Shown in pieces: positions 1 through 64,000 of a stretch of DNA of 64,000 nucleotides. The DNA lies in NCBI GenBank assembly GCA_902464275.1, contig CABQIK010000007.1, forward strand, positions 8,613 to 72,612, read 5' to 3'. Under the pieces are notes generated by a model. That model made no database searches, was not told where the DNA came from, and was given only the letters and a program-made list of their open reading frames with translations. This stretch comes from an uncultured Alphaproteobacteria bacterium. GTDB lineage: Bacteria > Pseudomonadota > Alphaproteobacteria > RF32 > CAG-239. Each line of letters opens with the position of its first letter. Position 1 is the first letter of the stretch. Made by a program: the position numbers and the translations under genes.

Positions 1-651
1 GCTGAAAAAATGGCGGAGCTTAAAACCACATTCGGCGTAAATGAAGGCGATGCGATTGTCTTTATGGGCGGCGGTGAAAAAGTATTAAACAAATTTGCCG
101 GCAAAGTACGTAACAAAATGGGCGAAGAATTAGGCCTGTTTGATTACAACTCATTCAAACTCTGCTGGATTGTTGATTTTCCGATGTATGAAGAAAATGA
201 CGAAACCGGCGAAATTGAATTTTCGCACAATCCGTTTTCAATGCCGCAAGGCGGTATGGACGCTTTGCAAAACAAGCACCCGCTTGAAATTTTGGCTTAT
301 CAGTATGATATGGTCTGCAACGGGGTTGAACTTGCTTCCGGCGCGGTTCGCAACCACAAGCCTGAAATTATGTACAAAGCGTTTGAAATTGCCGGTTACG
401 ACCACAGCGTGGTTGATAACAAGTTCGGCGGCATGATTAATGCCTTTAAATACGGCGCTCCTCCGCACGCCGGCGGTGCTCCCGGAATTGACCGCACGGT
501 TATGCTCTTGCTTGACGAGCCGATTATCCGCGACGTGATTATCTTTCCTCTCAACGGCAAAGCGCAAGACTTAATGATGCAGGCGCCAAACACCGTTACT
601 GAAAAACAGCTTAAAGAATTGCACATTAAGCTTGATTTAGATGAAAAATAA
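1..651 (+). CDS. aspS: aspartate--tRNA ligase, C-terminal part (5' end outside window)
   Basis: Open frame runs from position 1. Class II aaRS motif 3 ([14 protein letters not shown]) and the characteristic AspRS C-terminal region. Confidence 0.88.
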
Positions 652-672
652 CCATTATCAAAAACTTATAAA

Positions 673-699
673 ACCGCTCAGATGAGCGGTTTTATTTTG
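673..699 (+). terminator. rho-independent terminator after aspS
   Basis: Hairpin AACCGCTCA-GAT-GAGCGGTT followed by a T-run. Confidence 0.5.
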
Positions 700-738
700 C
701 CTTAACACCTGCCTCTAAGCAAATTCAGACAAATTAAA

Positions 739-768
739 AGGCTCTTGCCGTTAAGCAAGAGCCTTTTA
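739..768. terminator. bidirectional hairpin terminator downstream of pilin paralog 1
   Basis: AAGGCTCTTGC-cgttaa-GCAAGAGCCTT, flanked by A/T runs on both strands. Confidence 0.5.
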
Positions 769-796
769 ATTTGTGTATTAACACCAACCTGTAAGA

Positions 797-1474
797 TTAG
801 TAGTACTTCCATGCTACTACGTTGTTAGAACCGGTAGAGCTACAAGCGTTAACCGCATCGCTAACAGTCATCGGAGCTTTTTTGGTTGCTGAAACAGCGC
901 CCGGAGAAACGACACATGTGTCGGCCGCACACGCTAAGCCGGTATCACCGGTATCTGTTTTAATAGCCTTAGCTTTAGTTGCTGAATTGGCTACATCCTT
1001 ACCGGCAGCAATAGCAATCAAGCCTGATGCCTGACCGGAACCCCAGTCACCGGTTGCAATGGTAACGCAAGCTTCTGACGGCAAACCTTCATAAGTAATA
1101 ACGAAAGCTTCAGAACCGGAGTCACCCGCTGATCTTGCTTCGTCTGATTCAATAGTAACAGCGCCACCGAAAGCGTTTTTAATTGAATAGTTTGAAGCAT
1201 AGGTGTTGTTTGACGCAGCAGCATACATATCATTCGGTACAACGCCGAATTTAATAGCCTGACCATTGTTCAAACCGGCATAGTCACCTTGTGATGAGAA
1301 CAAGGTACGGAGGTTAGCAACGAGCATGGAAACCTGATCAGTAGTTTTGTTGATTTTATATTTGTTCATAGCTTTTGAATAACCGGCAATACCGCCAACC
1401 GACAAAACGCCGATAATCGCCAATACGCCGAGCATTTCAACCATGGAACGACCGTTTTCATTAATGTGTTTCAT
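797..1474 (-). CDS. type IV pilin-like protein, paralog 1 (prepilin-type N-terminal cleavage/methylation domain)
   Basis: N-terminus MKHINENG|RSMVEMLGVLAIIGVLSVGGIAGYSKAM has Gly(-1) and Glu(+5). It aligns with the PilE N-terminal helix. The C-terminal region has Cys pairs. RBS AGGGGA sits 7 nt upstream of the ATG at 1474, and the longer track ORF start is unlikely. Confidence 0.7.
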   Translation of the reverse strand: MKHINENGRSMVEMLGVLAIIGVLSVGGIAGYSKAMNKYKINKTTDQVSMLVANLRTLFSSQGDYAGLNNGQAIKFGVVPNDMYAAASNNTYASNYSIKNAFGGAVTIESDEARSAGDSGSEAFVITYEGLPSEACVTIATGDWGSGQASGLIAIAAGKDVANSATKAKAIKTDTGDTGLACAADTCVVSPGAVSATKKAPMTVSDAVNACSSTGSNNVVAWKYY

Positions 1475-1736
1475 AATATTTTCCCCTAAAAAATATTCTT
1501 GTTTACAAGTTAAACTATACTGCAATTCAGCCCCTCAAACAAGCCTATCTTTAGTCATACGTTAAAGATATATATCTTAATTAAAAGAAAGACCATACAG
1601 TACATTCACCGCAGAGCATAGCCGCATCTTTATTAAAAAAACTTTAATTTGTTTAATTTTTATCACATCACCCTTGACTTAAAGTTCAAAAGTTATACTA
1701 TCAGCCTAATTTTAATCAATAATTTTAAGGTATACC

Positions 1737-2534
1737 ATGACTTTTAAAGATTTAGGACTAAGCGAGCAAACCGTTCGCGCTATTGAAGAAATGGGCATAA
1801 AACGCCCGACCACCGTTCAAAATGATGTTATTCCCTCTGTTTTAGAAGGTAAAGACATTTTCACCATCGCCCCCGGGCGCTGCGGTAAAACCTGTTCGTA
1901 TGTTTTTCCGCTGATTGATATTATATCGCGCAGGCAAGGGCAAAACATTTTAATCATCACCGCTGATTCGGCGCAGGCGGTTAAAGTGTCTGACCGCTTG
2001 GCGGTGTTTAACAAATATCATGAGTTCAGCGAGCAGGCGTTATCTGAAAACTCCGATGATGTTAATTCTGAAGCCAATGTTATTATTGCCGCGCCTGATT
2101 TATTGCTTGAAATTGCTGCCGAAGATAAAATTGATCTCTCCGCGGTAAACATTTTGGTGGTTGATGACATTAACTTAATTAAAAAGAAGCACCAACTCGC
2201 CAGTCTTGAAAAAATTTTAGACCTATTGCCGGCTGATAAACAAAATATTGTGTTTACCAACCGCCGCTCTAAAGAAACGCAGGATATTTTGGATAAAATT
2301 TTGAAAACTCCGGCTGAAATTAAAGTTGACCGCACCAAAGAAGATGAGGCTTCCGCGCCTGAACCGGTGGGTGAAGTTAAAAAAACTTCCAAGTCGCTCA
2401 AAGAAAAATCAGGCTTTGCCGCTCCTAAAACCGATGAAGAGGCTGTCGCTTTAATGAACCGCTATAAAAATTTCGGCGCCAAAACGCCTGAATTTTTGCT
2501 CCTTAAAGGCGAACTTGCCGGCAACGAGGCATAA
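1737..2534 (+). CDS. DEAD-box helicase-like protein, N-terminal RecA-like domain only, degenerate motifs
   Basis: Q-motif-like PTTVQNDVIP, Walker A replaced by APGRCGKT, DEAD replaced by VVDDI. Only 265 aa, with no helicase C domain. Confidence 0.55.
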   Translation: MTFKDLGLSEQTVRAIEEMGIKRPTTVQNDVIPSVLEGKDIFTIAPGRCGKTCSYVFPLIDIISRRQGQNILIITADSAQAVKVSDRLAVFNKYHEFSEQALSENSDDVNSEANVIIAAPDLLLEIAAEDKIDLSAVNILVVDDINLIKKKHQLASLEKILDLLPADKQNIVFTNRRSKETQDILDKILKTPAEIKVDRTKEDEASAPEPVGEVKKTSKSLKEKSGFAAPKTDEEAVALMNRYKNFGAKTPEFLLLKGELAGNEA

Positions 2535-2628
2535 AAAATTTGCAAATTTTTAAAAAAAATATTGCCTGAAAACGCGGCTTGCGTTATAAGCACTTTACAA
2601 TTAGTTATGAAGATTAAAGGAGATAATA

Positions 2629-3384
2629 ATGTCCGGACATTCCCAATTTAAAAACATTATGTACCGCAAAGGCGCGCAAGATGCCAAAAAAGCCCGCGTT
2701 TTTGCCAAACTTGCTCGTGAAATTACCGTTGCCGCCAAAAGCGGCTTGCCCGAGCCTGATAAAAACCCGCGTTTAAGATTAGCCATTCAGGCTGCCCGCG
2801 CTGAAAGTATGCCTAAAGATAACATTGAACGCGCTATTGCCAAAGCTACTCAAACCGCAGGCGGCGCAGATTTTGTTACCATGCGTTATGAAGGTTTTGC
2901 CCCCAATAAAGCCGCGGTCATTGTTGAAGCTTTAACCGATAACAAAAACCGCACTGCCGGCAACGTCCGCACCATTTTCGGCAAACGCGGCGGCGCCATG
3001 GGTGAGAGCGGTTCCGTTACTTTTAACTTTGAGCGCATCGGTCATATTCAGTATCCTGCCTCAGCCGCTGAAGCCGACAAAATGTTTGAAGCCGCTCTTG
3101 AAGCCGGCGCCAACGATGTTGTTTCAGATGACGAATATCATGAAATTGAAACCTTACCTGATGATTTGGCGATTGTTACCGAAGCTCTTGAAAAACAATT
3201 CGGCACTCCGTCCGTTTCGCGTCTTGATTGGAAACCGACCGTTAAATCTGAAATTAACGATGCCGAAACCGCTCAAAAGTTTTTAGACTTTATTGACGCT
3301 TTAGAAGAAGATGACGATGTTCAACACGTTTACCACAACGCTGAAATCGCCGATTCGGTTTTGGCAGAACTTGCAAAAGAGTAA
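2629..3384 (+). CDS. yebC: YebC/PmpR family DNA-binding transcriptional regulator
   Basis: N-terminus MSGHSQFKNIMYRKGAQDAKKARVF is typical of YebC/TACO1. Conserved yebC-ruvC synteny. Confidence 0.9.
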   Translation: MSGHSQFKNIMYRKGAQDAKKARVFAKLAREITVAAKSGLPEPDKNPRLRLAIQAARAESMPKDNIERAIAKATQTAGGADFVTMRYEGFAPNKAAVIVEALTDNKNRTAGNVRTIFGKRGGAMGESGSVTFNFERIGHIQYPASAAEADKMFEAALEAGANDVVSDDEYHEIETLPDDLAIVTEALEKQFGTPSVSRLDWKPTVKSEINDAETAQKFLDFIDALEEDDDVQHVYHNAEIADSVLAELAKE

Positions 3385-3390
3385 TAAGTT

Positions 3391-3873
3391 TTGGTAAAAA
3401 TTTTAGGTCTTGACCCCAGTCTTTCTTCTACCGGTTGGGGAGTTATTGAAACGGAAAACAACCGTCTGCGTTACATCGCGGACGGTTTTATTCCGACTGA
3501 CCCCAAACTGCCGATTGAACAACGTCTTGACTGCTTGTATCGCGCTATTTGCCGGGTTATTGAAACATACAAGCCTGATGAAGCCTCCATTGAGGTTATT
3601 TTCTTAAACTCTAACCCTAACTCCACCATCAAATTAAGCATGGCGCGCGGTGTGGTGGTGCTCGCTCCCGGAACTTATAACATTCCGCTTTACGAGTATG
3701 AGCCGAACAAAGTTAAAAAAGCCACGGTCGGCGTAGGTAAAGCCGCCAAAGACCAGGTTGAAACCATGGTCAAAATTTTGCTCCCCGGTTGCAAACCCCA
3801 AAACAACGATTCGTCTGACGCTTTGGCAATTGCCATTACTCACGCGCACTTTCGCAATTCGCCCAAAATTTAA
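3391..3873 (+). CDS. ruvC: crossover junction endodeoxyribonuclease RuvC (TTG start)
   Basis: ILGLDPSLSSTGWGVIE catalytic N-terminus. 160 aa. Follows yebC. Confidence 0.9.
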   Translation: MVKILGLDPSLSSTGWGVIETENNRLRYIADGFIPTDPKLPIEQRLDCLYRAICRVIETYKPDEASIEVIFLNSNPNSTIKLSMARGVVVLAPGTYNIPLYEYEPNKVKKATVGVGKAAKDQVETMVKILLPGCKPQNNDSSDALAIAITHAHFRNSPKI

Positions 3874-4802
3874 TTTGTCGGCTTAAAATAACGCCTTTTG
3901 GCGTTTTCGCCTTGTTTTAATCGCCAATATTTTCTAAATTCGCACAAGCTGTTTTGCACATCGTGCAAACATAAATACTTGCCGCCGCAATACGATTCGC
4001 TTTGCCATCTGACCTCGTTCCAATCTTTGTCGGTCGTTTGTTTAAGCTCTGCAAACGCCTGCGGTTGCATTTGCCACAATTTGCGACATTCCGCATCTGC
4101 CTCTTTTTTATTAAGCACGCGCCCGCAAATTATGTTAAGTCCCCAATGCGCCCCCGGACCCACAATTAAAAAATCATTCGCGGTATACGGCACAATATTT
4201 TGAGCATAAGTTGCGTCAAGCAAAATCTGCCCTGCCAAAAACGGCCCCGCTGACGAAACGGCCTCAGCAATAATCTTCAGCCCCTCTTGCGGCGCCGATT
4301 CGCGCAAATTTTTGATTATATCTTCAAGCTTAAAACGCAAATCATTCAGCATCAGCAAAATCTGCACATGCTTATCTTGCGGACGATAATCAGGGTTATA
4401 CGCATGCGCCGTAATTAAATATGCGTTTGAAAAAATGTTGCCTTCTTGTTTTTTGGCGTCAAAACGCTTTTCCAAGGTTTTAAAGTCAAAATTTTGCTCT
4501 GAAAGCAGCCCTCCGAACAAATTTTCAATTGTGTCACGCCGATTAAAAAAGCGGTACGCAATAATATTAAACAACTTTTGCTCCGCCGGCAGCGGCTGCG
4601 CCAAATATTTACCGATGGCAATCGTTCCGCCGTCAAGCTCGCGATACACATTGCAAAATCTGAAATTTTGCAAAACTTCATCATCAGTCCATGGCGCCGG
4701 CAACCCTAAAGCCGTGCGCTTATGCCAAACCGCCTGCCGGTCATATACAAACTCAAAAAATGCCGCGGTCATTTTATCCATTATTCGTCCCCGCCAAGCC
4801 AA
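3870..4802 (-). CDS. conserved hypothetical protein (possible nucleotide/DNA-base modification-like family, unverified)
   Basis: 310-aa ORF with a FRFCNVYRELD motif. It lies between ruvC and recX. No confident family assignment from sequence alone. Confidence 0.55.
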   Translation of the reverse strand: MAWRGRIMDKMTAAFFEFVYDRQAVWHKRTALGLPAPWTDDEVLQNFRFCNVYRELDGGTIAIGKYLAQPLPAEQKLFNIIAYRFFNRRDTIENLFGGLLSEQNFDFKTLEKRFDAKKQEGNIFSNAYLITAHAYNPDYRPQDKHVQILLMLNDLRFKLEDIIKNLRESAPQEGLKIIAEAVSSAGPFLAGQILLDATYAQNIVPYTANDFLIVGPGAHWGLNIICGRVLNKKEADAECRKLWQMQPQAFAELKQTTDKDWNEVRWQSESYCGGKYLCLHDVQNSLCEFRKYWRLKQGENAKRRYFKPTN

Positions 4803-5338
4803 TCTTGCCCCAAAACCTCAGTAACAACTTCATAATCAAAACCGGCGCGGATTAAAGTGCCCATGTCTTTTTGCCGGTTAAGTTTGCGGCTTTCTTCATC
4901 AGGGCGGAACGGACCGATTTTTTTCTTTTTGGCCAGTTTAAGCGCCATTTCTTTAGAGTCATACTCCTGCCGACTTAAAACCTCGTCAATCGTGTTTTCA
5001 TCAACCCCTTTTTGTTTAAGCTTGTTTTTAATGTAGCGCTCCGGCTTTCCGGCATTTAAATAATCGCGCACTTTAAGCGAGGTATAACGCTCATCGTCAA
5101 TATATTTCCAACCGGTAAAATCGCTTAAAATTTCTTCTATCCAACCGTATGCCTCCGCTTTGTTAAAATCAGGGGTCTGATACGCATAATCATTCACCCG
5201 CCGCCGCAGCACCTGCCTTAAATTATCCTCTGACGACTCAAAGCGCTTTAAGTAATATAAACCTATGTTTTTAAGCCTTTGCTTGGTAATTTTGCGCAAT
5301 GCTTTCGGTTTGCGAGGCTGTTCTTCAAAATCTGACAC
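4781..5338 (-). CDS. recX: RecX-like regulatory protein
   Basis: 185 aa, basic, with repeated three-helix-like segments (LRQVLRRRVNDYAY...) typical of RecX. Confidence 0.6.
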   Translation of the reverse strand: MSDFEEQPRKPKALRKITKQRLKNIGLYYLKRFESSEDNLRQVLRRRVNDYAYQTPDFNKAEAYGWIEEILSDFTGWKYIDDERYTSLKVRDYLNAGKPERYIKNKLKQKGVDENTIDEVLSRQEYDSKEMALKLAKKKKIGPFRPDEESRKLNRQKDMGTLIRAGFDYEVVTEVLGQDWLGGDE

Positions 5339-5405
5339 TTGAAAACTCTTTCATTTTACACTAGATTACAACATAACTGAAAGTATAATACAAAGGATTA
5401 ACAAA

Positions 5406-6332
5406 TTGACCAATAAAAATTTTGACACTTGTGTATCTTTTTACACCAACAACGGCGCTTTTATGGGGCGGGTTGTTCGCTTGAACGATGTTTTGCAAAC
5501 CATTTTGGGCAAGCATAATTACCCGCAAGATGTTTCGTCCGCTTTGGCCGAAACTACCGCTTTGTCGGTTTTGCTTGCCGACGCCTTAAAATATAACGGA
5601 TTGTTTACCTTGCAAATTCAGGGCAACGGACCGGTTTCGGTTTTGGTTGCCGATGTTACCTCTGAAGGCAAAATCCGCGCTTGCGCCAAATTTGACGAGC
5701 AAAAATTGGCTGAAGCCAAAAAACTCCGCAAAACCGGCGATATAATTGAAGAGCTTCCGCACCTTGTCGGCGGCGGTTATATGGCGTTTACCATTGACCA
5801 AGGACCTGAAACCGAAACTTATCAGGGCGTGGTTGACCTGCAAGGAAAAACCTTAACCGAACTCGCTTTGCGCTATTTTAAGCAGTCAGAACAAATTGAC
5901 ACTATCTTAAAACTTTTTGTAAAACACCCTGAAGGCGAAAGTCAAAGTTGGCAAGCCGCCGGAATTTTAATGCAAAAAGTTCCGCTTAAAGGCGGCAACG
6001 AGCAAACTCTTGATGAAGAGGCCGTTAAAGAACTTTGGAATGAGGCGGAAGTTTTTGTCGGCAGCTTAACCGATGATGAGATGTTTAACGCCGATTTATC
6101 AACGCCGGAAATTTTACACCGCCTGTTCCACAGCAGCAACCTGCAAATCGGGCGTGAAAAAGCCTATTCTTTCGGGTGCCGCTGTAGCCGCGAAAAACTC
6201 TTGAGCACATTAAGCGCCTTTAAGCCGGAAGAAATTAACGCCATGGCTGAAGATGACGGCAAAATCACCGCGACCTGCAGTTTTTGCTCCGAAAAATACG
6301 TTTTTGATAAAAACGAATTGCTAAAACACTAA
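5406..6332 (+). CDS. hslO: Hsp33 redox-regulated chaperone
   Basis: C-terminal zinc centre CRCSREK...CSFCSEKY (CxC...CxxC) and Hsp33 length. Confidence 0.85.
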   Translation: MTNKNFDTCVSFYTNNGAFMGRVVRLNDVLQTILGKHNYPQDVSSALAETTALSVLLADALKYNGLFTLQIQGNGPVSVLVADVTSEGKIRACAKFDEQKLAEAKKLRKTGDIIEELPHLVGGGYMAFTIDQGPETETYQGVVDLQGKTLTELALRYFKQSEQIDTILKLFVKHPEGESQSWQAAGILMQKVPLKGGNEQTLDEEAVKELWNEAEVFVGSLTDDEMFNADLSTPEILHRLFHSSNLQIGREKAYSFGCRCSREKLLSTLSAFKPEEINAMAEDDGKITATCSFCSEKYVFDKNELLKH

Positions 6333-6424
6333 TTAAGTGCTTGCATAAGCGCAAATTTTGTATTAAATAAAGTTTATCTTAACTTAAAGACAAACTTTTT
6401 AGCTAAAAACAACGGATTAGAAAA

Positions 6425-7033
6425 ATGAACAGATTACATAAAATTTTTGCGGCAGCCGCCGTTTTATTAATCAGCGCCTGCGCCGGTCAAGCCGATGTTG
6501 CCGAACCGCGCCGCTTTACCGAGCCCCGCTTTGACAGCAAACCCAAAATTGAACTTCAGGTTGGCAAAATTGACGTTATTTCTGAATTTACCCCGTCTTT
6601 TACCCGCCCGAATGTTGAGCATCTGTTCCCGATTTCTATTGAAAAAACCGCCCGAATTTGGGCTCATGACCGCTTAGAAGCGGCCGATTTTTCATCTAAC
6701 CGTGTGGCTGAATTTATAATCAAAGACGCCAGCGTTACCGAAACTGAAGAAAAAGCCCCGCAACTGTTTTACAAAGATAACTTAAAATACCGCGCAACTT
6801 TGTCGGTAGTGTTAAAAATCAGTTCCGCCAACGGGCAATCGCAAGCGCAAACTTCTATTGAAGCATGGCGCGAGCTTACCATGCCGATTGACACTAGCAT
6901 TGAAGATAAAGAAAAATACTGGAACGAAATGGTTTATAAGCTCTTTGACGAATTTAACATGCGTATGGAACAAAACATTCACCAATACTTAAATATGTAT
7001 GTTAAAAACAACAATAACATTACCGAATACTAA
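6425..7033 (+). CDS. lipoprotein, function unknown
   Basis: Signal peptide with lipobox LLISAC. 202 aa. Confidence 0.55.
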   Translation: MNRLHKIFAAAAVLLISACAGQADVAEPRRFTEPRFDSKPKIELQVGKIDVISEFTPSFTRPNVEHLFPISIEKTARIWAHDRLEAADFSSNRVAEFIIKDASVTETEEKAPQLFYKDNLKYRATLSVVLKISSANGQSQAQTSIEAWRELTMPIDTSIEDKEKYWNEMVYKLFDEFNMRMEQNIHQYLNMYVKNNNNITEY

Positions 7034-7039
7034 AATTTA

Positions 7040-7064
7040 AGCTCCCGTTCGGGAGCTTTTTTAA
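7040..7064 (+). terminator. rho-independent terminator
   Basis: GCTCCCG-TTC-GGGAGC followed by TTTTTT. Confidence 0.6.
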
Positions 7065-7112
7065 TGCCCGCTTTAACCCTAATTTAAACGATTCGGTGTT
7101 TTAATTTGTTTT

Positions 7113-8393
7113 ATGATAAGCAAATTAAAAAACATATATAAAATTTACTTCAACCGCAAAATGGCGGCTTTAACCGCTTTGGGTTTTGCCAGCGGTTTTC
7201 CGTTTTTGTTAGTGTTCAGCACTTTAAGTTTATGGCTTAAAGAAGCCGGTTGGACTTATGCCGCTATCGGCGCTTTTTCGCTTGTAAAAATTCCGTATGC
7301 TTTTAAGTGGGTGTGGTCGCCTTTGCTTGATAATATCAAACTTCCGTTGCTTTGGCGCTTAGGGCGCCGCCGCAGTTGGGGGCTTTTAATGCAAATTTTG
7401 CTGTTTTTGGCTGTTATGGCCATGAGCGCCGTCAATCCCGAATATCAGCACCGCTTAATTTGGATTTGCGCGGCGGCGGTTTGCTTTTCATCAGCCTCGC
7501 TTGATATTATTCTTGACGCCTATCGGGTTGAAACATTTAAAGACACTCCCAACGAACAAGCATCAGGAGCGGCGGTGTTTGTTTTGGGTTATCGCATCGG
7601 CTTAATTTTTTCCGGCGCCGGCGCATTGTGGCTAGCCACCGTAATGAGTTGGAACAATGTGTATATGATTATGGCATCAGGTTCAATTATCGGCTTTATC
7701 ACCTTATTGCTGATTAAAGAACCGAACACCGGATTTAAATATGCCGCCGCTTCACACAAGCCGATTCGCACTCGCGTAACCGAATTTTTAACCCATTCGG
7801 TTAAAGCTCCGCTCCAAGATTTTACCAAACACAGCCATTGGCCGCTGATTATCTTTTTGATTTTTATTTACCGCATGAGCGACGCATATTTTGCCCCGAT
7901 GTCATTTCCGTTTTATGACGATATGGGATTCAGCAAAGCCGAAATTGCCTATGTTATCAAAATTTACGGCATGGCGGCAACCATTGCCGGCGGACTTTTC
8001 GGCGGAGTGCTGCTCAAAAAAATCGGACTGTTTAAGGGCTTATATTTGTGCGGATTTATTCAGGGCTTAACCACCCTGTTGTTCAGCTTGCAAGCTCTTG
8101 CCGGTCATAATGTGCCACTCTTGACCGTGGTCATCACGCTTGAAAACTTTTCATCGGGTATGGCAACCACCGCTTTTGTTGCCTACATCTCGTCATTATG
8201 CAACGTTCTGTACACCGCCACCCAATACGCGCTACTTTCATCGCTGATGAGTCTGGCGCGCGATGTGTTCTCAGCCACCAGCGGACTGTTGGCGCAACTG
8301 GTTTCATGGCCGATATTTTTTATAGTTGCCGCCGCATTCAGCATTCCCGGAATTATTGCGGTAAAATACCTTTCCAAACACCAAACAAGTTAA
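7113..8393 (+). CDS. ampG: AmpG family muropeptide MFS transporter
   Basis: 12-TM MFS protein. N-terminal LGFASGFPFLL...LVKIPYAFKWVWSPLLD matches the AmpG/PAT signature. Confidence 0.8.
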   Translation: MISKLKNIYKIYFNRKMAALTALGFASGFPFLLVFSTLSLWLKEAGWTYAAIGAFSLVKIPYAFKWVWSPLLDNIKLPLLWRLGRRRSWGLLMQILLFLAVMAMSAVNPEYQHRLIWICAAAVCFSSASLDIILDAYRVETFKDTPNEQASGAAVFVLGYRIGLIFSGAGALWLATVMSWNNVYMIMASGSIIGFITLLLIKEPNTGFKYAAASHKPIRTRVTEFLTHSVKAPLQDFTKHSHWPLIIFLIFIYRMSDAYFAPMSFPFYDDMGFSKAEIAYVIKIYGMAATIAGGLFGGVLLKKIGLFKGLYLCGFIQGLTTLLFSLQALAGHNVPLLTVVITLENFSSGMATTAFVAYISSLCNVLYTATQYALLSSLMSLARDVFSATSGLLAQLVSWPIFFIVAAAFSIPGIIAVKYLSKHQTS

Positions 8394-8433
8394 CCGCCAT
8401 ACTATTTCCGCCCTTCAGTCAGGGTGGTTTAAA

Positions 8434-8922
8434 TTAAGCTGTACCTGCGGACAGCGCAACCAAAATTTGCTCCAACACCTCTTGCGCCGGTTTATCAAAA
8501 TCAACGCATACGCTGTTATCATTGCGCAAACAGCAAGTCTTGTTTTTAACGTCATATAAGCAAAAAGGCGTGGTAAAATGCTCGCCGTATAAAACCGAAT
8601 CATCAATATGAAAATTTATGCCGTGCTGTTCGCAATATTCCGCTTTGGCCGCGTTCCACAACTTGTCATCAACCTTAAACGACCCATCCGGCAAATAAGT
8701 CAGTTGCTTGTTTTTATCAAAATAATCCGCGAGCGACCAAATATGTGAGTACGGAATTTGGTGTTGCCGCAAAAAATCGGTAATATCTTTTTCAAACCCG
8801 CCGCTTAAAATATAAATTTGTATTCCCCGCGCCAGTGCCAGAGTGTTAAAATCTTTAAAAAACTCCGGATTCGCAGTTATCACCCCATGATAATCAATGC
8901 CGATTTTTAAATCTGTCGCCAT
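8434..8922 (-). CDS. hypothetical protein (possible HAD-like fold)
   Basis: 162-aa ORF whose stop abuts the asmA-like start. IGIDYHGVI N-terminus. Confidence 0.4.
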   Translation of the reverse strand: MATDLKIGIDYHGVITANPEFFKDFNTLALARGIQIYILSGGFEKDITDFLRQHQIPYSHIWSLADYFDKNKQLTYLPDGSFKVDDKLWNAAKAEYCEQHGINFHIDDSVLYGEHFTTPFCLYDVKNKTCCLRNDNSVCVDFDKPAQEVLEQILVALSAGTA

Positions 8923-11900
8923 TAATTACTCTCCGCTGAAAACAAATCTTTAACCGAATTGGGACTGAACACTGAAAGCGGATTTATACTGATTTTCGGC
9001 TCATGCACACTGCCTTTAATTTTATAGCTGACCGCAAATACCGTGCCGTCTTTGCCGGCCAAAACCGACCCGACCACCGGAATTTTGCCGATTAAAGAAT
9101 TTAAACTGTATGCCGGCGAAACAATCCCTTTAATATCAAGCTCTTTGCTTGCTTTTTTGTATGAACCGCTGCCGGTAAAACCGATAACATTACCAAACAT
9201 TTTAGCGTCTTTAATATAAAGCACTTTATTTTTATATTCAAACGGCGCGTCAAAGTGTGAAAACGTTAAACCCTCGCCGCGCAGCAAATCCAAAATTCCG
9301 CTGAATGACGCCATGGTTAAAAGCTTAGCCAGCAGCGGCGTGTTATGAATACTGAAATCGCGGATTTGCGCATGCCCGATAAATTCTTTATTGCGGTTGC
9401 GTTTGGCCTCAATTTTCAAAATACCGCCGGTCATATCATCATAAAGACGCAAAACCCTTAGCGTGCTGCCGGCATTATTACTGTCAACCGAAAGCAAATA
9501 CTCACCATCAGGACGAGGAACATAATCAAGTTTAAGCTTAATTGATTTATCTGAGCCGTAGTTGCCCACCATATGCACCTCGTCAATACCTATTTTAGGC
9601 TTTAACAGCGCGCTTCCGGCAAAATTTTTAATCGGCGTATCGGGGTTGGTCCACAAACTGTTCACCGCAATAAACACTTCCGTATTCGGCACATTGGTCC
9701 AATCGTCATCATCGCTTTTGCTATTGCCTGATGCGGCTTTATTTTCCGTGGCGGCAAAAAGCTCGGTTAAGTCATAACTGTTTCCGCTGACGTTAATTTT
9801 AACTTTTTTACCCTTGTCGGCAAATTCAATTTTAGCCTTAGCCGATGTTTTAGGCCCGTGAATACGGCTAATATTAATAACTTTAAGCTCGCCCGATTTA
9901 TTAAGCGTAATATCGCCGCTTAAATCAAAATCAGATTTATGCAGACTGAACGCGCTGATTTTGCTTATTTTACTGCCGTCAAGCTCTAATTGCGCTTTAA
10001 CATTTCCGGGCACTCCGCTGGCTTTTTTAAACCCTAAAAAGCTGTAATCTATCGCCGCATTTTTCAAATCGGCATCAACCGCAAGCGTGGTTTTATTGTT
10101 GTTCAAAACCGTTAAATTTGCCGTTACATCAGCATATCCGTTAATATACGGCGCATTCAAAAGCGCGGTGTCAACCCCTAGTTTTTTCTTGGCCGCATCA
10201 TTTAGCACAAAATTAAGCGTGCCTTTATTTTTATAAGTTTTATCCTTAAAAAACTCATTAAAGGCAATTTTAAGCGGAATACCGTCAAAATCAGCGTCAC
10301 CCTTAACTTCAAAACCTTTATCGTTCACTTGCAAAAACAATTTTTCCGCCGTTAAATCTTTGCCGTCCAAAGCGTTCGGATATTTTAAATTTTGCAAATC
10401 GGCCTTAACATCAACTTTAATTTCATCAGGCGACAAATCTTGATACAATTCAAAATTAAGCCCCAAATCAATTTCAACATCACCGCTGACAGCATCCGGA
10501 TTAATGCCTATTTCTTTGGCATAGTTAAGCGGCGGATTGTCAATAAAGCGCAACGCGTCGCTCACGCTTGAATTGCCTTTAATGTTAATATCAATAAAGT
10601 TGTTATATTTATTTAAGTCATACAAACGAACATTGCCGCCGGTGATGATAACGCCGTCTGAAACACCCTTATCCACCTTAATATCAATGTCAGAGGTTGA
10701 AAATTCAGCCACCCCGTAAACATTGTTTACCACCGGCATGCCTTCAAGATATGAAATATTGCTGTCAACCACATCTGCCCTGCCTTTAAGGCTTAATAAA
10801 TCTATGCCTTTAGCCGCTTGGTCATAACCGAACGTAAACACAAATTTGCCGTTTTCGGCATATCCGCCAAACAAATTTTGCTTGCACCATTCCCAAGCCG
10901 GTTCTGCCAAATACCGCGGCCAAAACTTTGATAAATCGTCTAACTTAAACTTGGCAATATCTGCTTCAAATACAATTTTTAAATCACTCAGCGAGCGCTC
11001 AAACACATATTTTTTATAGCCTGAAATATCCAAACTGAGTTTGGTTTTTTGCCCGCCGACCGTAAAATCGGCATTTGACACCTTAACCGAGTTTAAGCCG
11101 CTGTCTATATTGCCGTTAAGCACAAAGGCATCAATGGCATAATTAAATTTGTCGTCATCGTTAAAAATAACCTCGCCGTCACTGCCTTTAATCTGAAAAC
11201 GCAAATCTTCAAGCGCGGCGTCCAAGCTGCCGATTAAATCGCGTTTACCGGCCATAATATCGTCAAAATCAATCAGCGCAAGCACATTACCGTCAACCGG
11301 AACATCAATTTTAGGCATATTTTCGCTGATATTGCTGATTAAATCTGAAAGCATTAAGTCCGCAAACGAAAAATCAAGTGCCAGATGATTATTGCTTATT
11401 TGGTATTTTCCGCCCAAATTTAAGGTCGCAAGCCGGTCTTTTAAGTCAAGCAATCCGCCGATTCCTATTTCCAAATTGTTAATATTGCGGTCAAAATCAA
11501 ACTTAACGTCTTTAAAGCTCCACTTGCGCCCTAAATCAACTTCATGAAACTCAACTTCGGCATTATTAATATTAATTTCATTAATAAAGCTTTCAGGATA
11601 AATATCATCATCAGAGTTAAACCGTTCCAAAAATCCTTCAAACCAATCAACGTAGGCCTGAACCTTCTTTTTGTTAATTTCGTTGGTTTTATCTTTTTCC
11701 ACCCCGTAAGTCATAAAAATTGCCACTTGCGGATTTTCAACCGTCACGCTGCTCGGCGCCACAATACCTTTAAGCAACGCCCGCACGCTGAACGAAAGCG
11801 AAAGTTTCGGCGCTTTAATTGAAAATTTATCATCTGCCGCGCGCAAACTGACATTATTGGCAATAATTTTTATCGGCTGAATTGAGCGCACCAACTCCAA

Positions 11901-12098
11901 ATTAACCTCGCCGATATTCATGGAATATTGCTGTTCATCAGAGTTAAGCGCTTGCATAATATATGGTTTTAAAAACGGCACCGACAGCGGCCCCTGATAC
12001 AAAATCCACAGCAGATACAAAAGCGAAAGTAACAAAGCCACGCCTAAATAATCCATGGTTTTGCGCATATAATACAATCTGCCGGAAATTTTTTTCAT
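8922..12098 (-). CDS. AsmA/TamB/YhdP-like large envelope protein
   Basis: 1058 aa. N-terminal membrane anchor, then a long beta-rich repetitive domain typical of AsmA-like lipid-transfer proteins. Confidence 0.55.
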   Translation of the reverse strand: MKKISGRLYYMRKTMDYLGVALLLSLLYLLWILYQGPLSVPFLKPYIMQALNSDEQQYSMNIGEVNLELVRSIQPIKIIANNVSLRAADDKFSIKAPKLSLSFSVRALLKGIVAPSSVTVENPQVAIFMTYGVEKDKTNEINKKKVQAYVDWFEGFLERFNSDDDIYPESFINEININNAEVEFHEVDLGRKWSFKDVKFDFDRNINNLEIGIGGLLDLKDRLATLNLGGKYQISNNHLALDFSFADLMLSDLISNISENMPKIDVPVDGNVLALIDFDDIMAGKRDLIGSLDAALEDLRFQIKGSDGEVIFNDDDKFNYAIDAFVLNGNIDSGLNSVKVSNADFTVGGQKTKLSLDISGYKKYVFERSLSDLKIVFEADIAKFKLDDLSKFWPRYLAEPAWEWCKQNLFGGYAENGKFVFTFGYDQAAKGIDLLSLKGRADVVDSNISYLEGMPVVNNVYGVAEFSTSDIDIKVDKGVSDGVIITGGNVRLYDLNKYNNFIDINIKGNSSVSDALRFIDNPPLNYAKEIGINPDAVSGDVEIDLGLNFELYQDLSPDEIKVDVKADLQNLKYPNALDGKDLTAEKLFLQVNDKGFEVKGDADFDGIPLKIAFNEFFKDKTYKNKGTLNFVLNDAAKKKLGVDTALLNAPYINGYADVTANLTVLNNNKTTLAVDADLKNAAIDYSFLGFKKASGVPGNVKAQLELDGSKISKISAFSLHKSDFDLSGDITLNKSGELKVINISRIHGPKTSAKAKIEFADKGKKVKINVSGNSYDLTELFAATENKAASGNSKSDDDDWTNVPNTEVFIAVNSLWTNPDTPIKNFAGSALLKPKIGIDEVHMVGNYGSDKSIKLKLDYVPRPDGEYLLSVDSNNAGSTLRVLRLYDDMTGGILKIEAKRNRNKEFIGHAQIRDFSIHNTPLLAKLLTMASFSGILDLLRGEGLTFSHFDAPFEYKNKVLYIKDAKMFGNVIGFTGSGSYKKASKELDIKGIVSPAYSLNSLIGKIPVVGSVLAGKDGTVFAVSYKIKGSVHEPKISINPLSVFSPNSVKDLFSAESN

Positions 12099-12101
12099 TT
12101 G

Positions 12102-12986
12102 TTAAAGCCACTCCAAAATATCGCGGTAATTGTGCAAACTGAACAAACCGTCATGAGGAGCGCCCTCATAAATTATCATTTTTTTAGGCTCGTTTGCCTG
12201 CCTGTAAAGCTTTTCAGCCAACGCGGGCGGTATAACTTTATCATCTTTTGTCGCCATAATCAAAATCCGTGTCTTGATTTTACCAATCAGTGCTAAATTA
12301 TTATATGTATCTTTCATCAACAAATCAAGCGGCACAAGCTTAATTGCGCCGAATGTAACATAACTTTCGGCGGTTTCCGACAAACTGGTAAACGGGACCT
12401 CTAAAATAACCGCGTTAAAATTGCCGTTATGTTGCTGATTTTCCGCCGCATATAACGCTGTATAACTTCCGAGTGAAATACCGTAAATTATAATTTTATC
12501 ATTGCTGAAACCAAGCTTGTTTAAATATTTAACTGCATTTACGGCGTCTTGTTCTAAATATTGTTGTTTAATTTTTTTACCCTGTCCTCCAAAACCGCGA
12601 TACTCCGGCATTAAAACCGAATATCCGGCATCGGCAAGCGGTATCATTTTATGATAATAATGCTCCAAATTGTACGAGTTGCCGTGCAAAAACACAATCG
12701 CCTTGCCGTTATTTTGTAAAGTTTTATTCAAATACAGCCACGCCGTAACTTTGCCGCCATTTTTACCGTAATCAAAATACGTAACTTCTTCAGCGTTAAA
12801 GCCGTGTTTGCGCGCCTGATTTATATCCGCCGGATAGTCATAAGCTCCGTAAAAAACATATTCCGGAACAAACACCACCGCCGCGCATAAAAGCGCATAG
12901 GCAGCCAAGCAAATAATCATAAATATTTTAAGCATTTTCAGCATCGCCGACCTTTCCCGCCAAAGCGGCTGCCAAAAACATATCAA
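12102..12986 (-). CDS. alpha/beta hydrolase
   Basis: N-terminal TM/signal. GISLGS nucleophile elbow (GxSxG). Confidence 0.7.
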   Translation of the reverse strand: MICFWQPLWRERSAMLKMLKIFMIICLAAYALLCAAVVFVPEYVFYGAYDYPADINQARKHGFNAEEVTYFDYGKNGGKVTAWLYLNKTLQNNGKAIVFLHGNSYNLEHYYHKMIPLADAGYSVLMPEYRGFGGQGKKIKQQYLEQDAVNAVKYLNKLGFSNDKIIIYGISLGSYTALYAAENQQHNGNFNAVILEVPFTSLSETAESYVTFGAIKLVPLDLLMKDTYNNLALIGKIKTRILIMATKDDKVIPPALAEKLYRQANEPKKMIIYEGAPHDGLFSLHNYRDILEWL

Positions 12987-14035
12987 TATCGCCGTCCAAA
13001 ACCGCTTTATAATCTGAGGTTTCGGCGCCGGTGCGCAAATCTTTTACCAAACGATACGGCTGCAACACATAAGAACGGATTTGATACCCCCAACCGTTTT
13101 CACCTTGCGCATCTCGCTGTTCTTCCGCCACCGCGGCACGTTTTTGCAACTCGCGCTCATACAAGCGGGCTTTAAGCATTTTCCATGCGTTATCGCGGTT
13201 CTGAAATTGCGAGCGCTGACTTTGGCTCTGCACCACAATTCCGGTCGGCAGGTGCGTAATACGCACGGCGGAATCGGTTTTGTTAATATGCTGTCCGCCC
13301 GCGCCGGAAGCGCGATAAGTATCAATCCGGCAGTCAGCCTCGTTAATATTAATTTCAATGGTATCGTCAATCACCGGATAAACTCCGACTGAAGCAAAGC
13401 TGGTATGCCTTCTGCCGGCGCTGTCAAACGGCGAAATTCTTACCAAACGATGCACGCCGCTTTCTGATTTAAGCCAACCGTAAGCATTATGACCTGAAAT
13501 TTTTACGGTGACTGACTTAATTCCGGCAACTTCACCTTCGGTTTCTTCCTGATATTCGGTTCTATAATTGTGCTGTTCCGCCCACCGCATATACATTCTG
13601 AGCAGCATTTCCGCCCAATCCTGCGCTTCCGTGCCGCCGCTTCCGGCATGAATTTCCAAATACGCGTCATTAGCGTCAACCTCTCCGGAAAGCAAAGCTT
13701 CAAGCTCGGCATGTTTGGCCTGTTTTTGCAACTTTTCCAAATCAGCGTAAATTTCCGCCTGTAAATTTTCATCATTGTCTGAAAGTTCGGCCATTTCCGC
13801 ATAATCGTTTACGCTTTTTTCCATATCGCGATAAGCCGTCAGCGAACTTTCCAAATTATTTTTTTCGCTCAAAAGCTTTTGCGCATTGGCGGCATTATTC
13901 CACAAATCGGGATTTTCGGTTAAAGAATTAAGCTCTTCCAGCCTGAGGACGGCATTATCATAATCAAAGATACCTCCTCAGCAATTCTAACGATTGCTTA
14001 ATTTCATCAATTAAATTAACAAACTCAGCCTTCAT
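12928..14035 (-). CDS. prfB: peptide chain release factor 2, with programmed +1 frameshift
   Basis: The frame-0 ORF starts ATG at 14035, reads MKAEFVNLIDEIKQSLELLRRYL and stops at UGA (13966-13964). It is preceded by the SD-like AGGAGG and the slippery CUU UGA. The +1 frame continues into the 325-aa ORF that carries the GGQ motif. Confidence 0.9.
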
Positions 14036-16456
14036 TTAATATTCTCCGCCAACTTGCAAAATTTCAGAATCCGAATCAATCACCATCGCATCATTACCGT
14101 CGCCGCCGATAATCCGTTGTTTTGTTGTATCAAAACTGTAATCCGGTTTAATCGCCTCCACAATTACGGTTGCGTCCCCCGGCTGCGAAAGCTTGCCGGT
14201 ATTCGGGTTAATCCTAACTAACTTAATTCCTTGCGGGATTCTGAAGTTGGAATCAGGCACATCTTTTAAGGCGTCTTTAATAAAATCATAAAAAATCGGC
14301 AATGCGGCAGCCGCGCCGGTTTCAAACCGCCCTAAGCTGACCGGAGAATCGTAACCCACATACACTGCCGCCACTAAATCCGGCGAAAACCCGACAAACC
14401 ACGCGTCTTTATTTTCATTGGTGGTGCCGGTTTTGCCGCCCAAGTGCCGATTTAAGCTTCTTAATCTGGCGCCGGTGCCTCTGATGGCCACACCCTCTAA
14501 AATAGAAGTCATCTGATAAGCGGTAAGCGGGTCAACAATTTGCTCGCGCGTATCCGGTTTATGCGGCGGATTTTGGTTTTCCCATTTATCGGCGTTGCAG
14601 TCATGACAATCATAAGCATCTTCTTTGTAAATGGTTTTGCCGTCTCTGTCCTGAATACGCTCAATCAAATACGGGCTGACTTTTTTACCGCCGTTGACAA
14701 TAATGGCATAAGCGCTCGCCATATCAATCACTCTGGCATCGGCCGCCCCCAAAGACGATGACAAAAACTGCGGCAGATTGTCATTAATCCCGACTCGTTT
14801 GGTCATTTCCGCCACTTTATCCATACCTATATCTTGCGCCAAACGCACCGTCATCAGGTTTTTAGACTGCTCAACCCCCTGACGCAAAGTCATTAAACCG
14901 TAAAACTTTTTAGAATAGTTGACCGGCTTCCATTTCGGCAACCCGACCCCTTGGTCAAGCACAAACGGCGCGTCTAAAATTAAATCATTCGGCGAATAGC
15001 CCATTTCAAGCGCGGTCAAATACACAAACGGCTTAAATGACGAACCGGTTTGCCGATACGCTTGGGTCGCGCGGTTAAATTGCGATTTTTTAAATGAAAA
15101 TCCGCCCACCAACGCCAACACTTTGCCGGTATGCGCGTCAATCACCGCCATGCCGCCTTCCACATCGGGAATTTGCCGCAAAGCAAAAGCGTCTTTTACT
15201 TTAGCGTCTTTAATCGGCTCAACGTAAATCACATCGCCCGCTTTCAGCACATTTGCAACCGAAACCGGCTCGGCGCCCGTAAACTTGTTTTTTAAGGCCG
15301 GTTTTGCCCATTTTATATCTTTAAGATAAATATGCCCGCTTTCTCCGTCTGCGGTTTCAATTTCCGCCTGCTGTTTTTCAGCTTTCAGCACCACCGCTTT
15401 TTGCCATGTCGGCTCCGCTCCGGCGGTAAGTTCCGTATCTTGCAGCGTCTTTTTATAATTTTCGTCAATGGCAATATTTTTTTCCGCTCCTCGCCAACCG
15501 TGCCGACGGTCATAATCAATCAACCCTTTGCGGAAAGCCGCCGTCGCCATTGACTGAATTTGCGGATTAATCGTTGTTCTCACAATCAAGCCGCCCTCAT
15601 ACAAAGCGTCATTGCCAAGATTGTGCACAATCGCGCGGCGAACTTCCTCGCTGTAATACTCAGCGTCTTTCAAAAATCCGTTCTCGCGCTTAACCACTTC
15701 AAGCGGCTTGGCTTTTGCCGCCTCGGCTTCTTCTTCGCTGACATAACCGTCTTCAACCATACGGCCGATAACCCAGTTACGGCGCGCCACCGCCGCGTCA
15801 TGCTTTTTTATCGGATGATAATTGTTCGGCCCCTTCGGCAAAGCCGCCAAATAAGCAATTTCTTCCAAGCTCAAATCATCAAGCGACTTGTCAAAATAAT
15901 TCAGCGCGGCCGCCGCCACTCCGTATGAGCGGTTGCCCAAATAAATTTCATTTAAGTACAATTCTAAAATATGGTCTTTGGTAAAGGCTTTATTCATGCG
16001 GTTAGCTAAAATCGCCTCTTTAATTTTGCGCACGTATGAAACTTCTGAGCTTAATAAAAAGTTTTTAGCCACCTGTTGCGTAATGGTTGAGGCTCCTGAC
16101 GGACGGCGCCCCGAACCCAAATTTTTAATATTGTGCAAAACGGCGCGCACAATACCGATATAATCAATTCCGCCATGTTGGTAAAAATGTTTGTCTTCCG
16201 CGGCAATAAACGCCTGTTTAACTCTATCGGGAATTTTATCAACCGGAACAAACAAACGCTTTTCGGCGGCATATTCCATCAACAGCTGCCCATCGCCGGC
16301 AAACAAACGAGTGGTAACCGCCGGTTCATATTTAGCAAGCTGATGATAATCCGGCAAATCAAAGCTCAGTTTGCCGATAAACGCCACCAAAACCAGCAGC
16401 ACTAAAATACCAAAAAACAATCCGGCGCTTATTAATGTTGAAAAAAACTTAAACAT
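14036..16456 (-). CDS. mrcA: penicillin-binding protein 1A (bifunctional transglycosylase/transpeptidase)
   Basis: 806 aa. N-terminal TM, GT51 motifs (EDKHFYQH), SxxK/SxN/KTG transpeptidase motifs. Confidence 0.9.
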   Translation of the reverse strand: MFKFFSTLISAGLFFGILVLLVLVAFIGKLSFDLPDYHQLAKYEPAVTTRLFAGDGQLLMEYAAEKRLFVPVDKIPDRVKQAFIAAEDKHFYQHGGIDYIGIVRAVLHNIKNLGSGRRPSGASTITQQVAKNFLLSSEVSYVRKIKEAILANRMNKAFTKDHILELYLNEIYLGNRSYGVAAAALNYFDKSLDDLSLEEIAYLAALPKGPNNYHPIKKHDAAVARRNWVIGRMVEDGYVSEEEAEAAKAKPLEVVKRENGFLKDAEYYSEEVRRAIVHNLGNDALYEGGLIVRTTINPQIQSMATAAFRKGLIDYDRRHGWRGAEKNIAIDENYKKTLQDTELTAGAEPTWQKAVVLKAEKQQAEIETADGESGHIYLKDIKWAKPALKNKFTGAEPVSVANVLKAGDVIYVEPIKDAKVKDAFALRQIPDVEGGMAVIDAHTGKVLALVGGFSFKKSQFNRATQAYRQTGSSFKPFVYLTALEMGYSPNDLILDAPFVLDQGVGLPKWKPVNYSKKFYGLMTLRQGVEQSKNLMTVRLAQDIGMDKVAEMTKRVGINDNLPQFLSSSLGAADARVIDMASAYAIIVNGGKKVSPYLIERIQDRDGKTIYKEDAYDCHDCNADKWENQNPPHKPDTREQIVDPLTAYQMTSILEGVAIRGTGARLRSLNRHLGGKTGTTNENKDAWFVGFSPDLVAAVYVGYDSPVSLGRFETGAAAALPIFYDFIKDALKDVPDSNFRIPQGIKLVRINPNTGKLSQPGDATVIVEAIKPDYSFDTTKQRIIGGDGNDAMVIDSDSEILQVGGEY

Positions 16457-16560
16457 ACATAAAATTCCGTTAAATAAAATCAGACATTGCCGCCACTTTA
16501 TTACATTTTAGCAAAATTGCAAAAGAAAAATGTAACCTATACCGCACAAAGCGCTATAAA

Positions 16561-17874
16561 TTAATACAACGCGGCAATTTCAGGGTCGTTAAAGTATTTG
16601 TCAATGGCAGATGACACGGATTTTGCCAATTTTTGCCGATAATTACGTTGTTTGAGCAAACTTTCTTCTTTACGGTTGGAAAGATAGCCCATTTCCAACA
16701 ATGCCGACGGAATATCCGGCGCTTTTAATACGGCAAATCCGGCAAAACGGTGTGTGTTTGAAACAATCTGCACGGTTTTTTGCATCTCGCCGACCATATA
16801 AGTGGCAAATTTTGATGATTTGTTGCGGCTGTCGGTTTGCGAGAGCGAGATTAAAATATCATTAATTTCTTTAGAGTTTTCCGAAAAGTCAACTCCGCCG
16901 ATAATATCAACTTTATTTTCGCGCTCCGCCAAAGCCGCCGCCTCTTTATCCGACGCGGTTTCCGAAAGCGTATAAACCGAAAGCCCTTTAGCATTGCGGT
17001 TAACGGCGCTGTCGGCATGAATAGACATAAACAAATCGGCCTTATAGCGCTGCGCAATTTTAACCCTCTGCCTGAGCGGAATAAAAATATCGGTGTTGCG
17101 GGTTAAATAAACTTTATAGCCGCGTTTTTCCAAAATGGCTTTAAGCTCTTTGCCCATCGCCAGAGTAATGTTCTTTTCATAAGTTTTGCCGTATGCGCCG
17201 ATTGCTCCGGGGTCTTTGCCGCCGTGTCCGGGGTCAAGCACTATGATTTTTTTACGCGGAGCGCTTTTTTTGCTGCTGTCGGGGCTAAAAAACCAACTGC
17301 TCGCTGATGCTGTTTTAGTTTCAGCCTTTTGCGAACTTCCGGCGCCTTCTGATGAAAAAGCATAACGAGTGCCTACTTTAGCATTAAAATCACGCTCTGA
17401 ACAAAGTGCCACATCAACCACAAAGCGCCATTTACCGTTGCCTTGCGGCGCCAAAACAAAAGCTTTTTTAATAAACGCCGGTTTTTGCAAATCAAAAACT
17501 ATGCGCTTGTCATTACCGCTCAGTTTGCCGATTCTGGTCTGTTTAATTAAATTATTTTTATCGCTCTGCAAGGCTTGTTTAACATTCATATCATAAATAT
17601 CAACCACCAAACGCTTAGGTTCGCTTAACAAAAAGGTCCGATATTCGGGCTTGGCATCTGCCTCAAATACTATGCGCACGCTGCCGACCTGCTGCCCGAT
17701 TCGCATATTGGTAATATTACCGGCTTTAACGCTTCCGGCAAACATTGTAACACAGCAAAACAGCCCCGCCGCAAACAGGCAGGCACGCCCAAACAACATA
17801 AATAGTCTGTTAATTATGTTTTTCATACGCTCTCCGTTACAATTTGCGCCATTGTACGCCACAGTTATTACCAA
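16561..17874 (-). CDS. amiC: N-acetylmuramoyl-L-alanine amidase (AmiC-like with AMIN domain)
   Basis: Amidase_3 motif IIVLDPGHGGKDPGAIG. N-terminal signal plus AMIN-like domain. Confidence 0.85.
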   Translation of the reverse strand: MVITVAYNGANCNGERMKNIINRLFMLFGRACLFAAGLFCCVTMFAGSVKAGNITNMRIGQQVGSVRIVFEADAKPEYRTFLLSEPKRLVVDIYDMNVKQALQSDKNNLIKQTRIGKLSGNDKRIVFDLQKPAFIKKAFVLAPQGNGKWRFVVDVALCSERDFNAKVGTRYAFSSEGAGSSQKAETKTASASSWFFSPDSSKKSAPRKKIIVLDPGHGGKDPGAIGAYGKTYEKNITLAMGKELKAILEKRGYKVYLTRNTDIFIPLRQRVKIAQRYKADLFMSIHADSAVNRNAKGLSVYTLSETASDKEAAALAERENKVDIIGGVDFSENSKEINDILISLSQTDSRNKSSKFATYMVGEMQKTVQIVSNTHRFAGFAVLKAPDIPSALLEMGYLSNRKEESLLKQRNYRQKLAKSVSSAIDKYFNDPEIAALY

Positions 17875-18305
17875 TGAGTTAAAATCCGCCCCGATAACAT
17901 AAAATTTGTCACAAGATAAAAATTTTAATTGTAATTTAAAACAAATCCTATATTGTAAACTCTGTCAGGTGATTGCGCACTGATTTAAGGGATTGGTATT
18001 AACAAATGACGGATTTTTTCTCTTAAAAAGGTGCCGCTGCTTTTAATATACTGAAAATACGGATAAAAGTGAGCAGCCTGGCATAAACGAAACGGGATAT
18101 TTTTTAGTTTTAAAGCTATAAAAAACAAGAATTAAGAAAGCTTAGCCTTAAAACTGACATGACAAAAACTGAAATGAGCGGATTTACAAATTCCGCCGCT
18201 GATTGTTTAGGGCCGCGCGCCTTTCCTTTTGATTATGCCGAAATATCCCCGCAAGCAGATGTAAACATATCGCCGCAAGCGATAACATTATGATGGGAAA
18301 ATGTT

Positions 18306-20684
18306 ATGACAAAAAGAATGTTGATTGATGACACGCAGCCTGAAGAAACCCGCGTGGTTATTATTGACGGGAACAAAGTTGAAGATGTTGAGTTTGAATC
18401 AAGCTCCCGCAAACAAATAAAAGGCAATATTTATACCGCCAAAGTTATCAGAGTTGAACCCTCGCTGCAAGCCGCCTTTGTTGATTACGGCGGCAACCGC
18501 CACGGATTTTTGGCCTTTGGCGAAATTCACCCTGATTATTACAATGCCTCACCCGAGTTGTTAGAAGCTGTTGACCGCGAGGTTGATGAAATTATTGAGC
18601 GCAAAAAACAATACATTAAAGAGCGTGAAGAACAACGCGAGCGTATCCGCGCTGAAAAACAAGCCGCTTATGAAGCTCGCAAACGTGAAGAAGAAGCCCG
18701 CTTGGCCGAAGAGGCGCGCTTGGCTGAAGAAGCCCGTTTGGCTGAAGAAGCCGCCGCGGCAGCTGCCGAACCGGAAACTTCTGCCGAACCTGTAACTGAA
18801 ACTGCCGAACCGGCTGCCGAGCCTGCGGTTAAACCCAAAAGAAAATACACCCGCCGCAAGCCGTTGAAGAAAAAGACCGAGGCCGAAACTCCGGCTGAAG
18901 AAACCGCCGAAAAAACTGAAGAACCGCAAGAAGAGCTTAAAGTTTTATCCGCCGATTCTGATAACAATGACGCGGTTATTTGCGATGACTGCTCTGACGA
19001 TGAAAACGATTCTTTCGATTCTGAATCTGAATATGATGCTGCCGACAATGACGATGATGATTCCGATGAAGATTTTGAATTGCAACGCAAACTTTTACGC
19101 GCTCGCAAACTTTATCATTACAGCACTATTCAAGACGTTATCAAAGAAGGTCAAACCCTGCTTATTCAGGTGGTAAAAGAAGAACGCGGCAATAAAGGCG
19201 CCGCCTGCACCACTTATTTATCTTTGGCCGGCAAATATTGCGTATTAATGCCCAATCGTATTAAAAGCGGCGGCGTTTCGCGCAAAATCACCAATGCGGC
19301 TGACCGCAAGCGCTTAAAAGAGATTATGAAAGAACTTCCTTTAACTGCCAACATGTCCATGATTATCCGCACCGCCGGCGAAGATAAAACCAAGGCCGAT
19401 ATTGTTCGCGATTACAATTACTTGATTCGTACATGGAATCACATTCGCTTAAACGCTCTTAAAAACAAAGTTCCGAGCCTTATTTATGAAGAAGGCGACT
19501 TAATCAAACGTGCTTTGCGCGATATGTACACCAAAGACATTGCCGAAGTTATTGTTGACGGCAACGAGGCTTATAAAGCCGCCCGCGATTTTGTTAAAAT
19601 TTTATCGCCGAGCAGTCTAAAGAAAATTAAGTGCCGCAAGCCTAACGAAATGCCTGTATTCCAACGTTTTCAAATTGAATCGCAGCTTGATAAACTTCAT
19701 AGCCCGATTGTTCAGCTTGAATCCGGCGGTTATTTAGTTATTAACCCGACCGAGGCTTTGGTATCAATAGATGTTAACTCCGGCCGCGCCACCAAAGAAA
19801 AAGACATTGAAGAAACTGCCTTAAAGACCAATTTGGAAGCTGCCGATGAAATTGCCAAACAGTTGCGCATGCGTAATCTTGCCGGTTTGGTGGTTATTGA
19901 CTTTATTGATATGGACGAACCCAAAAACAATGCCGCGGTTGAAAAACGTATGAAAGACGCGCTCAAAAACGACCGCTCGCGCATTCAGGTTGCCAAAATG
20001 AGTTGTTTCGGCCTGCTTGAGCTCTCCCGTCAACGCATGCACTCTTCATTTATTGAAAGCAACTATCAACCCTGCCCGTTCTGTCATGGCCAAGGCGTTA
20101 TCCGCACCACGGAATCCGGAGCCATGCTTATTTTGCGCGCCATTGAAGAAGAGGGTGTTAAAAACCGCTCATCACGCATTACGGTTTTTGTTCCGACTGA
20201 AACCGCTATTTATCTGCTTAACCAAAAGCGCCAAAATTTGTGCGATTTGGAAAGCCGATACAAAATGTCAGTCGTAATTTCTGCCGATAGCGAAATTAAA
20301 AATATTTCTGACTATCGCATTGAGCGCGTTCGCCAAACCAAACCGGCCGAAGAAGATGAAAACGCTCCGATGACCGCATATTCTGAAGCGGAAGAATTTT
20401 CTGAAGCCGAAGAAGATGACGCTGAAGAAGCTCCTGAAAATGATAACATGCCGGAACCTTCCGATGAAGAAAATGATGATCGCGATAACCGTTATAATCG
20501 CCGTTTTCACGGACGCCGCAATCGCTATGACCGTCGCCGCGGTAAATTCGGGCGCCGCGATTACAACAATCGCGATGACTACCGCCAACGCTACAATAAT
20601 GCCGCTGAAACTCCCGCTCCGGTCAATACCGAAGAACCTAAAAAAGAAGGCAAAGTTGCATGGTGGAGAAAATTAATCGGTTAA
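18306..20684 (+). CDS. rne: ribonuclease E
   Basis: S1 domain N-terminus (KGNIYTAKVIRVEPSLQAAFVDYG) and Rne catalytic core. Acidic/Arg-rich C-terminal scaffold. Confidence 0.9.
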   Translation: MTKRMLIDDTQPEETRVVIIDGNKVEDVEFESSSRKQIKGNIYTAKVIRVEPSLQAAFVDYGGNRHGFLAFGEIHPDYYNASPELLEAVDREVDEIIERKKQYIKEREEQRERIRAEKQAAYEARKREEEARLAEEARLAEEARLAEEAAAAAAEPETSAEPVTETAEPAAEPAVKPKRKYTRRKPLKKKTEAETPAEETAEKTEEPQEELKVLSADSDNNDAVICDDCSDDENDSFDSESEYDAADNDDDDSDEDFELQRKLLRARKLYHYSTIQDVIKEGQTLLIQVVKEERGNKGAACTTYLSLAGKYCVLMPNRIKSGGVSRKITNAADRKRLKEIMKELPLTANMSMIIRTAGEDKTKADIVRDYNYLIRTWNHIRLNALKNKVPSLIYEEGDLIKRALRDMYTKDIAEVIVDGNEAYKAARDFVKILSPSSLKKIKCRKPNEMPVFQRFQIESQLDKLHSPIVQLESGGYLVINPTEALVSIDVNSGRATKEKDIEETALKTNLEAADEIAKQLRMRNLAGLVVIDFIDMDEPKNNAAVEKRMKDALKNDRSRIQVAKMSCFGLLELSRQRMHSSFIESNYQPCPFCHGQGVIRTTESGAMLILRAIEEEGVKNRSSRITVFVPTETAIYLLNQKRQNLCDLESRYKMSVVISADSEIKNISDYRIERVRQTKPAEEDENAPMTAYSEAEEFSEAEEDDAEEAPENDNMPEPSDEENDDRDNRYNRRFHGRRNRYDRRRGKFGRRDYNNRDDYRQRYNNAAETPAPVNTEEPKKEGKVAWWRKLIG
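18697..18762 (+). repeat. tandem 18-nt coding repeats (EEARLA x3-4) inside rne
   Basis: GAAGAAGCCCGCTTGGCC-like unit repeated. Low-complexity insertion in the S1 region. Confidence 0.7.
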
Positions 20685-22036
20685 TTAATTCCGCAAAAAT
20701 CCGGCAGATTACTAAAATCTGCCGGTATTTTGCTTTGCCTGTCTTAATTTTCAGTTTATGTATTTTTTCATTTAACGCCGCCGCATTGTCATTTATTTCT
20801 GACGATGAGAGCGAATCTCTTGTTCACAATATCGTAAAACCGATATTCAGCGCCGCCGGCATTACTTTTAATCCCGATAAAATATTAATTGCCAACGATT
20901 CCACTCTTAACGCTTTTGTCAGCGACGGCAATTATTTAGTAATTCATAGCGGCACCTTAATGAACGCCGATAACGTTAATGAGCTTAACGGTATTTTAGC
21001 GCATGAAGCCGGACACATTGCCGGCGGACATATTGTGCGGCAAAAAATTCGTATCGGACAAGCGCAAATTGCCAGCGTGGCATCCTTAATTGCTGCCGGC
21101 GCCGCCGCGGCCGCTTCCGGCAATGCCGAGGCCGCTCTCGCCGTTATGTTGGGGTCGCAAAGCTCGCTCTTAAATTCTATGACAGCCTACCAAATGCAAG
21201 AAGAGCGCAGCGCCGATGAAAGCGCGGTAAAATATTTAAAACAATTAAACCAATCAGCATTCGGATTAAAAAACTTTATGCAAAAATCGGCTCGCGCCAA
21301 CCGGCTTAACGGCTATCAGGACATTCCGTATTTCCGCACCCATCCGCTGAACAGCGAGCGTATCGCTTTTTTCACGCAAGCCGCTGAAAATTCATCCGGA
21401 GCCATAACCTCGCCGTTTGATACCGAATTTAAAATGGTTAAAGCCAAATTGTCAGCATTTTTACTGCCGACCAAGCGTGGCTTTAAGCTTTACCCGCTGT
21501 CAGATAAATCGGCACCGGCGCAATACGCCCGCGCCATTTTATATTATCGGCAAAACAATTTGCCGCAGGCGTTAAAAAATATAGACTCATTAATTGCCAA
21601 ACAACCGGAGAATCCGTTTTTTTACGAACTTAAAGGACAGTTTTTATTTGAAAAAGGCAAATTGCCGGAAGCGCTCGCCGCTTATAAAAAAGCCTTGACT
21701 CTGCGCCCCGATTCGGCCGAAATAATGTTCGGTTGGGCGCAAACCGCGCTTGAAGCTCCGCACAACAAAAACGAGCTTACGCAAATTATATCCGCGCTTA
21801 ACCGCAGCATTCTGAAAAAGAACAAAGCCGATACTTGGCTTTTGCTTGCCCGCGCTTATGATGAGGCCTCTCGCAAAGCTGACGCTCTTTATGCTTCGGC
21901 TCAATTTAATTTAATGCTTGAAAATTATAATATCGCTGAAAAGCAAATCACGCAGGCTGAAAAAAACAACCCCTCGCCTGAATTAAAGCTTAAACTTAAT
22001 GATTTAAAAAACCTGCTTAACACTGTGCGGCAATAA
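20660..22036 (+). CDS. M48 family metallopeptidase with TPR domain (BepA-like)
   Basis: HEAGHIAGGH HExxH motif. N-terminal signal/TM. C-terminal TPR-like repeats. Confidence 0.75.
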   Translation: MVEKINRLINSAKIRQITKICRYFALPVLIFSLCIFSFNAAALSFISDDESESLVHNIVKPIFSAAGITFNPDKILIANDSTLNAFVSDGNYLVIHSGTLMNADNVNELNGILAHEAGHIAGGHIVRQKIRIGQAQIASVASLIAAGAAAAASGNAEAALAVMLGSQSSLLNSMTAYQMQEERSADESAVKYLKQLNQSAFGLKNFMQKSARANRLNGYQDIPYFRTHPLNSERIAFFTQAAENSSGAITSPFDTEFKMVKAKLSAFLLPTKRGFKLYPLSDKSAPAQYARAILYYRQNNLPQALKNIDSLIAKQPENPFFYELKGQFLFEKGKLPEALAAYKKALTLRPDSAEIMFGWAQTALEAPHNKNELTQIISALNRSILKKNKADTWLLLARAYDEASRKADALYASAQFNLMLENYNIAEKQITQAEKNNPSPELKLKLNDLKNLLNTVRQ

Positions 22037-22664
22037 TTTCCGCTATCGGACGATATGACTTGCGGTGCTGAGGCGTAATTCCGTGCTGTTTTAATCCTGC
22101 AATATGTGCTTTAGTGCCGTATCCGGCATTTTTTTCAAACCCATACCACGGATATTTTTGCGCCAACTCTGCCATTAAGCGGTCACGATAAACTTTAGCC
22201 ATAACCGAGGCCGCCGCAACACTGAATGATTTTGCATCGCCTTTAACAATGGTTTTGCATGGACAAACAAAGCCGACAGGCATACGGTTACCGTCAACCA
22301 GTGCCGTATTCGGCTTGCATTTCAATGCCGCCATTGCCCGCCGCATTGCCAAAAAAGTTGCCTGCAAAATATTAATCTCGTCAATTTCAGCCGCCGATGC
22401 CTCGCCGATTCCGTATGACAAATTGCCCGCGGCTTCTTCTTCTTGTATTAATTTATAAAGCTCTTCACGCTTTTTTGCGGACAACTTTTTAGAATCATCA
22501 AGCGAATTTAACAATACAGGATTAATCTTGCGATTAAAAAACACTACCGCACCGGCCACCACCGGACCGGCCCACGGACCGCGCCCCGCCTCGTCAACGC
22601 CGGCAATTAAACCCTGGCATTTATCTTCTTCTGACCAATCAGGCATAAAAGTTTCTCCTTGCAA
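22017..22664 (-). CDS. rnhB: ribonuclease HII
   Basis: GLIAGVDEAGRGPWAGPVVAGAVV active-site motif. Confidence 0.9.
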   Translation of the reverse strand: MQGETFMPDWSEEDKCQGLIAGVDEAGRGPWAGPVVAGAVVFFNRKINPVLLNSLDDSKKLSAKKREELYKLIQEEEAAGNLSYGIGEASAAEIDEINILQATFLAMRRAMAALKCKPNTALVDGNRMPVGFVCPCKTIVKGDAKSFSVAAASVMAKVYRDRLMAELAQKYPWYGFEKNAGYGTKAHIAGLKQHGITPQHRKSYRPIAEIIAAQC

Positions 22665-22713
22665 TTATCGGGATAAACTCTAACACCTTAACAAAATAAA
22701 TGCCAGCTGAATT

Positions 22714-23025
22714 TTAATTGCGCACAATCGGCAAACCTTCATAATCGGCTTCAATAATGCCACCGATAACCACCGCCACATTATCATAGCCACTCTGCTC
22801 AAACATTTGCGCCGCTTGTGACGAGCGCCCGCCCGAAGCGCAAATAATATTAATGGTTTGCGAGCCGTCAAGATGATGCGTTTTAACAAAAATTTCAGGA
22901 TGCAGGTGCTTTAACGGCTCAAAATAATGCGGATAAGCTAAGCTTTCTTTGGCATATTCGCTTTCATCCCGCACGTCTAAAATCAAAGAATTGGTGGTTA
23001 AATCTTTCGGTTTTATAAATCTCAT
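22714..23025 (-). CDS. rhodanese-like sulfurtransferase domain protein
   Basis: 103 aa with the active-site loop CASGGRS. Confidence 0.7.
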   Translation of the reverse strand: MRFIKPKDLTTNSLILDVRDESEYAKESLAYPHYFEPLKHLHPEIFVKTHHLDGSQTINIICASGGRSSQAAQMFEQSGYDNVAVVIGGIIEADYEGLPIVRN

Positions 23026-23094
23026 CTGCTCCTCCTTAAACTCAATATAAGCAAGCAGACAAGCAATTTAAATTAAACTAACGTTTACCCCGCA

Positions 23095-23676
23095 TTAGAA
23101 ATCAGCTTTTATCTTTTCAGTCAATTTATATATTCCGGCAAATTTTGAGGCATTATATTCCGGCTCGCCACTTAATGATATTTCCCATTGACGGGCTTTT
23201 TTAACAGCATGTTCATAATTCGGCATTTTGGCTAAATCAAAATAAGGGTTCCTATCATGTTTATAAAAAAGCATAATGCTTTCTAATCTTGATTGCGCTT
23301 CGCCTTGAGAATTTACATTGTCAATATCATAATGGAGCAACGGCCAAATTTCTATACATGGTTTCATATATGCCATATAAATATTCATACCGCTTTGCCT
23401 GATTATGTCAATAGCCTCTCTAACTTCAGAATCTCTTCCGTCATGGTCAAAGATAACCCATATTTCACTTTTTGGCATCTTTAAATCATTATATCTTCTT
23501 ACAGCTTCTCTTGCTAACGTAACCGGATTTTGATTTATATGAATTTTATTCAATTTTACCAACGAAGTTTTCTTTTGTTGCTGAATAAATTTTTGCAGAT
23601 AATCCAATTCGGTTTTACCCTCATAAAAAAGTTGAATTACCAGTTTAAATTCTGAACGTTTACCGAAATCACTCAT
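23095..23676 (-). CDS. RloB-like / TOPRIM-domain protein (AbiLii-like), probable nuclease partner
   Basis: TOPRIM signature: conserved Glu in FYEGKTE and DxD in VIFDHDGRD. About 193 aa. The ATG at 23676 overlaps the upstream ATPase stop by 8 nt (ATGAGTGA). AT-rich. Confidence 0.65.
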   Translation of the reverse strand: MSDFGKRSEFKLVIQLFYEGKTELDYLQKFIQQQKKTSLVKLNKIHINQNPVTLAREAVRRYNDLKMPKSEIWVIFDHDGRDSEVREAIDIIRQSGMNIYMAYMKPCIEIWPLLHYDIDNVNSQGEAQSRLESIMLFYKHDRNPYFDLAKMPNYEHAVKKARQWEISLSGEPEYNASKFAGIYKLTEKIKADF

Positions 23677-24955
23677 TATTGAAGCCCCCAATCATAGGAA
23701 TTGCTCCGTATTTACCTTGCATATAACCTTTTTGCAGATTTTTATCAAAGCGAGGAGTAAATTGATATAGTGAATACAAATCAGAGGATCCGTCTTGGCG
23801 TTTTTCTGTAAACCAAATTTCATCGGTACGCCAAATCTCATTAGTCATTAAATTTAAATCATGTAAAGTAACAATAAGCTGCCCTTTATTTTTATCATTT
23901 TCCAAATGTTCTTGAATTAAAAACTTGCTCAAAAACGGATGCAACCGACAATCAAGCTCGTCTATAATCAAACATGTATTGGAATCTCTGAGCAAATAAA
24001 ATGACAACGCCAAATCTATTAAGCGTTTTGTTCCATCAGATTCTTCTCCGATTTTAAACCTTACATCATTATGAATGGTTCTTAAAGCAAGCCCTTTTTT
24101 TCCACCAGGCGTTATACTGATTGCAACAACATCTCCTTCTGTTGACTTAGAAAACAATGTGCCGTAACCTTGTTTTTGCCCTGATGCCAGTGCCTCTTTA
24201 TAAAAATATTCCGTTTCATTATTTGAAAGTTTAATCCATTGTATATCAGAAATTCCTACATCCGCCGTTCTTAACAACCGTCTTAAAAAATCTTGAAATT
24301 CCTGTTGGTTAAAAAACATTCCGAAAATAACCGGATTTACTAAACTATTGGGCGATGTTATTACCAACATTTCAAAAAATTTTAAAACATCTGTTATATA
24401 TTTTGCTCCCGATATTTTAGCGGCATTTTCTATTATTCCGTCTTGGCGAAGTTTAAATAAAAATGTGGTTACCGATTGAAATGTGCGGTTTTTATACCAA
24501 TCTTCACTTTTACTTAACGCTCCATGCAATTCAATTTCAGACAAACGTCTGCTAAACAACGGCTTTATCTCTCCGCTTTTTTGTAATATTGATAATTGCT
24601 CAAACGGAATTTGAATTCCGTTTGTAACCAACTTATACCTATACGCCGTTCCATTAATTTGAAAATCTATTTCAAATTCAGTATTAAATATTTTTTTTGC
24701 CAATTTAAACTGATGCGACAAAACAAAAGCTGTGCTATCAGACATAACACACCAAAACAAGGCTTCTAACGCATGTACAAAATTAGATTTTCCAGACGCG
24801 TTTGCCCCATAAATAGCAGCGCCTTTTAACGCGCTGAAAGGCTTGCCGTCAAGCACATGTTTTTTATGTTGTTTTGATATTTTCCCCGGAAATAATGAAA
24901 AAGTCGCTGTTTCATTAAATGAAGCAAAATTTGATACAGAAAAATTCAAAAGCAT
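23669..24955 (-). CDS. ABC-type AAA ATPase (AAA_21/AAA_15-like; AbiLi/RloA/AriA-like)
   Basis: Walker A GANASGKSN near the N-terminus, Walker B LIIDELD, and an H-loop TLHD at the C-terminus, with a long inserted middle domain. It is co-oriented and overlaps the TOPRIM gene. Confidence 0.7.
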   Translation of the reverse strand: MLLNFSVSNFASFNETATFSLFPGKISKQHKKHVLDGKPFSALKGAAIYGANASGKSNFVHALEALFWCVMSDSTAFVLSHQFKLAKKIFNTEFEIDFQINGTAYRYKLVTNGIQIPFEQLSILQKSGEIKPLFSRRLSEIELHGALSKSEDWYKNRTFQSVTTFLFKLRQDGIIENAAKISGAKYITDVLKFFEMLVITSPNSLVNPVIFGMFFNQQEFQDFLRRLLRTADVGISDIQWIKLSNNETEYFYKEALASGQKQGYGTLFSKSTEGDVVAISITPGGKKGLALRTIHNDVRFKIGEESDGTKRLIDLALSFYLLRDSNTCLIIDELDCRLHPFLSKFLIQEHLENDKNKGQLIVTLHDLNLMTNEIWRTDEIWFTEKRQDGSSDLYSLYQFTPRFDKNLQKGYMQGKYGAIPMIGGFNNE

Positions 24956-25174
24956 AGTTTATTCTCCGTTTTTTATCATATTAAATATGCATATATGCTA
25001 TTTTGGGCAAAAAATCAACAGATTTTGTGAAAAAATCACATAATATAACTTCATACATTATAAATTATGCAAACTATCAGCTTCTAAATTAACTCTTGCA
25101 CTTTAATATTATCCTTTTATAAATAAATTTACGCTATGATTATGCAAAATGTAAAATTTAACAAAGGATAAGTT

Positions 25175-26182
25175 ATGACTAAAATCGCTGTACTTGGTGT
25201 GACCGAAAGTATCGGCCGTGAAATTTTAACTTTTTTGGAAGCCGACGGCATCAGCTCTGATGATGTAATTGCTCTTGAACCCAAAAGTCCGCTCGGCAAT
25301 TTGGTTTCATACGGTGAAGACGATGAGCTTGACGTTTACAATGCCGATGATTTTGATTTCGGCAAAGCCGACATTGCCATTTTTGCCACTACGGAAGAAA
25401 TTGCCAAACGCTATCTGCCCAAAGCTGCCGCTAAAAACATTAAAATTATTGATTGCTCCGGAGCAACTTTTGCCGATTCTGATGTTCCGATGATTATTGC
25501 CGGCCTTAACGATGAAGATGTTAAGCGCACTGCCAAAAACATTGTTTCCATTCCGTCGGCGCTCACTACGCAAATGCTCACTCCGCTTGCCAAAGTTAAT
25601 GAAAAGCTGAGCTTAAAACGCCTGATTGCTTCGGCTTATATTTCAACCTCCGTTTACGGCAAAGAAGCCATGGACGAGCTTTTTAACCAAACTCGCAAAA
25701 TTTATATGAACACCACTTTAGCCGATGATGAACAGGTATTTAAAAAACAGATTGCTTTTAACGTTTTGCCGCAGGTCGGAGAATTTATCGGTGAAGAAAC
25801 CAAATTTGAATGGGCAATTAACGCCGAAACCAAAAAGGTTTTAAACGGTAACATGAAAATTCATGCCAACTGCGCGTTTGTTCCGGCTTTTATCGGCGCC
25901 GCCATGTACGTTAACGCCGAATGTGCCAACGACACTGATGTTGATGAAGTCAGAAAACTGATGCAAAGTACCAAAGGCGTGGTTGTATTTGACAAACAAA
26001 CCGATGGCGGTTACGTCAGCTTAAATGATGTTCAGGGCGAAGACAATATTTATATCAGCCGCCTGCGCCAAGATTTATCGGCTGAAAACGGCTTTAGCTT
26101 TTGGTGCGTTGCCGACAACCTGCGCGCCGGTATGGCCAAAAACGCTTTTAATGTTATGAAACTTATGCTTAAAACCCACTGA
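25175..26182 (+). CDS. aspartate-semialdehyde dehydrogenase family protein (Usg-like), apparently catalytically inactive
   Basis: The Asd fold is recognisable, but the catalytic NCxT Cys is replaced (IPSALTTQM). The GxxGxxG NAD(P) motif is degenerate. The conserved RVPV..GH motif reads FVPAFIGAA. Confidence 0.6.
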   Translation: MTKIAVLGVTESIGREILTFLEADGISSDDVIALEPKSPLGNLVSYGEDDELDVYNADDFDFGKADIAIFATTEEIAKRYLPKAAAKNIKIIDCSGATFADSDVPMIIAGLNDEDVKRTAKNIVSIPSALTTQMLTPLAKVNEKLSLKRLIASAYISTSVYGKEAMDELFNQTRKIYMNTTLADDEQVFKKQIAFNVLPQVGEFIGEETKFEWAINAETKKVLNGNMKIHANCAFVPAFIGAAMYVNAECANDTDVDEVRKLMQSTKGVVVFDKQTDGGYVSLNDVQGEDNIYISRLRQDLSAENGFSFWCVADNLRAGMAKNAFNVMKLMLKTH

Positions 26183-26197
26183 TAAAGGATTCTCCCG

Positions 26198-28585
26198 ATG
26201 TTTCGCTTATGTAAGTTTTTTATAAGTGCTTTTATATTGCTCAACCTACTTGTTGCCCTGCCGGCCAACGCGGCTGACGAAACTTTGCAATTTGATAAAG
26301 TTTCCAAGCAATTAACAACTATTGAAAAAAAGCTTAAAAGCGGTAATTCCACAGTACAGAGCATAGATGAAGACGCTAATTATTTATATCAAACATCGGG
26401 CAGTCTCTCAGCTTTTAAGCGCGAATACGAGCGTGAAGCCGCCTATGTGCAAAAACAAATAGAAGCTTTAGGCTCTGCACCGGAAGACGGTTCTAAAGAG
26501 CTTAAAGTCATTGCCCAAAAACGTAATGAATTTAACAATACCTTAGCGGTTATCAAAAGCAAAATTGCCGAAGTGCAAATTTTGGAAGTTAAAATTGAAG
26601 AACTTAATTTATTGGTTTTAAATTCCCGTAATCAGAAAATATTAGGCAATTTGGTTACCAAACAAGACATTTTGCTCAATCCGCAAAACTTTTTTGCCGC
26701 TATTAAAGCCTTTGCCGGTTTTAGCTGGGATATTATTACATCCCCGATAAATTGGTATAAAATGCTTGATGATTCCGGTAAAAACTACATCTTAACTTAT
26801 TTTATTCCGATACTGATTATTCTTATCGGCGCTTTTGGAGTCGGGCTTATTTTGCGCCGCCTGATTATGCGTAATTGGGGCTACCGCGCTGACATTGAAA
26901 ATCCGCGTTATGGGCAAAAACTGTTTGCCGCAATGGCGGTTGCCGTTGCCTATGGCGTTATTCCGACCTTAATCATCGGCGGATTTTTAATTTGGATGAT
27001 AGGCATGCAAATTTTTACCACCGGATTTTTCGGCATAGCCATTAACAGCACGCTCTATTATCTGCTATACATTATTATGGCGCGCGCCATCGCCCGCGTA
27101 ACTTTTGCTCCCTATCATGAAAAATGGCGCCTGATTAACCTCGGCACCGAAAAAGCCATCGGCATTGTTAAAGCTTTATACCTAAGCATTTGGCTCATTG
27201 GCATTGTTTCATTGCTTGAATACATTGCCCGCACCGCCAACTATCAGGCTGAATTGATTAACTTTATTGTGGCAACCGATTGTGCCGTTAAAGCTTTTGC
27301 CATTATCTTATTGGTCAGCCGCATTTTTTATGAAGAAGAACCGGAATTATCAGCCGAAACTGATGATGATACCGATGACAGCATGAGTAATTCATTTAAA
27401 ATTATTTTCATCACCTCGTTTATCAGCATTGCCACTTTCGGCATAGCCTTGTTCGGCTACCCTGATTTGTCGGCCTTTATTTTTAATCGTTATATTTTAA
27501 GCGCTCTGCTGTTTGTGTTATTCATAATCTGTCACCGCTTATTTGCTGAAATCATCAAGCACATTTTACTGCTTGGCTTTTGGGCCAAAACCTTTAAAAT
27601 GCGCCGCAAAATTTTAACCAAAATAAACTTTGGTTTAAGCCTGATTTTAACTCCTCTGCTTGCCATGTTTTTTATTTTTGTATTTTTGAATCTGTGGGGC
27701 TTATCGGGCGATTTAATTTTGCACGTAGTTAAAAAAATTCTGTTCGGCTTCAGTATCGGCGGCGTGCGTATTTCTTTAATTGCCATAATTTTAGGCATTG
27801 TGGTATTTTTCGGCTCGCTTGCCATCATGAAAGCCTTAAAAAACAATTTAACCAACAACGTTTTTGCCAAACTTGATATTGATGACGGCATTAAGCACTC
27901 ATTATCATCCGGTGTCAGCTTTGTAGGCTTTGTAATAGCCTCGCTGTTGGCAATTATAGTCATGGGCGGCAATTTAACCAGTTTGGCCGTTATCGCCGGT
28001 GCCTTATCGGTCGGTATCGGTTTCGGATTACAAAACATTTTCAACAACTTTGTATCCGGCATTATCATTTTGTTTGAACGTCCGGTAAAAGTCGGCGACT
28101 GGGTTGTCTTTAATGGTGAAGAAGGCCAAATTAAACAAATCAACATTCGCTCCACCGAATTGGAAACCTTCAAAAAAACCAGTATCATTATTCCTAACGC
28201 CACATTAATTTCATCGGCATTAACCAACTTAACCCACGGCAACAACTGGACCAGACAAGCTGTCAGCGTCGGGGTTGCTTACGGTACCGATGTAAATAAA
28301 GTTACTGAAATTTTATTAGAATGCGCCCGTAACAATAAAAAGGTTTTAAAAACTCCCGCGCCGTATGTAATTTTCAAAGACTTCGGCTCCAGCTCGCTTG
28401 ACTTTGAATTACGTTGCTATTCTAACAACATTTGGGCAGGTTGGAACATCCCGAGCGAACTGCGTTATGAAATTAACCGCCGCTTTATGGAAGAAGGAAT
28501 TGAAATTCCGTTCCAACAGATTGTTATCCACCAAGGCGACACTTCCGTATCTTCAGAAACGCAATTCTACGGAAACAAAAAATAA
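26198..28585 (+). CDS. mechanosensitive channel, MscK/KefA-like (MscS family)
   Basis: Signal peptide, periplasmic coiled-coil domain, multiple TMs, and an MscS core (GLQNIFNNFVSGIIILFERPVKVGDWV). Confidence 0.8.
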   Translation: MFRLCKFFISAFILLNLLVALPANAADETLQFDKVSKQLTTIEKKLKSGNSTVQSIDEDANYLYQTSGSLSAFKREYEREAAYVQKQIEALGSAPEDGSKELKVIAQKRNEFNNTLAVIKSKIAEVQILEVKIEELNLLVLNSRNQKILGNLVTKQDILLNPQNFFAAIKAFAGFSWDIITSPINWYKMLDDSGKNYILTYFIPILIILIGAFGVGLILRRLIMRNWGYRADIENPRYGQKLFAAMAVAVAYGVIPTLIIGGFLIWMIGMQIFTTGFFGIAINSTLYYLLYIIMARAIARVTFAPYHEKWRLINLGTEKAIGIVKALYLSIWLIGIVSLLEYIARTANYQAELINFIVATDCAVKAFAIILLVSRIFYEEEPELSAETDDDTDDSMSNSFKIIFITSFISIATFGIALFGYPDLSAFIFNRYILSALLFVLFIICHRLFAEIIKHILLLGFWAKTFKMRRKILTKINFGLSLILTPLLAMFFIFVFLNLWGLSGDLILHVVKKILFGFSIGGVRISLIAIILGIVVFFGSLAIMKALKNNLTNNVFAKLDIDDGIKHSLSSGVSFVGFVIASLLAIIVMGGNLTSLAVIAGALSVGIGFGLQNIFNNFVSGIIILFERPVKVGDWVVFNGEEGQIKQINIRSTELETFKKTSIIIPNATLISSALTNLTHGNNWTRQAVSVGVAYGTDVNKVTEILLECARNNKKVLKTPAPYVIFKDFGSSSLDFELRCYSNNIWAGWNIPSELRYEINRRFMEEGIEIPFQQIVIHQGDTSVSSETQFYGNKK

Positions 28586-28596
28586 TTTTATAAAAA

Positions 28597-28624
28597 AGAC
28601 AGCCCCAAACGGCTGTCTTTTTTA
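28597..28624. terminator. bidirectional rho-independent terminator
   Basis: AAGACAGCC-ccaaac-GGCTGTCTT followed by TTTTTATTT. Lies between convergent genes. Confidence 0.65.
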
Positions 28625-28625
28625 T

Positions 28626-29024
28626 TTAATATAAATCGCTTAAATCCGGCTTTTTATAATTCGGGCCTTTTAAAAATTTGCCATCCGCGCGTTTTAAAGG
28701 TTTACCGTTAACCAGTTTAGACATATTGCTTTCATGCACGCGCTTAAACACTTCTTCAAACGGAATTCCGAAACAAACAGCCATGCCGCTTAACACATAC
28801 TGCAAATCCGCCAGCTCTTTATACATTTTAAGCACTGATTCTTTTTGAACTTTGCCATTTTGCTCCAACTCATTAATTAAATTATCAATCTCGGCATTAA
28901 GCTCCGCCGTTTCTTCATTAATTAACCGCTTGCGCAATGCCAGCAAATCAACTGAAAATGGCTCATTTACGGCACATTCCATAGCTTTATGGCATTCTGC
29001 CACCATTTGTTCATACTTGTTCAT
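28626..29024 (-). CDS. MazG-like nucleotide pyrophosphohydrolase family protein
   Basis: EETAEL...E...ELADL helical EExxE-type motifs. 132 aa. Confidence 0.5.
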   Translation of the reverse strand: MNKYEQMVAECHKAMECAVNEPFSVDLLALRKRLINEETAELNAEIDNLINELEQNGKVQKESVLKMYKELADLQYVLSGMAVCFGIPFEEVFKRVHESNMSKLVNGKPLKRADGKFLKGPNYKKPDLSDLY

Positions 29025-29167
29025 AACACCCTCACAAATTTACTTTTTATATGTTAAGCTTTTATCGGGTTTGTCAAGCTGTTTTTAAAGTAAATGTTAA
29101 TAGAATCCGAAAAGTGCTGAAATTTGATTTAAGCCGGTGTATATATTATAGCCAAGAAAGGAAAGTT

Positions 29168-29830
29168 ATGTCTGCGACCTTAGATAAAATCATTAATCTG
29201 TTCAAATGGCCGATAGCGGTTTACATGCTGCTGTCTTTGCCCGCGCTTTTCATGTCGGTTGATTTTTTTTCATTCGCATCATTTAAATATTTAGCCCTCA
29301 TCGCCGGATTTTTCATGTATTTTATCGCCCGCACCATGGCCGATTCGTCAGTTAAAACTTCCATGCAGATTATCGCCCATGAGCTAACTCACTCCTTTTT
29401 CGCCCTCATTACCTTTCATAAAGTTGACCATATCCGGCTTGACCCTGATAACAGCGGCGGCGAAATGGGCTTTAAAGGCGAAGGGAACTGGCTCATTATA
29501 ATTGCTCCATACTTTTTTCCGCTATTTGCGTCAATTTATATGGTTATTATGGGCTTTTTGCCTTCTAACCTGATTATGAACGGAATTTTAGGCTATTTTC
29601 TGGGCTATCATACTGATACTGTCGGCTCTCAAATTCATGACAAACAAACTGATTTGCCCAAAGTATCGTATAAATTTTGTTGGATGTTTCTCCCCTCTGC
29701 CAATTTGTGGGTTATCGGCAGTATACTTGCTTTCAACAGCCGCGGTTGGGAAGGTGTATCGTTGTATTTTGACTTAATCAACCGGCTTAATCTGCAAAAC
29801 TTAAAATATGTGCTAAACCTTGTGTTTTAA
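29168..29830 (+). CDS. membrane protein with HExxH motif (M50B-like putative metalloprotease)
   Basis: Multiple TM segments. HELTHS motif. Start chosen at the ATG with RBS AAAGGAAAG, and the longer track ORF is less likely. Confidence 0.45.
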   Translation: MSATLDKIINLFKWPIAVYMLLSLPALFMSVDFFSFASFKYLALIAGFFMYFIARTMADSSVKTSMQIIAHELTHSFFALITFHKVDHIRLDPDNSGGEMGFKGEGNWLIIIAPYFFPLFASIYMVIMGFLPSNLIMNGILGYFLGYHTDTVGSQIHDKQTDLPKVSYKFCWMFLPSANLWVIGSILAFNSRGWEGVSLYFDLINRLNLQNLKYVLNLVF

Positions 29831-30708
29831 TAAACAAGCTCCGTTTCATCGGCATTTAGGCAAACTTTTTTACCAATCGGCAGCACATAGCGGCTGGCAA
29901 TATGCCCGTACGGAAAATCTGTTATTACCGGAATATCCAACTCTTGCGCAAAATCAGCAATAATTTCCGCAACAGAGCCGTCACCCTCATCAGCTTCTGT
30001 GCAATTTAAGAACTGCCCGAATACAATACCATTTAAGCCTGCAAAATCTTTTTGCGCTTTAAGCTGATTAAGCATCAGGTCAATCCGATATGTTTTTTCG
30101 CCCACATCTTCAATCAGCAAAATTTTACCCTGCAACGACGGAAAATACGGCGTGCCGCACAAATAATTAAACACGCTCAAACATCCACCGACCATAATCC
30201 CTTGCGCCAAACCGGCGTTTAAGCATTTGCCGCCAAACACTTTTTGCTCATGACCGGCAAAAACCTCATTTAACGAGCAATTTATTTTTTCATCAAGTTC
30301 ACCGGTTTTAAAATCAAAAATCGGCAAAAATCCGGTGTATGACACATTGCCTGCTAACGTAAACAAGGCATTTTGCAAAGCGGTTGAATCGCTTAACCCG
30401 AACACCGGCTTGCGATTCTTTTTAACAGTTGCGTAATCAAGATACGGTAAAATTTTAGAGCTTCCCGCCCCGCCGCGCACACAAAACAACGCTTTAATAT
30501 CAGGGCGAGCAAATGCTTCATTAATATCATTCGCCCGCTCAAAATCCGTGCCTGCCATATAATAACGGCGCGCAAACACGTGCGGCATAAGCTCAAGCTC
30601 AAAACCTTGCGCTTCAAGCCAAGCCGCGCCGGTTTTTAATGATTCCGGCTCAATAAAGCCCGATGGCGCCACCAAGGCTATTTTATCGCCCGCGCGTAAT
30701 AACGTCAT
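29827..30708 (-). CDS. ldcA: LD-carboxypeptidase (muramoyltetrapeptide carboxypeptidase)
   Basis: S66 family N-terminus KIALVAPSGFI. Adjacent to mpl. Confidence 0.8.
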   Translation of the reverse strand: MTLLRAGDKIALVAPSGFIEPESLKTGAAWLEAQGFELELMPHVFARRYYMAGTDFERANDINEAFARPDIKALFCVRGGAGSSKILPYLDYATVKKNRKPVFGLSDSTALQNALFTLAGNVSYTGFLPIFDFKTGELDEKINCSLNEVFAGHEQKVFGGKCLNAGLAQGIMVGGCLSVFNYLCGTPYFPSLQGKILLIEDVGEKTYRIDLMLNQLKAQKDFAGLNGIVFGQFLNCTEADEGDGSVAEIIADFAQELDIPVITDFPYGHIASRYVLPIGKKVCLNADETELVY

Positions 30709-32078
30709 GCTGTTACCCCTTCTAAAATGCTATGGCAAAAATCCGGCAGTGAATTATCTCTGGCTCCCATAATTACAACCCGATCACCTGGTTTTGCCAT
30801 CGCGATTATTTGCGTTTTAATTTCATCTCTGGTCTGATAAAACTTAGCGTTAACGCCAAGCTCACAAGCATATTTAATTAAATCCGCCGATGAAATATCG
30901 CGTTTTACCGTTCCTCCGGCATAATAAATTTCCGGCATAAACAAACAATCGTCAGGCAGCATGGTTTGCGCAAAGCTTTCCATAATTTGTTTGCCCATCA
31001 TGCGCATCGGCGAAAATCCGTGCGGCTGAAACATAACCAACAGCCGGCCGCTGTAATCGCGTAATGCCCGCATTGAAGCCAAAACCTTATCGGGATTATG
31101 CGCAAAATCATCAATTACGGTAACACCGCCGCGGGTGCCGATAACATCTAAGCGCCTTTTGGTACCGGTAAAATCTTGCAAAATTTTTGCCGCTGCAAAT
31201 TTATCAACCCCCAAATATGAGCAGGCGGCAATCGCGGCCATCGCATTAGCCACGTTAAAAGCGCCGATTATCTGCAAAGTAAACGTTTTGCCACTTAAAT
31301 CATAGCTTATGCCATGCGGTAAAGGCTTAATGTCTGAAGCGTAAAAATCAGCCTGTGGATTTTTAACCGAAAAAGTTTTAATATGCGGATTGCAATCTTT
31401 CAAACATTGCGAATTAACGCAATCGGCATTAATCACCGCGCCGCCGGTTGCTTTTTGCACAAAATCGGCAAACAATTTTTTAAGTTCGCTGATTTCTTTG
31501 TGGTCTATCGTAATATTATTAACCACCGCCACATACGGCACATATTTTTCAACCGAACCATCGCTTTCATCAGCCTCCACCACGCAAATATCGCCGTTAT
31601 TTAAAATAACATTCGGAATCCCCGCCTGATTGGCGTAATTTTTGAGCAATCCTCCGTTAATAACCAACGGTTTTTTGCCTAATTTATCCAAAATAAAACC
31701 TATCATCGCGGTTAAAGTGGTTTTACCGCTGGTTCCGCCTACCGCAATTCCGTAACGTGATTGATTAAAAATTTCCGCAAGCAAATCCGAACGTTTTTTA
31801 ATAGCGATATGCTTTGTCTTTGCCACTTTAACATCCGGAATGGTATCTTCCACCGCGGTTGAAACATAAAGACAGTCTAAATCATCTGTAATCGCGGAGC
31901 CGTCCTGCGGAAAAATTTTAATTCCGACATCTTCAAGAGCCTTGCGATTCGCCTCATCTTTACCGTTATCAAAACTTCTGTCCGAACCGCGCACATTTAT
32001 TCCTCTTGCGTTCAAAACCTGCGCCAATGCGCTCATGCCGCTGCCGGATATTCCGCAAAAACTAACCTTTTTCATCAT
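30705..32078 (-). CDS. mpl: Mur ligase family, likely UDP-N-acetylmuramate:L-alanyl-gamma-D-glutamyl-meso-DAP ligase (Mpl)
   Basis: GISGSGMSALA nucleotide-binding motif. 457 aa. The context with ldcA favours Mpl over MurC. Confidence 0.7.
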   Translation of the reverse strand: MMKKVSFCGISGSGMSALAQVLNARGINVRGSDRSFDNGKDEANRKALEDVGIKIFPQDGSAITDDLDCLYVSTAVEDTIPDVKVAKTKHIAIKKRSDLLAEIFNQSRYGIAVGGTSGKTTLTAMIGFILDKLGKKPLVINGGLLKNYANQAGIPNVILNNGDICVVEADESDGSVEKYVPYVAVVNNITIDHKEISELKKLFADFVQKATGGAVINADCVNSQCLKDCNPHIKTFSVKNPQADFYASDIKPLPHGISYDLSGKTFTLQIIGAFNVANAMAAIAACSYLGVDKFAAAKILQDFTGTKRRLDVIGTRGGVTVIDDFAHNPDKVLASMRALRDYSGRLLVMFQPHGFSPMRMMGKQIMESFAQTMLPDDCLFMPEIYYAGGTVKRDISSADLIKYACELGVNAKFYQTRDEIKTQIIAMAKPGDRVVIMGARDNSLPDFCHSILEGVTA

Positions 32079-32088
32079 TTAAGTTCCT

Positions 32089-32895
32089 TTACAACGCGTC
32101 ATAAATATCTTCAAGTTTCTGTTTGCCAGCTTGCAAATCTTTATAATCAACCACAATATAAGTCTGCTCATCGCCGTCCGCATACAGCGCCAAGGTTACG
32201 CCGGTTTTGCCGTTTTCAAAAGTTGCGTACAAAGTCGCTTCGCCGCTTACCAATTTTTGCAAAAATCCTTCCGCGCCGAGCGGCATTTCAACCACGCGCG
32301 ATATAACATTGCCATCGGCATCGGCTTCATCAACATTAACCGCCGCCGGTGTATAAAACTGCTGAGCATTACCGTATTTTTTAGCCAACATCTGGTAATA
32401 TTGCTTGTAAAGCTTCAACCCCTTGCTTGCCGAAGCGTCATCTTGCTGCGGTTTGCCGTAAGCAATAATCCGCCACAACTGGTTATTATCGCCAAAACTG
32501 ATGTCAACTTCTTTAAAATCGGAAACCGGCTTAGGCAGATTAATTGCTTTATATGTTCCGGGCGTATCTTTAAGCTCAATCGGCGTTAAATAAACTTTTA
32601 AGGCTTCAATATCTTTAACCGGCGCAAGCCAACTTAACCCGAACGGCGCCGGTGCATAAATATTTTGCGGCTTAACGTCTTTAACTTTTTCAATTTTTTT
32701 ACTGACGGTTTTAATTTTAAGCGCTGCCGGACGACTGTCTAAAATTTTACCGGCTTCCGTCTGCCCCGATTCTCCGGCCGCTTCCTGCTTCATTTGACCT
32801 GAAACCACCAAATCGCCGAAAAAGCTCTCTTCCGCTTTTGCCGAATTAGTGCCAAGCAGTCCTAAAGCCGCTAAAAACCACCATATTTTTTTCAT
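32089..32895 (-). CDS. secreted hypothetical protein
   Basis: Signal peptide MKKIWWFLAALGLLGTNSAKA. Start chosen at MKK. Confidence 0.5.
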   Translation of the reverse strand: MKKIWWFLAALGLLGTNSAKAEESFFGDLVVSGQMKQEAAGESGQTEAGKILDSRPAALKIKTVSKKIEKVKDVKPQNIYAPAPFGLSWLAPVKDIEALKVYLTPIELKDTPGTYKAINLPKPVSDFKEVDISFGDNNQLWRIIAYGKPQQDDASASKGLKLYKQYYQMLAKKYGNAQQFYTPAAVNVDEADADGNVISRVVEMPLGAEGFLQKLVSGEATLYATFENGKTGVTLALYADGDEQTYIVVDYKDLQAGKQKLEDIYDAL

Positions 32896-32994
32896 AAATC
32901 TTCTCCTTTTGCATATTGAAGAAAAAAAGTTGAACACTGTTCATTTTTCTGCTATAGTAACGCAAATTTGTTAATTTAGATATAAGAATCAACC

Positions 32995-33591
32995 ATGAAT
33001 AAAGATAATATTCAAGAAATTTTAGTCAACAAAGGTCGTGAACTGATTCAAGAAAAAGGCGCCGAATTTTTAACCGCCCGCAAACTTTCCGAAGCTTCCG
33101 GTTATTCGGTCGGCACCATTTACAATCAGTTCGGCAACATGGATAACTTTATCTTAATTCAAAATTACCTGACTTTAGACAGCCTCTACATTCGTCTGGC
33201 GCGTTTACAGGCCTCCGGCACCCCGTACCAACGGCTTAACCTGTACGCGCGTGAATTTATTAATTTTGTGCTTGAAAATAAAAACCTGTGGTTTTTGGTT
33301 CACAACTTTCATCTTTTGAACAACAACCGCCACTTTTCAAAAGTTTACCTGCGCCGCGTGGTGCAAATTACCCAACTGGTTGAAAGCTCGTTTAAGGCCT
33401 TGTTTCCTGAAATTCCGTTGCCTGAACGCTTGCTTTCCATTCAAATTTTGTGGCTTTCGTTGTTTTCGTTAAGTTCTTTTTTAACCACCGACACATTAGA
33501 CAGCTTTACCAAAATTAACAAAAACACCTTGTGCGAATTGCTCTTAAATACCTATCTTGCCGGCATGAAAGTGCTTGAACAGGCTCAATAA
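32995..33591 (+). CDS. TetR/AcrR family transcriptional regulator
   Basis: N-terminal HTH (LTARKLSEASGYSVGTIYNQF). Confidence 0.7.
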   Translation: MNKDNIQEILVNKGRELIQEKGAEFLTARKLSEASGYSVGTIYNQFGNMDNFILIQNYLTLDSLYIRLARLQASGTPYQRLNLYAREFINFVLENKNLWFLVHNFHLLNNNRHFSKVYLRRVVQITQLVESSFKALFPEIPLPERLLSIQILWLSLFSLSSFLTTDTLDSFTKINKNTLCELLLNTYLAGMKVLEQAQ

Positions 33592-33754
33592 GCATTTTTG
33601 CTATAAAAAATATCATTCAATATCAATACATTAGCCCTATAATGAAAATTTCTTGTTAATAATTATTAACAGGCGTTTAAAATGATTCACAAATAAAAAA
33701 TATGGCGTTATAGTATTAACATCATTGTTAAAAAAACAACGGAAGGATAAAAAG

Positions 33755-34441
33755 ATGAGAGTGCTGTTAGTTGAAGATGATTACGCCGTTTCACAAAGCA
33801 TTGAAACCATGCTCAAAAAAGAGGGCATGATTGTTGACGCCACTGATTTAGGCGAAGACGGACTGGAAATCGGCAAACTGTATGATTATGACATCATTAT
33901 TCTTGACTTAATGTTGCCTGACATGAACGGATATGAAGTTCTTAAAAGCCTGCGCAACGCCAAAGTCAACACTCCGGTGCTGATTTTATCCGGTTTGTCT
34001 GAGCCTGATAAAAAAGTTAAAGGATTGGGATACGGTGCCGATGACTATTTAACCAAACCTTTTGATAAGGCCGAGCTTTTAGCCCGTATTCAAGCGATTG
34101 TGCGCCGTTCCAAAGGACACTCCAACTCCATTATTAAAACCGGTGAAGTTGAAGTTAACTTAGATACTCAAACCGTTACCGTCAGCGGCAAACCGCTTCA
34201 TTTAACCGGCAAAGAGTACGGCATTATGGAATTGCTTTCATTGCGCAAAGGTTCAACCCTAAACAAAGACCAGTTCTTAAACCACTTATATGGCGGGATT
34301 GATGAACCTGAGCTTAAAATTATTGACGTGTTTATTTGCAAATTGCGTAAAAAACTTGAAGACATTTCCGGCGGCAAAAATTACATTGAAACCGTTTGGG
34401 GCAGAGGCTACGTATTACGTGACCCTGATGAAAACAAATAA
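33755..34441 (+). CDS. ctrA: cell-cycle response regulator CtrA (OmpR family)
   Basis: Near-identical along its length to the Caulobacter/alphaproteobacterial CtrA pattern (MRVLLVEDD...[10 protein letters not shown]...[15 protein letters not shown]...[13 protein letters not shown]...[13 protein letters not shown]). RBS GGAAGGA. Confidence 0.9.
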
Positions 34442-34527
34442 TCGGTCAGTATAAAAATTATAAACGGCCGCAAGGTTTAAAAAAGCAAGTTAAGTATTAT
34501 ATCTCCTTGCGTTAAGGAGATTAAAAC

Positions 34528-35244
34528 ATGAGCAGAATTTACCTTGCGGCCGGATGCAATAACGGTAATATTCTTAATGATTATACCGTTTTTTTAGTGC
34601 AAAAATTAGCCGAAACCGGCGATGTTTATTATTTAAACAACGGCAAACTTGCCAAAGCGGAATTACAAAAGCTGCAAAAACACGCCTTTTTTGCCGATTC
34701 GGTATTGCACAACGGCAATGATTACGGTTCATGGCAATATTTAATTTATCACTTAGGTTGGAAAAAGCTGTCAGAGTATGATGAAGTTGCTTTTTGCAAT
34801 GAAAATACTTATGCCCCGTTAGCGCATTTGCAAAACATTTCAGCATATCTCAAATTTCAAAATTACGATTTTTGGGGCATGGCGGAAAAATATAATCACA
34901 ATCCTGAAGACAACGGGCGCTTTATCATATTTAAACACAACGTAATTCAAAGCCCCAAATTTCAAGAATTTTGGAATAATATAATTTTTCGTGACAAGCG
35001 CTACACCTACAAAACCATTTTAACCCCGTTCTTAAAAGAATTAGGTTTTAACGGCAAAACCGATTATAAAAATTACAAACAGCAGACACCGTTAAAATTA
35101 AGCGGCTCAACGATTCGTCTGGCAACTCCCATCAGTTACGGAAGCACTTTTGCCGTTAAGGACACAGGTTATCATCAAAAACCGCTTGCCGGTATAATTA
35201 AAAATTTAAAAAACGGAATCCATTTATTCCGCTCCGGTTTATAA
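34528..35244 (+). CDS. hypothetical protein
   Basis: 238-aa ORF with reasonable codon usage. No recognisable motif. Confidence 0.4.
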   Translation: MSRIYLAAGCNNGNILNDYTVFLVQKLAETGDVYYLNNGKLAKAELQKLQKHAFFADSVLHNGNDYGSWQYLIYHLGWKKLSEYDEVAFCNENTYAPLAHLQNISAYLKFQNYDFWGMAEKYNHNPEDNGRFIIFKHNVIQSPKFQEFWNNIIFRDKRYTYKTILTPFLKELGFNGKTDYKNYKQQTPLKLSGSTIRLATPISYGSTFAVKDTGYHQKPLAGIIKNLKNGIHLFRSGL

Positions 35245-35287
35245 AAAAATCTGACTTATAACATATTGCCCGAAAGATAAAAAAGCA

Positions 35288-35321
35288 ACCGGCCGATGAT
35301 GGAAAATCATCGGCCGGTTTA
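35288..35321. terminator. bidirectional terminator between convergent genes (hypothetical protein and groEL)
   Basis: AACCGGCCGATGAT-ggaaaa-TCATCGGCCGGTT, a perfect 14-bp stem. Confidence 0.7.
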
Positions 35322-35342
35322 TAAGCTTTAGCGGAAATCAGA

Positions 35343-37296
<1,954 letters not shown>

Positions 37297-37470
37297 TGTA
37301 CAATCCTCATATAAGTTTTTAACTAATGTTTAGTTAGTGTTTGCAACCGCCCTTGTCAAGAAGCAAGGCATAAAAAAATACCCGATGATATATGTTTTAT
37401 TTTACCCCTTGCAAAGTTTGTAAAATTTATTATTGTAAAAGCATAAGTTAACCTTAAAGGAATACAAATT

Positions 37471-38244
37471 ATGTACCGATTAATTATCGCCGCCTGCTTA
37501 TTTGCCTTAACCTTTCCGGCTTTTGCCGCCGAACAGACTGCTCCCTCGGCTCCTGAACCGGCAACGGCAACCGTGGTGCTTAAACCGACTGAAAGCGACA
37601 TGGAAGAGCAAATGAAAAACGCCACTGTCGCTTCATTGGAAGAATTACAAAAACAAAATTTTGACTTTAACGCTCAAGATTCCAACGGCAACACTCCCTT
37701 ATTTTATTTATTAACCCGCAACCCGAACCGCGAAGTTGCTCAAAAAGCCATTGACCTGGGCGCTGATGTAAACACTCCCAACAAAGCCGGCATTTTGCCG
37801 ATAAATATTTCCACCTCTAAAGCTAATGAACTGCAACTGCAGATTATTATGATGCAGGCCATGGGGCTTGATTTAAATGACCCTGAAGTGCAGGAAAAAG
37901 TGCAGGAAAAACTTTTTCATGAAATGGAACGCATGTTCCAAATGGCGCAAATGCTGATTGCAAACGGGGCTGATGTTAACCGGGAAGGAGCTCTCGGAAC
38001 TCCGCTTATGAACGCCGCCACCAATGCCTGGAATTATGAAATTGCCAAAATGCTGATTGAAAAAGGCGCTGATGTAAACGCTCGGGACAAAAACGGCAAA
38101 ACCGCGCTGTTTTACGCTGCCGCCGGCAACAGCGATGACATTGCCATGTTGTTGTTAAAATCAGGTGCCGATGCCGACATAAAAGATAACAACGGCAAAA
38201 CTTATCTTGAAATTGAACGCTTACACATTGAAAGCCCGTTATAA
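37471..38244 (+). CDS. secreted ankyrin-repeat protein
   Basis: Signal peptide MYRLIIAACLFALTFPAFAAEQ. At least 3-4 ANK repeats (NGNTPLFYLL..., GTPLMNAATNAWNYEIAKMLIEKGADVNARDKNGKTALFYAAAGNSDDIAMLLLKSGAD). Confidence 0.8.
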   Translation: MYRLIIAACLFALTFPAFAAEQTAPSAPEPATATVVLKPTESDMEEQMKNATVASLEELQKQNFDFNAQDSNGNTPLFYLLTRNPNREVAQKAIDLGADVNTPNKAGILPINISTSKANELQLQIIMMQAMGLDLNDPEVQEKVQEKLFHEMERMFQMAQMLIANGADVNREGALGTPLMNAATNAWNYEIAKMLIEKGADVNARDKNGKTALFYAAAGNSDDIAMLLLKSGADADIKDNNGKTYLEIERLHIESPL

Positions 38245-38383
38245 ATCAACATATTTATGCCGTTGCGGTTAATATCCGTAAAATTTAATAGATTCTTTAG
38301 AAAAGAGAGCATACAATAATGCCATAAATGCCCATACCCCGATTCTTGGTATGGGTATAATAAACTTTTATAAGGATTGTATT

Positions 38384-40819
38384 ATGCTAAAAATAAATCA
38401 GTTATTTAAAGCAGCTTCCGCCGCTTTATTTTCAATGTTCTTTATTCTTAACAATGCACACGCCTCTGAAATTGATTTACACATTCCGTCATTGAATGTT
38501 GCGTTTAACATTTTCGGAACAACCGTCACCGGCTCAAACATTTTGCTTGCCGGTATGGTCGTTTGCATTTTAGGAATGCTTTTTGGTCTGTATGAATTTA
38601 TCAGAATCAAAAATCTTCCGGCACATCAGGCTATGCTTAATGTTGCTGAAACCATTTACACCACCTGCAAAACTTATATGAAGCAGCAGGCCAAGCTTTT
38701 GTTGTTGCTTGAGTGCTTTATTGCCGTTTGCATTTTTTATTACTTCTTTTACCTTAACTCCGTTCCGTTAATGAAAGTATTAAATATTTTGTTATGGTCG
38801 GTTTTGGGTATTATGGGTTCATTCTCGGTTGCGTGGTTCGGTATGCGTATCAACACTTATGCCAACGCCCGCACCTCATTTGCCTCATTAAAGGGCAAAG
38901 CTTTTCCGGTTATGAACCTGCCGTTGCATTCCGGTATGTCAATCGGCGTTTTGCTGATTTGCGTTGAACTTATCATGATGATTTTCATTCTGTTGTTTGT
39001 TCCGCGTGATAATGCCGGCGCTTGCTTTATCGGCTTTGCCATCGGTGAATCTTTAGGCGCTTCCGCCTTGCGTATTTGCGGCGGTATTTTTACCAAAATT
39101 GCCGACATCGGCGCCGATTTAATGAAAATTATTTTCAAAATTGATGAAGACGATGCCCGCAACCCCGGCGTAATTGCAGACTGCACCGGCGACAATGCCG
39201 GCGATTCGGTCGGCCCTACCGCTGATGGTTTTGAAACTTACGGCGTTACCGGCGTGGCTTTAATCAGCTTTATCGTATTGGGCGCCGGCATGATGTATAC
39301 CGCTGACGGCTCATTAGCTCCGATGGCCAACGGTATTGACATTCAGGCGCGTTTAATTACTTGGATTTTCACCATGCGCGTATTGATGATTTTGACCTCA
39401 ATTTTATCATACTCGCTCAACAACGTGCTTTCTAAGGCTCTGTTCGGCAACAAAGACAGCTTTAACTTTGAAACCCCGCTCACCAGCCTTGTATGGCTCA
39501 CCTCCATCATTTCCATTATGGTAACTTTCGGCGTGTCTTATGTTATGATTGACAGCGCCGTATTCGGACCTGATTTGTGGTGGAAACTTTCGGTTATTAT
39601 CAGCTGCGGAACTTTAGCCGCCGCCTTAATTCCGGAATTTACCAAAATATTCACCTCGTCAAAGTCTAAACACGTTCAAGAAGTTGTAAACGCCAGCCGT
39701 GAAGCCGGCGCTTCCTTAAACATTATCTCGGGTATTGTTTCAGGCAACTTCTCAGGCTTTTGGCAAGGTATTGTAATGGTAGGCTTAATGGTAATTGCCT
39801 TTTTAACCGCCCGTACCGGACTTGACCCGTACATGGTTTACCCGACCGTATTTGCGTTTGGCTTGGTTGCTTTCGGTATGCTCGGTATGGGACCTGTTAC
39901 CATTGCCGTTGACTCTTACGGACCGGTTACCGATAACGCTCAATCCGTATTTGAACTTTCCCAAATTGAGCAGATTAAAGGCATTAAAAAAGAAATCAAA
40001 TCCGACTACGGTTTTGAACCTAACTTTGAAGTCGGCAAACACTTGTTGGAAGAAAACGATTCTGCCGGCAACACCTTTAAAGCCACTGCCAAACCGGTAT
40101 TAATCGGCACGGCTGTAATCGGCGCAACCACCATGATTTTCTCAATCATCTTGCTGTTAAACCTTTCATTAAATCTTTTAGACCCGTACGTCTTATTTGG
40201 TTTAATTTTAGGCGGCGCCGTAATTTACTGGTTCTCGGGCGCGTCTATGCAGGCGGTTTCAGCCGGCGCATATAAAGCCGTAAACTACATTAAAAAGCAC
40301 ATTCACCTTGACGGTAAAAGTGCCGCTTCTATTGAAGATTCCAAAAATGTGGTTCGCATTTGCACTATTTATGCGCAAAAAGGCATGCTTAACATCTTTA
40401 TCGTAATCTTCTCATTTACGATTGCGTTTGCCTGCTTTAACGCCAACCTGTTTGCAAGTTACTTAATTTCAATCGCCATTTTCGGATTGTTCCAAGCTTT
40501 GTATATGGCCAACGCCGGCGGCGCTTGGGATAACGCCAAAAAGGTTGTTGAGGTAGACTTGCAGGAAAAAGGCACCCCGTTGCACGATGCCGCTGTGGTT
40601 GGCGATACCGTCGGCGACCCGTACAAAGACACCTCATCGGTTGCCTTAAACCCGATTATTAAATTTACCACCTTGTTCGGATTGTTGGCGGTTGAAATGG
40701 CTGCCAAAGCTCCGGCTTGCGTATCCTTCGGGCTCGGAATTTTCTTCTTCCTGCTTGGTTTGGTATTTGTATGGCGTTCATTTTACGCTATGCGTATTGA
40801 ACCAACCGTAAAAGATTAA
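38384..40819 (+). CDS. hppA: membrane-bound proton/sodium-translocating pyrophosphatase
   Basis: GDTVGDPYKDTSSVALNP and other H+-PPase motifs. About 16 TMs. Start placed at the MLKINQ ATG with RBS AAGGA, which is 33 nt downstream of the track start. Confidence 0.88.
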   Translation: MLKINQLFKAASAALFSMFFILNNAHASEIDLHIPSLNVAFNIFGTTVTGSNILLAGMVVCILGMLFGLYEFIRIKNLPAHQAMLNVAETIYTTCKTYMKQQAKLLLLLECFIAVCIFYYFFYLNSVPLMKVLNILLWSVLGIMGSFSVAWFGMRINTYANARTSFASLKGKAFPVMNLPLHSGMSIGVLLICVELIMMIFILLFVPRDNAGACFIGFAIGESLGASALRICGGIFTKIADIGADLMKIIFKIDEDDARNPGVIADCTGDNAGDSVGPTADGFETYGVTGVALISFIVLGAGMMYTADGSLAPMANGIDIQARLITWIFTMRVLMILTSILSYSLNNVLSKALFGNKDSFNFETPLTSLVWLTSIISIMVTFGVSYVMIDSAVFGPDLWWKLSVIISCGTLAAALIPEFTKIFTSSKSKHVQEVVNASREAGASLNIISGIVSGNFSGFWQGIVMVGLMVIAFLTARTGLDPYMVYPTVFAFGLVAFGMLGMGPVTIAVDSYGPVTDNAQSVFELSQIEQIKGIKKEIKSDYGFEPNFEVGKHLLEENDSAGNTFKATAKPVLIGTAVIGATTMIFSIILLLNLSLNLLDPYVLFGLILGGAVIYWFSGASMQAVSAGAYKAVNYIKKHIHLDGKSAASIEDSKNVVRICTIYAQKGMLNIFIVIFSFTIAFACFNANLFASYLISIAIFGLFQALYMANAGGAWDNAKKVVEVDLQEKGTPLHDAAVVGDTVGDPYKDTSSVALNPIIKFTTLFGLLAVEMAAKAPACVSFGLGIFFFLLGLVFVWRSFYAMRIEPTVKD

Positions 40820-40835
40820 GATAAATTCTTAAACC

Positions 40836-40866
40836 ACCCCCGCTTTTTAATTAAAGCGGGGGTTTT
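40836..40866 (+). terminator. rho-independent terminator after hppA
   Basis: CCCCCGCTTT-ttaatt-AAAGCGGGGG followed by TTTTC. Confidence 0.7.
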
Positions 40867-40894
40867 CTTTATTTATTATAAATAAAATTCCTAA

Positions 40895-40960
40895 AGCTAT
40901 TCGGTAATTTTTCTTGCCTTTTCGGTAATTATTCGGTAATATTTAGGTAAATTTATTTAG
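40895..40960 (+). repeat. direct repeats (TTCGGTAAT x3 plus TTAGGTAAA) upstream of the fic gene
   Basis: attcggtaat...ttcggtaattattcggtaatatttaggtaaattt. The last three copies are 12-13 bp apart, immediately 5' of the Fic start. Confidence 0.6.
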
Positions 40961-40972
40961 AAAGGACAAAAT

Positions 40973-42025
40973 ATGCCTAATATGAGTGATATTATCATTA
41001 CACCTGATATACTGCGAAGCATATCTGAAATAGATACATTTAAAGGATCTTGGAACAGTGGCGGTATTAAAATTGCGCCTGAACAATTAAAAACGATGAA
41101 AAGAATTGCCACGATTGAATCCATTGGTTCCTCAAATCGTATTGAAGGCAATAAATTAAATGATATTGATGTTGAAACCATATTTAACAACATCAATAAA
41201 AAATCATTTCAAACTCGTGATGAACAAGAAGTTGCCGGTTATGCTGATTTATTAGCTACAATATTTGACAATTATCAAAACATTCCATTATCGGAAAATT
41301 ATATCAGACAGCTTCATAAAATTTTATTAAACTATTCTGATAAAGATGAACGCCACAGAGGAGAATATAAAAAAGATTCAAACAGAGTTGCCGCATTTGA
41401 TGCAAATGGTCATGAAATCGGTACTATTTTTGAAACGGCCACTCCTTTTGACACACCACGCTTGATGCAAGAATTGATTGATTGGACCAACAGAAATTTC
41501 AATGATGGATATTTTCATCCGATAATAACTATTGGCGTATTTATTGTCCGCTTCTTGGCAATACACCCGTTTACTGACGGCAACGGTCGTATGTCAAGAG
41601 CATTAACAACAATGTTATTACTGCAAAACGGCTACAATTACATGCCTTACGCTTCTATGGAATCTGTTATTGAAGCAAGCAAAGATTTATATTATAGGGC
41701 ATTAAGAGCAACCCAAAAAACTATTTGGAATGATAAAGTAAATTACGAGCCTTGGTTAACTTTCTTTGTAACATCATTGCAAAAACAAAAACGCCATTTG
41801 GAATATAAAATAAAAAAATCATCTGATACAATAAGATACAATAAAACAGAACAAAGCATAATAAATTTATTTGATATAAAATCAAATTGGTCTGTTTTGG
41901 AAATATCTGAAACATTAGGTAAAAACAACGAGACAGTTAAAAAGAATGTTCAGAATCTTGTAAAAAAAGACATTTTAGAAAAACAAGGGACAACAAAAGG
42001 AACCTATTATATTTTGAAAAAATAA
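40973..42025 (+). CDS. Fic family protein (AMPylator-like) with C-terminal wHTH-like region
   Basis: Canonical Fic motif HPFTDGNGRMSR. AT-rich codon usage relative to neighbouring core genes. Confidence 0.85.
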   Translation: MPNMSDIIITPDILRSISEIDTFKGSWNSGGIKIAPEQLKTMKRIATIESIGSSNRIEGNKLNDIDVETIFNNINKKSFQTRDEQEVAGYADLLATIFDNYQNIPLSENYIRQLHKILLNYSDKDERHRGEYKKDSNRVAAFDANGHEIGTIFETATPFDTPRLMQELIDWTNRNFNDGYFHPIITIGVFIVRFLAIHPFTDGNGRMSRALTTMLLLQNGYNYMPYASMESVIEASKDLYYRALRATQKTIWNDKVNYEPWLTFFVTSLQKQKRHLEYKIKKSSDTIRYNKTEQSIINLFDIKSNWSVLEISETLGKNNETVKKNVQNLVKKDILEKQGTTKGTYYILKK

Positions 42026-42090
42026 AAGATAATACTCCGTTTTTTAAACGGATATAGGCCTATAACCCCTAAGATACAGTTCAAAGACAG

Positions 42091-42192
42091 GGTGGTTTAT
42101 ACAACTTATGCACAGCTTTGGACTCGTAAATATTGCAAAAAAAAAACGCGAGCTAAAATCTTCTTAAATTTAACAATTTGAGGAGATTTTTA
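42091..42192 (+). promoter_or_regulatory. orphan copy of the conserved pilin-gene upstream cassette (promoter/5' leader)
   Basis: About 100 nt, near-identical to the sequence 5' of pilin paralogs 2 and 3 (...ggactcgtaaatattgcaaaaaaaaaacgcgagctaaaatcttcttaaatttaacaatttgaggagatttt). Here it is followed by an unrelated short ORF. Confidence 0.6.
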
Positions 42193-42330
42193 ATGTTTAT
42201 CCAAAATATACTAGCTAAGCTTGCGGATGGTGAGGCAGATACGACGGGATTTTGGAGCGACTTGTACACAAAAAGGTACACGAGCGAGAAAATCCCTAGC
42301 AGCTGCCCGCTAGACGCAAGCGTAAAATGA
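42193..42330 (+). other. short ORF (45 aa) or small RNA body driven by the orphan cassette, ending in the 46-nt repeat element and a terminator
   Basis: ATG is placed exactly where the pilin ATG sits in the other cassette copies. It is followed by the 46-nt element (42329..42374) and the hairpin ATACTCAATC-ataa-GATTGAGTAT (42388..42411). Confidence 0.25.
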
Positions 42331-42418
42331 GCTTACAAGCAAGACCGAACCCCGCAGGGGTGAGATTCCCCTCTCGGTTAAAAAAAATACTCAATCATAA
42401 GATTGAGTATTTTTATAA

Positions 42419-42917
42419 TTGGTGGAGCTGAGGGGGCTTGCAGAGTCACAAAAATGTCCGGTGGACATTTTTTGCCGGCAAGCATCAGCTGCTGTTAGCG
42501 AGCGATGAGCCGACAGGCGATAAGAGCGAACGTTACAGCTGCTTGACCGCAGCGCAGTTAGCGACTGCCCTTTGGGCAGAGCTTACAAGCAAGACCGAAC
42601 CCCGCAGGGGTGAGATTCCCCTCTTCTAAAGACACAAAAGCACTTAAGCAAAAGCCTAAGTGCTTAAAAATTGGTGGAGCTGAGGGGGCTTGCAGAGTCA
42701 CAAAAATGTCCGGTGGACATTTTTTGCCGGCAAGCATCAGCTGCTGTTAGCGAGCGATGAGCCGACAGGCGATAAGAGCGAACGTTACAGCTGCTTGACC
42801 GCAGCGCAGTTAGCGACTGCCCTTTGGGCAGAGCTTACAAGCAAGACCGAACCCCTAGGGTTAGATTCCCCTCTTAAAAATAAAAGCACTTAAGCAAAAG
42901 CCTAAGTGCTTAAAAAT
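42419..42917 (+). repeat. two tandem direct repeats of about 250 bp, each starting with a copy of the 3' 17 nt of tRNA-Ala
   Basis: Units 42419..42670 and 42671..42916 are over 95% identical. Each begins TTGGTGGAGCTGAGGGG, which matches the reverse complement of the tRNA-Ala 3' end at 42918. Each contains hairpins (AAAAATGTCC-ggt-GGACATTTTT and CTGCCC-ttt-GGGCAG) and the 46-nt element GAGCTTACAAGCAAGACCGAACCCC(GCAGGGGTGAG)ATTCCCCTCT. Each ends with the hairpin AAGCACTTAAG-caaaag-CCTAAGTGCTT. Confidence 0.85.
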
Positions 42918-42993
42918 TGGTGGAGCTGAGGGGAATCGAACCCCTGACCTCCTCAATGCCATTGAGGCGCTCTCCCAACTGAGCTACAACCCC
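42918..42993 (-). tRNA. tRNA-Ala (anticodon GGC)
   Basis: Minus-strand sequence GGGGTTGTAGCTCAGTTGGGAGAGCGCCTCAATGGCATTGAGGAGGTCAGGGGTTCGATTCCCCTCAGCTCCACCA. G3:U70 Ala identity pair, anticodon loop AUGGCAU, encoded CCA. A hairpin plus T-run terminator lies downstream on the minus strand. Confidence 0.9.
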
Positions 42994-43115
42994 ATCAGTG
43001 ATGGTATGCGGGCATATTACAATAAAAATTTTTAATGTCAAACACTTTTTGCTAAACTCTTAAAAATAAAAGCGCCCGCAAAATAACCGGACGCTTTAAT
43101 TTGATGGCTTTAAGC

Positions 43116-44072
43116 TTATTCTTCCGATCCGCCTTCGGCATCAGCCGATGCCATAATATCCGGCAATGTTCCGATAGCTTTTTTACGTTTCAACTTGTTT
43201 ACAAACTTAATTGAACGTTGAGCATCCCACTTCTTTTTACCTTCTTCATGCTGAAAGATTTGTTTGTAAACTTCAATCGCCTGATCAAATTCAGACAACT
43301 TGGTTAAGCATGAAGCCAAACCATCATACATTTTGTGATGATAACGACCGTTTACAAGCTGTTGAGCTTTTTTGTAACATTTAAGAGCATCTTTAAACTT
43401 AAACATTTTTTGATAAACAAAGCCGATGCTAATCCAAGCCTGAATTTCGCTGCTGTTAATGTTTAAAATTTTGGTAAAACATTTTAAGGCCGAATCATTA
43501 TCGCCCATCAGCTGATAGGTAACGCCGATACCGTTCCATGCTTTAACGTTGGTTTTATCCGATGACAACACCTTTTTGAAAAACGCGATTGAGCGGTCAT
43601 ACTGTTTAAGCTTTTGGAGTGTAACCGCAATGCTGAGCAAGGTTTGCGGGTGTTTGTTGTCAATCTTCATGGCTTGTTCCAAAACATCCAAAGCTTCTTT
43701 GAACAAAAACATGTGTTGCAAAGCAATCGCTTTACCGTTTAAGGCCTCAAGCGAAGTTTGATCAATGGCAAAAGCCTCGTCAAAGCAGGCAATCGCCTCT
43801 TTGTAAAGCCCGCGCATTGAAAGGGTAACCCCTTTATTGTTAAGCACTTCAACTGATTTCGGATTAAGCGCAAGCGCTTTATCAAAACATTCAACCGCGT
43901 CAGTATAGCGGCTCATTTTTTGAAAAGCAAAACCTTTAGAGTTCATAGCTTTCCATGAATCCGGCTGTTCGGTTAAAACTTCATCAAATTGTGCAACAGC
44001 CTCTTTATACATACCGCTGTCTAATAATTCCTGCCCTCTTTTATAGGCGTTGTTGTCGTTCATTTTTACCAT
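43116..44072 (-). CDS. tetratricopeptide repeat protein
   Basis: Multiple 34-aa TPR units (A..F..AL..P.....N.G pattern) across 318 aa. Confidence 0.7.
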   Translation of the reverse strand: MVKMNDNNAYKRGQELLDSGMYKEAVAQFDEVLTEQPDSWKAMNSKGFAFQKMSRYTDAVECFDKALALNPKSVEVLNNKGVTLSMRGLYKEAIACFDEAFAIDQTSLEALNGKAIALQHMFLFKEALDVLEQAMKIDNKHPQTLLSIAVTLQKLKQYDRSIAFFKKVLSSDKTNVKAWNGIGVTYQLMGDNDSALKCFTKILNINSSEIQAWISIGFVYQKMFKFKDALKCYKKAQQLVNGRYHHKMYDGLASCLTKLSEFDQAIEVYKQIFQHEEGKKKWDAQRSIKFVNKLKRKKAIGTLPDIMASADAEGGSEE

Positions 44073-44160
44073 TTTCTTCTCTTTTCCAAAGTTACAAAAT
44101 AATTGGTAAAAAGTACAATATCATTATAAATCTTTTATGTCAAGTTTTGAATCGCATCGC

Positions 44161-45105
44161 CTAAACGGGTTTTATTTGCTTATATATAGGCAAATCAGGC
44201 CTTACCTCGCGATAACGACAATTAATTTTTGCACAAAAATTTTTCATTTTTTGGCGTTTTTCGGCAAAATATTGACGATAATCTTCTGTAAAATCTTTAC
44301 CGGCAACCACCAAAAGCTGCTTTTGATTTTGATATTGCGCCAAATATTCGCCGACCGGCGGGGCTTTAGCCTCAAGCTCATCAAACACATTTATCAAATA
44401 AAGTTCATGATTGCGGGCAAAACCTGAAAGCACCGCCGCCGATTCTGCCTCAGTATCGGTAAACGAGCCGATAACAAACACAATCGCCCGATGTTTGGCT
44501 TTTTGCCGCAACAGTTTTAATGATTTAACCGCGCTTTCCGATTCGCTTGTCCGATACAAACTTTCAGCGGCGATTTTTTCAATCTGCTTAAAAACCGCAA
44601 ACAAATTTTCAACCGTGCGCTTAGGCTCAAAAATAAGCGTTTTACTGCCGTCAAAGACCGCCATTCCAACACGGTCTTTATTTTCAAGCGCGTACCAACC
44701 GATTAACGCCGCAACTTTGGCGGCCGTAACCGATTTAAGCTCGCGCTTGGTGCCAAAACGCATTTTAGCCGACAAATCAAGCCAAATATAAACCTCGCGG
44801 TCTTTTTCTTCATTATAAAGTTTGGTAAAAGGCTGATTTTTGCGCGCCGTAACCCGCCAATCAATATCGCGCACATCATCACCGTAGTTATAAGCGCGCA
44901 CCTCTTCAAACTCAATGCCTCTGCCCTTAAAAGCCGAACGAGAATCCCCTGCCTGCAATGAGGTTTGATTAAGCTTAAAATCGCGCAAATAAGGGACATA
45001 GCGCCGCATCAGAGCCAACTGCTTAAAATCAGCCGCCAACGCCGGATTAATTTTAGGCGTTTGTTCTGACTTCAACAATTCCGAGAGACTCTTGAATTTA
45101 AACAT
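44161..45105 (-). CDS. DUF58 domain protein (MoxR-associated, vWA-like)
   Basis: FKGRGIEFEEVRAYNYGDDVRDIDWRVTAR motif typical of DUF58. Immediately downstream of moxR. Confidence 0.8.
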   Translation of the reverse strand: MFKFKSLSELLKSEQTPKINPALAADFKQLALMRRYVPYLRDFKLNQTSLQAGDSRSAFKGRGIEFEEVRAYNYGDDVRDIDWRVTARKNQPFTKLYNEEKDREVYIWLDLSAKMRFGTKRELKSVTAAKVAALIGWYALENKDRVGMAVFDGSKTLIFEPKRTVENLFAVFKQIEKIAAESLYRTSESESAVKSLKLLRQKAKHRAIVFVIGSFTDTEAESAAVLSGFARNHELYLINVFDELEAKAPPVGEYLAQYQNQKQLLVVAGKDFTEDYRQYFAEKRQKMKNFCAKINCRYREVRPDLPIYKQIKPV

Positions 45106-45121
45106 CGGAGTTTCCTTCCGT

Positions 45122-46111
45122 TTACGGCAATGGCACCGCTTTTAGCAAAGAGCCGATAACATTATCAGCGCTGATGCCTTCCGCCTGCGTCTCAAAGCTC
45201 AAGATTACACGATGCCGCAAAACATCATAAACCACGGCGTGAATATCTTCCGGCGTAACAAAATCGCGCCCTGCGAGCCATGCGTTAATTTTAGCGCACT
45301 TATCAAGCGCAATGGTGGCGCGCGGACTTGCCCCAAACCGAACCGCGCCGGCAAGCTCGCCGTTATATTTTTCCGGCTTGCGAGTTGCCATAATCAACTG
45401 AATCAAATATTGCTCCACCGCTTCAGAAGTATGCACGTCCAAAACTTCGCGCTGAGCCGCCAAAATTTCGGCAATATCTAATTTGGCAAACGATTTTTCC
45501 GCCTCTTGGCGGCAAATTTCACCGTCTTTGCAGGCTTTGTCTTCAGCGCGCACCAATTCCAAAATTTTCTTTTCGGTTTTAGCATCGGGTTGGTCAATTT
45601 TAATATAAAGCAAAAAGCGGTCAAGCTGCGCTTCCGGCAAAGTATAAGTTCCTTCATGCTCAATCGGATTTTGGGTAGCAAGCACCATAAACAATTCAGG
45701 CAGAGCATAACGTTTGCCGCCAACGCTCACCTGCCATTCCGCCATGGCCTCCAACAGCGCCGACTGCACTTTGGCAGGCGCGCGGTTAATTTCATCGGCT
45801 AACACAAAGTTGGAAAAAATCGGTCCGCGCCTGAACTCAAAATTTCCGGCAGAGGCAACATATATATCGCTTCCGGTAATATCCGACGGCAGCAAATCAG
45901 GCGTAAACTGAATGCGGCTGAAGTCAGCGTTTACACTGTCGGCAAGCGTTTTAATCGCTTTGGTTTTGGCAAGCCCCGGAGCGCCCTCCACCAACGCATG
46001 ACCGCCGGCAAGCATTGTAATCAGCAGTTTTTTAACCAAATCTTCCTGGCCGACAATTCTCTCTTCCAAATGATTTTTTAAGTTTATGATTTTATCGCGC
46101 AATTCTGACAT
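45122..46111 (-). CDS. MoxR family AAA+ ATPase
   Basis: Walker A GAPGLAKT and the MoxR signature FSRIQFTPDLLPSDITG. Confidence 0.9.
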   Translation of the reverse strand: MSELRDKIINLKNHLEERIVGQEDLVKKLLITMLAGGHALVEGAPGLAKTKAIKTLADSVNADFSRIQFTPDLLPSDITGSDIYVASAGNFEFRRGPIFSNFVLADEINRAPAKVQSALLEAMAEWQVSVGGKRYALPELFMVLATQNPIEHEGTYTLPEAQLDRFLLYIKIDQPDAKTEKKILELVRAEDKACKDGEICRQEAEKSFAKLDIAEILAAQREVLDVHTSEAVEQYLIQLIMATRKPEKYNGELAGAVRFGASPRATIALDKCAKINAWLAGRDFVTPEDIHAVVYDVLRHRVILSFETQAEGISADNVIGSLLKAVPLP

Positions 46112-46215
46112 AATACCCTCTTAATTGTTCATAAGTGCCTATAAAATATCTTCCCTTTCGGATAATAATATTATATATATGGCTAATCGGTTAAAAAAAC
46201 AAGAAGTATTGCACC

Positions 46216-48519
46216 ATGAACAACATTTTTGATTTGGAAGATTCCGCCGCTCAAGATTATGACAACATCAGCGCCCTGCGCCCTGAATATGCGTGGCTGA
46301 ACACCTTAAATCCCGAACAGAGGCAAGCGGTTGAAACCACTGAAGGCCCGCTCTTGGTGCTGTCCGGCGCCGGAACCGGCAAAACCAAAGTTTTAACCAC
46401 CCGCTTGGCATACATTTTAGCCACCATGAAGGCGCAGCCGCGGAATTGTTTGGTGGTAACTTTTACCAACCGCGCCGCCAAAGAAATGAAAACCCGCGTG
46501 CAAGAAATGATTGGCGGAGTTGCCGATTCGGTTTGGCTCGGCACTTTTCACAGCATTTGCGTTAAAATTTTGCGTTCGCATGCCGAACTTGCCGGCTTAA
46601 AATCTAATTTTACCATTTTGGGTGAGGACGACCAACGACGGTTGATTAAGCAAATTCTTGAAGCCGAAGGCATAGATGAAAAAAAATATCCGCCGCAGGC
46701 CTTTGTTGATAAAATTCAGCGTTGGAAAGATAAAAATCTGCCGGTAGATAAAGTTGCCGCCGATAACAAAGACAACATCACGCTAATGGTTTATCAAAAA
46801 TATCAGGCGCGTATGCTTGAGCTTAACTGCGTTGATTTTGGCGACATTTTGCTTTACACCCTCAAAATTTTGCTTGAAAACCAAGAGGTTGTAAAAAAAT
46901 ATCAAAATCAGTTCAAATACATTATGGTTGATGAGTATCAAGACACCAACGTTACGCAATACATGTTTTTGCGTCTGCTTTCACAAATTCATCATAACTT
47001 ATGTTGCGTGGGCGATGATGACCAATCCATTTATTCATGGCGCGGCGCCGAAGTTGAAAATATTTTGCGCTTTGAAAAAGATTTCAGCAACGCCAAAATT
47101 ATCCGCCTTGAACGCAATTACCGTTCCACCGGCAATATTTTAAGAGCCGCCTCCAACTTAATCGGACACAACGAGGCAAGACTCGGCAAAACCCTTAAAG
47201 TGGCGGAAAACTCCCCCGCCAACCGTTGCCCGAATGAAAAAATTAAAGTTATAAGCACCTACAACGGCGAGGAAGAAGCCAAATATGTGGCTGATGAAAT
47301 TGAAAACTTAAAGCGCTCCGGCTATCTTTATTCTGATATGGCGGTTTTGGTACGCACTGCTTTTCAGACCCGTGAATTTGAAGAAAAATTTATTGCCGAA
47401 GCCATACCGTATCAGGTTATCGGCGGTCCCAAATTCTATGAGCGGCAGGAAGTGCGCGATTTGCTTGCTTATTTCAGAGTAATTTTGCAACCGGCGGACG
47501 ATTTGGCGTTTGAGCGCATTATCAACAAACCGGCGCGCGGCATCGGCGCCAAAAGCGTTGAAAAATTTCAGGATTACGCCCGCGAACATCATATTTCCAT
47601 GTTTGCCGCCGTTAATAAAATGCTCGGCAACGGTTTAATCACCGGCAAAAGCAAAACCGCCCTTACTGAATTAATGGAGCACTTCAATGAATGGCAAAAA
47701 ACGGCGCAAGCGGTCAGTCCGGACGATTTAGCCGCACAGGTTTTGGACGATTCCGGTTACTTAGACATGCTTAAAAACGACAAATCGGCTGAAGCCCCGG
47801 GACGTATTGAAAACTTAAAAGAATTGGTCGGCGTCATGGGCGATTCTGACAATTATCCCACATTAGCCGACTTTTTAGAGCACGTCAGCTTAGTTATGGA
47901 TAATGACAGCGCGGTAGATTCCAACAAAGTGCTGTTAATTACGCTGCACTCCGCCAAAGGCCTTGAATTTAAGGTAGTATTTTTACCGGGGTGGGAAGAA
48001 GGTTTGTTTCCGCATCAACGCGCGCTTGATGAAGGCGGCAAAGACGCTTTGGAAGAAGAGCGCCGTTTAGCCTATGTTGCCATTACTCGCGCCCGCGAAA
48101 AACTTTATATTTTAACCGCATTTACCCGCCGTATTTACGGACAATGGCAGAACAACACGCCGTCGCGCTTTTTTAACGAGCTTCCGTCTGATTGTTTAGC
48201 AATCAGCAACAATGCCAACCGTTATTACAGCGGAGGTTATCAAAATTTCAGCAATTATCGCCGCAAACCGAACAATGATTATAAAAAAACTAATAATTAC
48301 CGTCAAACTTCCGATTATGATGAATGCAGCGAGCACGAATACAGCTATGAACCTGCTGATGATTATGCGTCTTCTGCCAATAGCCTGAAAGGTCAGCGCG
48401 TATATCATGCCTCATTCGGATATGGCAAAATTTTAAGCGTCAGCGATGAAAAATGCGAAGTTTATTTTGATAAATACGGACGCAAAAAAATTATGGGCTC
48501 TTATCTTAAAAAAGTATAG
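46216..48519 (+). CDS. uvrD: ATP-dependent DNA helicase, UvrD/Rep/PcrA family
   Basis: Motif I GAGTGKT, motif II VDEYQDTN and other SF1 motifs. 767 aa. Confidence 0.85.
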   Translation: MNNIFDLEDSAAQDYDNISALRPEYAWLNTLNPEQRQAVETTEGPLLVLSGAGTGKTKVLTTRLAYILATMKAQPRNCLVVTFTNRAAKEMKTRVQEMIGGVADSVWLGTFHSICVKILRSHAELAGLKSNFTILGEDDQRRLIKQILEAEGIDEKKYPPQAFVDKIQRWKDKNLPVDKVAADNKDNITLMVYQKYQARMLELNCVDFGDILLYTLKILLENQEVVKKYQNQFKYIMVDEYQDTNVTQYMFLRLLSQIHHNLCCVGDDDQSIYSWRGAEVENILRFEKDFSNAKIIRLERNYRSTGNILRAASNLIGHNEARLGKTLKVAENSPANRCPNEKIKVISTYNGEEEAKYVADEIENLKRSGYLYSDMAVLVRTAFQTREFEEKFIAEAIPYQVIGGPKFYERQEVRDLLAYFRVILQPADDLAFERIINKPARGIGAKSVEKFQDYAREHHISMFAAVNKMLGNGLITGKSKTALTELMEHFNEWQKTAQAVSPDDLAAQVLDDSGYLDMLKNDKSAEAPGRIENLKELVGVMGDSDNYPTLADFLEHVSLVMDNDSAVDSNKVLLITLHSAKGLEFKVVFLPGWEEGLFPHQRALDEGGKDALEEERRLAYVAITRAREKLYILTAFTRRIYGQWQNNTPSRFFNELPSDCLAISNNANRYYSGGYQNFSNYRRKPNNDYKKTNNYRQTSDYDECSEHEYSYEPADDYASSANSLKGQRVYHASFGYGKILSVSDEKCEVYFDKYGRKKIMGSYLKKV

Positions 48520-48583
48520 CTTGTAAAACTTATAATCCTGATTACATAAACAGCATTGCGACTATGTTTCAAGGAGAAAAGCT

Positions 48584-48652
48584 ATGAAAATTTGGCATTG
48601 GATAGTTTTACTGGTGTTGGCCTTTGCGCTGATTATCACTTTTGCATATTAG
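48584..48652 (+). other. possible small hydrophobic peptide ORF (22 aa, MKIWHWIVLLVLAFALIITFAY)
   Basis: Strong RBS AAGGAGAAAAGCT before the ATG. A single TM-like peptide. Sits just upstream of pilin cassette copy B. Confidence 0.2.
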
Positions 48653-48750
48653 GCATACAACTTATACACAGCACGGACTCGTAAATATTGCAAAAAAAAA
48701 ACGCGGAGTAAAATCTTCTTAAATTTAACAATTTGAGGAGATTTTAGCTC
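48651..48750 (+). promoter_or_regulatory. conserved pilin upstream cassette, copy B
   Basis: Shares about 95% identity with 42091..42192 and 60511..60622. Contains TTGCAA...TAAAAT promoter-like hexamers and an inverted repeat GAGCTAAAATCTTC / GAGGAGATTTTAGCTC that spans the RBS. Confidence 0.6.
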
Positions 48751-49356
48751 ATGAATACACAATCAGGTCGGTCTATGGTGGAAATGCTCGGCGTTCTTGC
48801 TATTATCGGCGTGCTCAGCGTCGGGGCTATCAGCGGTTACAGCAAAGCAATGATGAAGTACCGGCTTAACAAATATTCTGAACAAATTAACACTGTTATC
48901 AATGCCGTTGCTCGTAATGCCCAGAGCTTTAACAATATGGAAAACGGAACTGACTTAACTGAAACTTTTATCAAAATGGGAGAAATCCCGACTGATATGA
49001 CAAAACCGAATAACTTCACCGGTATATATGATGTTTTTGGGCAAAAATGGCGAATTTTTATCGGTTCAACCGCCACAACAATCTTTTTATCAATGACCGG
49101 CTCATCATTAAAAACTTTATCTGCGGATAATTTAGCCATTTGCCAAACCACATTTACCGTAGCTAAAGAAAATGCCGATAGTATCAGATATATAGAAACC
49201 ATCAGCAATGCCGGAACGGAAAATAAAATTGATAAGGCTTGGTTTGGCGACGCCTATTGCCACCAATCAAATTGCCTGCGAAATTTACTATGGACGGTAT
49301 TTACAATGCCTGCACTGCTCACAAAGGCGTCAATGAACCTATATATTTTCAAATAA
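48751..49356 (+). CDS. type IV pilin-like protein, paralog 2
   Basis: MNTQSG|RSMVEMLGVLAIIGVLSVGAISGYSKAM class III signal and N-terminal helix. C-terminal disulfide loop GDAYCHQSNC. Confidence 0.72.
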   Translation: MNTQSGRSMVEMLGVLAIIGVLSVGAISGYSKAMMKYRLNKYSEQINTVINAVARNAQSFNNMENGTDLTETFIKMGEIPTDMTKPNNFTGIYDVFGQKWRIFIGSTATTIFLSMTGSSLKTLSADNLAICQTTFTVAKENADSIRYIETISNAGTENKIDKAWFGDAYCHQSNCLRNLLWTVFTMPALLTKASMNLYIFK

Positions 49357-49374
49357 CATGGGATAAATAAAACT

Positions 49375-49406
49375 TAAACCCCTGCTTCGGTTAAAAAGCA
49401 GGGGTT
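49375..49406. terminator. bidirectional terminator between pilin 2 and pnp
   Basis: AAACCCCTGCTT-cggttaaaa-AGCAGGGGTTT followed by a T-run. Confidence 0.7.
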
Positions 49407-49427
49407 TATTTTTAAGCTTAACAGCGA

Positions 49428-51545
49428 TTATTCGCGGTCTTCACCGGTTTCTTGGTTTACGCGTTTGGCTGAAAGCTTCCACTTACCGCGGTTGTCAACA
49501 CCCAAACATTTAACCCAAATGGTGTCACCTTCCTTATAGAAGTCTGAAACAGAGGCAATGCGCTCATCTTTAACTTCCGAAATATGAACCAAACCTTCGG
49601 TAGTGCCGACAAAACGAACGAATGCGCCAAAATCCATAATTTTGGTAATAACACCTTTATAGATTTTGCCTTCTTCCGGAACGGCAATAATACCGTTAAT
49701 AATATCCAAAGCAGCTTGTCCGTCTTCAGTGTTAGCAGAAGCAATTTGAACCACGCCGTCATCGGAAATATCAATTTTGGTATTGGTTTTTTCAATAATT
49801 TCACGAATAACTTTACCGCCTGAGCCGATAACTTCACGAATTTTATCAACCGGAATTTTGATTGAAATAATACGCGGAGCAAGCGGCGACACATTAGCAC
49901 GCGGCTCGGCAATCGCTTTTGCCATTTCACCCAAAATATGAATACGACCTTCATGCGCTTGCGCCAAAGCGTTTTTCATAATTTCTTTGGTGATAGATGT
50001 AATTTTAATATCCATCTGCAAAGCGGTAACGCCATCTTTGGTACCGGCAACTTTAAAGTCCATATCGCCAAGGTGGTCTTCATCACCCAAAATATCGGTC
50101 AAAATGGCAACTCTGCCGTCAGCTTCTTTAATCAAGCCCATGGCAATACCGGCAACCGGCTTTTTCATCGGCACGCCGGCCGCTTCAAGTGATAAAGTTG
50201 TGCCGCATACGGTAGCCATTGATGATGAACCGTTAGATTCCATAATATCCGAAACAACACGAATAGAATACGGGAATTTTTCTTTATCGGTCGGCAACAT
50301 CGGATGAATAGCGCGCCATGCCAATTTACCGTGACCGATTTCACGACGTCCCGGAGTACCTAAACGACCGCATTCACCAACCGAGAACGGCGGGAAGTTA
50401 TAATAAAGCATAAAGTCTTGCTTATACTCATTCATTAAGCCGTCAACAACCTGAGCATCATCTTCGGTGCCCAAAGTGGTAACAACCAAAGCCTGCGTTT
50501 CGCCGCGGGTAAACAAAGCCGAACCGTGAGTAGTCGGCAAAACATCGACTTCACAACTGATGGGGCGAACGGTTTTGGTATCGCGTCCGTCAATACGGCG
50601 GCCGGTGGTCAAAACTTTTTCGCGCATAACTTTGTGCATAATGTGCTCGATTACATCACCGATATAACGAACTTCAAGTTCGTTTTCAGGATCAATACCG
50701 GCTTTAATTTCTTCAGCCAGCTGTCCCAAAGTGGTGCTGCGAGTTTGCTTATCAACTTCATTAAAAGCTTCTTCATATTTTTTAGCATAATCTTTTTCAA
50801 TGCGGGTATACAACTCATCAAATTCTGCCGGAAACTTAGGTTCTTCCCAAGCCGGTTTGCCGGCCTGTTTAGCTAACTCGTTAATCATTTTAATAACCGG
50901 TTGGAAGCTTTCAAAACCAAACATAACCGCGCCGAGCATGGTTTCTTCCGAAAGCTCGTCAGCTTCTGATTCAACCATCAGCACGCCTTCTGACGTACCG
51001 GCAACGGCAAGTTCCAATTCTGAAGTTTTGCGTTCTTCCAAAGTCGGGTTCAAAATATATTCACCGTTTTTATAGCCGATTTTAGCAGCGCCGATAGGTC
51101 CCATAAACGGAATACCTGAAACTGCCAAAGCGGCAGAGGCTGCAATCATGGCAACAACATCAGAATCGTTTTTTTGGTCATGCGACAAAGTTGTGCAAAT
51201 AATTTGAACTTCATTTTTAAAAGCATCAGGAAACAACGGACGAATAGGACGGTCAATCAAACGTGAAATTAAAACTTCGCGTTCTGACGGTTTGCCTTCG
51301 CGTTTCATAAAGCCGCCCGGAATTTTACCGGTGGCATAATATTTTTCCTGATAGTTAACGGTTAAAGGGAAGAAATCCTGATCTGCTTTAGCTTCTTTTG
51401 CGGCAACAACCGTAGCAACAACAACAGTATCTCCATAAGAAGCCACCACTGCTCCGGTTGCCTGACGAGCTATTTTTCCGGTTTCTAAAACCAATTTACG
51501 ACCGCCCCAATCCATTTCTTGGCGGCATTCCTTAAATTCAATCAT
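49428..51545 (-). CDS. pnp: polyribonucleotide nucleotidyltransferase (PNPase)
   Basis: 705 aa. Two RNase PH domains, KH and S1 domains. Confidence 0.95.
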
Positions 51546-51559
51546 ATTTCTTTACCTTT

Positions 51560-51645
51560 CTTTTTCCTATAAACCTCACCCGAAAACATTTTCGGGATTT
51601 TATAAAACTGCGGAGCCCCATTGCCCCGCAGTTTTTTAATCTGTG
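51560..51645 (-). promoter_or_regulatory. rpsO terminator / pnp leader hairpins
   Basis: On the minus strand: AAAAAACTGCGGGGCAATGGGGCTCCGCAGTTTTAT (terminator-like) followed by the hairpin CCCGAAAA-tg-TTTTCGGG. This is the classic rpsO-pnp intergenic architecture. Confidence 0.55.
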
Positions 51646-51649
51646 ACTA

Positions 51650-51919
51650 TTACTTACGCAGATCCAATTTTTTAATCAAAGCCTGATATCTGTCTTCGCT
51701 TTTAGCTTTCAAGTGATCTAACAAGTGACGACGGCGACTAACCATTTTCATCAAACCCAAACGTGAGTGTAAATCTTTTGTATGAACATTGAAGTGTTCA
51801 ATCAAAGTATTGATGCGGTAGGTCCAAATAGCAATTTGAACTTCCGGAGAACCGGTATCACCGGGCTTTGTGCCGTATTTGGCAATAATTTCTTGTTTCT
51901 GTTCGTTTGAAATCGACAT
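51650..51919 (-). CDS. rpsO: 30S ribosomal protein S15
   Basis: 89 aa. [18 protein letters not shown]. Confidence 0.95.
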
Positions 51920-51934
51920 CTTTTTTTCCTTATG

Positions 51935-52843
51935 TTATAAATTAAAAACACGAATTGGCGAAATTTTTCGTTCGTCAACCCTAACCAGCGCTGTTAAACA
52001 ACCCAAGCACAAAGCCGCCGCGGTTTTTCCGATTAAATTTTCAATCGGATATAATTTTGGCGAAATGCCTTGTCCTTGTTTTAATTTAACGGCATCTTCT
52101 TCCGAAACGGCAATCACCGCGATGTCGCGCAGTGACGTCTCTGTCGGCAGAAGTAATTGCTGTCGCTCAATGGTATACACCATATTTTTTACATTTTCCA
52201 GTAAAATTGTGTCATCAAGCGAAAATATTCCGCATTTAGTGCGGCGCAATGCCGCCAAATGCCCGACTGTATTGAGTTTTAAGGCAATATCTTTACCCAA
52301 TGTTCGCACATAAGTTCCCTTAGAGCAAGCCACTCTGAACTTAAACAATATATCGCTAAGCTGCTCTTTTAACTCCAGTTCATAAATTTCAACCTGCCGC
52401 GGCGGTATGGCAACGTCTTTGCCCTGACGCGCCAGCTTATAAGCCCGCTCCCCGTTGATTTTTATGGCCGAATAAGCAGGCGGAACTTGTGTAATTGTCC
52501 CCGTAAATTGCGGCAAAACCGCCAAAATTTCCGCTTTGGTCGGAATTTTTGCCGATTCGCTTATAACCTCGCCCTCGCAGTCATCAGTGTTGGTGGCAGT
52601 GCCAAACTGCAAAACAAACTCATATTCTTTTTTACCGTCCATTACAAACGGAATAAGTTTGGTTGCCTCTCCGAACGCAACCGGCAAAACTCCGGTAGCA
52701 AACGGGTCAAGCGTTCCGGCATGCCCGTTTTTGTTGGCGTTAAGCAAGCGGCGGGTTAAATTAACCACATCGGTTGAACCCGTATTCTGCGGCTTGTCAA
52801 TTATCAGCCAACCGTTTACATCGTCATATTTTGTGCGTTTCAT
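51935..52843 (-). CDS. truB: tRNA pseudouridine(55) synthase
   Basis: GHAGTLDPFATGVLPVAFGEATK catalytic motif. Confidence 0.9.
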   Translation of the reverse strand: MKRTKYDDVNGWLIIDKPQNTGSTDVVNLTRRLLNANKNGHAGTLDPFATGVLPVAFGEATKLIPFVMDGKKEYEFVLQFGTATNTDDCEGEVISESAKIPTKAEILAVLPQFTGTITQVPPAYSAIKINGERAYKLARQGKDVAIPPRQVEIYELELKEQLSDILFKFRVACSKGTYVRTLGKDIALKLNTVGHLAALRRTKCGIFSLDDTILLENVKNMVYTIERQQLLLPTETSLRDIAVIAVSEEDAVKLKQGQGISPKLYPIENLIGKTAAALCLGCLTALVRVDERKISPIRVFNL

Positions 52844-53628
52844 TCAAGCACCATAAACAAATAGGTCATTACAATAAAGCCTGAAAACACCGCAAAAGCC
52901 GATTTTTCCGTTTGTTTATAACCATATGTTTCCGGCAAAATTTCATTTACCACCACAAACAGCAGCGTTCCGCCCGCCATCGCCATCGCATACGGAATAA
53001 ACGCCGTGCCGAACCCGATAAACAATAACCCGAGCAAAGCCCCAAACGGCTGAATAAGTCCTAGCAAACACGAAGTAAACGCCGCTTTTAATCTGCTTTC
53101 ACCGGCGCCGACCAACGATATTGCTATGGTCAAACCTTCCGGAATATTATGCAGGGCGATTCCTAAAACCAAGCTCAGCGGATTTATCATATTTTCAGCG
53201 CTGTAAGCAACCCCGACCGCCAATCCTTCCGGCAGTTTATGAAGCGAAATGGCAATAATAAAAAGCCATGCCTTGCGCAAACTGAAAAACGGTCCGTGAT
53301 GTCCCATATTGTTATGCTCATGCGGCAGCAAATCATTTAGGAGCCATACCAACGAAACTCCTAAAAACACCGCCGCGCAATACCAAAAGCTTGCGGTATG
53401 AATTTCGGCGCCGGAATTAACAATTTCTTGCATTGACGGCACCAACAGCGCAAAAAACGACGCCGCCAACATAACGCCGGCCGCCACGTTCAACATCGTG
53501 TTAATATCGCCTTTAGAATATTTGTTTTTCAAAAAAACGGCAAAACCGCCGATACCGGTAAAAAGTCCGGCCACCACCGCCGCCAAGAATCCGCTTATAA
53601 ACGACGGATTAGCTAACAGAGCCTCCAT
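52840..53628 (-). CDS. zupT: ZIP family metal transporter (ZupT-like)
   Basis: 8 TMs. HNIPEGLAV/HKLPEGLAVG ZIP signatures. Confidence 0.8.
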   Translation of the reverse strand: MEALLANPSFISGFLAAVVAGLFTGIGGFAVFLKNKYSKGDINTMLNVAAGVMLAASFFALLVPSMQEIVNSGAEIHTASFWYCAAVFLGVSLVWLLNDLLPHEHNNMGHHGPFFSLRKAWLFIIAISLHKLPEGLAVGVAYSAENMINPLSLVLGIALHNIPEGLTIAISLVGAGESRLKAAFTSCLLGLIQPFGALLGLLFIGFGTAFIPYAMAMAGGTLLFVVVNEILPETYGYKQTEKSAFAVFSGFIVMTYLFMVLE

Positions 53629-54598
53629 CTTCTTTATCTCCTTGCTTTTTCATTAATTGCGCCAGTGTAATTTTTTGCGGCACAAACATATCTTTATATA
53701 TAGAGCAAAACTTGTTTTTCATAGCCTCAGCATCATTAACTTCGGCAAAAAACACATTTTTATCCGCCGCGTCATGTTTAGCAAATTCGCCGCCGGCTTT
53801 TTTAAATTCCGCGTCGGCAACCGCTAAAGCCGAAAGCATATCATATTGCTGCGATACCGGCGATTCGCACTTTGCCGCGCGCAACTGCTTAACCACCAAA
53901 TTTTTGCTGTTTTCCGCCGCGTCTGAAAATTCCGTCTGCATATTTAAGCTTTTTACGCTCTCCGGCGTAACAACCACTAACCGCACATCATTATTTTGCG
54001 CGTATTCAAACAGCGTTTCCGCCGCCGGAGCACCGAACTTAAAGTTAAAGCTGCTATTATCCGGCGTATATTTTCCGCCTTCCGATTTTTGCGGCAACAC
54101 ATTGCCCATTACCACAATTTTTTTAACTTTTTTCTTCACCACATCGGCGGTCGCGCTCAAAAACTTGGCAAAATCCGGAAACGGCGCGTTAAGCAGTATC
54201 ACAATTTTTTTATCTTTAACCGACTTAAAATACTCTTGCATAAAAGTCATGCCGCTGCGCAAAATTGCCGAACCATTAACTTCAAATTCGTGCGAAAATT
54301 CATTCTCGGGATAAATATTTTCCTCTGCCTCATTTTGCAGCTCATAATCGCCCCCGGGCACCACCCGTACAAACGGCATATTAAGCAAGCTCATCACCCC
54401 TTTGGCATAAAGCGCCCGACGGCGGCGGGTTTCAAACGCGCCCAATTCGGTTATTATGCCTTTAAGCTCAATCTGTTTGGTTTTCGCCAAATAAGCCAAA
54501 ACCGGCATTGCCGCCAAATCGTCATAATAACCATTGTTAATGTCGGTAAAAACCAACACTTCAGGTATAGTGCGTTCTTTTTGCTTTTTTTGCGCCAT
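53609..54598 (-). CDS. hypothetical protein (possible nucleoside-hydrolase-like N-terminal Asp cluster)
   Basis: 329 aa. TDINNGYYDD Asp cluster near the N-terminus. No confident assignment. Confidence 0.4.
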   Translation of the reverse strand: MAQKKQKERTIPEVLVFTDINNGYYDDLAAMPVLAYLAKTKQIELKGIITELGAFETRRRRALYAKGVMSLLNMPFVRVVPGGDYELQNEAEENIYPENEFSHEFEVNGSAILRSGMTFMQEYFKSVKDKKIVILLNAPFPDFAKFLSATADVVKKKVKKIVVMGNVLPQKSEGGKYTPDNSSFNFKFGAPAAETLFEYAQNNDVRLVVVTPESVKSLNMQTEFSDAAENSKNLVVKQLRAAKCESPVSQQYDMLSALAVADAEFKKAGGEFAKHDAADKNVFFAEVNDAEAMKNKFCSIYKDMFVPQKITLAQLMKKQGDKEDGGSVS

Positions 54599-54600
54599 AA

Positions 54601-56058
54601 TTAACCCAATTTCTGCTTCAAAATTTGGTTTACCATCGCCGGATTTGCCGTGCCTTTAGACTGCTTCATAACCTGTCCGACAAACCAACCCATTAAGTTT
54701 ACTTTACCGGCTTTATATGCAGCCACATTGTCCGGATTAGCCGCCAATACGTTGTCAATCACCGCCTCAATCGCGCCGGTATCGGTAACCTGACGCCAAC
54801 CGTGCTCATCAACAATCTTTTCAGGCTCGCCGCCGGTTTCGGCCATAATGGCAAACACGTCTTTAGCGGTCTTGCCGTTAATAACGTTTTTGCTGATTAA
54901 GTCAACCAATTTGCCCAACTGCTCGGCTGAAACCGGTGATTTTTCAAGCGGCAGACGCTTAGCGTTAAGCATAGCAAAAAAATCGCCCATAATCCAGTTT
55001 GCCACCTTTTTGGCGTCATGTCCGGCAGCCGCGTTTTCAAAAAAGTCCGCTACTTCTTTATTTTCGCACAAAACCGAAGCGTCATAAGCCGTTAAACCCA
55101 ACTCTTTAATAAAGCGGGCTTTTTTAGCGTCCGGAAGCTCAACCATTTCTTTGCGAATACCATCAATAAATTCATCTGATAAATTAAGCGGCGGCAAATC
55201 AGGCTCCGGAAAATAACGATAATCATGCGCAAATTCTTTTTTGCGCATAACTTTGGTTTGTCCGGTTGACGGGTCAAACTGACGAGTTTCCTGCTCAATG
55301 ATTCCGCCGTTTTCATAAACTTCAACATGACGCTTGGCTTCATTTTCAATTGCCTGCATCACAAACTTAACACTGTTTACGTTTTTCATTTCGCAGCGGG
55401 TACGCAATTCATCAGAGCCGTACGGACGCACCGAAACATTAACATCGCAACGCATTGAGCCCTCGTCCATATTGCCGTCGCAAGTTCCCAAATAGCGTAC
55501 AATTGAGCGCAGTTTTTTCAAAAACGCTCCCGCCTCTTCCGGTGCCTTAAAATCAGGTTTGGTTACAATTTCCATTAATCCCACGCCGGCGCGGTTTAAA
55601 TCAATATAACTTTTTTTCGGGTTAATATCATGAACCGATTTGCCGGCGTCTTGCTCAATATGCATACGCTCAATGCGAATATCTTTAGCGGTGCCGTCGC
55701 TCAAATCAATCGTGATTTTACCTTCGCCGACAATCGGATACTGAAACTGCGTAATTTGGTATCCCTGCGGCAAATCGGCGTAAAAATAATTTTTGCGGGA
55801 AAATTCCGAGTGCTTATTAATAACCGCGTTCAAACCCAATCCGGTTTTAACCGCCTGACGCACGCATTCTTCATTCAGCACCGGCAGCATTCCCGGCATA
55901 CCGGCATCAATAAATGAAACGTTCTCATTGGCGTCATCGCCAAATTCGGTAGATGCGCCGCTGAACATTTTAGATTTGCTGACTATCTGACAATGTATTT
56001 CAAGCCCGCACACAATTTCCCATTTACCTTTCGGGGTTTCAATAATGTATTCTGCCAT
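54601..56058 (-). CDS. gatB: Asp-tRNA(Asn)/Glu-tRNA(Gln) amidotransferase subunit B
   Basis: [26 protein letters not shown]-terminus. 485 aa. Confidence 0.95.
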
Positions 56059-56060
56059 TT

Positions 56061-57554
56061 TTATTTCCTTTTAAATTCCGCGTCGCATTCCAAAGCGTAT
56101 CCGGTCTTAAATACGGTTTCTTCATCAAAAGCCTTACCGATAAGTTGCATACCGAGCGGCAAACCTTCGGCCGAAAGCCCGATAGGCAGGCTCATTGCCG
56201 GCAATCCTGCCAAACTTACCGAAACCGTAAACACATCATTTAAGTACATATTTATCGGATTTTCCGCCATTGACTTATCCCCGATCGGAAATGCGCCGGT
56301 CGGAGCCGTCGGCGTTAAAATAACGTCACATTTTTCAAACGCTTTAATAAAATCATTTTTAATCAAGCGGCGAACCTTTTGCGCCTTTAAGTAATAAGCA
56401 TCGTAATATCCGGCAGAAAGCACATAAGTCCCGACCATAATACGGCGCTTAACCTCACGCCCGAAACCGGCCGTGCGGGTATTGATATACAAATTGTCCA
56501 AATGCTCGCCGTCTACCCGATTGCCAAACCTGATACCGTCATATCGCGCAAGGTTAGACGAGGCTTCCGCCGGCGCAATAATATAATAAACCGGCAGCGC
56601 GTATTTGGTATGCGGCAATGAAATATTAACAATTTCCGCCCCGCGCGCTTTAAGCATTTGAGCGGCTTTGTCCCAAGCTGCGGCAATCTCACTGTTCAAA
56701 CCGTTCTGACGATATTCCGCCGGAATACCAATCTTTAAGCCTTTAATATCAGCGCTCAAAACTTTTTCAAAATCAGGTACCGGCATATTAGCTGAGGTTG
56801 AATCTTTGTTATCATAGCCGGCCATAACCTTCAACAAAATTGCGCAATCGCGAACATCTTTGGCCATTGGGCCTGCCTGATCAAGCGATGACGCAAACGC
56901 CATAATGCCATAGCGGGAGCAACGCCCGTAAGTCGGTTTAATACCGGTAATTCCGCAGAATGCCGCCGGCTGACGAATTGAACCGCCAGTATCGGTACCG
57001 GTTGCCGCCGCGCACATTTTTGCGCAAACCGCAACCGCCGAACCACCGGAAGAACCACCGGCAACCAATTTAACATCTTTGCTCCACGGATTAACCGCCG
57101 GCCCGAAACAACCGGTTTCAGTGCTACCGCCCATTGCAAACTCGTCCATATTGAGCTTGCCCAAAAATCCGGCGCCCGCATTAAATAAATTAGCGGTAAC
57201 AGTAGATTCGTATTGCGGCACAAAATTATCAATAATGTGTGAGCATGCCGTGGTGCGAATACCTTTGGTGCAAAACAAATCTTTAATTCCGAGCGGAATA
57301 CCCTCAAGCGCGCGAGCCGTATCGGCGGCATAATTTTTGTCGGCAATATCCGCAGCTTTTAACGCAACTTCCGGAGTTTCCAAAACATAGGCGTTATATT
57401 TGCGCCCGTCTTCCATTTTTTTAATATAAGCTTTCGTTAATTCTTTGGCGCTTATTTTTTTACTTTTCAGTGACTGCAAAGCCTCAGAAACGGTCAAATC
57501 TGTTAATTCGGTCATCATTTTACTCCACAACTTTCGGCACGGCAAAATAACCAA
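56061..57554 (-). CDS. gatA: amidotransferase subunit A
   Basis: Amidase signature [11 protein letters not shown]. 497 aa. Confidence 0.95.
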
Positions 57555-57816
57555 ACTCGCTCATCGGCGCATTGGCAAGCACTTCAGCTTTTTTATTGCC
57601 GTCATTAACCACGTCTTCGCGGCAAACCAACTTAGTTTCATTAACTGAAACCAAAGGCTCCACCGATTCGGTATCAACCTCATTTAATTGTTCAACCCAA
57701 TCTAAAATTTTATTAAATTCGTCTTTGGTTGCCTCAATTTTATCATCATCAACTTTCAATCTTGATAAAAAGGCAATTCTTTTAACCGTTTGACTATCTA
57801 TTGCCATAATATTCAC
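57520..57816 (-). CDS. gatC: amidotransferase subunit C
   Basis: About 95 aa. [17 protein letters not shown]. First gene of the gatCAB operon. Confidence 0.85.
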
Positions 57817-57878
57817 CTTTATAAAACAAAACTGTTTGCTGTTGTAACAGCCTCGCGCTTATTTTTCAAGTTAAAAAC

Positions 57879-59699
57879 TCACATTGTCAGCTTAAACGGC
57901 GGCAAAACTGCATCATATTTAAGCCTGAACAACAAATTAACCTCTTCCGGAAGTAAGCCGCTCTTTTCCATAATCTGCATAGCCGGCAAACCGCCGCCAT
58001 TTTCTAGGTAGCGATTAAGCTTTTCCTGCAAGTTAGGGCGGCGCGGATAATACATCATGCCGAAAGTATCGCCTTGCTTAATACCGGCAAGTTCTTTAGC
58101 TTTTTGGAGCGCTTTTTCAAACCCGCCCAATTCATCAACCAAGCCGACTTTAACCGCGTCTTGCCCAAGCCAAACTCTGCCGCGGGCAAGCTTATCCATT
58201 TGTTCATCACTTAAATTACGAGCTTTGGCAACTTTACCGGTAAAATCTTTGTAAACATTATCAAGCGAACGGTTAAACACTGCTTTTTCCGAGGCATTGA
58301 ACTTGTGATTGGCACTCAAAACACCGGAGTTTTTACCATATTTTATTTCGCCCCAGTTTATATCAAGTTTTTTCCATAATTCGCTAAGCACCATTTTACC
58401 GCCCAACACGCCTACCGAGCCGGTAACAGTCGCCGGTTCCGCCACAATATAATCGCCGGCAATCGCCACAAAATATCCGCCGGAAGCCGCATAATCGCCC
58501 ATTGAAACCACAATCGGCACGCTCTTCCATTTTTTAAACCGATTTAAGGCGTACCAAATTTCTTCTGAGGCAACATAACTGCCTCCCGGACTGTTAATCC
58601 GCACAATTAAAGCCTTAATATTTTTATATTTGCTCAATTCTTTTAACTGCGCCACCACGGTTTCAGAACCAAGCATAGCCTCGCGCATCGGAGCATTGGT
58701 ACTGGTACCGCTGTCAATAGTGCCTTCCAACACCAACATAGCAACCAACGGAATATTGTCTTGTTCATAATCGTTTATGGTTGACATATAGTCTTTGATT
58801 GAAATTGATTTAGCCTGATAGCGGCGTTCCAAAAAGCTGGTCATTTCCTGCTTATAGCCGATTTTATCAATCAATCCCGTTTCCAACGCATCACCGGCGA
58901 AAATCGGGGCTTTATCAATTAAATTTTTCACCCTTTCCGTGCTCAAGTGCCTGTTTTCGGCAATACCTTCAACCAACTGATTAAACAAACTGCCTCCAAG
59001 CTTGGAAAGTTCTTCTTTATAAGCGGGGGTAAACCCTTTGCTGACAAGCGAGGCAACCGCGGTTTTATATTCATAACGAGTATAAAATTCCGGTTCAACT
59101 CCAACTTTATTCAAAATACCCTTAAAAAACGGAACTTCAATGTTCACGCCGGTCATACCGATATCACCGCCTGATTGAAGCCAAATTTCATCAAAATATG
59201 TTGCCAAATAATATTCTTTGGTTCCCTGTCCGAATGAACCCATAGTGTTTGAAAATATATGAGCCTCTTTACCTTTGCTCTTAAAATAAGATATTGCCTG
59301 CGAAACATCTTGCATTTGTGCCAACCCTAAAGGCGACATATTCACGGTTGCCGAAATGGCTTTAACCCTGTCGTCATCGGCCGCCGTATTAATCGCCCGC
59401 ACTAAGTCAAACACTGAGTACACTGATTTATCGGCAAACTCGGCAAAAAAATCATCGCTTCTGAGCTCGGCATAATTATCATCAAAATTAATTTCCAACA
59501 CCGCGGAATCCGGAATAGTAACTGTTCTTGAGCGAGGGCTGATAATGCTTAAAACCCCGAGTAAAATTAAAATAAATACCACCCCGAAAACGGCAAAGGC
59601 ATACACTATTGTTTTCAACAAAAGTCTGATGCCTATTTTTTTACGTTTATCCATATCTGCATACAATGTATTCATTCCGACCTCATTCATTGTTTTCAA
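57879..59699 (-). CDS. sppA: signal peptide peptidase SppA (protease IV), 67K type
   Basis: Two S49 domains. GDYAASGGYFVA. Confidence 0.85.
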   Translation of the reverse strand: MKTMNEVGMNTLYADMDKRKKIGIRLLLKTIVYAFAVFGVVFILILLGVLSIISPRSRTVTIPDSAVLEINFDDNYAELRSDDFFAEFADKSVYSVFDLVRAINTAADDDRVKAISATVNMSPLGLAQMQDVSQAISYFKSKGKEAHIFSNTMGSFGQGTKEYYLATYFDEIWLQSGGDIGMTGVNIEVPFFKGILNKVGVEPEFYTRYEYKTAVASLVSKGFTPAYKEELSKLGGSLFNQLVEGIAENRHLSTERVKNLIDKAPIFAGDALETGLIDKIGYKQEMTSFLERRYQAKSISIKDYMSTINDYEQDNIPLVAMLVLEGTIDSGTSTNAPMREAMLGSETVVAQLKELSKYKNIKALIVRINSPGGSYVASEEIWYALNRFKKWKSVPIVVSMGDYAASGGYFVAIAGDYIVAEPATVTGSVGVLGGKMVLSELWKKLDINWGEIKYGKNSGVLSANHKFNASEKAVFNRSLDNVYKDFTGKVAKARNLSDEQMDKLARGRVWLGQDAVKVGLVDELGGFEKALQKAKELAGIKQGDTFGMMYYPRRPNLQEKLNRYLENGGGLPAMQIMEKSGLLPEEVNLLFRLKYDAVLPPFKLTM

Positions 59700-60399
59700 G
59701 TAATTGTTTTACAAAAACCGGCAAAGTCTGCCCGCTTTTACCGTAAATATGCTCATCAAACAAATAATTATTTGATGTATTTTCTAAATTAAACTCCATA
59801 GTGTGTGCGCCATGCGCCTTAGCGACTTTGACAAATCCGGCGGCAGGATAAACCACGCCTGAAGTTCCGACAGAAATAAACAAATCACACTCATTAAGCA
59901 AGCGTTCAACTTCATTCATGCACAGCAAAGATTCGCCGAAAAACACAATATTCGGCTTCATCATACCGGCAACGCCGCAGTTAGAACACACTGTTTGCGT
60001 ATCAACATCGCCCCATGTTTCCAAAATATGCCCGCAATTTAAGCAAACCGCCTGATTAATTTGCCCATGGATATGATAAACCTTTTTGCTTCCGGCTTTT
60101 TCATGCAAAGTATCAACATTTTGGGTAACAATGCTGACATTACCGCTATATTTTTGTTCCAATTCCGCCAATGCCAAATGCGCGGCGTTCGGCTTTGCCG
60201 CCAAAAGCTCCGGCTTCATTTCATTATAAAAGTCATGCACATATTCCGGATTTTTTGCAAAGGCTTCAATCGTCGCCACATCTTCAACTTTGTGATTATT
60301 CCACAGCCCGTTGCTGCTCCTGAAAGTTGCCAACCCCGATTCTGCCGAAATTCCGGCGCCGGTCAGCACCAATATATTATGATATTGTTTATCCATCAT
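59683..60399 (-). CDS. cobB: NAD-dependent protein deacylase (sirtuin, CobB-like)
   Basis: LTGAGISAESGLATFR, Zn-ribbon CxxC...CxxC, and a catalytic His in HIHG. Confidence 0.85.
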   Translation of the reverse strand: MMDKQYHNILVLTGAGISAESGLATFRSSNGLWNNHKVEDVATIEAFAKNPEYVHDFYNEMKPELLAAKPNAAHLALAELEQKYSGNVSIVTQNVDTLHEKAGSKKVYHIHGQINQAVCLNCGHILETWGDVDTQTVCSNCGVAGMMKPNIVFFGESLLCMNEVERLLNECDLFISVGTSGVVYPAAGFVKVAKAHGAHTMEFNLENTSNNYLFDEHIYGKSGQTLPVFVKQLLENNE

Positions 60400-60510
60400 C
60401 TATCCTCTTGATATTAACATACTTATTTTTTTATCCCGAGGCAAGCAATTAATCAAATTAATAAAAAGTATTTCAAAGGTATCGCCAACTCTTCTCTATG
60501 GAAGGATGCC

Positions 60511-60622
60511 GAAGACGGGGTGGTCTTTTGCAACTTATGCACACCCCGGACTCGTAAATATTGCAAAAAAAAAACGCGAGCTAAAATCTTCTCAAAACCA
60601 ACTTTTGAGGAGATTTTAGCTC
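60511..60622 (+). promoter_or_regulatory. conserved pilin upstream cassette, copy C
   Basis: Same element as copies A and B. The inverted-repeat arms are conserved while the loop sequence differs (caaaaccaactttt versus taaatttaacaattt). Confidence 0.6.
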
Positions 60623-61237
60623 ATGAATACACAATCCGGACGTTCAATGGTTGAAATGTTAGGGGTACTCGCGATTATCGGGGTTTTGAGCGTTGGCGCT
60701 ATTTCCGGTTATAGCAAAGCTATGTTCAAGTACAAACTTAACAAACACTCTGAACAGATGAACACGGTAATTAATGCTGTTGCCCGCAACGTACATAGCT
60801 TTGATAACATCAAACAAGATGAAACTTCTTTAACTTCATATTTTATCAAAATGGGTGAAATCCCGACTGAAATGATAAAAACAAACAACAATAACTATGT
60901 ATATGATATTTTCGGACAGCAGTGGCAGATATACTATAGCGAAGGTTTAATATATTTACTCTCATATAGTGAAAACGGTTCATCATTTTTATCTTCAAAC
61001 TCTTCTGACAGTCTGGCAATTTGCCAAAACATTTTAACTACCTCTAAAGAAAATTCTGATAATATACTCGTAATTGCGGCGACTTTAGGCGAGAGCACTA
61101 ATCGCTTATATGGTGATAAATATTGTTCTAGTAATGAAAAATGCCTTAAAAACTTAGCTTTAGACGATATCTATACTTTCTGCGCTGAAAACACAAAAGG
61201 CGGCATAGCGCTATTTGCTATTACTTGGCAACGCTAG
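60623..61237 (+). CDS. type IV pilin-like protein, paralog 3
   Basis: The N-terminal 55 aa are nearly identical to paralog 2. The C-terminus diverges but retains the GDKYCSSNEKC disulfide loop. Confidence 0.72.
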   Translation: MNTQSGRSMVEMLGVLAIIGVLSVGAISGYSKAMFKYKLNKHSEQMNTVINAVARNVHSFDNIKQDETSLTSYFIKMGEIPTEMIKTNNNNYVYDIFGQQWQIYYSEGLIYLLSYSENGSSFLSSNSSDSLAICQNILTTSKENSDNILVIAATLGESTNRLYGDKYCSSNEKCLKNLALDDIYTFCAENTKGGIALFAITWQR

Positions 61238-61312
61238 CAACTGCTTTAAAAAATGAAAAAGCACACGTTTCACAACGTATGCTTTTGGGTTAAGACCTAA
61301 GACCAGGAAGGA

Positions 61313-61765
61313 TTATACTTCGTAAAAATCCTCCACCGGAATTTTCAAGACTATTTTTTTGACATGGGTTGATCCGTTCACCGCCATACCCGGCATGTGT
61401 GCGAGGTCTGGACCGATGATGCAGGCTTCGCCGGCACGAAGAAGGACAGTATCTTTGACCTCTCCGGTCATGAACATGATGTCCTTTGTCTCATCGTACT
61501 CCTGCTCTACCTGAAACTCGTCCGTGATAGGAGCGAAGTGGATGAGTTCTGTACCGGACACGATGATTTGAACGTCCACCATTTTACGATGCGCCTCAAA
61601 GCGAGAGGTGAGTTTTGTCTCATACTCTTCCGCATTTGCGAACCGTCCACCGTCAAAATCGTAACGCTTAGGGACGAAATTCTCCATGAGTCTCTCAACA
61701 AGTTGTAGCATATCTGCCGGAACTTGACCTTGCTTAGCAAGGATTTTTACATTCAAGCTATCCAT
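61313..61765 (-). CDS. YhcH/YjgK/YiaL (DUF386) family protein
   Basis: C-terminal IGPDLAHMPG.....HVKKIVLKIPV matches the YhcH pattern F.P.D.H.PG...IRKIV.K. GC content is clearly higher than surrounding DNA. Start set at MDSLNV because a promoter lies inside the longer track ORF. Confidence 0.5.
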   Translation of the reverse strand: MDSLNVKILAKQGQVPADMLQLVERLMENFVPKRYDFDGGRFANAEEYETKLTSRFEAHRKMVDVQIIVSGTELIHFAPITDEFQVEQEYDETKDIMFMTGEVKDTVLLRAGEACIIGPDLAHMPGMAVNGSTHVKKIVLKIPVEDFYEV

Positions 61766-61787
61766 AAAAATAAAATTTGCAATTATG

Positions 61788-61816
61788 CTTATACCGCGTA
61801 TGGACTTTTTTGTCAA
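61788..61816 (-). promoter_or_regulatory. sigma70-like promoter TTGACA-N17-TATAAG for the YhcH-like gene
   Basis: On the minus strand, TTGACA (61816..61811) and TATAAG (61793..61788) are separated by 17 nt, about 20 nt upstream of the chosen ATG. Confidence 0.5.
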
Positions 61817-61943
61817 TATATTTTTGCAGAAATCAGGCAATTTTATTTATATTCGTAAATTTTATGTCAAAAATTACCTGATTATTAAAAAAATACTCTT
61901 GACAAGCCGCGTTTAATGGCGTATACAACACTCACTTTTACAT

Positions 61944-62020
<77 letters not shown>

Positions 62021-62178
62021 ATAAAACTAAAATACGCCCGTTCGTAAGAATGGGTGTGTTTTTGTTTTAAATGTGTTGCAAGGAGTTGAACCAACGAAAA
62101 AAGTTGGTTCACTACAAGCGAAAGGCAGGAGCAACATTAGCCGATTAGTACAGCATAATTACATCAACCGGAGAAAAA

Positions 62179-62670
62179 ATGAATAATATAAGAAAAGCCA
62201 CAATCAATGATGCTTCAATTATTGCAGAGATAAGTATTGATAGTTGGAAAAGTGCTTATAAAGGGCTCTTGCCGCCCAAATTGTTGCTAAACAGAAAAGC
62301 CGATAAAAAAAGAATAACCGCTTGGAAAGATAATATCGCTAATAGCGATTATACCGTATTGGTTTATGAACAAAACAAAGTTTGCGGCTATTTATGGGCA
62401 GGTAAAAAAAGAGATAAAATTGATATTCCTTATGAAATATATGCCATATACGTTAGTCCGCAATACCAAAGATTAGGGATTGGACAAGCTCTAATCAATG
62501 AATATAAAAAATTAATCAACAATCAGCCGTTTTATTTATATATGTTAAAAGGGAATGTTCCCGCCTCTGCTTTTTATAAAAAGATGGGAGGAAAAGAAAA
62601 CGTATATTACAATAAAAAAATTTCTGTTAACGAATATACCATTGAAGAAGAAATTTATATTTTTGAGTAA
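62179..62670 (+). CDS. GNAT family N-acetyltransferase
   Basis: 163 aa. Acetyl-CoA binding motif QRLGIGQALI. Very AT-rich. Confidence 0.7.
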   Translation: MNNIRKATINDASIIAEISIDSWKSAYKGLLPPKLLLNRKADKKRITAWKDNIANSDYTVLVYEQNKVCGYLWAGKKRDKIDIPYEIYAIYVSPQYQRLGIGQALINEYKKLINNQPFYLYMLKGNVPASAFYKKMGGKENVYYNKKISVNEYTIEEEIYIFE

Positions 62671-62706
62671 TAAAAATTCGTTTATTGATGGCAAAAAGCG
62701 CTATAT

Positions 62707-63429
62707 CTATTTTATGGTAATGCTTGGATTATCTTCTTGGTTTGCAATTATTATTCTCCTGCCACCGGAAAAATACATAATAAACTTTTCCAAATCATAA
62801 TCATCTTCATATGAATCAACAACAAGTGATATATCTTCTAACTCTGAATCAATCATAAAATCAAAGATATGAGAAATATCGTTATATACGTTAGTATCAT
62901 TATAACCGGGTTTCCATTCCGTAATATTAACATCTTTGGTTGAAAAAAGATTTAAATAATTATGGCTGTTTAATGATACATCATATTGATATGAGCCATA
63001 AATTTTAATTTTTAAAAACTGATTATCAAAAACAAAACCGAAATCTTCAAAATAAACCTTCCGATAATTATCAAACATAACCGGACAATCGCTTGTAAAT
63101 TCAGTATGCCAAATGCTTTTATTAACAATGTATTTTAGTTTTTTCCCGACTAAAGCTTGTTTTAATTCAGGCAAAACATTTTCCAATTCTCTTGCATCAG
63201 CAGATACATCTTTTTTGAGCGGAACATCTATCTTTTTGCTGTCATCAATCTTAATTTCAACACACATATTAAATCCTTTTATGATTGTGCTAATTGTAAA
63301 ACATAAATCTCTCAAACGCAAGAAAATATCTGTAAAGTTATTACCCGACACTTTAATCTGCATGCTGAGTGTATCAGCCACTTGCACAACAAATATAAAC
63401 AGTGATTTTTGCCTTTTATATAAACCCAT
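62707..63429 (-). CDS. hypothetical protein
   Basis: AT-rich ORF between the GNAT gene and the recombinase. The start is uncertain because several in-frame Met codons are present. Confidence 0.35.
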   Translation of the reverse strand: MGLYKRQKSLFIFVVQVADTLSMQIKVSGNNFTDIFLRLRDLCFTISTIIKGFNMCVEIKIDDSKKIDVPLKKDVSADARELENVLPELKQALVGKKLKYIVNKSIWHTEFTSDCPVMFDNYRKVYFEDFGFVFDNQFLKIKIYGSYQYDVSLNSHNYLNLFSTKDVNITEWKPGYNDTNVYNDISHIFDFMIDSELEDISLVVDSYEDDYDLEKFIMYFSGGRRIIIANQEDNPSITIK

Positions 63430-63518
63430 CTATACCGATTACACCAACGACACTCCCGAAACCATCAGGCAAATTGATAGAAATAATATTGTTTATGAGG
63501 AAATGTGCGAGGAATAAA

Positions 63519-64000
63519 TTATTCAGTTAAGATTACATTATTAATAAAATTTCGCACGGTTTCTCTGTCTACGTGTAATTTTTTGGCAATAGCTGTTTTG
63601 CTTTCTCCGTTAGCTAACAACTTTTGTATAATAGATTCCTTGCCTGAAAGTTTTAAATATGAGCTTTTTGTGCCATAAGGTCTACCAAGAATTTTCCCGG
63701 AAGCACGTCTCGCGGCTAAAGCTTCTTTTGTGCGCTGACTTATTAAATTTCGCTCTAATTCAGCTGTTAGCCCAAATGCAAAAGCTAATATTTTCCCCTG
63801 AATTCCTGCATCTAAGCGATAATTGTCTTTTATGGTCCAAATGTTAGCACCGATGTTCATACAATGGTTTAATATTCCCATTATTTGTAATAAATCTCTT
63901 CCCAATCTAGACAATTCACTGGTAATAAGCATATCTCCTTTTTTAATCCTTTTTATAAGTTTGCCTAATTTCCTTTTTTGTAAATCTTGGCGAGAGCTGA
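63519..64000 (-). mobile_element. serine recombinase (resolvase/invertase family), N-terminus beyond window end
   Basis: The frame stays open upstream of the track start and reads ...KKGDMLITSELSRLGRD (resolvase catalytic-domain motif). It also has ELERNLISQRTKEALAARRASGKILGRP and a C-terminal HTH KTAIAKKLHVDRETVRNF. Confidence 0.8.

Follow-up and report, generated by a model that had tools for sequence, protein, structure and literature searches.

A pair of overlapping genes, clearly richer in A and T than its neighbours and lying among housekeeping genes, raises the question of whether it belongs to the core genome or was brought in as a defence system and, if so, of which family and acting by which mechanism. 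We addressed this question within the window, i.e. the whole stretch of 64,000 nt of DNA that was analysed. An earlier sequence-only reading had described two co-oriented genes on the minus strand with an 8-nt overlap, and both were found exactly where it had placed them:

23669..24955, minus strand: abiLi, encoding an ATPase of 428 aa with an ATG start (ORF list and HMM).
23095..23676, minus strand: abiLii, encoding, with the ATG at 23676 as start, an RloB-family protein of 193 aa (ORF list and HMM).
23669..23676, minus strand: 8-nt gene overlap, ATGAGTGA, comprising the abiLii ATG and the abiLi TGA (sequence).
24964..24967, minus strand: ribosome-binding site GGAG, 8 nt 5' of the abiLi ATG (sequence).

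The abiLii reading frame opens at 23095-23691 on the minus strand and would give 198 aa if a TTG start were used; the ATG start, i.e. the 193-aa form, is the choice of independent gene callers on metagenome contigs. The 8-nt overlap, which implies translational coupling, is identical in all close homologue loci, and nearly all loci of the wider family have an overlap or a gap of at most 13 nt at this junction. A chance pair of ORFs is ruled out by the HMM scores of the two products (253 bits for AbiLi and 71 bits for RloB). The dN/dS ratios (0.1-0.2 overall for both genes, 0.10-0.18 for abiLi, with dS of at least 0.8) indicate that purifying selection acts on abiLi and abiLii. No terminator was found 3' of abiLii, and an Rfam scan of the 20-28 kb region returned no match at E values up to 0.1.

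The larger protein had been assigned the split ABC/AAA_21 architecture, and profile searches bore this out. Its best match among the PADLOC models was AbiLi (PDLC02335; 1e-75, 253 bits), by 50 orders of magnitude, ahead of AriA (1.6e-23 and 4.4e-10), PtuA (6e-6) and GajA (2.4e-5). It also matched AAA_21 (2.6e-23, 84 bits for a cut-off of 27) and AAA_15 (35.7 bits for a cut-off of 32.1) in Pfam. The ATPase motifs were located and their conservation was assessed on an alignment of 51 homologues:

24785..24808, minus strand: Walker A / P-loop G50-A-N-A-S-G-K-S57, with G50, N52, G55 and K56 invariant in the 51-sequence alignment.
24023..24043, minus strand: ABC signature-like motif E305-S-D-G-T-K-R311, with S306 and G308 invariant and E305 and T309 at least 90 % conserved.
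23951..23971, minus strand: Walker B and D-loop L-I-I-D332-E333-L-D335, with D332 and E333 invariant.
23861..23863, minus strand: H-loop histidine H365, invariant in the alignment.

Walker A, Walker B and the H-loop, all three of which had been picked out by eye, are thus present; their placement at the extreme C-terminus had to be corrected, as residues 330-365 of 428 fall in the C-terminal quarter. The predicted structure of AbiLi (AF2 pLDDT 90.9) matched the ATPase heads of Rad50, SMC, PtuA and OLD at E~1e-10 in Foldseek. The structural neighbours with a nuclease function were the OLD-family enzymes 6p74, 6nk8 and 8u7i. By sequence profile, the closest solved relatives were the ATPase of retron Ec83 (2e-9) and PtuA (8e-6); AriA chains of the PDB matched at 1.4e-4, with a similarity confined to the C-terminal motifs. 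AbiLi is an ABC-type, Rad50/SMC-head-like ATPase that presumably serves as sensor or regulator.

The smaller protein had been likened to RloB/AbiLii on account of the segments FYEGKTE and VIFDHDGRD. Both motifs are present and the likeness holds, the protein matching Pfam RloB (PF13707) over its full length (1.9e-19, 71.1 bits for a cut-off of 31.5, profile positions 3-195 of 195) and the PADLOC AbiLii model (2.9e-14). Conservation was scored among 64 diverse RloB proteins:

23608..23622, minus strand: Toprim-type glutamate motif E19-G-K-T-E23 at the C-terminus of strand beta1; G20 and E23 are invariant, and conservation is at least 90 % at E19 and T22.
23440..23448, minus strand: DxD motif D77-H-D79, where strand beta3 ends, with D77 and D79 at least 90 % conserved.
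23350..23352, minus strand: E109, in a P-C-x-E-I-W motif after strand beta4, invariant and a candidate additional metal ligand.

Foldseek of AbiLii against the PDB gave nothing at an E value of 1e-3 or better, and a PDB profile search with the RloB alignment gave no match. When the 64 RloB proteins were compared with P2 Old and GajA by hhalign, the EGxTE motif alone was aligned, at 2 % probability, in a test that is weak because the templates were single sequences; EGKTE of AbiLii was thereby paired, weakly, with VEG-KTE of P2 Old and VEG-ITE of GajA. The Toprim assignment of RloB-type proteins is supported by the literature, and AbiLii is presumed to be a Toprim-type, metal-dependent nuclease effector, as predicted from these motifs.

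Taken as a pair, both proteins matched Pfam and PADLOC models (AbiLi at 1e-75 and RloB at 1.9e-19), and the pair very probably belongs to the AbiL family. An AbiLi-type ATPase gene comes first and an RloB-family gene second in a co-oriented bicistron, with the acidic and ATPase motifs intact, and the RloB gene lies directly downstream of the ATPase gene in 139 of the 150 wider relatives (93 %). The subfamily, which the sequence-only reading had left undecided, is AbiL and not PARIS, Septu or Gabija. As regards PARIS, the ATPase is not of the AriA type and the effector is not a DUF4435 protein, neither member of the pair having a Pfam match to DUF4435 (PF14491) at E values up to 1 or a PADLOC match to AriB. 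As regards OLD class 1 and Gabija, the ATPase and the effector are encoded by two separate ORFs and no helicase gene occurs within 10 kb; as regards Septu, the partner is RloB, without an HNH domain. The RloB family is shared with RloAB, but no hsd gene is found within 10 kb. The AbiL class is already known to standard defence-finding tools, and since these tools recognise its family, the existence of the cassette is in itself unsurprising.

How the pair came to its present position was assessed by megablast against three conspecific contigs with an empty site (L098, L099 and L101) and against a sister species (L015), which delimited one feature:

23093..25086, minus strand: inserted segment of 1,994 nt, GC 0.33, holding the whole cassette (megablast against empty-site contigs).

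The insert substitutes for 5 nt, ATTGC, of the empty site. The flanks of the empty-site conspecific contigs are 98.4-99.6 % identical to those of the window, 19 of the sampled conspecific contigs carry the cassette and 4 do not, the site is empty in the sister species, and the cassette is absent at this locus from all 80 related species. Strains with the cassette occur, for example, in the metagenome ERZ1034837, and strains without it in ERZ27281715 and ERZ15610012. As conspecific strains and the sister species have an empty site, the insertion is recent and strain-variable. The horizontal acquisition into a housekeeping neighbourhood that had been suggested is hence demonstrated, and the synteny comparison excludes a pair present in all relatives with a core-like composition; the notion of an old fixed insertion has to be abandoned, given the polymorphism among strains with nearly identical flanks. 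The AT-richness that had drawn attention to the pair was also found (GC 0.32-0.34 between 23000 and 25000, compared with 0.43-0.46 on either side and a mean of 0.42 over the window), as were the neighbours, which according to their Pfam labels are RNase HII (rnhB) and a rhodanese on one side and a semialdehyde dehydrogenase (asd-like) on the other. Neither a flanking integrase nor meaningful flanking repeats were found, in agreement with the initial description, and the insert showed no target-site duplication or terminal inverted repeats, only short matches at chance level. Among these, a TTAGAA/TTCTAA inversion (5-6 nt) and the 8-mer AAGCTGAT, seen close to the two ends of the insert, were put down to chance. 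The position upstream of asd was also considered as a defence hotspot and rejected: other genes occupy it in the 79 other related species, none with AbiL there, and in L016 it holds rplM-rpsI and a gene for a sulfatase-like membrane protein. The locus is a very clean natural example of a minimal defence unit (a promoter and two genes, without recombinase, repeats or target duplication) entering an intergenic region of the core genome; both the filled and the empty form of the site can be read at nucleotide resolution, the empty one from conspecific strains as well as from the sister species.

These data bear directly on the view that the pair is a housekeeping ATPase-nuclease couple of the core genome, e.g. 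for DNA repair of the SbcCD/RecF type, to which the Rad50/SMC-like fold of the ATPase and the surrounding housekeeping genes would lend some colour. The cassette is missing at the locus from conspecific strains and related species alike, its composition is foreign to the host, its homologues turn up in various unrelated settings, prophages and plasmids among them, and its best HMM matches are defence models, no meaningful NCBIfam match and no housekeeping family having been obtained for either protein. The presence/absence polymorphism effectively refutes this view, to which we give next to no credence.

Elsewhere, further copies of the cassette have been inserted on their own between housekeeping genes, and others lie in defence islands and within a prophage; neighbours at these sites include GmrSD, Gabija, type I R-M, MmeI, AbiE and HNH genes. 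The prophage copy adjoins the terminase, and a relative sits in a P2-like Klebsiella phage, at its old/tin-type hotspot. A total of 259 relatives were found in viral contigs, and the cassette also occurs on many small mobilizable plasmids. The cassette is mobile and tied to defence islands and prophages, and the range of AbiL is extended to uncultured gut Alphaproteobacteria and their prophages. It also supplies the AbiL family with a diverged set of sequences under purifying selection.

Some of these contexts would suit an RloAB-like accessory of restriction-modification, i.e. a pair working only with a type I R-M system, for instance as an anti-anti-restriction back-up. RloB was named from genes within Campylobacter type I R-M loci, a 78%-identical cassette adjoins hsdM, hsdS, hsdR and an HNH nuclease gene, and further cassettes lie near HsdR, HsdM or MmeI genes. 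The copy in the window, for its part, has rhodanese, rnhB and asd-like neighbours and no R-M gene within 10 kb on either side, the lactococcal AbiL functions as a two-gene unit, and the other bare insertions likewise stand between housekeeping genes; such an accessory role is very improbable. We regard the locus as a horizontally acquired, strain-variable cassette of the AbiL family that probably serves as a defence against phages.

Upstream of abiLi, comparison of the cassettes pointed to the following regulatory features:

25022..25044, no strand: operator-like palindrome ATTATGTGA-TTTTT-TCACAAAAT (conservation and window scan).
25013..25018, minus strand: -35-like hexamer TTGATT; all cassettes have TTGAYT at 6-7 nt beyond the palindrome.
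24990..24995, minus strand: -10-like hexamer TATATG, imperfect, 17 nt after the -35 (upstream alignment).

In other cassettes the -10 hexamer reads TATATT, TATACT or TAAAAT, and TATATG was missed by a consensus scan because its position 6 is a G. The cassette is predicted to carry its own sigma70-type promoter. The palindrome (ATGTGA-N5-TCACAT, with the core TGTGA-N5-TCACA at 25026-25040) abuts the -35 element, its centre lying some 50 nt 5' of the presumed transcription start. It matches once in the 64-kb window, for 0.01 expected, and in 1.33 Mb of loci it was found exclusively upstream of AbiLi (19/19). It is kept down to 36 % AbiLi identity and is invariant while dS is at least 0.8, i.e. 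while synonymous sites are saturated; across the family the skeleton is TG-NN-A-N5-T-NN-CA, and the half-sites differ between subfamilies.

Several explanations of this element were weighed. A site for CRP or another host regulator was set aside. The spacer is N5, whereas the CRP consensus has N6, and 1.05 Mb of host-lineage DNA showed no excess of near-matches (23, shuffled sequences giving 30-41), a test that is weak because the sample consists mostly of orthologous regions. Nor was there support for an end used in transposition or recombination, of the IS200/IS605-like or attC-like kind: a hairpin is present at one end only and there is no conserved 3' sequence, the conserved unit of the cassette ending at the stop codon. 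For the L009 and L109 loci an insulating terminator is possible, their palindromes having long stems followed by a T-run, but the core sequence itself is invariant beyond mere pairing, which favours recognition by a protein. No helix-turn-helix was recognisable in AbiLi or AbiLii. A rather doubtful proposition is that the palindrome is recognised by the AbiL proteins, the Rad50-like ATPase/Toprim complex binding it as DNA palindrome or hairpin; if true, binding would autoregulate the operon in the manner of toxin-antitoxin (TA) systems and possibly set the resting state of the sensor, and AbiL would be connected with the DNA-hairpin sensing lately proposed for P2 OLD. No mention of the palindrome was found in the AbiL literature covered, to which the original 1999 AbiL paper did not belong. 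The element offers a concrete, testable handle on the regulation of AbiL operons.

An operator-like palindrome at the promoter of a compact, translationally coupled operon is also typical of TA architecture, and the pair could be mainly a TA module, with AbiLii as toxin and AbiLi as antitoxin, autoregulated via the palindrome and persisting by post-segregational or anti-deletion effects. NetFlax has pairs of AAA (node D29) and RloB (node D44) in the type II TA network, together with validated AAA-neutralised TOPRIM_OLD toxins; AbiLii of F. nucleatum is toxic in E. coli (PMC3985639); and bare two-gene insertions and many small mobilizable plasmids would fit such a module. We nevertheless consider it improbable as the main role: there is a strong tendency for the cassette to lie in defence islands, at prophage moron positions and near R-M systems, the prototype AbiL shows a phage-resistance phenotype, and 4 of the 23 conspecific contigs are without the cassette, either lost or not yet spread, so that addiction is not absolute. 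Defence and TA behaviour are moreover compatible, PARIS being both.

For an AbiL-family defence cassette, we propose a mechanism modelled on PARIS and P2 OLD. AbiLi would act as an infection sensor holding the effector in check, and AbiLii as a metal-dependent nuclease with an acidic site formed by E19/E23, D77xD79 and E109. Upon phage infection the ATPase would release or activate the nuclease, whose cleavage of an essential nucleic acid would abort the infection. Defence by abortive infection through the nuclease is, by this analogy, fairly probable. Lactococcus AbiL confers abortive infection (Deng 1999, as cited in PMC13064643). In the work of Dy et al. 2014 (PMC3985639), AbiLii remained toxic when AbiLi was supplied in trans, and no toxicity was seen with the lactococcal pair; the sequester-and-release model may for these reasons not transfer directly. 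No published structure or mechanism of AbiL/RloB was found in the literature.

As to what would be cut, host tRNA is tentatively put forward as the likeliest target, DNA also being considered. The analogy is with PARIS AriB and P2 OLD, tRNases under the control of an ABC ATPase (PMC11464382; 10.64898/2026.07.10.737580). AbiLii could instead be a DNase that nicks or degrades the DNA of the phage or of the host, an activity reported for GajA and, in earlier in-vitro work, for OLD nucleases. The three OLD-family structural neighbours with a nuclease function (6p74, 6nk8 and 8u7i) were first characterised on DNA, the ATPase is of a DNA-binding, Rad50/SMC-like lineage, a conserved DNA palindrome accompanies the cassette, and a review table places AbiL action after phage transcription in Ceduovirus, with the target unnamed. 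Against this, AriB and P2 OLD, the two ABC-ATPase/Toprim systems with in-vivo targets, cleave tRNA and leave DNA intact (PMC11464382; 10.64898/2026.07.10.737580), and we hold a DNase effector to be unlikely.

Among known systems, Septu and retron-associated PtuA provide the closest solved relative of the ATPase, both by profile and by fold; their partner is PtuB, an HNH nuclease, to which a reverse transcriptase may be added, whereas here it is RloB. P2 Old (class 1 OLD) and GajA (Gabija, class 2) have ABC ATPase and Toprim chemistry in common with the cassette, but their two domains are fused, whereas the cassette is split and lacks a helicase, and GajA requires the UvrD-like GajB. Sequence similarity between the OLD Toprim domain and AbiLii is restricted to the EGxTE motif. 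PARIS (AriA/AriB, OLD-family class 4) likewise combines a split ABC ATPase with a Toprim-type nuclease, typically on mobile elements, and is a likely functional analogue in which the ATPase senses and the nuclease kills. It differs by its DUF4435/AriB effector of about 300 aa, against 193 aa for RloB here, and of the two ATPase models, AbiLi and AriA, the former is by far the better fit. PARIS is assembled as AriA6-AriB3. According to Deep et al., AbiL and RloAB are structurally distinct from PARIS (PMC10802264), as is also stated for AbiL in PMC13064643.

RloAB of Campylobacter shares with the cassette the RloB Pfam family and an AAA ATPase partner, but the copy described here lies outside any R-M locus; to our knowledge, RloAB has no demonstrated function. 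The closest counterpart is AbiL itself (Lactococcus lactis pND861; PADLOC/DefenseFinder class), which has the same order of an AAA_21/AAA_15 ATPase gene followed by an RloB gene, coupled and of similar sizes. Members of the AbiL family travel on mobile DNA, and one pair, in a Lactococcus prophage, bears the annotation of abortive phage resistance proteins. The cassette described here is only about 24-26 % identical to the lactococcal-type pair, and whereas the AbiL of pND861 is borne on a plasmid, the present cassette is chromosomal, in an uncultured gut alphaproteobacterium.

The cassette consists of two minus-strand genes, abiLi, encoding an ABC-type ATPase, and abiLii, encoding a small RloB-family protein, which the sequence-only reading had described as overlapping by 8 nt:

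23669-24955, minus strand: abiLi ORF, 428 aa, ATG start
23095-23691, minus strand: abiLii ORF, 198 aa from a TTG start, 193 aa from the ATG at 23676

This overlap (ATGAGTGA) holds given the ATG start of abiLii, and the 193-aa product was also called by gene callers on independent metagenome contigs. The pair has a GC content of 0.32-0.34 vs 0.43-0.46 on both flanks (0.42 for the whole window) and, according to the contig annotations, is bordered by genes for RNase HII (rnhB) and a rhodanese on one side and by a semialdehyde-dehydrogenase gene (asd) and an MscK-like channel gene on the other, so that the AT-richness and the neighbours first described were both borne out; as also stated there, no integrase and no meaningful repeats were found flanking the pair. 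All the quoted motifs (GANASGKSN, IIDELD, the H-loop histidine, FYEGKTE and VIFDHDGRD) were recovered; Walker B and the H-loop, however, lie in the C-terminal quarter of AbiLi (residues 330-365 of 428) and not at its extreme C-terminus.

HMM searches identified the large protein as an ABC-type ATPase, as anticipated (Pfam AAA_21, 2.6e-23; AAA_15 also matched), and settled its subfamily, previously left undecided, as AbiL, the PADLOC AbiLi model matching at 1e-75 with AriA (1.6e-23), PtuA (6e-6) and GajA (2e-5) far behind. Its AlphaFold model (pLDDT 90.9) matches Rad50 and SMC heads, retron/Septu PtuA and the Thermus OLD ATPase, and the nearest solved proteins by sequence profile were the retron Ec83 ATPase (2e-9), then PtuA, AriA (1.4e-4) and OLD (1.5e-3). 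The small protein, expected to be RloB/AbiLii-like, matched Pfam RloB over the full model length (1.9e-19) and PADLOC AbiLii (2.9e-14). In an alignment of 64 diverse RloB proteins, G20, E23 and E109 were invariant, and E19, T22, D77, D79, P106, C107 and W111 were conserved in at least 90 %. The AbiLii model (pLDDT 89.3) is a beta-alpha-beta sandwich with the conserved acidic residues at the C-terminal ends of beta1, beta3 and beta4, i.e. in the Toprim arrangement. Because this model gave no significant Foldseek match, the RloB profile matched no solved structure, and hhalign of the AbiLii family against P2 Old and GajA placed EG-xTE alone on their Toprim glutamate motif with low probability, the predicted Toprim fold leans on motif geometry and published analyses (PMC10440598, PMC13064643, PMC11464382), its structural support being moderate.

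Compared with six diverged cassette copies, both genes are under purifying selection, with dN/dS values of 0.10-0.20 and dS from 0.8 to saturation. AbiLi relatives of 26-59 % identity were examined at another 160 loci, 150 of which had enough downstream sequence; the RloB gene lay directly 3' of the ATPase gene in 139 of these, with an overlap or a gap of at most 13 nt in nearly all RloB-paired loci.

Related species were retrieved using the asd-like gene (80 species, all uncultured gut Alphaproteobacteria MAGs), and none of the 80 carried the AbiL pair at the window position. In the closest relative, a sister species (L015; 96 % identity for asd, 97 % for rhodanese), the gene order is RNase E-M48-rnhB-rhodanese-asd-MscK; a short spacer is present and AbiL is absent. 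Among contigs encoding the identical rhodanese protein, 19 carry the pair and four (L098, L099, L101 and one similar contig) have asd directly adjacent. The insertion junction could be fixed because these empty contigs match the window at 98.4-99.6 % identity in their flanks: in the empty site GTTAATT/ATTGC/CGGGG, the central ATTGC is replaced by 1,994 nt (23093-25086, minus strand), ending 2 nt beyond the abiLii stop codon. Comparison with the empty contigs revealed no target duplication or terminal repeats at the junctions. Empty sites in four conspecific contigs and in L015 prove the suspected horizontal acquisition of the pair into a housekeeping neighbourhood. The insertion is recent and strain-variable; the earlier idea that it is old and fixed finds no support, given empty sites in near-identical contigs.

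The public record of L015 (CAVBCV010000005.1) bears the name 'Lachnospiraceae bacterium', probably through an error of binning or labelling: the contig is fully syntenic with the alphaproteobacterial locus, at a nucleotide identity of 86-90 %. All 80 related species share the asd-MscK pair, and rhodanese-rnhB-M48-RNase E was found upstream of asd only in the window species and L015. In L016-L094, other genes stand upstream of asd (in L016, for example, rplM-rpsI and a gene for a sulfatase-like membrane protein), so that synteny in the lineage breaks at this position.

Copies of the cassette at other loci, by AbiLi identity
81 %: after an ABC-F gene
78 %: adjoining an HNH nuclease gene and hsdMSR
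73 %: island with GmrSD, an integrase fragment and HipA
68 %: bare insertion, ychF / rho
61 %: adjoining GajA/GajB and HsdR
56 %: in a prophage, directly 5' of terminase genes
36-43 %: among R-M, MmeI, Fic, recombinase, AbiE and KAP-NTPase genes, or another bare insertion

AbiL relatives were further found on many small mobilizable enterobacterial plasmids, in the old/tin-type hotspot of a P2-like Klebsiella phage, in a Lactococcus prophage (the pair being annotated as abortive phage resistance proteins) and in a viral contig collection (259 relatives). The cassette is mobile and found in the company of defence genes. Several close copies come from hosts of 30-34 % GC; this matches the cassette and is consistent with a low-GC donor.

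The prophage carrying the 56 %-identical cassette (L013, 1-828 and 8001-9864; another species) adjoins an RNase E gene, its cassette following a Lar-like restriction-alleviation gene just upstream of the terminase genes. RNase E is also near the insertion in the window, which may be a coincidence or a recurrent integration neighbourhood. The island of the 73 % relative (L007/L008, 11716-14553) encodes a 945-aa protein with PHP-phosphoesterase and AAA_21/SMC_N signatures, adjoining DUF2130 and HipA, which may be another ATPase-nuclease defence candidate.

Cassettes share nucleotide homology from ~90-106 nt before the abiLi ATG to the abiLii stop codon, the first conserved element being:

25022-25044 (core 25026-25040): palindrome ATGTGA-N5-TCACAT

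It is followed by 6-7 nt, TTGAYT (-35 of the abiL promoter), a 16-17 nt spacer and a TAtAtT box. The window has a single copy of the core vs 0.01 expected; in 1.33 Mb of fetched loci, the core is confined to sites upstream of AbiLi (19/19). Invariant despite saturated synonymous sites, the palindrome is kept in cassettes down to 36 % protein identity, with outer arms that vary but retain symmetry (equivalent positions in L007, L009, L011, L013, L106-L112, L275 and L276). Across the wider family, sequences upstream of the ATPase are ~28-fold enriched in the exact core, and 34 % of 125 distinct upstream regions contain an odd-centred palindrome of this geometry; the corresponding values are 12 % for dinucleotide shuffles, 6 % for coding controls and 17 % when even-centred palindromes are counted instead. 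Half-sites vary around the skeleton TG-NN-A-N5-T-NN-CA. Near-matches were not enriched in a narrow sample of host-lineage DNA, and the Pfam search detected no helix-turn-helix or other recognisable DNA-binding domain in AbiLi or AbiLii. The palindrome looks like an operator, candidates for the factor acting on it being the AbiL proteins, a host factor or DNA structure.

With the insert in place, the 160-nt intergenic region between the divergent asd and rhodanese genes is left as two remnants, 23026-23092 and 25087-25174. The local effects of the insertion were assessed solely by consensus scans, which gave two promoter-like sites:

25155-25126, minus strand: since the insertion, upstream of the cassette
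23072-23044: still beside the rhodanese gene

These scans found no terminator 3' of abiLii; abiL transcripts therefore probably run on into rhodanese-rnhB, which may be co-transcribed with the defence cassette.

Elsewhere in the window, the gene for a 350-aa Fic-domain protein (40973-42025, plus strand; HPFTDGNGRMSR motif, C-terminal winged-helix-like tail) may be another accessory insertion; GC is low here (0.37), and the gene is flanked by a membrane pyrophosphatase-like gene and tRNA-Ala (42918-42993). At 61944-64000, a stretch of 32 % GC comes after tRNA-Met (61944-62020) and resembles the margin of a genomic island that integrated at this tRNA; its ORFs encode a GNAT-type acetyltransferase-like protein (62179-62670) and, on the minus strand, a resolvase-like protein with an HTH at its C-terminus (63519-63932). 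The RNase E homologue (18306-20684, plus strand), with no Pfam match recorded in the contig annotations, contains a long insertion that is highly acidic and rich in repeats (AEEARLAEEARL repeats, D/E-rich runs); its C-terminal tail is rich in arginine.

AbiL is a two-gene abortive-infection system shown by experiment; reviews and PARIS papers class it among ABC ATPase + Toprim systems and ask for more study of it (PMC13064643; PMC11464382). AbiLii of F. nucleatum is toxic in E. coli and was not neutralised by AbiLi in trans (PMC3985639); NetFlax validated neutralisation of TOPRIM_OLD toxins by AAA. In PARIS, AriB is sequestered by an AriA hexamer and, freed on sensing of a phage protein, cuts tRNA-Lys (PMC11464382); according to a 2026 preprint, P2 OLD is likewise a tRNase, activated by DNA structures (10.64898/2026.07.10.737580). 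The present analysis shows the domain identities, intact motifs, operon coupling, selection and ecology of the pair. For the trigger, control step and substrate of AbiL, we infer, as the best-supported model, a sensor AbiLi and a nuclease AbiLii: AbiLi would sense infection and control the activity of AbiLii, a putative metal-dependent nuclease, whose activation would stop translation or destroy nucleic acid and thereby abort infection.

In every testable feature of class membership, the pair agreed with AbiL. PARIS, OLD/Gabija, Septu and RloAB-in-R-M were rejected as its identity, each being without one defining feature in the window pair: PARIS is set apart by its effector family (here RloB/AbiLii), OLD/Gabija by their fused architecture or helicase partner, Septu by its HNH partner and RloAB-in-R-M by its R-M context. 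The AbiL class was already known and the host group of this copy is new, the clean series of filled and empty sites and the conserved promoter palindrome being of modest added value.

Follow-up and report, generated by a model that had tools for sequence, protein, structure and literature searches.

A gene for a Fic protein lies between hppA and a tRNA-Ala gene in the window, the 64-kb stretch of DNA analyzed here. An earlier note described the patch as horizontally acquired or recombinationally active, with a possible small antitoxin encoded downstream. The locus raises the question of whether this patch is one unit or several, and whether the Fic protein, as a possible toxin, depends on a partner. 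The best explanation is that region 40899-42933 is composed of three unrelated neighbors: a Fic module, the dead front end of a pilin gene, and a tandem duplication linked to the tRNA. Taken as a whole, this explanation is considered probable. Every component of the patch is of an ordinary, already known kind, and the understanding of Fic and pilin systems is unchanged by the findings. As the earlier note had it, the Fic gene sits between the hppA terminator and the tRNA-Ala array. The features of the patch are as follows.

40836..40873, plus strand: intrinsic terminator of hppA, whose 11-pair stem includes 7 GC pairs and precedes a T run; marks the left limit of the patch
40900..40951, plus strand: four direct 9-bp repeats, proposed operator for the Fic winged helix, from the sequence and conserved with the gene
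40973..42025, plus strand: class II Fic protein of 350 aa with a C-terminal winged helix (Pfam, PADLOC, PDB, AlphaFold2, Foldseek)
42036..42052, no strand assigned: small hairpin, TCCGTTT/AAACGGA, in the 47-nt spacer from the Fic module to the pilin cassette
42078..42190, plus strand: cassette of pilin promoter, 5' UTR and Shine-Dalgarno sequence, third copy in the window, by match to the upstream regions of the paralogs
42193..42330, plus strand: ORF45, frameshifted remnant of a long prepilin leader, by homology to long-leader pilins
42219-42321, plus strand: conserved four-helix hairpin within ORF45, by covariation and folding; sole copy in the window
42329..42933, no strand assigned: tandem array, 2.4 copies of a 252-bp unit (91% matches)
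42383..42414, plus strand: perfect hairpin with T-rich sequence after it, probably the terminator of the stump transcript (32-nt inverted repeat, 94%; 14-pair stem in the predicted fold)
42918..42993, minus strand: tRNA-Ala (GGC), by ARAGORN

Limits and mobility of the Fic module

The GC content of the Fic gene is 31.3%, 12 points below the approximately 43% of both flanks. Homologs with 80-89% identity are found in unrelated contexts of mobile or defense type, where their neighbors include serine recombinases, HsdM/restriction-modification proteins, a helicase, HipAB, a reverse transcriptase, Eco57I-type methylases and an integrase. Aligned with three homologs from such contexts, the DNA is homologous exactly from 40899/40900 to 42018-42030; the homology begins at the first upstream repeat and stops at the stop codon. 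Region 40899-42030 is a self-contained accessory module with these limits, and the contexts of its homologs indicate that it is mobile. Relatives of approximately 50% identity are encoded on 95 plasmids, across phyla. Identity to the homologs declines in a smooth gradient from 91 to 64%, and several are named as from Alphaproteobacteria.

The comparison with related genomes that the earlier note proposed is consistent with acquisition. Relatives whose hppA is 82-92% identical lack a downstream Fic gene, including those with 90-92% identity, although the argument from this absence is weakened because the synteny downstream of hppA is broken in relatives generally, also at 90-92% identity, such that no clean empty site is demonstrable. 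Candidatus Scatocola faecipullorum, the nearest among the matches listed (82% identical hppA; the matches were mostly from distant phyla), shows no synteny. Within the species, Fic is present in 18 of the 18 contigs with identical hppA, and therefore no empty site was found there. An apparently split Fic gene in L127 was rejected as a scaffold gap of Ns. The module was probably acquired by the species and is now fixed in it, and the atypical GC content and the mobile or defense genes beside close homologs support the description of the patch as accessory and probably acquired.

The Fic protein and its proposed function

Two sequence motifs and one modeled domain are central to the identity of the protein.

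41132-41149, plus strand: inhibitory motif SNRIEG, aa 54-59 (sequence motif)
41564-41599, plus strand: catalytic motif HPFTDGNGRMSR, aa 198-209 (sequence motif)
41843-42016, plus strand: winged helix, aa ~291-348 (structure model)

The 350-aa ORF, previously noted for its canonical motif and low GC content, matches Pfam PF02661 with 66 bits (cut-off 24). Its catalytic motif agrees with the signature HxFx(D/E)GNGRxxR of Fic/Fido AMP-transferases. The earlier note had suggested a search for the inhibitory motif (S/T)xxxE(G/N) within the protein, and it is present as S54-N-R-I-E58-G59, N-terminal to the Fic core, which places the protein in class II. SNRIEG and HPFTDGNGRMSR are both invariant in 30 homologs. 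SNRIEG lies at the end of model helix 36-57 and aligns with SSNRLEG of PDB entry 8uqu, a sequence match of the Fic protein with E=2.6e-35; a literature search found no paper on the 8uqu structure. In the AlphaFold2 model (pLDDT 87) the C-terminus consists of three helices and a hairpin (helices 291-299, 308-315 and 319-331; strands 335-338 and 345-348). Foldseek returned full-length matches of the model to the Fic-winged-helix structures 4rgl, 8cil, 3eqx and 7xux, which include CbFic2 and SoFic, and winged-helix models of CasR/Csa3 match residues 278-350. Identity, motifs and modeled fold establish the protein as a SoFic/CccR-type AMP-transferase of Fic class II, for which AMPylation is predicted.

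SoFic of Shewanella oneidensis has the same order of inhibitory helix, Fic domain and winged helix, and the PADLOC model of the SoFic single-gene defense family (PDLC03963) covers almost the whole protein (E=2.6e-47; residues 36-348 on profile positions 47-351 of 361). However, the protein is not an ortholog of SoFic: it scores 59 bits against the NCBIfam SoFic equivalog NF046030, whose cut-off is 550, and phmmer aligns it with SoFic over 127 residues with E~8e-10. Without orthology, EF-Tu as the target and the anti-phage role are not simply transferable. SoFic binds the 100-bp stretch immediately upstream of its own gene, at a DNA motif left undefined in the preprint, and AMPylates EF-Tu (bioRxiv 10.64898/2026.07.09.737422). 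It both adds AMP to and removes AMP from EF-Tu, and the authors propose a dual transcriptional and translational regulator. Sofic has also been reported as an abortive-infection defense toxin (PMC12249575).

By analogy with these proteins, the Fic gene appears to be of a known toxin or anti-phage type and is probably self-repressing. The N-terminal inhibitory glutamate E58 of SNRIEG would hold the enzyme in check. Once activated, the enzyme would halt growth through AMPylation of a core cellular target, and such an arrest would follow the logic of a toxin-like or abortive-infection defense gene. Both the target and the defense role are drawn here by analogy; for a role in defense, the restriction-modification, reverse transcriptase, HipA and helicase genes beside the homologs give indirect support. 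It is also conceivable that the protein works chiefly as a housekeeping regulator, acting as transcription factor and reversible AMPylase to tune translation or some other core process, and that it is inherited vertically without any role in phage defense or toxicity. The reversible AMPylation of EF-Tu by SoFic and its proposed dual role fit such a regulator, as do the presence of the gene in all contigs of the species and the smooth gradient of homologs, several from Alphaproteobacteria. This alternative is considered unlikely, though worth keeping in view, given the differing mobile and defense-rich contexts of close homologs, the sharp module limits, the low GC content, the absence of the gene beside hppA in relatives and the plasmid-borne homologs across phyla. 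The earlier remark that Fic proteins of host-associated bacteria are often effectors found no support at this locus as regards a host-directed role.

Upstream repeats as a candidate operator

The repeats and the promoter predicted among them are arranged as follows.

40900-40908, plus strand: R1, direct repeat TTCGGTAAT
40914..40942, plus strand: predicted sigma-70-like promoter, TTGCCT-17 nt-TAATAT (8/12 consensus positions)
40921-40929, plus strand: R2, direct repeat TTCGGTAAT
40932-40940, plus strand: R3, direct repeat TTCGGTAAT
40943-40951, plus strand: R4, direct repeat TTAGGTAAA

The four direct 9-bp repeats are present as first reported, but the last three are 11 bp apart rather than about 12; the spacing of R1-R4 is 21, 11 and 11 bp. 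Tandem Repeats Finder gave a period of 11 bp with 3.4 copies for this region. The 9-bp repeat has 4 exact copies in the 64-kb window, where 1.0 is expected, and three of the four lie within 41 bp. R2 and R3 overlap the predicted promoter, and R1 and R4 flank it. The promoter, with its 8 of 12 consensus matches, falls below the threshold of the promoter scan; the TTGnnT and TAATAT positions are retained in Fic homologs.

The repeats are conserved together with the Fic gene in six other contexts. All Fic homologs of at least 80% identity keep them, in 4 or 6 copies with 11-bp spacing, and the repeat sequence and 11-bp phase are retained where overall DNA identity is 74-79%. Homologs of 57-63% identity have TTAGGTCAT-type repeats instead, and those on plasmids have arrays of TGGGTGTAA, TGGATGGAA or ATGGATATA, in 4-5 copies with 10-12 bp spacing. 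The possession of separate 10-11-bp repeat arrays by distant homologs, those on plasmids included, fits autorepression by the winged helix, for which experiments on CccR and SoFic give the precedent. A generic repeat statistic, crude for AT-rich DNA, found 2-3 repeats upstream of several distant homologs, which was not significant. That the repeats travel with the gene, and that distant homologs have arrays of different sequence, strengthens the earlier suggestion of operator-like sites.

A closely comparable protein is CccR of Yersinia pseudotuberculosis, which represses its own promoter via its C-terminal HTH (PMC9755527). Both proteins combine an N-terminal inhibitory motif (SARIEG in CccR, SNRIEG in the Fic protein) with a Fic core and, at the C-terminus, a DNA-binding domain; 7xux, probably the CccR structure, is a weak sequence match (E=2.3e-9). 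The CccR operator is located at its own -35 and -10 boxes and serves self-repression, as the repeats overlapping the predicted promoter may do here. However, the footprinted CccR operator consists of two inverted 10-bp repeats 26 bp apart, whereas here four direct 9-bp repeats are in 11-bp phase, and the binding geometry would therefore have to differ. CccR is also a T6SS effector, whereas no link to a secretion system was seen for the Fic protein.

The winged helix most likely binds the four repeats and represses its own promoter, as judged from CccR and from the conservation of the arrays. It would bind the in-phase TTCGGTAAT repeats around and over the -35 and -10 boxes, and the resulting repression of transcription would hold a potentially toxic enzyme at a low level. 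Alternatively, the repeats may be unrelated to Fic binding and be slippage products of AT-rich DNA, sites for a host factor, or recombination sites at the edge of a mobile cassette. The difference between 4 and 6 copies among loci fits slippage, the module edge coincides with R1, and the Fic gene of L094 is flanked by an 83-bp direct repeat containing R1-R2. However, sequence and phase survive at 74-79% DNA identity, the motif shifts with the protein in distant homologs while the layout is constant, and related Fic-winged-helix proteins bind their own promoters, such that this alternative is improbable. With the repeats read as sites for the Fic winged helix, the module provides a comparative case for recent experiments in which winged-helix Fic enzymes bind their own promoters. 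Within the subfamily, the gene and its own in-phase direct-repeat array move together, and the repeat sequence changes with the protein. The arrays are candidate operators ready for footprinting and suggest a binding mode differing from that of the CccR inverted repeats.

The pilin stump and the tRNA-linked array

The ~100-nt element previously noted downstream of Fic is indeed a third copy of the pilin-upstream element: cassette 42084-42190 is 92% identical to 48655-48745 and 87% identical to 60512-60617, both directly upstream of pilin genes. Between TTGCAA and TAAAAT, the cassette spacer includes ten consecutive A residues (A10); strain L003 has 9 or 11 in this run. A sigma-54 reading of the promoter was rejected by eye owing to incorrect GG/GC spacing. 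The 45-codon ORF that follows had been taken as unrelated and fused to an orphan promoter; instead, promoter and ORF together are a stump, the 5' part of a long-leader pilin gene. Region 42099-42321 is 86.7% identical to the intact pilin allele, promoter and long leader, of another strain, and the homology to long-leader pilins ends at ~42321-42329, just 5' of the prepilin cleavage site. At the junction, CPLDASVK and a stop codon in the stump stand against CPLDASAG/RSMVEML in P0249. The stump is not a type IV pilin, as it lacks the cleavage site and the hydrophobic helix (G/RSMVEMLGVLAIIGVL in the paralogs). Homology identifies 42078-42414 as the truncated and apparently dead front end of a long-leader pilin gene. 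It consists of a promoter, a ribosome-binding site and a frameshifted leader that breaks off at the prepilin cleavage site, where the tRNA-linked repeat and terminator follow.

Decay is visible in other pilin genes of the group: the C-terminus of the window pilin at 48751 has shifted frame compared with L002, a frameshift is present in L128, and L129 has an in-frame stop. The visible decay makes a dead remnant the simpler reading of the stump. In strain L003 the stump shares its 5' haplotype with the pilin locus of L002, which indicates mosaic exchange between copies. Silent pilS copies of Neisseria retain the variable 3' part of the gene but not the promoter or the 5' end. The stump is similar in being a pilin fragment away from expressed loci with mosaic exchange between copies, yet it is the reverse in content, with promoter and leader but no mature pilin.

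The stump may still yield a structured RNA of ~250 nt, if transcribed as the promoter suggests. It is possible that it is a working small-RNA gene whose stable ~250-nt product (leader hairpin, 46-nt A element and terminator) has its effect in trans, for instance by decoying a factor that recognizes the corresponding hairpin of pilin mRNAs. Promoter, 5' UTR, hairpin and terminator are intact and 98-100% identical among strains, but the strains are too close for such conservation to be informative. The leader region has a predicted fold far more stable than shuffled sequences (z-score -7.7), and in pilin genes selection acts on the structure of the hairpin, with 10 compensatory pairs against 5.5 +/- 1.3 in shuffles (reached by 0 of 500) and 0-2 in slid controls; its G-U pairs favor plus-strand RNA as the structured molecule. 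However, the hairpin is also kept in frame in pilin genes, where its indels come in multiples of three (125, 122 and 116 nt), and so it may matter there mainly as a coding leader. A small-RNA gene is accordingly regarded as rather unlikely beside a dead remnant.

The hairpin itself is a small new lead, a structure in a coding leader that is backed by covariation and absent from Rfam. Against Rfam 15, region 42190-42330 gave no match at E<=10 beyond a chance match to the PyrG leader ending at 42197. A covariance-model search of the 64-kb window and ~250 kb of related loci found no hairpin copies beyond the sequences used to build the model. Rickettsia palindromic elements are inserted in frame in genes. 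The ~105-nt palindromic segment is likewise in frame in a coding region, and one long-leader homolog has a second hairpin copy nested in the first. In contrast to those elements, the copies here are associated with pilins only, and the covariation points to selection on structure rather than recent mobility. There is a slim chance that the 105-nt hairpin is an undescribed pilin-gene element of gut Alphaproteobacteria, conserved as an RNA structure and at the same time as an in-frame leader of ~41-54 aa, with the orphan copy beside Fic expressed from a pilin promoter as a ~250-nt RNA that influences pilin expression in trans, for instance by titrating a hairpin factor.

The 46-nt repeat element and perfect terminator hairpin mentioned in the earlier note were both found, the A element at 42329, 42579 and 42831 and the hairpin at 42383-42414. 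Each 252-bp unit of the array contains the A element, the hairpin, 16 nt from the 3' end of tRNA-Ala and a ~145-nt segment, D, whose similarity to the leader hairpin is not above chance. The duplication would start inside the tRNA-Ala 3' end, and copy number, which is 1.4 in strains L002-L004 and 2.4 here, would vary by recombination. A tmRNA or permuted-tmRNA reading of the unit was rejected (Rfam E=0.045 and 23 bits, below the cut-off of 47; no tmRNA by ARAGORN; by eye, no 5' acceptor-strand partner and no plausible tag). No BLAST match to the pilin cassette, leader or array was found in the loci of sister species.

It could be argued that Fic arrived in an island integrated at tRNA-Ala, with the tRNA 3'-end copies as att scars. 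The patch directly adjoins the tRNA, and the 16-nt end has three exact copies (42420-42435, 42672-42687 and at 42918), where 0.14 is expected. However, every copy is found in the interval from Fic to the tRNA, with none beyond Fic, and insertion at the tRNA is not demonstrated by copies on one side of the gene. Each copy is followed by the same hairpin, A element and D segment, as expected for tandem duplication of the region downstream of the tRNA and not for inserted DNA. Region 38000-45000 contains no integrase ORF, and neither the unit nor the A element has a match in IMG/VR, phage or plasmid sequences. A tRNA island is therefore very unlikely, and a tandem duplication is preferred.

Finally, a separate antitoxin for Fic is not needed and none was found. 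In class I Fic pairs such as VbhT-VbhA, the inhibitory glutamate of the (S/T)xxxE(G/N) helix comes from a separate small antitoxin. Here, the inhibitory helix is part of the enzyme itself, as in class II (Fic classes are summarized in PMC3667792), and the question is settled at this locus because the motif is internal to Fic. No conserved small ORF flanks Fic among the ORFs of this locus or at other Fic loci, which separates it from class I toxin-antitoxin pairs. The short downstream ORF had been offered as a possible antitoxin, and a 47-aa protein, AS1, encoded just downstream of E. coli Sofic, a toxin of the same architecture, counters its toxicity (PMC12249575). ORF45 (42193-42330) resembles AS1 in size and position and is called as a gene in several strains, but an antitoxin role is extremely improbable: its sequence is a pilin-gene leader unlinked to Fic in other genomes, the same DNA in strain L003 encodes 39 codons in another frame, the frame conserved in long-leader pilins (five loci) is not that of ORF45, its translation read by eye has no (S/T)xxxE(G/N), and nothing 3' of the Fic stop codon is conserved in other contexts, with no small ORF after Fic in L091, L092 or L094. 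The small hairpin at 42036..42052, in the spacer between Fic and the stump, has a terminator score on the minus strand only (terminator scan).

The Fic gene and its class

What the earlier note observed in this patch was largely right, and its interpretation partly so. The Fic gene belongs to a known kind and has a neat candidate operator, and the cassette that follows (a pilin promoter, 5' UTR and Shine-Dalgarno) is, judging from the sequence, part of a pilin stump with a conserved hairpin. The Fic gene does lie between the hppA terminator and tRNA-Ala, as had been described:

40836-40873, hppA terminator, left of Fic
40973-42025, + strand, Fic ORF, 350 aa
42918-42993, - strand, tRNA-Ala(GGC), right of Fic

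The canonical catalytic motif reported for the protein is complete (HPFTDGNGRMSR, residues 198-209), and the Pfam Fic/DOC match scores 66 bits against a cut-off of 24. The GC content of the gene, 31.3% compared with about 43% for either flank and for the entire window, confirms the low value noted previously. Many human-gut metagenome contigs carry the exact Fic and hppA proteins, always in the same arrangement. Among the matches listed, hppA is nearest to that of named uncultured gut Alphaproteobacteria, namely 'Azospirillum sp. CAG:260', 'Azospirillum sp. 47_25' and Ca. Scatocola (82%).

A search for the inhibitory motif (S/T)xxxE(G/N) had been proposed, and the motif is present in Fic itself, as S54-N-R-I-E58-G59. 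Since it sits within the protein, Fic is by sequence class II, as are SoFic and CccR, the latter with SARIEG in place of SNRIEG; a separate antitoxin would therefore not be required. The inhibitory and catalytic motifs are both invariant across 30 homologs. The AlphaFold2 model (pLDDT 87, pTM 0.77) has a winged helix at its C-terminal end, and Foldseek returned full-length matches to the Fic-winged-helix structures 4rgl, CbFic2 (8cil), SoFic (3eqx) and 7xux. Of the solved structures, 8uqu from Bordetella matches best by sequence (E=2.6e-35). With the PADLOC 'SoFic' defence profile the match runs almost end to end (E=2.6e-47), but the NCBIfam SoFic equivalog model scores 59 bits, far under its cut-off of 550, indicating a relative rather than an ortholog of SoFic.

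Repeats upstream of Fic

All four of the 9-bp direct repeats noted upstream of Fic (R1-R4) were located, with TTCGGTAAT at 40900, 40921 and 40932 and TTAGGTAAA at 40943. Successive copies are 21, 11 and 11 bp apart, which gives the last three a spacing of 11 bp and not about 12 bp as first stated; Tandem Repeats Finder gives an 11-bp period for the array. The exact 9-mer occurs four times in 64 kb versus 1.0 expected, three of them within 41 bp. All homologs at least 80% identical have the layout R1, TTGnnT, R2, R3 over TAATAT, R4, and two of these loci have six repeats. Other homologs have motifs of their own.

Repeats upstream of other Fic homologs (source; motif; copies; remarks)
57-63% identity group; TTAGGTCAT-type; 3 repeats at 10-11 bp; after TTGACA-17-TATTAT
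Burkholderia plasmid; TGGGTGTAA; 4-5 copies, 10-12 bp apart; extending to start codon
Agrobacterium plasmid; TGGATGGAA; 4-5 copies, 10-12 bp apart; extending to start codon
Chroococcidiopsis plasmid; ATGGATATA; 4-5 copies, 10-12 bp apart; extending to start codon
38-45% identity group; AATCTTATAT; tandem copies, mostly two; not significant in crude repeat test

Because the motif varies with the protein while the layout is constant, the repeats behave as a cognate operator would. CccR represses its own promoter via a C-terminal HTH and two inverted repeats near -35 and -10 (PMC9755527), whereas the repeats here are direct and in phase. SoFic binds within the 100-bp stretch upstream of its own gene, with no motif defined there (bioRxiv 10.64898/2026.07.09.737422). 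The earlier reading of the repeats as operator-like sites holds for their conservation with the gene and their constant layout in homologs; by analogy, we infer that Fic may bind its own repeats. The candidate operator is testable.

In the proposed action, E58 would hold the enzyme inactive, autorepression would keep it scarce, and Fic once released would AMPylate a core target. In the case of SoFic, modification of EF-Tu switch I blocks translation (bioRxiv 10.64898/2026.07.09.737422), and Sofic has been described as an abortive-infection toxin (PMC12249575). A similar target and defence role may apply here by analogy.

Mobility of the Fic module

Fic homologs 80-89% identical occupy quite different genomic places: between serine recombinases, adjoining a helicase and HsdM (locus L091, and similarly L099), near HipAB (L092), or with a reverse transcriptase and a type IIG restriction-modification gene as neighbours (L094). 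The DNA of each of these loci is homologous to the window over 40899/40900 to 42018-42030; the homology begins with the first repeat and does not extend past the stop codon. Remoter relatives adjoin an Eco57I-type methylase and HATPase protein, a helicase, or a second Fic gene, and 95 plasmids from many phyla carry relatives with about 50% identity. In species whose hppA is 90-92% identical, the genes downstream of it are different ones and Fic is not among them. No empty site was seen, as every contig of the window's species carries Fic and hppA synteny is broken in relatives anyway. The comparison across relatives thus found no Fic at the same locus, a composition unlike the core and conserved repeats, in keeping with the accessory patch proposed earlier. 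The Fic unit appears to be a compact, mobile module.

In L094, a direct repeat of about 83 bp (5920-6000 and 7060-7145) lies on both sides of the Fic homolog; it takes in the first two repeats of the candidate operator, and its downstream copy ends in a terminator hairpin. An AAA_11/AAA_12 (Upf1-like) helicase is directly 3' of Fic in L091 (7091-9634) and L120 (5979-8496). The Fic proteins of these two loci share only about 39-88% identity with the query, and the two genes may be a recurrent pair. On the Chroococcidiopsis plasmid (L134, 3738-6017), the Fic homolog adjoins an ImmA/IrrE peptidase, an HTH regulator and a ubiquitin-like gene set (multiubiquitin, E2/UBC and a Mov34/MPN-family protein), a defence-type neighbourhood. 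At the window's right end, 20 kb from the patch, an ORF (63519-63932, - strand) resembles by eye the C-terminal part of a serine recombinase (resolvase/invertase) with HTH.

The pilin stump and the tRNA-Ala array

The cassette at 42084-42190 matches the regions directly upstream of two pilin genes at 92% and 87%, bearing out the third copy recognized downstream of Fic. The 45-codon ORF that follows (ORF45, 42193-42330) had been considered unrelated to pilins. This view is not sustained: window 42099-42321 is 86.7% identical to the promoter plus leader of a pilin downstream of uvrD in L002, a strain of the same species. That pilin has a 45-aa leader, MFILKNNPSLRRMSQMRRNFGATCTLKGTRARKSLVGDHYTQAQG followed by RSMVEML, and in a protein search pilins of several species proved to share this long leader. 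The leader of pilin P0249 ends in CPLDASAG before RSMVEML, versus CPLDASVK and a stop in the window; the stump (42078-42414) therefore breaks off at the prepilin cleavage site, where it joins the 46-nt A element.

A 1-nt indel sets the ORF45 frame, and in strain L003 this DNA is read in the pilin frame instead. In each of five intact long-leader genes, leader and pilin share one frame, and the hairpins of these genes differ in length by multiples of three. The frame of ORF45 is, on these alignments, an accident. For these reasons ORF45 is no candidate for an antitoxin like AS1, encoded downstream of E. coli Sofic (PMC12249575), and nothing 3' of Fic is conserved in the homologs' other contexts; the antitoxin role once suggested for it finds no support.

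The leader segment 42219-42321 forms a four-helix hairpin. An alignment covers seven sequences and at least four species; 94% of its cells pair, and 10 of 27 pairs have compensatory changes versus 5.5 +/- 1.3 in shuffles (0/500 reach 10) and 0-2 in slid controls. Several of the pairs are G-U, which favours the plus-strand RNA as the molecule that folds. Rfam had no match to the hairpin, and when the window and about 250 kb of related loci were searched with a covariance model, no additional copy turned up. The hairpin is conserved and modestly novel. In pilins P0245 and P0246 a second leader-like segment is nested within the first, which looks like duplication or self-insertion of the element.

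The simplest reading is that the stump is a dead remnant, since this group's pilin genes seem unstable: relative to L002 (17527-18267), the window pilin at 48751-49356 has a 1-nt deletion near its 3' end that replaces the conserved C-terminus. A working small RNA would agree with the compensatory changes, the strand preference and the folding of the putative transcript 42165-42420 (z=-7.7), but given this instability it is unlikely. The uvrD-side pilin is 201, 207 or 246 aa long among strains of one species, and long-leader genes are disrupted in two other species, by a frameshift (L128, 3001-3725) and an in-frame stop (L129, 3001-3732). An A10 run separates TTGCAA and TAAAAT in the pilin promoter (42125-42160, 48680-48715 and 60553-60588); L003 has a 9-nt run at the Fic locus and an 11-nt one at the uvrD locus (11153 and 17455). 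Such length changes in the spacer could switch pilin expression on and off.

The array beside tRNA-Ala consists of 2.4 copies of a 252-bp unit (91% identity). In every unit, 16 nt from the 3' end of the tRNA come together with a copy of the post-tRNA hairpin, the A element and a D segment (about 145 nt). The array is one unit shorter in strains L002-L004 than in the window, and in L004 the other hairpin type follows the stump; recombination therefore alters the copy number. The tRNA-end copies all lie between Fic and the tRNA and do not bracket Fic, which disfavours att scars; the array looks like a tandem duplication. Within the array (42329-42933), the A element holds AGGGGTGAGATTCCCCTC, which nearly repeats the tRNA-Ala T arm AGGGGTTCGATTCCCCTC in inverted orientation, so that each unit is bounded by oppositely oriented tRNA-derived pieces. 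The unit folds well on the minus strand (z=-5.3).

Follow-up and report, generated by a model that had tools for sequence, protein, structure and literature searches.

Tandem tRNA-linked cassettes with an rtT-like architecture 3' of a tRNA-Ala gene in an uncultured alphaproteobacterium from the gut

Knowledge of the rtT repeats linked to tyrT in Escherichia coli goes back to the late 1970s. These repeats are an RNA-producing part of a tRNA operon (rttR sRNA), and Boesl and Kersten reportedly described in 1991 an RNA of ~171 nt that is released from the tyrT transcript. A coding role is said to have once been proposed for tpr in these repeats. To our knowledge, the origin and function of rtT are still unexplained. 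The function of the rtT RNA has likewise been described as still unclear (bioRxiv 10.1101/2024.07.17.603846). Tandem islands at tRNA genes and displaced 3' fragments of the tRNA are well documented (PMC4383910, PMC9897764, PMC5704250). Our search of the literature on tRNA-linked repeats returned nothing specific.

Here, we analyzed a 64-kb window (the whole stretch of DNA under study) from an uncultured gut alphaproteobacterium, in which a ~250-bp cassette is present in two and a half copies 3' of a tRNA-Ala gene. We compared this array to the E. coli tyrT/tyrV rtT locus, which was fetched as a control and contains 3.1 copies repeated with a period of 178. In both cases, tandem direct repeats lie immediately 3' of a tRNA gene. 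The rtT unit ends with 19 nt of the tRNA-Tyr 3' end including CCA, and our unit ends with 16 nt of tRNA-Ala. An inverted copy of the T arm is present in either unit (22 nt and 86% complementary in rtT, 19 nt and 89% here), and behind it comes the 5' half of the T arm as a direct copy, which is AAGGTTCGA at a distance of 2 nt in rtT and GGGGTTCGG in our array. A short, doubtful ORF has been annotated inside both repeats ('tpr' in E. coli), and the rtT unit closes with a GAGGGG/CCCCUC-type helix, as does the minimum-energy fold of our unit. The two systems differ in that our array has an intrinsic terminator between the tRNA and every unit, and in that our unit is longer and contains a replaceable hairpin able to hold an insert of ~115 nt. 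In our case, a second isoacceptor gene and several loci without a detected tRNA also carry copies. The tRNA is tRNA-Ala rather than tRNA-Tyr, the phylum-level lineage differs, and we detected no sequence or covariance-model similarity between rtT and our units. The Rfam RtT model (RF00391) has no match in the window at its gathering score of 45 bits and none with an E value up to 10 over 42000..43300, whereas in the E. coli locus, used as a positive control, four copies score 133-137 bits. We thus see an analogy to rtT and not a homology. By this analogy, the E. coli tyrT/rtT repeats have in the cassettes an architectural counterpart among alphaproteobacteria. They represent a second, unrelated case of an rtT-like arrangement, at another tRNA and in another bacterial class, which suggests a general mechanism or function rather than an oddity of E. 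coli.

Layout of the array behind tRNA-Ala(GGC)

ARAGORN and Rfam both place a tRNA-Ala(GGC) gene on the minus strand, exactly where an earlier note on this DNA had located it (Table 1). That note had described two near-identical units 3' of the tRNA; indeed, Tandem Repeats Finder reports one tandem array, which spans 42329..42933 with 2.4 copies of period 252 (91% matches, score 1007), and the two full units share 99% identity over a common stretch of 192 nt, indicating that the duplication within the array is recent. The array had been thought to end at 42419 but extends further, as a third 46-nt element is found behind the terminator termB. Read in the sense of the tRNA, each full unit consists of an intrinsic terminator, a 46-nt element, a body of 143 nt and the last 16 nt of the tRNA including CCA.

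The sequence TGGTGGAGCTGAGGGG occurs exactly three times in the 64 kb, at 42420, 42672 and 42918, where 0.01 occurrences are expected from shuffles. The 16-mer thus occurs once in the intact tRNA gene and otherwise in displaced fragments of it, which have the same orientation and are likewise on the tRNA strand. The shared segment had been described as the last 17 nt of the tRNA. It does contain the tRNA 3' end including CCA, but only 16 nt belong to the tRNA (positions 61-76, CCCCTCAGCTCCACCA), and the 17th is the first flanking base. This block of identity starts exactly at the boundary of T-loop and T-stem, it extends to 52 nt together with the terminator repeat, and the intervals between the tRNA and the fragments measure 230-236 bp. 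The 46-nt element, whose reverse complement had been said to resemble a degenerate T-arm/acceptor, holds an inverted copy of the T arm of the same tRNA. In the middle unit, this copy corresponds to plus-strand CAGGGGTGAGATTCCCCTC, 89% complementary to the tRNA T-arm region 42928..42946; in tRNA sense, the direct T-arm copy follows after a gap of 2-3 nt. The 10-bp, 6-bp and terminator-like hairpins that had been noted in the units are all present.

The terminator termB is of the type found directly after tRNA-Ala(GGC) in a related locus (L097). Module B, located in the distal unit where the long insert would be, also reads as an ORF of 45 amino acids with GAGGAG ahead of its start, which is called as a gene. 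In another locus (L095), it is found again in inverted form and apart from any unit.

Table 1. Coordinates of the tRNA-Ala(GGC) gene and of the cassette features in the window
Feature	Position	Strand	Remarks
Sigma-70-like promoter of the tRNA-Ala gene	43014..43041	-	TTGACA, 16 nt, TAATAT
tRNA-Ala(GGC)	42918..42993	-	Complete cloverleaf; acceptor stem GGGGUUG/CAGCUCC with G3:U70 pair; Rfam 65 bits
Terminator hairpin termA, copy 1	42884..42911	-	12-bp stem then T run, directly after tRNA CCA
46-nt element, proximal variant	42831..42876	-	72% ungapped identity to reference, 2-nt deletion; inverted T-arm copy then GGGGTTCGG
Proximal-unit body	42688..42830	-	143 nt; conserved core and structural helices
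Copy of tRNA last 16 nt, proximal unit end	42672..42687	-	CCCCTCAGCTCCACCA
Terminator hairpin termA, copy 2	42638..42665	-
46-nt element, middle unit	42579..42624	-	Canonical copy
Variable-hairpin position	42565..42579	-	Here CTGCCC-TTT-GGGCAG; same hairpin at 42817..42831 in proximal unit
Covarying helix	42487..42543	-	Plus-strand AGCTGCTGT (42487..42495) with ACAGCTGCT (42535..42543); proximal-unit equivalent 252 nt higher
Middle-unit body	42436..42578	-	143 nt
Perfect 10-bp hairpin	42450..42472		A5-TGTCC-GGT-GGACA-T5; also at 42702..42724
Copy of tRNA last 16 nt, middle unit end	42420..42435	-
Terminator hairpin termB	42383..42414	-	14-bp perfect stem, sequence unlike termA
46-nt element, third copy	42329..42374	-	Starts truncated distal unit without body and without 16-mer
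Module B	42193..42330	+	Segment in place of long insert of distal unit; long hairpin-like stretch

Fold, strand and coding potential of the units

We analyzed base pairing in an alignment of 11 closely related sequences. The consensus fold has an energy of -43.8 kcal/mol, compared with -25.8 +/- 4.3 kcal/mol for column shuffles, and 97.4% of the alignment cells are paired, compared with 38-54% when the partners are slid. The covariation score of 0.080 (0.045 in shuffled alignments) is reached by none of 500 shuffles. Changes on both sides of a pair are found in 11 cells belonging to 4 pairs; the number of pairs with such a change is by itself not significant, being reached by 68 of the 500 shuffles. 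The covarying helix (helix 5) contains two such pairs, changed in 5 and 2 sequences, and surrounds a near-invariant core of ~40 nt (GTAACG..GCTAAC). The variable-hairpin position is occupied by four unrelated sequences (GCCC/GGGC, GCC/GGC, GCTTTA/TAAAGC and GTTGCT/AGCAAC), and long-form units carry a structured insert of ~115 nt in its place. The A/T runs and the inner stem of the 10-bp hairpin are invariant in 11 units, two of which have one substitution each at the loop edge. In relatives, this hairpin is flanked by a helix GCTTGC/GCAAGC, which becomes GCTTCCCG/CGGGACAGC in locus L091. The closing of the fold depends on the method: the single-sequence minimum-energy structure favors GAGGGG/CCCCUC, whereas RNAalifold pairs GGGGUU with AGCUCC in six invariant pairs, the third being G-U, and leaves a 4-nt ACCA tail. 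The pairing pattern could also reflect a structure that is used as single-stranded DNA.

All six terminator-like sites of the region are on the tRNA strand, and in tRNA sense there are more G-U pairs than A-C mismatches. The fold of the plus strand is no less favorable (-51.7 versus -43.8 kcal/mol), and the energies thus do not decide the strand. A strong terminator is located between the tRNA and each unit. The promoter of the tRNA-Ala gene is the sole promoter-like site on either strand of 42000..43150, with none found ahead of any unit in this segment. Expression of a unit would thus depend on read-through.

The units contain two plus-strand ORFs of 63 and 67 amino acids (42438..42629 and 42690..42893), both with a TTG start, which the earlier note had already considered to be probably non-coding. 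It is hardly credible that they encode a small protein. Gene callers do annotate such ORFs in many assemblies, and their translations are 59-95% identical. Variable columns are distributed 14/8/10 over codon positions 1/2/3, with no excess at the third position and no other codon-position bias, non-synonymous changes slightly outnumber synonymous ones overall, and lengths (51 to 109 amino acids) and C-termini vary between copies. Also arguing against a protein are the TTG starts, the lack of a Pfam match for any unit ORF, and a frame that crosses the hairpins and enters the tRNA-derived segment. Judged by these sequence properties, the ORFs are probably not coding.

Copy number and dispersal of the units

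The earlier note had proposed to compare the locus among relatives for presence or absence of the units and to look for dispersed copies, and both comparisons gave positive results. Among independent metagenome assemblies that encode an identical neighboring TPR protein, the tRNA-Ala locus carries 0, 1 or 2 units. When the pseudo-ORF was used as a protein query, 16 clusters were recovered, which map to five locus types: TPR/tRNA-Ala(GGC), ClpB/tRNA-Ala(CGC), Amdase, cas1 and CTP-transferase. Related units are thus found behind a second tRNA-Ala gene and at the Amdase, cas1 and CTP-transferase loci, where no tRNA was found. The orientation relative to the tRNA is identical at both tRNA-Ala loci, and near-identical long units occur at both, on contigs of different samples. 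The interior of the unit is conserved across loci, the flanks and terminators are not: terminators flank the unit on both sides wherever the contig reaches, and their sequence varies by locus. Units with a different sequence are located 5' of the tRNA at the CGC loci; we considered them as inverted relatives of the 3' units, but the best local alignment scores 19, compared with a shuffle maximum of 22, and we regard them as unrelated.

Copies were confined to this clade in a profile search covering 1.28 Mb of fetched DNA, and a metagenome scan returned two matches, both of them tRNA-Ala(CGC) loci. An exact scan with the 46-nt element of a collection containing one genome per species gave 0 matches. 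In the same collection, the neighboring MoxR protein has relatives at only 71-77% identity, indicating that the clade is not closely represented there. The two MoxR relatives whose contigs extend past the TPR gene (L012 and L013) keep the MoxR-DUF58-TPR order and have no tRNA-Ala at this place.

The genes beyond the units differ among relatives, with Fic in the window and a DUF4011 helicase gene in L096 and L097. Together with the polymorphism and the related units elsewhere, this indicates that the spot is recombination-active and that the cassette has spread. All copy-number variants can be derived through ordinary recombination between repeats. The change from L002 to L006 would fit an excision at the 16-mer, although homologous recombination between longer repeats explains this and every other variant equally well. 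The copies at the Amdase, cas1 and CTP-transferase loci need movement beyond simple unequal crossing-over.

Candidate explanations for the cassettes

We tentatively favor the view that the units are an rtT-like, tRNA-linked family of structured non-coding cassettes, probably a trailer RNA of the tRNA operon, which multiplies by recombination through its tRNA-derived ends. Tandem structured small RNAs had been the last of three alternatives in the earlier note, and they fit the data best. We infer the transcription, strand and processing of this RNA, and any function that it may have. The cassette would be transcribed in tRNA sense as part of the operon trailer, with read-through of the terminators substituting for a promoter of its own. 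Its RNA may fold into a rod closed by pairing of the tRNA-derived ends, around the conserved body of ~140 nt, which at one position tolerates a hairpin of any sequence or the ~115-nt insert. Enzymes of tRNA 3' processing could trim the 3' end to CCA, yielding a stable RNA of ~200 nt. At the DNA level, copy number and spread may result from recombination at the 16-mer plus terminator (52 nt), at the 46-nt element and at the 192-nt identical stretch, including exchange between the two tRNA-Ala loci.

The main alternative, possible but rather unlikely in our view, is that the units are reiterated att-site remnants. Here, tiny elements lacking an integrase, similar to cis-mobilizable elements and now reduced essentially to their attP arms, would have integrated at the tRNA-Ala 3' end, formed tandems by accretion and still be movable in trans by a tyrosine integrase encoded elsewhere in the genome. 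The earlier note had interpreted the units as scars of tyrosine-integrase insertions, which is only partly supported; the variable unit number between strains and the related units elsewhere agree with it. The direct repeats of the tRNA 3' end have the correct orientation, the ~250-bp unit roughly matches an attP site in length, and variable cargo adjoins the units (Fic here, the DUF4011 helicase gene in L096, L104 and L105). As in documented islands at tRNA genes, a direct repeat of the tRNA 3' end lies 3' of an intact tRNA, in tandem, with strain-variable copy number and variable genes beyond (PMC4383910, PMC9897764, PMC5704250). The position of termB after the last 16-mer would be expected if units had inserted before the original terminator, given that this type follows tRNA-Ala(GGC) in L097. 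This is only suggestive, since terminator types are shuffled among loci, and the virgin site predicted in this case (tRNA, termB, 46-nt element) is found in 0 of 10 loci. At the Amdase locus, the copy has no more than a short repeat (GTCCACCAAT/CTCCACCAAT) on its two sides, which resembles a secondary att site. By the Islander definition (PMC4383910), an intact tRNA with a displaced fragment in the same orientation is present, but a tyrosine integrase between the tRNA and each fragment is not. In fact, no integrase or transposase domain was detected in the 30 ORFs of the window or in the called genes around the five locus types (4-10 kb where the contig allows); three scans of viral contigs gave 0 matches to the cassette, and no parent integrative element was found for it. 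The 5.6-kb DUF4011 insertion in L096 also has no distal 16-mer. Unlike tRNA-gene islands, our units are gene-free, and their interior is conserved and structured across species and loci rather than decaying, which speaks against decayed serial integrations. In att arms that bind protein, one would expect neither compensatory changes nor a replaceable hairpin, and the rtT repeats, which produce RNA as part of a tRNA operon, have the same architecture. Integron attC sites were considered as well, but the GTTAGCG/CGCTAAC motifs do not fit GTTRRRY/RYYYAAC (judged by eye), and no IntI was found.

The units may also be compared to MITEs, REP/BIME, RPE and Correia elements, as all of these are short, non-coding, hairpin-rich and multi-copy, and lie in intergenic DNA beside terminators. 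A MITE-like element had been suggested for this locus, but the ends of our units share only GAGGGG/CCCCTC (terminal inverted repeats of at most 6 nt), there is no target-site duplication besides the tRNA-derived 16-mer, the orientation is fixed at both tRNA-Ala loci, and only a handful of loci carry copies. Intergenic DNA beside the tRNA might also have been duplicated in tandem, neutrally, through slippage or through unequal crossing-over between short repeats. Such an array, without function or mobility, would account for the near-identity of the full units and for every copy-number variant. We disfavor this explanation and consider it improbable: a unit with a conserved interior recurs at five locus types in several species while flanks and terminators change, near-identical long units sit at both tRNA-Ala loci on contigs from different samples, and structure has been maintained with changes on both sides of pairs.

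It is more doubtful still that the unit encodes a tRNA-like or tmRNA-like RNA, in which GGGGUU near the 5' end pairs with AGCUCC ahead of ACCA to form a tRNA-Ala acceptor stem with the G3:U70 identity pair, as a substrate or decoy for RNase P or alanyl-tRNA synthetase. tmRNA includes a two-piece (permuted) form in alphaproteobacteria. It shares with our units a tRNA-Ala-like 3' end (..CAGCUCCACCA), a possible G3:U70 acceptor stem and a large structured interior. RNAalifold indeed selects the corresponding closing stem with its ACCA tail, but the six pairs are invariant and thus show no covariation, and the single-sequence fold closes differently. A short frame (ANCAAVKQL-stop, start context GUCGCUAAC) ends in the loop of the covarying helix, as would a tag frame, yet this 'tag' varies at codon positions 1 and 2, and its C-termini (QL, LL, MV, IP) are not conserved. 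With the permuted-tmRNA model of Rfam, the 3' half of the tRNA, a loop and GGGGUUcG of the unit align as an acceptor stem at 19-23 bits (E = 0.02-0.13). All tmRNA and permuted-tmRNA matches (19-41 bits) stay below the gathering value of 47, the permuted ones far below; their tRNA-like part is the true tRNA gene, and the unit adds only GGGGUUcG in the permuted match. Unlike tmRNA, the unit is present in several copies and has no T arm beside the acceptor 3' strand, ARAGORN finds no tmRNA, and an Rfam scan of the window, the region and loci L096, L098, L092 and L091 reports only tRNAs and an unrelated RNase P RNA, with no ribozyme, RtT or tmRNA. We also considered a two-piece tmRNA, in which the unit would be the coding piece and the tRNA the acceptor piece, and rejected this because the tRNA is complete, P2-type pairing is absent and the 'tag' is not conserved.

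We regard a more far-reaching reading as a long shot. The cassettes might be a mobile family of RNA genes that mimic the acceptor end of tRNA-Ala through the G3:U70 pair, the ACCA tail and possibly a pseudoknotted acceptor/T-stem stack, and that RNase P, alanyl-tRNA synthetase or the CCA-adding enzyme could perhaps recognize. With rtT included, they would then form a general class of trailer RNAs that mimic tRNA ends and seed tRNA 3' ends, a class of RNA that would so far have gone unrecognized. In this reading, the different unit at the CGC loci would do likewise at the tRNA 5' end. The natural variation in copy number, the presence of units at two tRNA-Ala loci, the tRNA-less copies and the replaceable hairpin make the question testable by comparison. 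In practice, short repeats of a tRNA 3' end beside tRNA genes should not automatically be taken as island scars, and such repeats yield spurious ORF calls in metagenome annotation, as in the 16 protein clusters recovered here.

Organization of the array behind tRNA-Ala(GGC)

The earlier note had described two tandem units behind tRNA-Ala(GGC), each carrying the 3' end of the tRNA. We found both full units and, in addition, a truncated third one within the single array reported by Tandem Repeats Finder. The tRNA-derived segment is present, at 16 rather than 17 nt, and occurs three times in the window, with 0.01 occurrences expected from shuffles. The repeat observation is therefore confirmed, and the tRNA-linked feature is real and beyond chance. 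The 46-nt element, thought to resemble part of a tRNA, indeed holds a 19-nt inverted copy of tRNA-Ala's own T arm (89% complementary); 2-3 bases past it lies GGGGTTCGG, a direct copy of the T-arm 5' half.

MoxR, DUF58 and TPR protein genes lie upstream of the tRNA, and genes for a Fic protein, a proton-pumping pyrophosphatase and an ankyrin protein downstream of the array. The segment beside the third 46-nt element (42193..42330, plus strand) can be read as an ORF of 45 aa preceded by a strong GAGGAG ribosome-binding site (MFIQNILAKLADGEADTTGFWSDLYTKRYTSEKIPS...). A near-identical core is found in L095 (about 600..760), one of the contig loci fetched from other assemblies (L numbers), where it is inverted, stands apart from any unit and immediately precedes a pilin-like gene. 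The segment may encode a small protein or form a further structured element.

Positions of the array features in the window
Feature	Position	Strand or sense	Remark
Sigma-70-like promoter	43041..43014		just upstream of tRNA; only such site in neighbourhood
tRNA-Ala(GGC), complete	42993..42918	minus	ARAGORN and Rfam
Tandem array	42329..42933		period 252, 2.4 copies
termA terminator hairpin, first copy	42911..42884	tRNA sense	
46-nt element, variant copy	42876..42831	tRNA sense	
143-nt body, proximal unit	42830..42688	tRNA sense	
16-mer copy	42687..42672	tRNA sense	CCCCTCAGCTCCACCA, last 16 nt of tRNA
termA, second copy	42665..42638	tRNA sense	
46-nt element, second copy	42624..42579	tRNA sense	
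Body, middle unit	42578..42436	tRNA sense	
16-mer, distal copy	42435..42420	tRNA sense	
termB terminator	42414..42383	tRNA sense	sequence unlike termA
46-nt element, third copy	42374..42329	tRNA sense	
Non-body sequence	below 42329	tRNA sense	after third 46-nt element

Unit number and dispersal among relatives

We compared the same locus in ten metagenome contigs retrieved with the exact TPR protein. The presence/absence polymorphism that the earlier note suggested checking for is there, with 0, 1 or 2 units at the locus. Three contigs (L006, L007, L010) have none, the tRNA being followed by termA, the 46-nt element and unique sequence; one unit is present in L002, with termA at its distal side, and in L003 and L004, with termB there; L001 matches the window with two. 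The contigs L005, L008 and L009 stop inside or right after a unit. A virgin site (tRNA, termB, 46-nt element) was not seen among the ten. Recombination between three repeats, a 52-nt block (16-mer plus termA), the 46-nt element and a 192-nt identical stretch, would suffice to turn any form into any other. Collapse in short-read assembly could conceivably have produced the variants; against this, they were assembled from separate samples and their junction sequences are not the same. Among species representatives, the closest share only 71-77% MoxR identity; they are MAGs from gut and rumen that carry the label Rhodospirillaceae, Alphaproteobacteria or Pseudomonadota. tRNA-Ala is absent past the TPR gene in L012 and L013, the two relatives whose contigs extend that far.

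The dispersed copies that the note proposed to look for do exist. Because gene callers annotate the pseudo-ORF inside the unit, its translation served as protein query and returned 16 clusters, all metagenomic, whose contigs were fetched; a metagenome DNA scan added two loci. One unit lies behind tRNA-Ala(CGC) beside clpB (L093-L096, L099, L103-L105), and the tRNA-Ala(GGC) locus recurs in a second species (L097), with the unit in identical orientation relative to the tRNA at both loci. Other copies are found beside an Amdase-family gene (L092, L101, L102, L106), with no tRNA within several kb and with GTCCACCA and a terminator upstream of the unit, beside cas1 (L091), and near a CTP-transferase gene (L098), where unit and terminator are followed by the truncated start of another unit. 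A terminator flanks the unit on each side wherever the contig reaches, its sequence varying between loci. When all the fetched DNA (1.28 Mb) was searched with a profile, no copies appeared outside this clade and no further ones in the window.

In L091 (5998..6524), at least 2.2 tandem units directly adjoin cas1 of a type II locus (cas9, cas2, cas1); the contig ends inside the array and shows no tRNA. At the Amdase locus (L092 about 6345..6420, plus strand; likewise L101, L102, L106), a ~65-nt sequence precedes the unit in the tRNA sense. It starts with GGGGCGCGAAC and ends with GTCCACCA, a terminator of its own follows, and it was not recognised as a tRNA gene; candidates are a small RNA ending in CCA and the decayed remains of a tRNA or of a unit. 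L096 (CGC locus) and L097 (GGC locus), whose contigs stem from different samples, carry near-identical long units, and the same DUF4011 helicase gene follows the unit in both; in L097, assembly through the repeat may have created a chimeric junction. This 1827-aa DUF4011/AAA_11/AAA_12/MTES_1575 helicase-nuclease-like gene (L096 4371..9854; also L097 1..1128, L104, L105) starts right after the unit's terminator. At the CGC locus it takes the place of ~130 nt of the usual flank, and in L097 the same gene start comes after the unit. No distal tRNA fragment was found beyond it.

Conservation and fold of the units

Eleven distinct units were aligned, with a mean column identity of 88%. A core (GTAACG..GCTAAC) and a hairpin (A6-TGTCC-ACC-GGACA-T5) are almost invariant, and one position carries unrelated hairpins in different copies (GCCC/GGGC, GCC/GGC, GCTTTA/TAAAGC, GTTGCT/AGCAAC). 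Exactly there, long forms have a ~115-nt insert, itself helix-closed. This insert (L092 about 6131..6247; also L093, L096, L097, L101-L106) is closed by AAGCTTGCG/CGCAAGCTT, its ends resemble those of the window segment 42215..42328, and one locus has the long (L093) or the short form (L094) depending on the sample.

Compensatory changes are seen in the core-enclosing helix (AGCAGCTGT/ACAGCAGCT in the window, AGCTACTGT/ACAGTAGCT in L092, AGATGGTGT/ACACCAACT in L091) and in the helix flanking the invariant hairpin (GCTTGC/GCAAGC in most copies, GCTTCCCG/CGGGACAGC in L091). In the RNAalifold consensus 97.4% of cells pair, versus 38-54% with the partners slid, and both sides change in 11 cells at four pairs. 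The covariation score of 0.080 (0.045 in shuffles) was reached by none of 500 shuffles; the number of doubly changed pairs was reached by 68 of 500 and lacks significance. The consensus energy is -43.8 kcal/mol, compared with -25.8 +/- 4.3 for column shuffles. We read these results as moderate evidence that the fold is under selection. For the opposite strand the energy is -51.7 versus -43.8 kcal/mol; two observations tentatively favour the tRNA strand as sense: it carries all six terminator-like sites, and G-U pairs outnumber A-C mismatches when it is read.

The 63- and 67-aa ORFs are most likely non-coding, as the earlier note suspected. They have TTG starts, their homologues range from 51 to 109 aa with differing ends, neither they nor the homologues contain a Pfam domain, and variable columns fall on codon positions 1/2/3 as 14/8/10.

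Relation to rtT and origin of the cassette

We compared the units to the rtT repeats at tyrT/tyrV of E. coli K-12, which have the same architecture. The E. coli unit (period 178, 3.1 copies, versus 252 and 2.4) closes with the 3'-terminal 19 nt of tRNA-Tyr, rather than 16 nt of tRNA-Ala, and the repeats contain the annotated rttR and tpr. Like the window unit, it contains an inverted T-arm copy (22 nt, 86% complementary), the direct T-arm half (AAGGTTCGA) two bases after it, and a 10-nt stretch perfectly complementary to its own 3' fragment. The relation is architectural and not demonstrable homology, because the Rfam RtT model scores 133-137 bits on the E. coli copies and matches nothing in the window.

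We tentatively favour an rtT-like, tRNA-linked structured cassette, because the other readings each fall short. Remnants of tyrosine-integrase insertions at the tRNA, as first proposed, are partly supported by the tRNA 3'-end repeats and the unit-number polymorphism. However, an integrase is a criterion for tRNA-gene genomic islands (PMC4383910), and neither integrase nor transposase domains turned up among 30 window ORFs of suitable size or among genes called within 10 kb of the array; the conserved, compensated interior is also left unaccounted for. Neutral duplication does not account for five locus types and appears improbable. A tmRNA-like or alanine-accepting RNA would fit the invariant GGGGUU/AGCUCC closing stem (third pair G-U) and ACCA tail of the consensus, and there are sub-threshold matches to the permuted-tmRNA model; but a T arm is missing, the stem shows no variation that could bear it out, and the putative tag lacks conservation, making this reading very improbable. 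The favoured cassette would be made as the trailer of a tRNA operon, have its 3' end matured like that of a tRNA, and multiply and spread by recombination through its tRNA-derived ends. Copies at loci with no tRNA in reach are not accounted for by this reading, and a trans-acting recombinase is conceivable.

Upstream of tRNA-Ala(CGC) we observed one or two tandem ~188-nt repeats, termed U units (L096 10427..10803, minus strand of the locus; also L093, L095, L099, L103, L104). Each opens with 21 nt from the tRNA's 5' end (GGGGTTGTAGCTCAGTTGGGA); an A/T-flanked hairpin and a ~130-nt conserved stretch follow, and a good promoter precedes the first unit. At the 5' end of the tRNA they mirror the arrangement of the 3' units, with which they share no sequence similarity.

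Elsewhere in the window, an adjacent AAA_21 (AbiEii-like) ATPase and RloB-like protein (23095..24955, minus strand) have a layout typical of two-gene anti-phage systems. An ORF at 3870..4802 (minus strand) matches the 5-hydroxymethyl-dU DNA kinase helical domain (HMUDK_hel, E = 3e-48), part of hypermodified-thymidine pathways better known from phages. Another (797..1525, minus strand) has PilS/Bundlin type IVb pilin domains, and pilin-like genes also lie near repeat-bearing loci of relatives (L095).

Follow-up and report, generated by a model that had tools for sequence, protein, structure and literature searches.

The three related open reading frames found in the window, i.e., the complete stretch of 64,000 nucleotides analyzed here, are likely to be pilin genes of the type IVb class from an uncultured alphaproteobacterium of the gut, and two of them seem to belong to a repertoire of alternative type IVb subunits that is kept under a common upstream cassette and would vary the pili; this estimate covers class, repertoire and variation jointly. 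P1 is the conserved gene of major-pilin type, and the fold predicted for its product is PilS/bundlin/TcpA/CofA-like. P2 and P3 are members of a lineage-specific and greatly expanded subfamily, with homology to P1 over the first ~105 residues and a hypervariable C-terminal, surface-exposed half. The class III signal and α1 are invariant in this subfamily: the leader is followed by the glycine at -1 and by RSMVEMLGVLAIIGVLS, with Glu5 retained. The sequence patterns suggest phase or antigenic variation. The features are the following (window coordinates, strand):

797–1474, minus: P1, putative type IVb pilin gene, leader MKHINENG, mature protein starting RSMVEMLG, 225 aa, four Cys
42101–42192, plus: orphan third copy of the cassette, A10 tract at 42137–42146, missed by the first-pass annotation
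42193–42330, plus: orphan leader ORF (MFIQNILAKLADGEADTTGFWSDLYTKRYTSEKIPSSCPLDASVK, then stop) with a ~105-nt "type A" palindromic element (~42213–42326)
48657–48750, plus: P2 cassette with ACAACTTATACACA, GGACTCGTAAATATTGC, A10 (48692–48701), CGCGGAG, TAAAAT and a hairpin (48709–48746) that includes the Shine-Dalgarno sequence (SD) GAGGAG
48751–49356, plus: P2, pilin paralog as encoded, 201 aa, frameshifted near the 3′ end
49287–49370, plus: residual stretch of the genuine P2 C-terminus (MDGIYNACTAHKGVNEPIYFQITWDK, then stop), out of frame, holding the fourth Cys (ORF 49239–49370; compared with intact orthologs)
49375–49408, plus: hairpin resembling a terminator, with a T run behind it, downstream of P2
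60530–60622, plus: P3 cassette with A10 (60565–60574), TAAAAT (60582–60587), an 18-bp hairpin (60580–60620) and SD GAGGAG (60607–60612)
60623–61237, plus: P3, intact pilin paralog, leader MNTQSG, mature protein starting RSMVEMLG, 204 aa, four Cys
61257–61286, no strand assigned (minus in the scan): terminator-like hairpin downstream of P3, between convergent genes

Class and fold of the three pilins

All three translations contain the glycine at -1 followed by RSMVEMLGVLAIIGVLSVG, with arginine at +1 and glutamate at +5, and in their alignment they are 100% alike from Gly-1 to about residue +30, which bears out the near-identity of the N-termini reported in the first-pass annotation; the ORFs also lie at the coordinates given there. 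A six-frame motif scan of the window returned exactly three copies of this motif, i.e., those of P1, P2 and P3. The features of a class III signal, namely Gly-1, Glu+5 and the ~20 hydrophobic residues of α1N, are present in P1, P2 and P3 and also in 122 of 122 relatives, and Gly-1, Glu+5 and the hydrophobic α1 align in register with Met1/Glu5 of mature TcpA. The arginine at +1, where type IVa pilins have Phe, had been described as unusual; it is indeed there and is invariant in the same 122 family members. Since position 1 is a variable residue in type IVb pilins (PMC10710030), Arg adds a further residue to a position already known to vary and does not break with the class. The mature proteins comprise 195–217 aa, carry Ser or Ala instead of Pro at position 22 and have glycines at positions 8, 14, 19 and 23, in agreement with the description of type IVb pilins as mature proteins of ~200 aa without Pro22 and with glycines in α1N (PMC10710030). 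In contrast, the leaders encoded in the window, with 6 aa in P2 and P3 and 8 aa in P1, do not reach the length of the long type IVb leader (about 13–30 aa). A small C-x4-5-C loop is found in all three proteins, as had been proposed; however, P2 keeps only three of the four family cysteines because of its frameshift. Comparison with four strains (L083, L085, L088, L091) showed that one A was lost after 49286 (at 49287). Eight syntenic strains do not have this deletion, and their reading frame continues to CLRNLTMDGIYNACTAHKGVNEPIYFQITWDK.

For P1, the assignment as a type IV pilin is supported by matches to the Pfam families PilS (4.5e-14) and Bundlin (5.8e-13) and by matches to the PDB sequences of PilS (1q5f) and TcpA (8uhf), in which R9 is aligned to TcpA Met1. 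The AF2 model of P1 (pLDDT 81) resembles CofA (9iuf, Foldseek E 6e-7, TM 0.63–0.68) and also TcpA and S. Typhi PilS (E 6e-7 to 4e-4), i.e., P1 shows the globular domain of type IVb pilins. Homologs of P1 carry the NCBI name "type 4 pilus major pilin".

The statement that the C-terminal domains of the three proteins are unrelated did not hold: P2 and P3 share 55% identity from end to end (E 2e-65), only P1 diverges, and it departs from P2/P3 only after about residue 90–107. The P1 family and the P3 family were aligned by hhalign with a probability of 99.9% over residues 3–107. The AF2 model of P3 (pLDDT 82) has a lollipop architecture with α1 at residues 7–60 and an α/β domain, and its secondary-structure elements follow the same order as in the P1 model. 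The P2/P3 body has no Pfam match, the P3 model no PDB match in Foldseek and the C-terminal half of P2/P3 no PDB match, so that for these two proteins the type IVb globular domain is recognizable only in part, by the hhalign alignment and by the order of the elements.

These properties bear on the possibility that the family consists of non-pilus surface or secreted proteins, which would borrow the class III signal only in order to be anchored in the membrane and processed. Precedents are the large families with prepilin N-termini in Planctomycetes and archaeal binding proteins carrying class III signals, and the very large number of paralogs, the P3 body without structural match and a window without machinery would fit. 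However, the homology to true type IVb pilins runs past α1 through the α-β loop and the first strands, the order of secondary-structure elements is that of P1, and Glu5, which is required for filament assembly rather than cleavage, is invariant, making this explanation very unlikely. The role of Glu5 was described for TCP (PMC10710030).

The upstream cassette and the size of the family

Both P2 and P3 are preceded by a cassette of ~94 nt (48657–48750 and 60530–60622), as the first-pass annotation had noticed. Its 20-nt core occurs three times in the window compared to 0.05 occurrences expected by chance, the third being the orphan copy at 42101–42192, with an ATG and a leader-like ORF behind it but no pilin body. 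P1 has no cassette, and its orthologs have their own upstream region, which is conserved to an ordinary degree. The cassette hardly varies among copies and is composed of the box ACAACTTATRCACA, TTGCA, a poly(A) tract of 8–12 nt, CGCGAGC, the -10-like TAAAAT and a hairpin of 15–18 bp that pairs the TAAAAT region with the SD GAGGAG. The search key did not include the box AACTTATRCACA, which is unchanged in 60 of 60 copies. Across copies, the inner 15 pairs of the hairpin are 85–100% paired, its variation consists of C/U opposite G and of 14 AU-to-UA double changes, and its folding energy ranges from -14 to -23 kcal/mol with z-values of -3.8 to -8.2 (P2: dG -15.4, z -5.3; P3: dG -22.9 kcal/mol, z -8.2). 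A conserved stem with covariation hence pairs with the Shine-Dalgarno sequence, and the P3 hairpin (-23 kcal/mol) is more stable than typical RNA thermometers. The hexamer located 7 nt 3′ of the A tract is always -10-like (TAAAAT, TAATAT, TATAAT, TACAAT or TAGAAT). As this hexamer lies within the hairpin and the covariation is RNA-like, the transcription start would lie upstream of it, and the A tract may be placed in the promoter spacer or in the 5′ UTR. A standard sigma-70 scan (spacer 16–18 nt) found nothing in the cassette; the spacer between TTGCAA and TAAAAT is 15 nt at A10. A sigma-54 promoter (GG-N10-GC) was discarded, the spacing in GGACTCGTAAATATTGC being 3 nt too long. In Rfam, the cassette, the hairpin and the leader elements had no match at the gathering threshold or at E≤1, apart from chance-level hairpin matches. 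The third positions of the N-terminal 29 codons, which encode identical protein, show only 51% pairwise identity. The cassette is more conserved than these synonymous sites, which points to a functional constraint or, failing that, to ongoing selection on gene conversion.

The organization with a conserved head and a variable body, proposed from the three genes of the window, proved real and extends to far more than three genes. Searches for further copies of the N-terminus and the cassette yielded 7877 homologs with P3 as query (E<1e-3), 7979 with P1 as query and, by exact-match scan, 84 further cassette copies, with 46 contigs coming from one sample (ERZ1034928). Nearly all scanned copies precede family pilins; they carry SD, ATG and a full-length ORF, and 64 unique copies run in frame into a family pilin (of about 70, those with enough downstream sequence). 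Among 55 full-length cassette-linked pilins the median pairwise identity is 39%, while the first ~35 residues are invariant.

The length of the A tract is polymorphic as in contingency genes with a 5′ homopolymer: across 83 copies A10 occurs 62 times, A9 15 times, A11 four times and A8 and A12 once each, and at the P3 locus an A10 tract in the window stands against A9 in strain L001. A10 accounts for 75% of the copies and the other lengths come largely from low-coverage assemblies, so that fixed differences or errors of assembly, and not rapid switching, could account for them. Moreover, a homopolymer beside a promoter need not switch anything, as for the vpma T-tract (PMC2268961). Other changes affect the 5′ end of the genes. 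Between L001 and the window, the body at the P3 locus has 0 mismatches over 800 nt, whereas the 5′ 150 nt are 15% divergent and a 113-nt insertion is found in the leader. At the P2 locus, other strains carry other leaders and even another pilin. Both mosaic and broken alleles occur, the latter including P2 in the window. The literature held nothing relevant on the N-terminal peptide strings, on pili of RF32/CAG-239/CAG-495 or on type IVb pilins in gut Alphaproteobacteria.

Leaders and palindromic elements

The leaders of the family comprise either 6–8 aa or 19–92 aa, the latter being built of palindromic repeat modules of 30–110 nt with no simple short tandem repeat. Of 29 long leaders, 27 keep the reading frame and two are broken. 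The same leader element is read in all three frames, depending on the allele, and a single candidate for a homopolymer frame switch was found (L144 compared to L086). In the orphan leader ORF of the window, the homology to pilin genes ends at the codon preceding Gly-1, and the leader encoded by this ORF also precedes an intact P3 ortholog in L001. The type A element shows compensatory changes in 22 of 29 pairs. The palindromic leader elements are dispersed repeats.

Similar dispersed palindromes of ~100 nt with compensatory changes are known from another alphaproteobacterial host as Rickettsia palindromic elements, which are likewise inserted in frame in protein-coding genes and leave the ORFs open (as do 27 of 29 long leaders here). 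The elements described here belong to another sequence family (no Rfam match) and within genes were seen only in the cleaved pilin leader, where they are probably tolerated because the leader is removed. Neisseria opa likewise has a variable, repeat-containing stretch between start codon and signal cleavage site with in-frame and out-of-frame alleles; however, frame switching in the opa signal-peptide coding region is driven by repeats, whereas the leaders of the pilin family consist of the 30–110-nt palindromic modules and no short tandem repeat.

A selfish unit composed of the promoter-bearing cassette and palindromes might have spread mostly decaying copies, the identity of the cassettes then reflecting recent spread or gene conversion. 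The orphan cassette without gene, the frameshifted P2, the broken leaders, the repeat-like breaking of assemblies at the cassette and the dispersed nature of the leader palindromes are in line with such a scenario, which is nevertheless highly improbable, as 64 of ~70 copies are intact and in frame and the cassette is conserved beyond synonymous sites. Furthermore, the N-terminal protein is invariant despite saturated synonymous sites (51% identity), showing that the copies are old and under purifying selection.

Pilus machinery, precedents and a possible contingency system

Neither pilus biogenesis genes nor a prepilin peptidase were found within the window, in line with the first-pass annotation. 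As to machinery encoded elsewhere, it is found beside family pilins in related genomes. In 12 related loci a family pilin is preceded, at a distance of about 2.5 kb, by a T2SSE ATPase, and one cluster (L055) encodes a TcpQ-domain protein, a secretin, PilO, PilP, an ATPase with the JGI name bfpD, T2SSF, a pilin and a PilT-like ATPase. Among the matches listed for this ATPase, all are at least 81% identical and CAG:495-like and none is from the lineage of the window. A 229-aa ORF between T2SSF and pilin in L055 was rejected as prepilin peptidase: it has no family match and looks like a small membrane-anchored protein. A Peptidase_A24 gene is located near family pilins in two other loci (L030, L045), the L030 protein (237 aa) having only the peptidase domain at E≤0.001. 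P1-type genes adjoin machinery in related genomes. Two to three tandem pilins occur in some clusters (L061, L069), and a resolvase gene near pilins was seen in L002 only.

The earlier reading as major plus minor pilins remains one option only. P2/P3-type proteins could be minor pilins or tip adhesins, co-expressed and built in small amounts into a pilus of the P1-type major pilin, so that their diversity would reflect many binding specificities and no switching. P1-type genes bear the major-pilin Pfam signatures and the NCBI name and adjoin machinery in related genomes, tandem pilins exist in the clusters mentioned, and type IVb minor pilins such as TcpB, CofB and PilV share the N-terminus of the major pilin. 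However, P2 and P3 are of major-pilin size (~200 aa) with no added adhesin domain, every copy is furnished with a strong cassette and a terminator of its own and is remote from any machinery operon, and about 40 copies in one metagenome by far exceed any known set of minor pilins. We regard the minor-pilin explanation as unlikely; members of the P2/P3 subfamily have the appearance of alternative subunits encoded monocistronically, with a separate promoter cassette for each.

TcpA of V. cholerae, CofA/LngA of ETEC, BfpA (bundlin) of EPEC and PilS of S. Typhi and plasmid R64 share with the family the Gly-1/Glu+5 class III signal, a mature protein of ~200 aa, the variable residue 1, the lack of Pro22 and a Gly-rich α1N; moreover, the P1 fold matches CofA, TcpA and PilS, and the machinery of related genomes has TcpQ, PilO, PilP and BfpD-like parts. 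The family differs in Arg+1, found in 122 of 122 members, in leaders that are very short (6–8 aa) or extremely long (up to 92 aa) compared to the usual 13–30 aa, in the PilT-like ATPase of the related-genome cluster and in its dozens of dispersed paralogs, whereas type IVb systems have one operon-encoded major pilin. An R64-type shufflon, in which an Rci recombinase inverts C-terminal segments flanked by short inverted repeats, was excluded, since P2 and P3 have no alternative 3′ segments and each is followed by a terminator and then a housekeeping gene. Like the family, Neisseria pilE/pilS combines a conserved pilin N-terminus, variable C-terminal parts, many copies and segment-swapping recombination. 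However, these pilins are type IVa, and one expressed locus is accompanied by promoterless, 5′-truncated silent copies, whereas here each copy has the promoter cassette, SD, start codon and a full-length ORF, which rules out a model of Neisseria-type silent cassettes (pilS). Homopolymer-controlled surface-protein families such as Mycoplasma hyorhinis vlp, N. meningitidis porA/opc and B. pertussis fim are comparable in that vlp-like families are multigene and combine strong conservation of the promoter and signal-peptide region with divergent exposed parts and a promoter-region homopolymer whose length varies among copies. For vlp, ON/OFF switching is set by spacer length (PMC2268961). The differences are that those proteins are lipoproteins and not pilins and that here A10 dominates, the tract may lie in the spacer or the 5′ UTR and switching is inferred from sequence.

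In the explanation we favor, i.e., a repertoire of alternative subunits, each subfamily gene would act as a self-contained monocistronic unit of cassette, ATG, leader, Gly-Arg junction, pilin body and terminator. The prepilins would enter the inner membrane via α1, be cut after Gly by an A24 prepilin peptidase and be polymerized by a type IVb machine of the Bfp/Tcp/R64 kind, whose genes would lie in another part of the genome. The paralogs would represent alternative subunits with differing exposed surfaces, resulting in adhesive or antigenic variation, and the common cassette would place all copies under one regulatory logic. The productive copy might be changed by alterations in A-tract length, by frameshifts or changes of leader modules, as suggested by the broken alleles, or by recombination in the conserved 5′ end, as suggested by the mosaic alleles. 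Conceivable but doubtful is the more far-reaching version, in which a gut commensal possesses a contingency system of ~40 independently switchable type IVb pilin genes, all run from the same cassette. Each would be toggled by poly(A) slippage, by frame changes in a repeat-built leader of up to 92 aa or by recombination in the invariant 5′ end, and the pilins, with Arg1, would be served by a peptidase of dedicated specificity. If this held true, pili would vary antigenically or adhesively to an extent, and by a mechanism, that have not been described for type IV pili.

Type IV pili play a central part in adhesion and colonization, and their variation is understood mainly from pathogens, e.g., from Neisseria pilE/pilS. 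The lineage described here is an uncultured gut alphaproteobacterial lineage of commensal type, with MAGs from human, ruminant and rabbit gut. The assemblies of these MAGs break at the cassette as at a repeat, because the cassette and the N-terminal coding sequence are invariant; the same sequences are markers by which such genes can be found and counted in metagenomes. The very large family of full-length type IVb pilins, its constrained promoter/5′-UTR cassette, Arg+1 and the palindrome-tolerant leaders offer testable points of entry into the diversification and control of pilus subunits.

Type IVb pilin genes and their assembly machinery

P1, P2 and P3, the three pilin-like open reading frames reported by the first-pass annotation, are present in the window and are type IVb-class pilin genes, P1 being the major-pilin-type gene. 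A six-frame scan of the window found their N-terminal motif at these three places only:

797-1474, minus strand, P1
48751-49356, P2, frameshifted
60623-61237, P3

The common N-terminus was borne out, with G-RSMVEMLGVLAIIGVLSVG-x-I-x-GYSKAM identical across the three proteins. The C-terminal bodies had been described as unrelated; only P1 diverges from the other two, whereas P2 and P3 share 55% identity over their whole length (E 2e-65) and are therefore homologous throughout. BLASTP similarity between P1 and P3 stops near residue 90; when the two families are compared profile to profile, residues 3-107 align with 99.9% probability.

P1 matches the Pfam families PilS (4.5e-14) and Bundlin (5.8e-13) and, by sequence, the solved structures of S. 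Typhi PilS and V. cholerae TcpA, and its homologues bear the NCBI name 'type 4 pilus major pilin'. TcpA Met1 and Glu5 align with Arg9 and Glu13 of P1, a register that places the cleavage site after Gly8. In Foldseek, the AlphaFold model of P1 (pLDDT 81) retrieves ETEC CofA (E 6e-7, TM 0.63-0.68) as well as TcpA and PilS. The P3 model (pLDDT 82) comprises an N-terminal helix of 54 residues and an alpha/beta domain, with the same order of secondary-structure elements as P1; Foldseek returned no PDB match for it, and a Pfam search of P3 gave nothing past the N-terminal motif. Type IVb pilins have ~200 aa, a variable position 1, no Pro22 and glycines in alpha1N (PMC10710030). The window proteins agree in size, residue 1, the absence of Pro22 and the alpha1N glycines, whereas their leaders (start Met to Gly-1), with 6-8 aa, fall short of the length usual for type IVb. 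The Arg at the first mature position (+1), which had been called unusual, is invariant in 122 of 122 family members from 1.4 Mb of related loci; position 1 is already known to vary among type IVb pilins, and Arg adds a new residue to that range.

As had been noted, no assembly genes were found in the window. The relatives are uncultured Alphaproteobacteria MAGs from the gut of human, ruminant, rabbit and mouse, including 'Proteobacteria bacterium CAG:495', a group named RF32 in GTDB, and their genomes hold several family members each, as judged from related loci. A T2SSE ATPase lies ~2.5 kb upstream of a family pilin in 12 related loci. The cluster of locus L055 encodes, in this order, a TcpQ-domain protein, secretin, PilO, PilP, ATPase (bfpD in JGI naming), T2SSF, a small unknown protein, the pilin and a PilT-like ATPase. 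Moreover, a Peptidase_A24 gene (237 aa) lies ~3 kb from family pilins at two loci:

L030 13349-14062, minus strand, prepilin peptidase (Peptidase_A24)
L045 ~13440, prepilin peptidase (Peptidase_A24)

For this enzyme, only the peptidase domain was recognised and no N-terminal methyltransferase domain at E<=0.001, which may bear on the Arg+1 N-terminus. Assembly of the pilins probably relies on a type IVb machine whose genes lie elsewhere. Between T2SSF and pilin, type IVb clusters also carry a conserved ORF of ~220 aa (L055 9174-9863, L077 9198-9863). Its product has two Cys and a TM helix at the N-terminus and matches no family; it could be an accessory protein specific to these clusters, or one that resembles a pilin.

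An old, diversified subfamily with a constrained cassette

The subfamily of P2 and P3 is large, old and diversified; its members have an invariant N-terminus in common and share a cassette that is under constraint. The 5' segment of ~100 nt reported for both genes was recovered as ~94 nt (48657-48750 and 60530-60622), and a third copy at 42101-42192 had been overlooked; the cassette is absent upstream of P1 and P1 orthologues. Chance alone would give 0.05 copies of its 20-nt core in the window, where three were counted. Used as queries, P3 and P1 each retrieved nearly 8000 matches. Further copies, which it had been proposed to look for, came from a scan of metagenome contigs for an exact 24-nt cassette match, giving 84 loci, including 46 contigs from the single sample ERZ1034928. 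Many contigs end at the cassette, as assemblies tend to do at repeats; allowing for split contigs, this sample holds ~40 distinct cassette-linked genes, in line with the window density of 3 cassettes per 64 kb. Unique cassettes with enough downstream sequence lead in frame into a family pilin in 64 cases, are broken in 2, and lack a pilin core in 8, three of which are the orphan locus of the window's strain group.

The full-length cassette-linked pilins (n=55) have a median pairwise identity of 39%, invariant first ~35 residues and mostly 4 or 6 Cys. Third positions of 29 identical N-terminal codons show only 51% pairwise identity; such divergence beside an invariant protein indicates that the gene copies are old. 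The box AACTTATRCACA, which sits outside the search key, is invariant in 60/60 cassette copies; at the nucleotide level, the non-coding cassette is thus more strongly constrained than the synonymous sites next to it.

P2 of the window is a frameshifted allele, lacking one A after 49286 compared to four syntenic strains. Eight strains encode the intact C-terminus ...CLRNLTMDGIYNACTAHKGVNEPIYFQITWDK, which in the window lies out of frame and reaches 49370; P2 thereby loses the last of its predicted strands and one conserved Cys, the fourth. The deletion recurs in one other assembly only, L084, which is identical to the window throughout and thus provides no independent confirmation.

Variable A tract, hairpin and leaders

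From its sharp 5' edge at ACAACTTAT, the cassette comprises ACAACTTATRCACA, N5, GGACTCGTAAATATTGC, poly(A), CGCGAGC, TAAAAT and a palindrome ending in GAGGAG, 8-11 nt before the ATG. The A tract is variable, and so are the leaders. The tract is A10 in 62 copies, A9 in 15, A11 in 4, and A8 and A12 in one each; the P3 locus carries A10 in the window versus A9 in strain L001. The hexamer 7 nt past it is always -10-like (TAAAAT, TAATAT, TATAAT, TACAAT or TAGAAT). With TTGCAA as -35, the tract would, judging from sequence, occupy a 14-17-nt spacer, the same arrangement as in the homopolymer-switched vlp genes of M. hyorhinis, with their homopolymer in the promoter spacer (PMC2268961). The hexamer is also the base of a 15-18-bp hairpin pairing with the SD (-14 to -23 kcal/mol, z -3.8 to -8.2), whose inner 15 pairs are 85-100% paired across 60 copies, varying by C/U opposite G and 14 AU-to-UA double changes. 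This RNA-like variation would place the start of transcription ahead of the hexamer, perhaps driven by an ACAAC-N18-CGTAAAT element, and a -10 function of the hexamer conflicts with its being part of the transcribed hairpin. Neither cassette nor hairpin matched an Rfam family; the hairpin probably exerts translational control.

About 58% of cassette-linked genes have leaders of 6-7 aa (e.g., MNTQSG, MKSENG, MYTQSG) and the remainder leaders of 19-92 aa, made of two kinds of palindromic module:

Type A: window ~42213-42326; L001 10013-10138; L085 13150-13275; others
Type B: L002 10030-10215 and 14051-14169; L083 19542-19636; many metagenome loci; none found in the window

Type A is a rod-like hairpin of ~105 nt that has no Rfam match; across 30 copies, 22/29 of its pairs show compensatory changes. 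It is dispersed in related genomes also away from pilins (four copies versus one pilin in L063) and, inside pilin leaders, is read in all three frames among different alleles. Type B (e.g., GTCATATTCGGGCTTGA...TCAAGCCCGAATATGAC), translated as ...SGLTRISRW...LDxRVKPxxD..., was found only in or near pilin leaders, and one to four such modules, with the translated motif VKPxxD, make up the leaders of 45-92 aa. Of the long leaders, 27 keep the reading frame and 2 are broken; this is far above chance, and the long leaders are therefore translated. They are presumably cut off at Gly|Arg, and the modules are probably tolerated because the leader is discarded. Rickettsia palindromic elements, which sit in frame within genes, resemble these modules. 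Directly after ATG TTT ATC YTA, locus L144 has A7, placing it out of frame, versus A6 in L086, a possible translational phase switch seen in one case on a low-coverage contig.

Mosaic alleles and exchange between strains

Pilin alleles are mosaic. At the P3 locus, L001 and the window are identical over 800 nt spanning the pilin body and its 3' flank, whereas the first 150 coding nt are 15% divergent and L001 carries a 113-nt type A leader. The P2 locus differs between strains: its leader is short, one of two long versions, or broken, and it can also hold another pilin altogether. The P3 position is occupied by unrelated genes in some strains. The third cassette of the window belongs to an orphan, and a tRNA gene lies close by:

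42101-42330, cassette, ATG and type A leader without pilin body
42918-42993, minus strand, tRNA-Ala(ggc)

Homology stops exactly at the codon before Gly-1, and the same orphan is found in strains L084, L087 and L088. It abuts 2.5 tandem ~250-bp repeats (42329-42993), each containing a copy of the tRNA-Ala(ggc) 3' end and, on the opposite strand, a tRNA-T-arm-like segment, with only a weak permuted-tmRNA-like Rfam match (E 0.36); they resemble scars left by successive integrations at the tRNA. At the equivalent locus of L083, a pilin is truncated by the same repeat.

More broadly, window 59000-63900 compared to L001 consists of blocks that are either 0-2% or 10-20% divergent, indicating frequent homologous recombination lineage-wide, beyond the pilin genes. 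Downstream of its P3-equivalent locus, L002 has an insert after tRNA-Met, absent from the window, with a resolvase/invertase-family gene (11992-12588), an uncharacterised ORF of 244 aa and another cassette-linked pilin; a (GT)16 microsatellite (L002 9735-9766) lies ~150 nt upstream of a pilin cassette.

Overall, the earlier interpretation as a variable pilin repertoire is partly supported and considerably extended. The paralogues probably serve as alternative subunits for surface variation, and switching between them would proceed via the A tract, frame changes or recombination.
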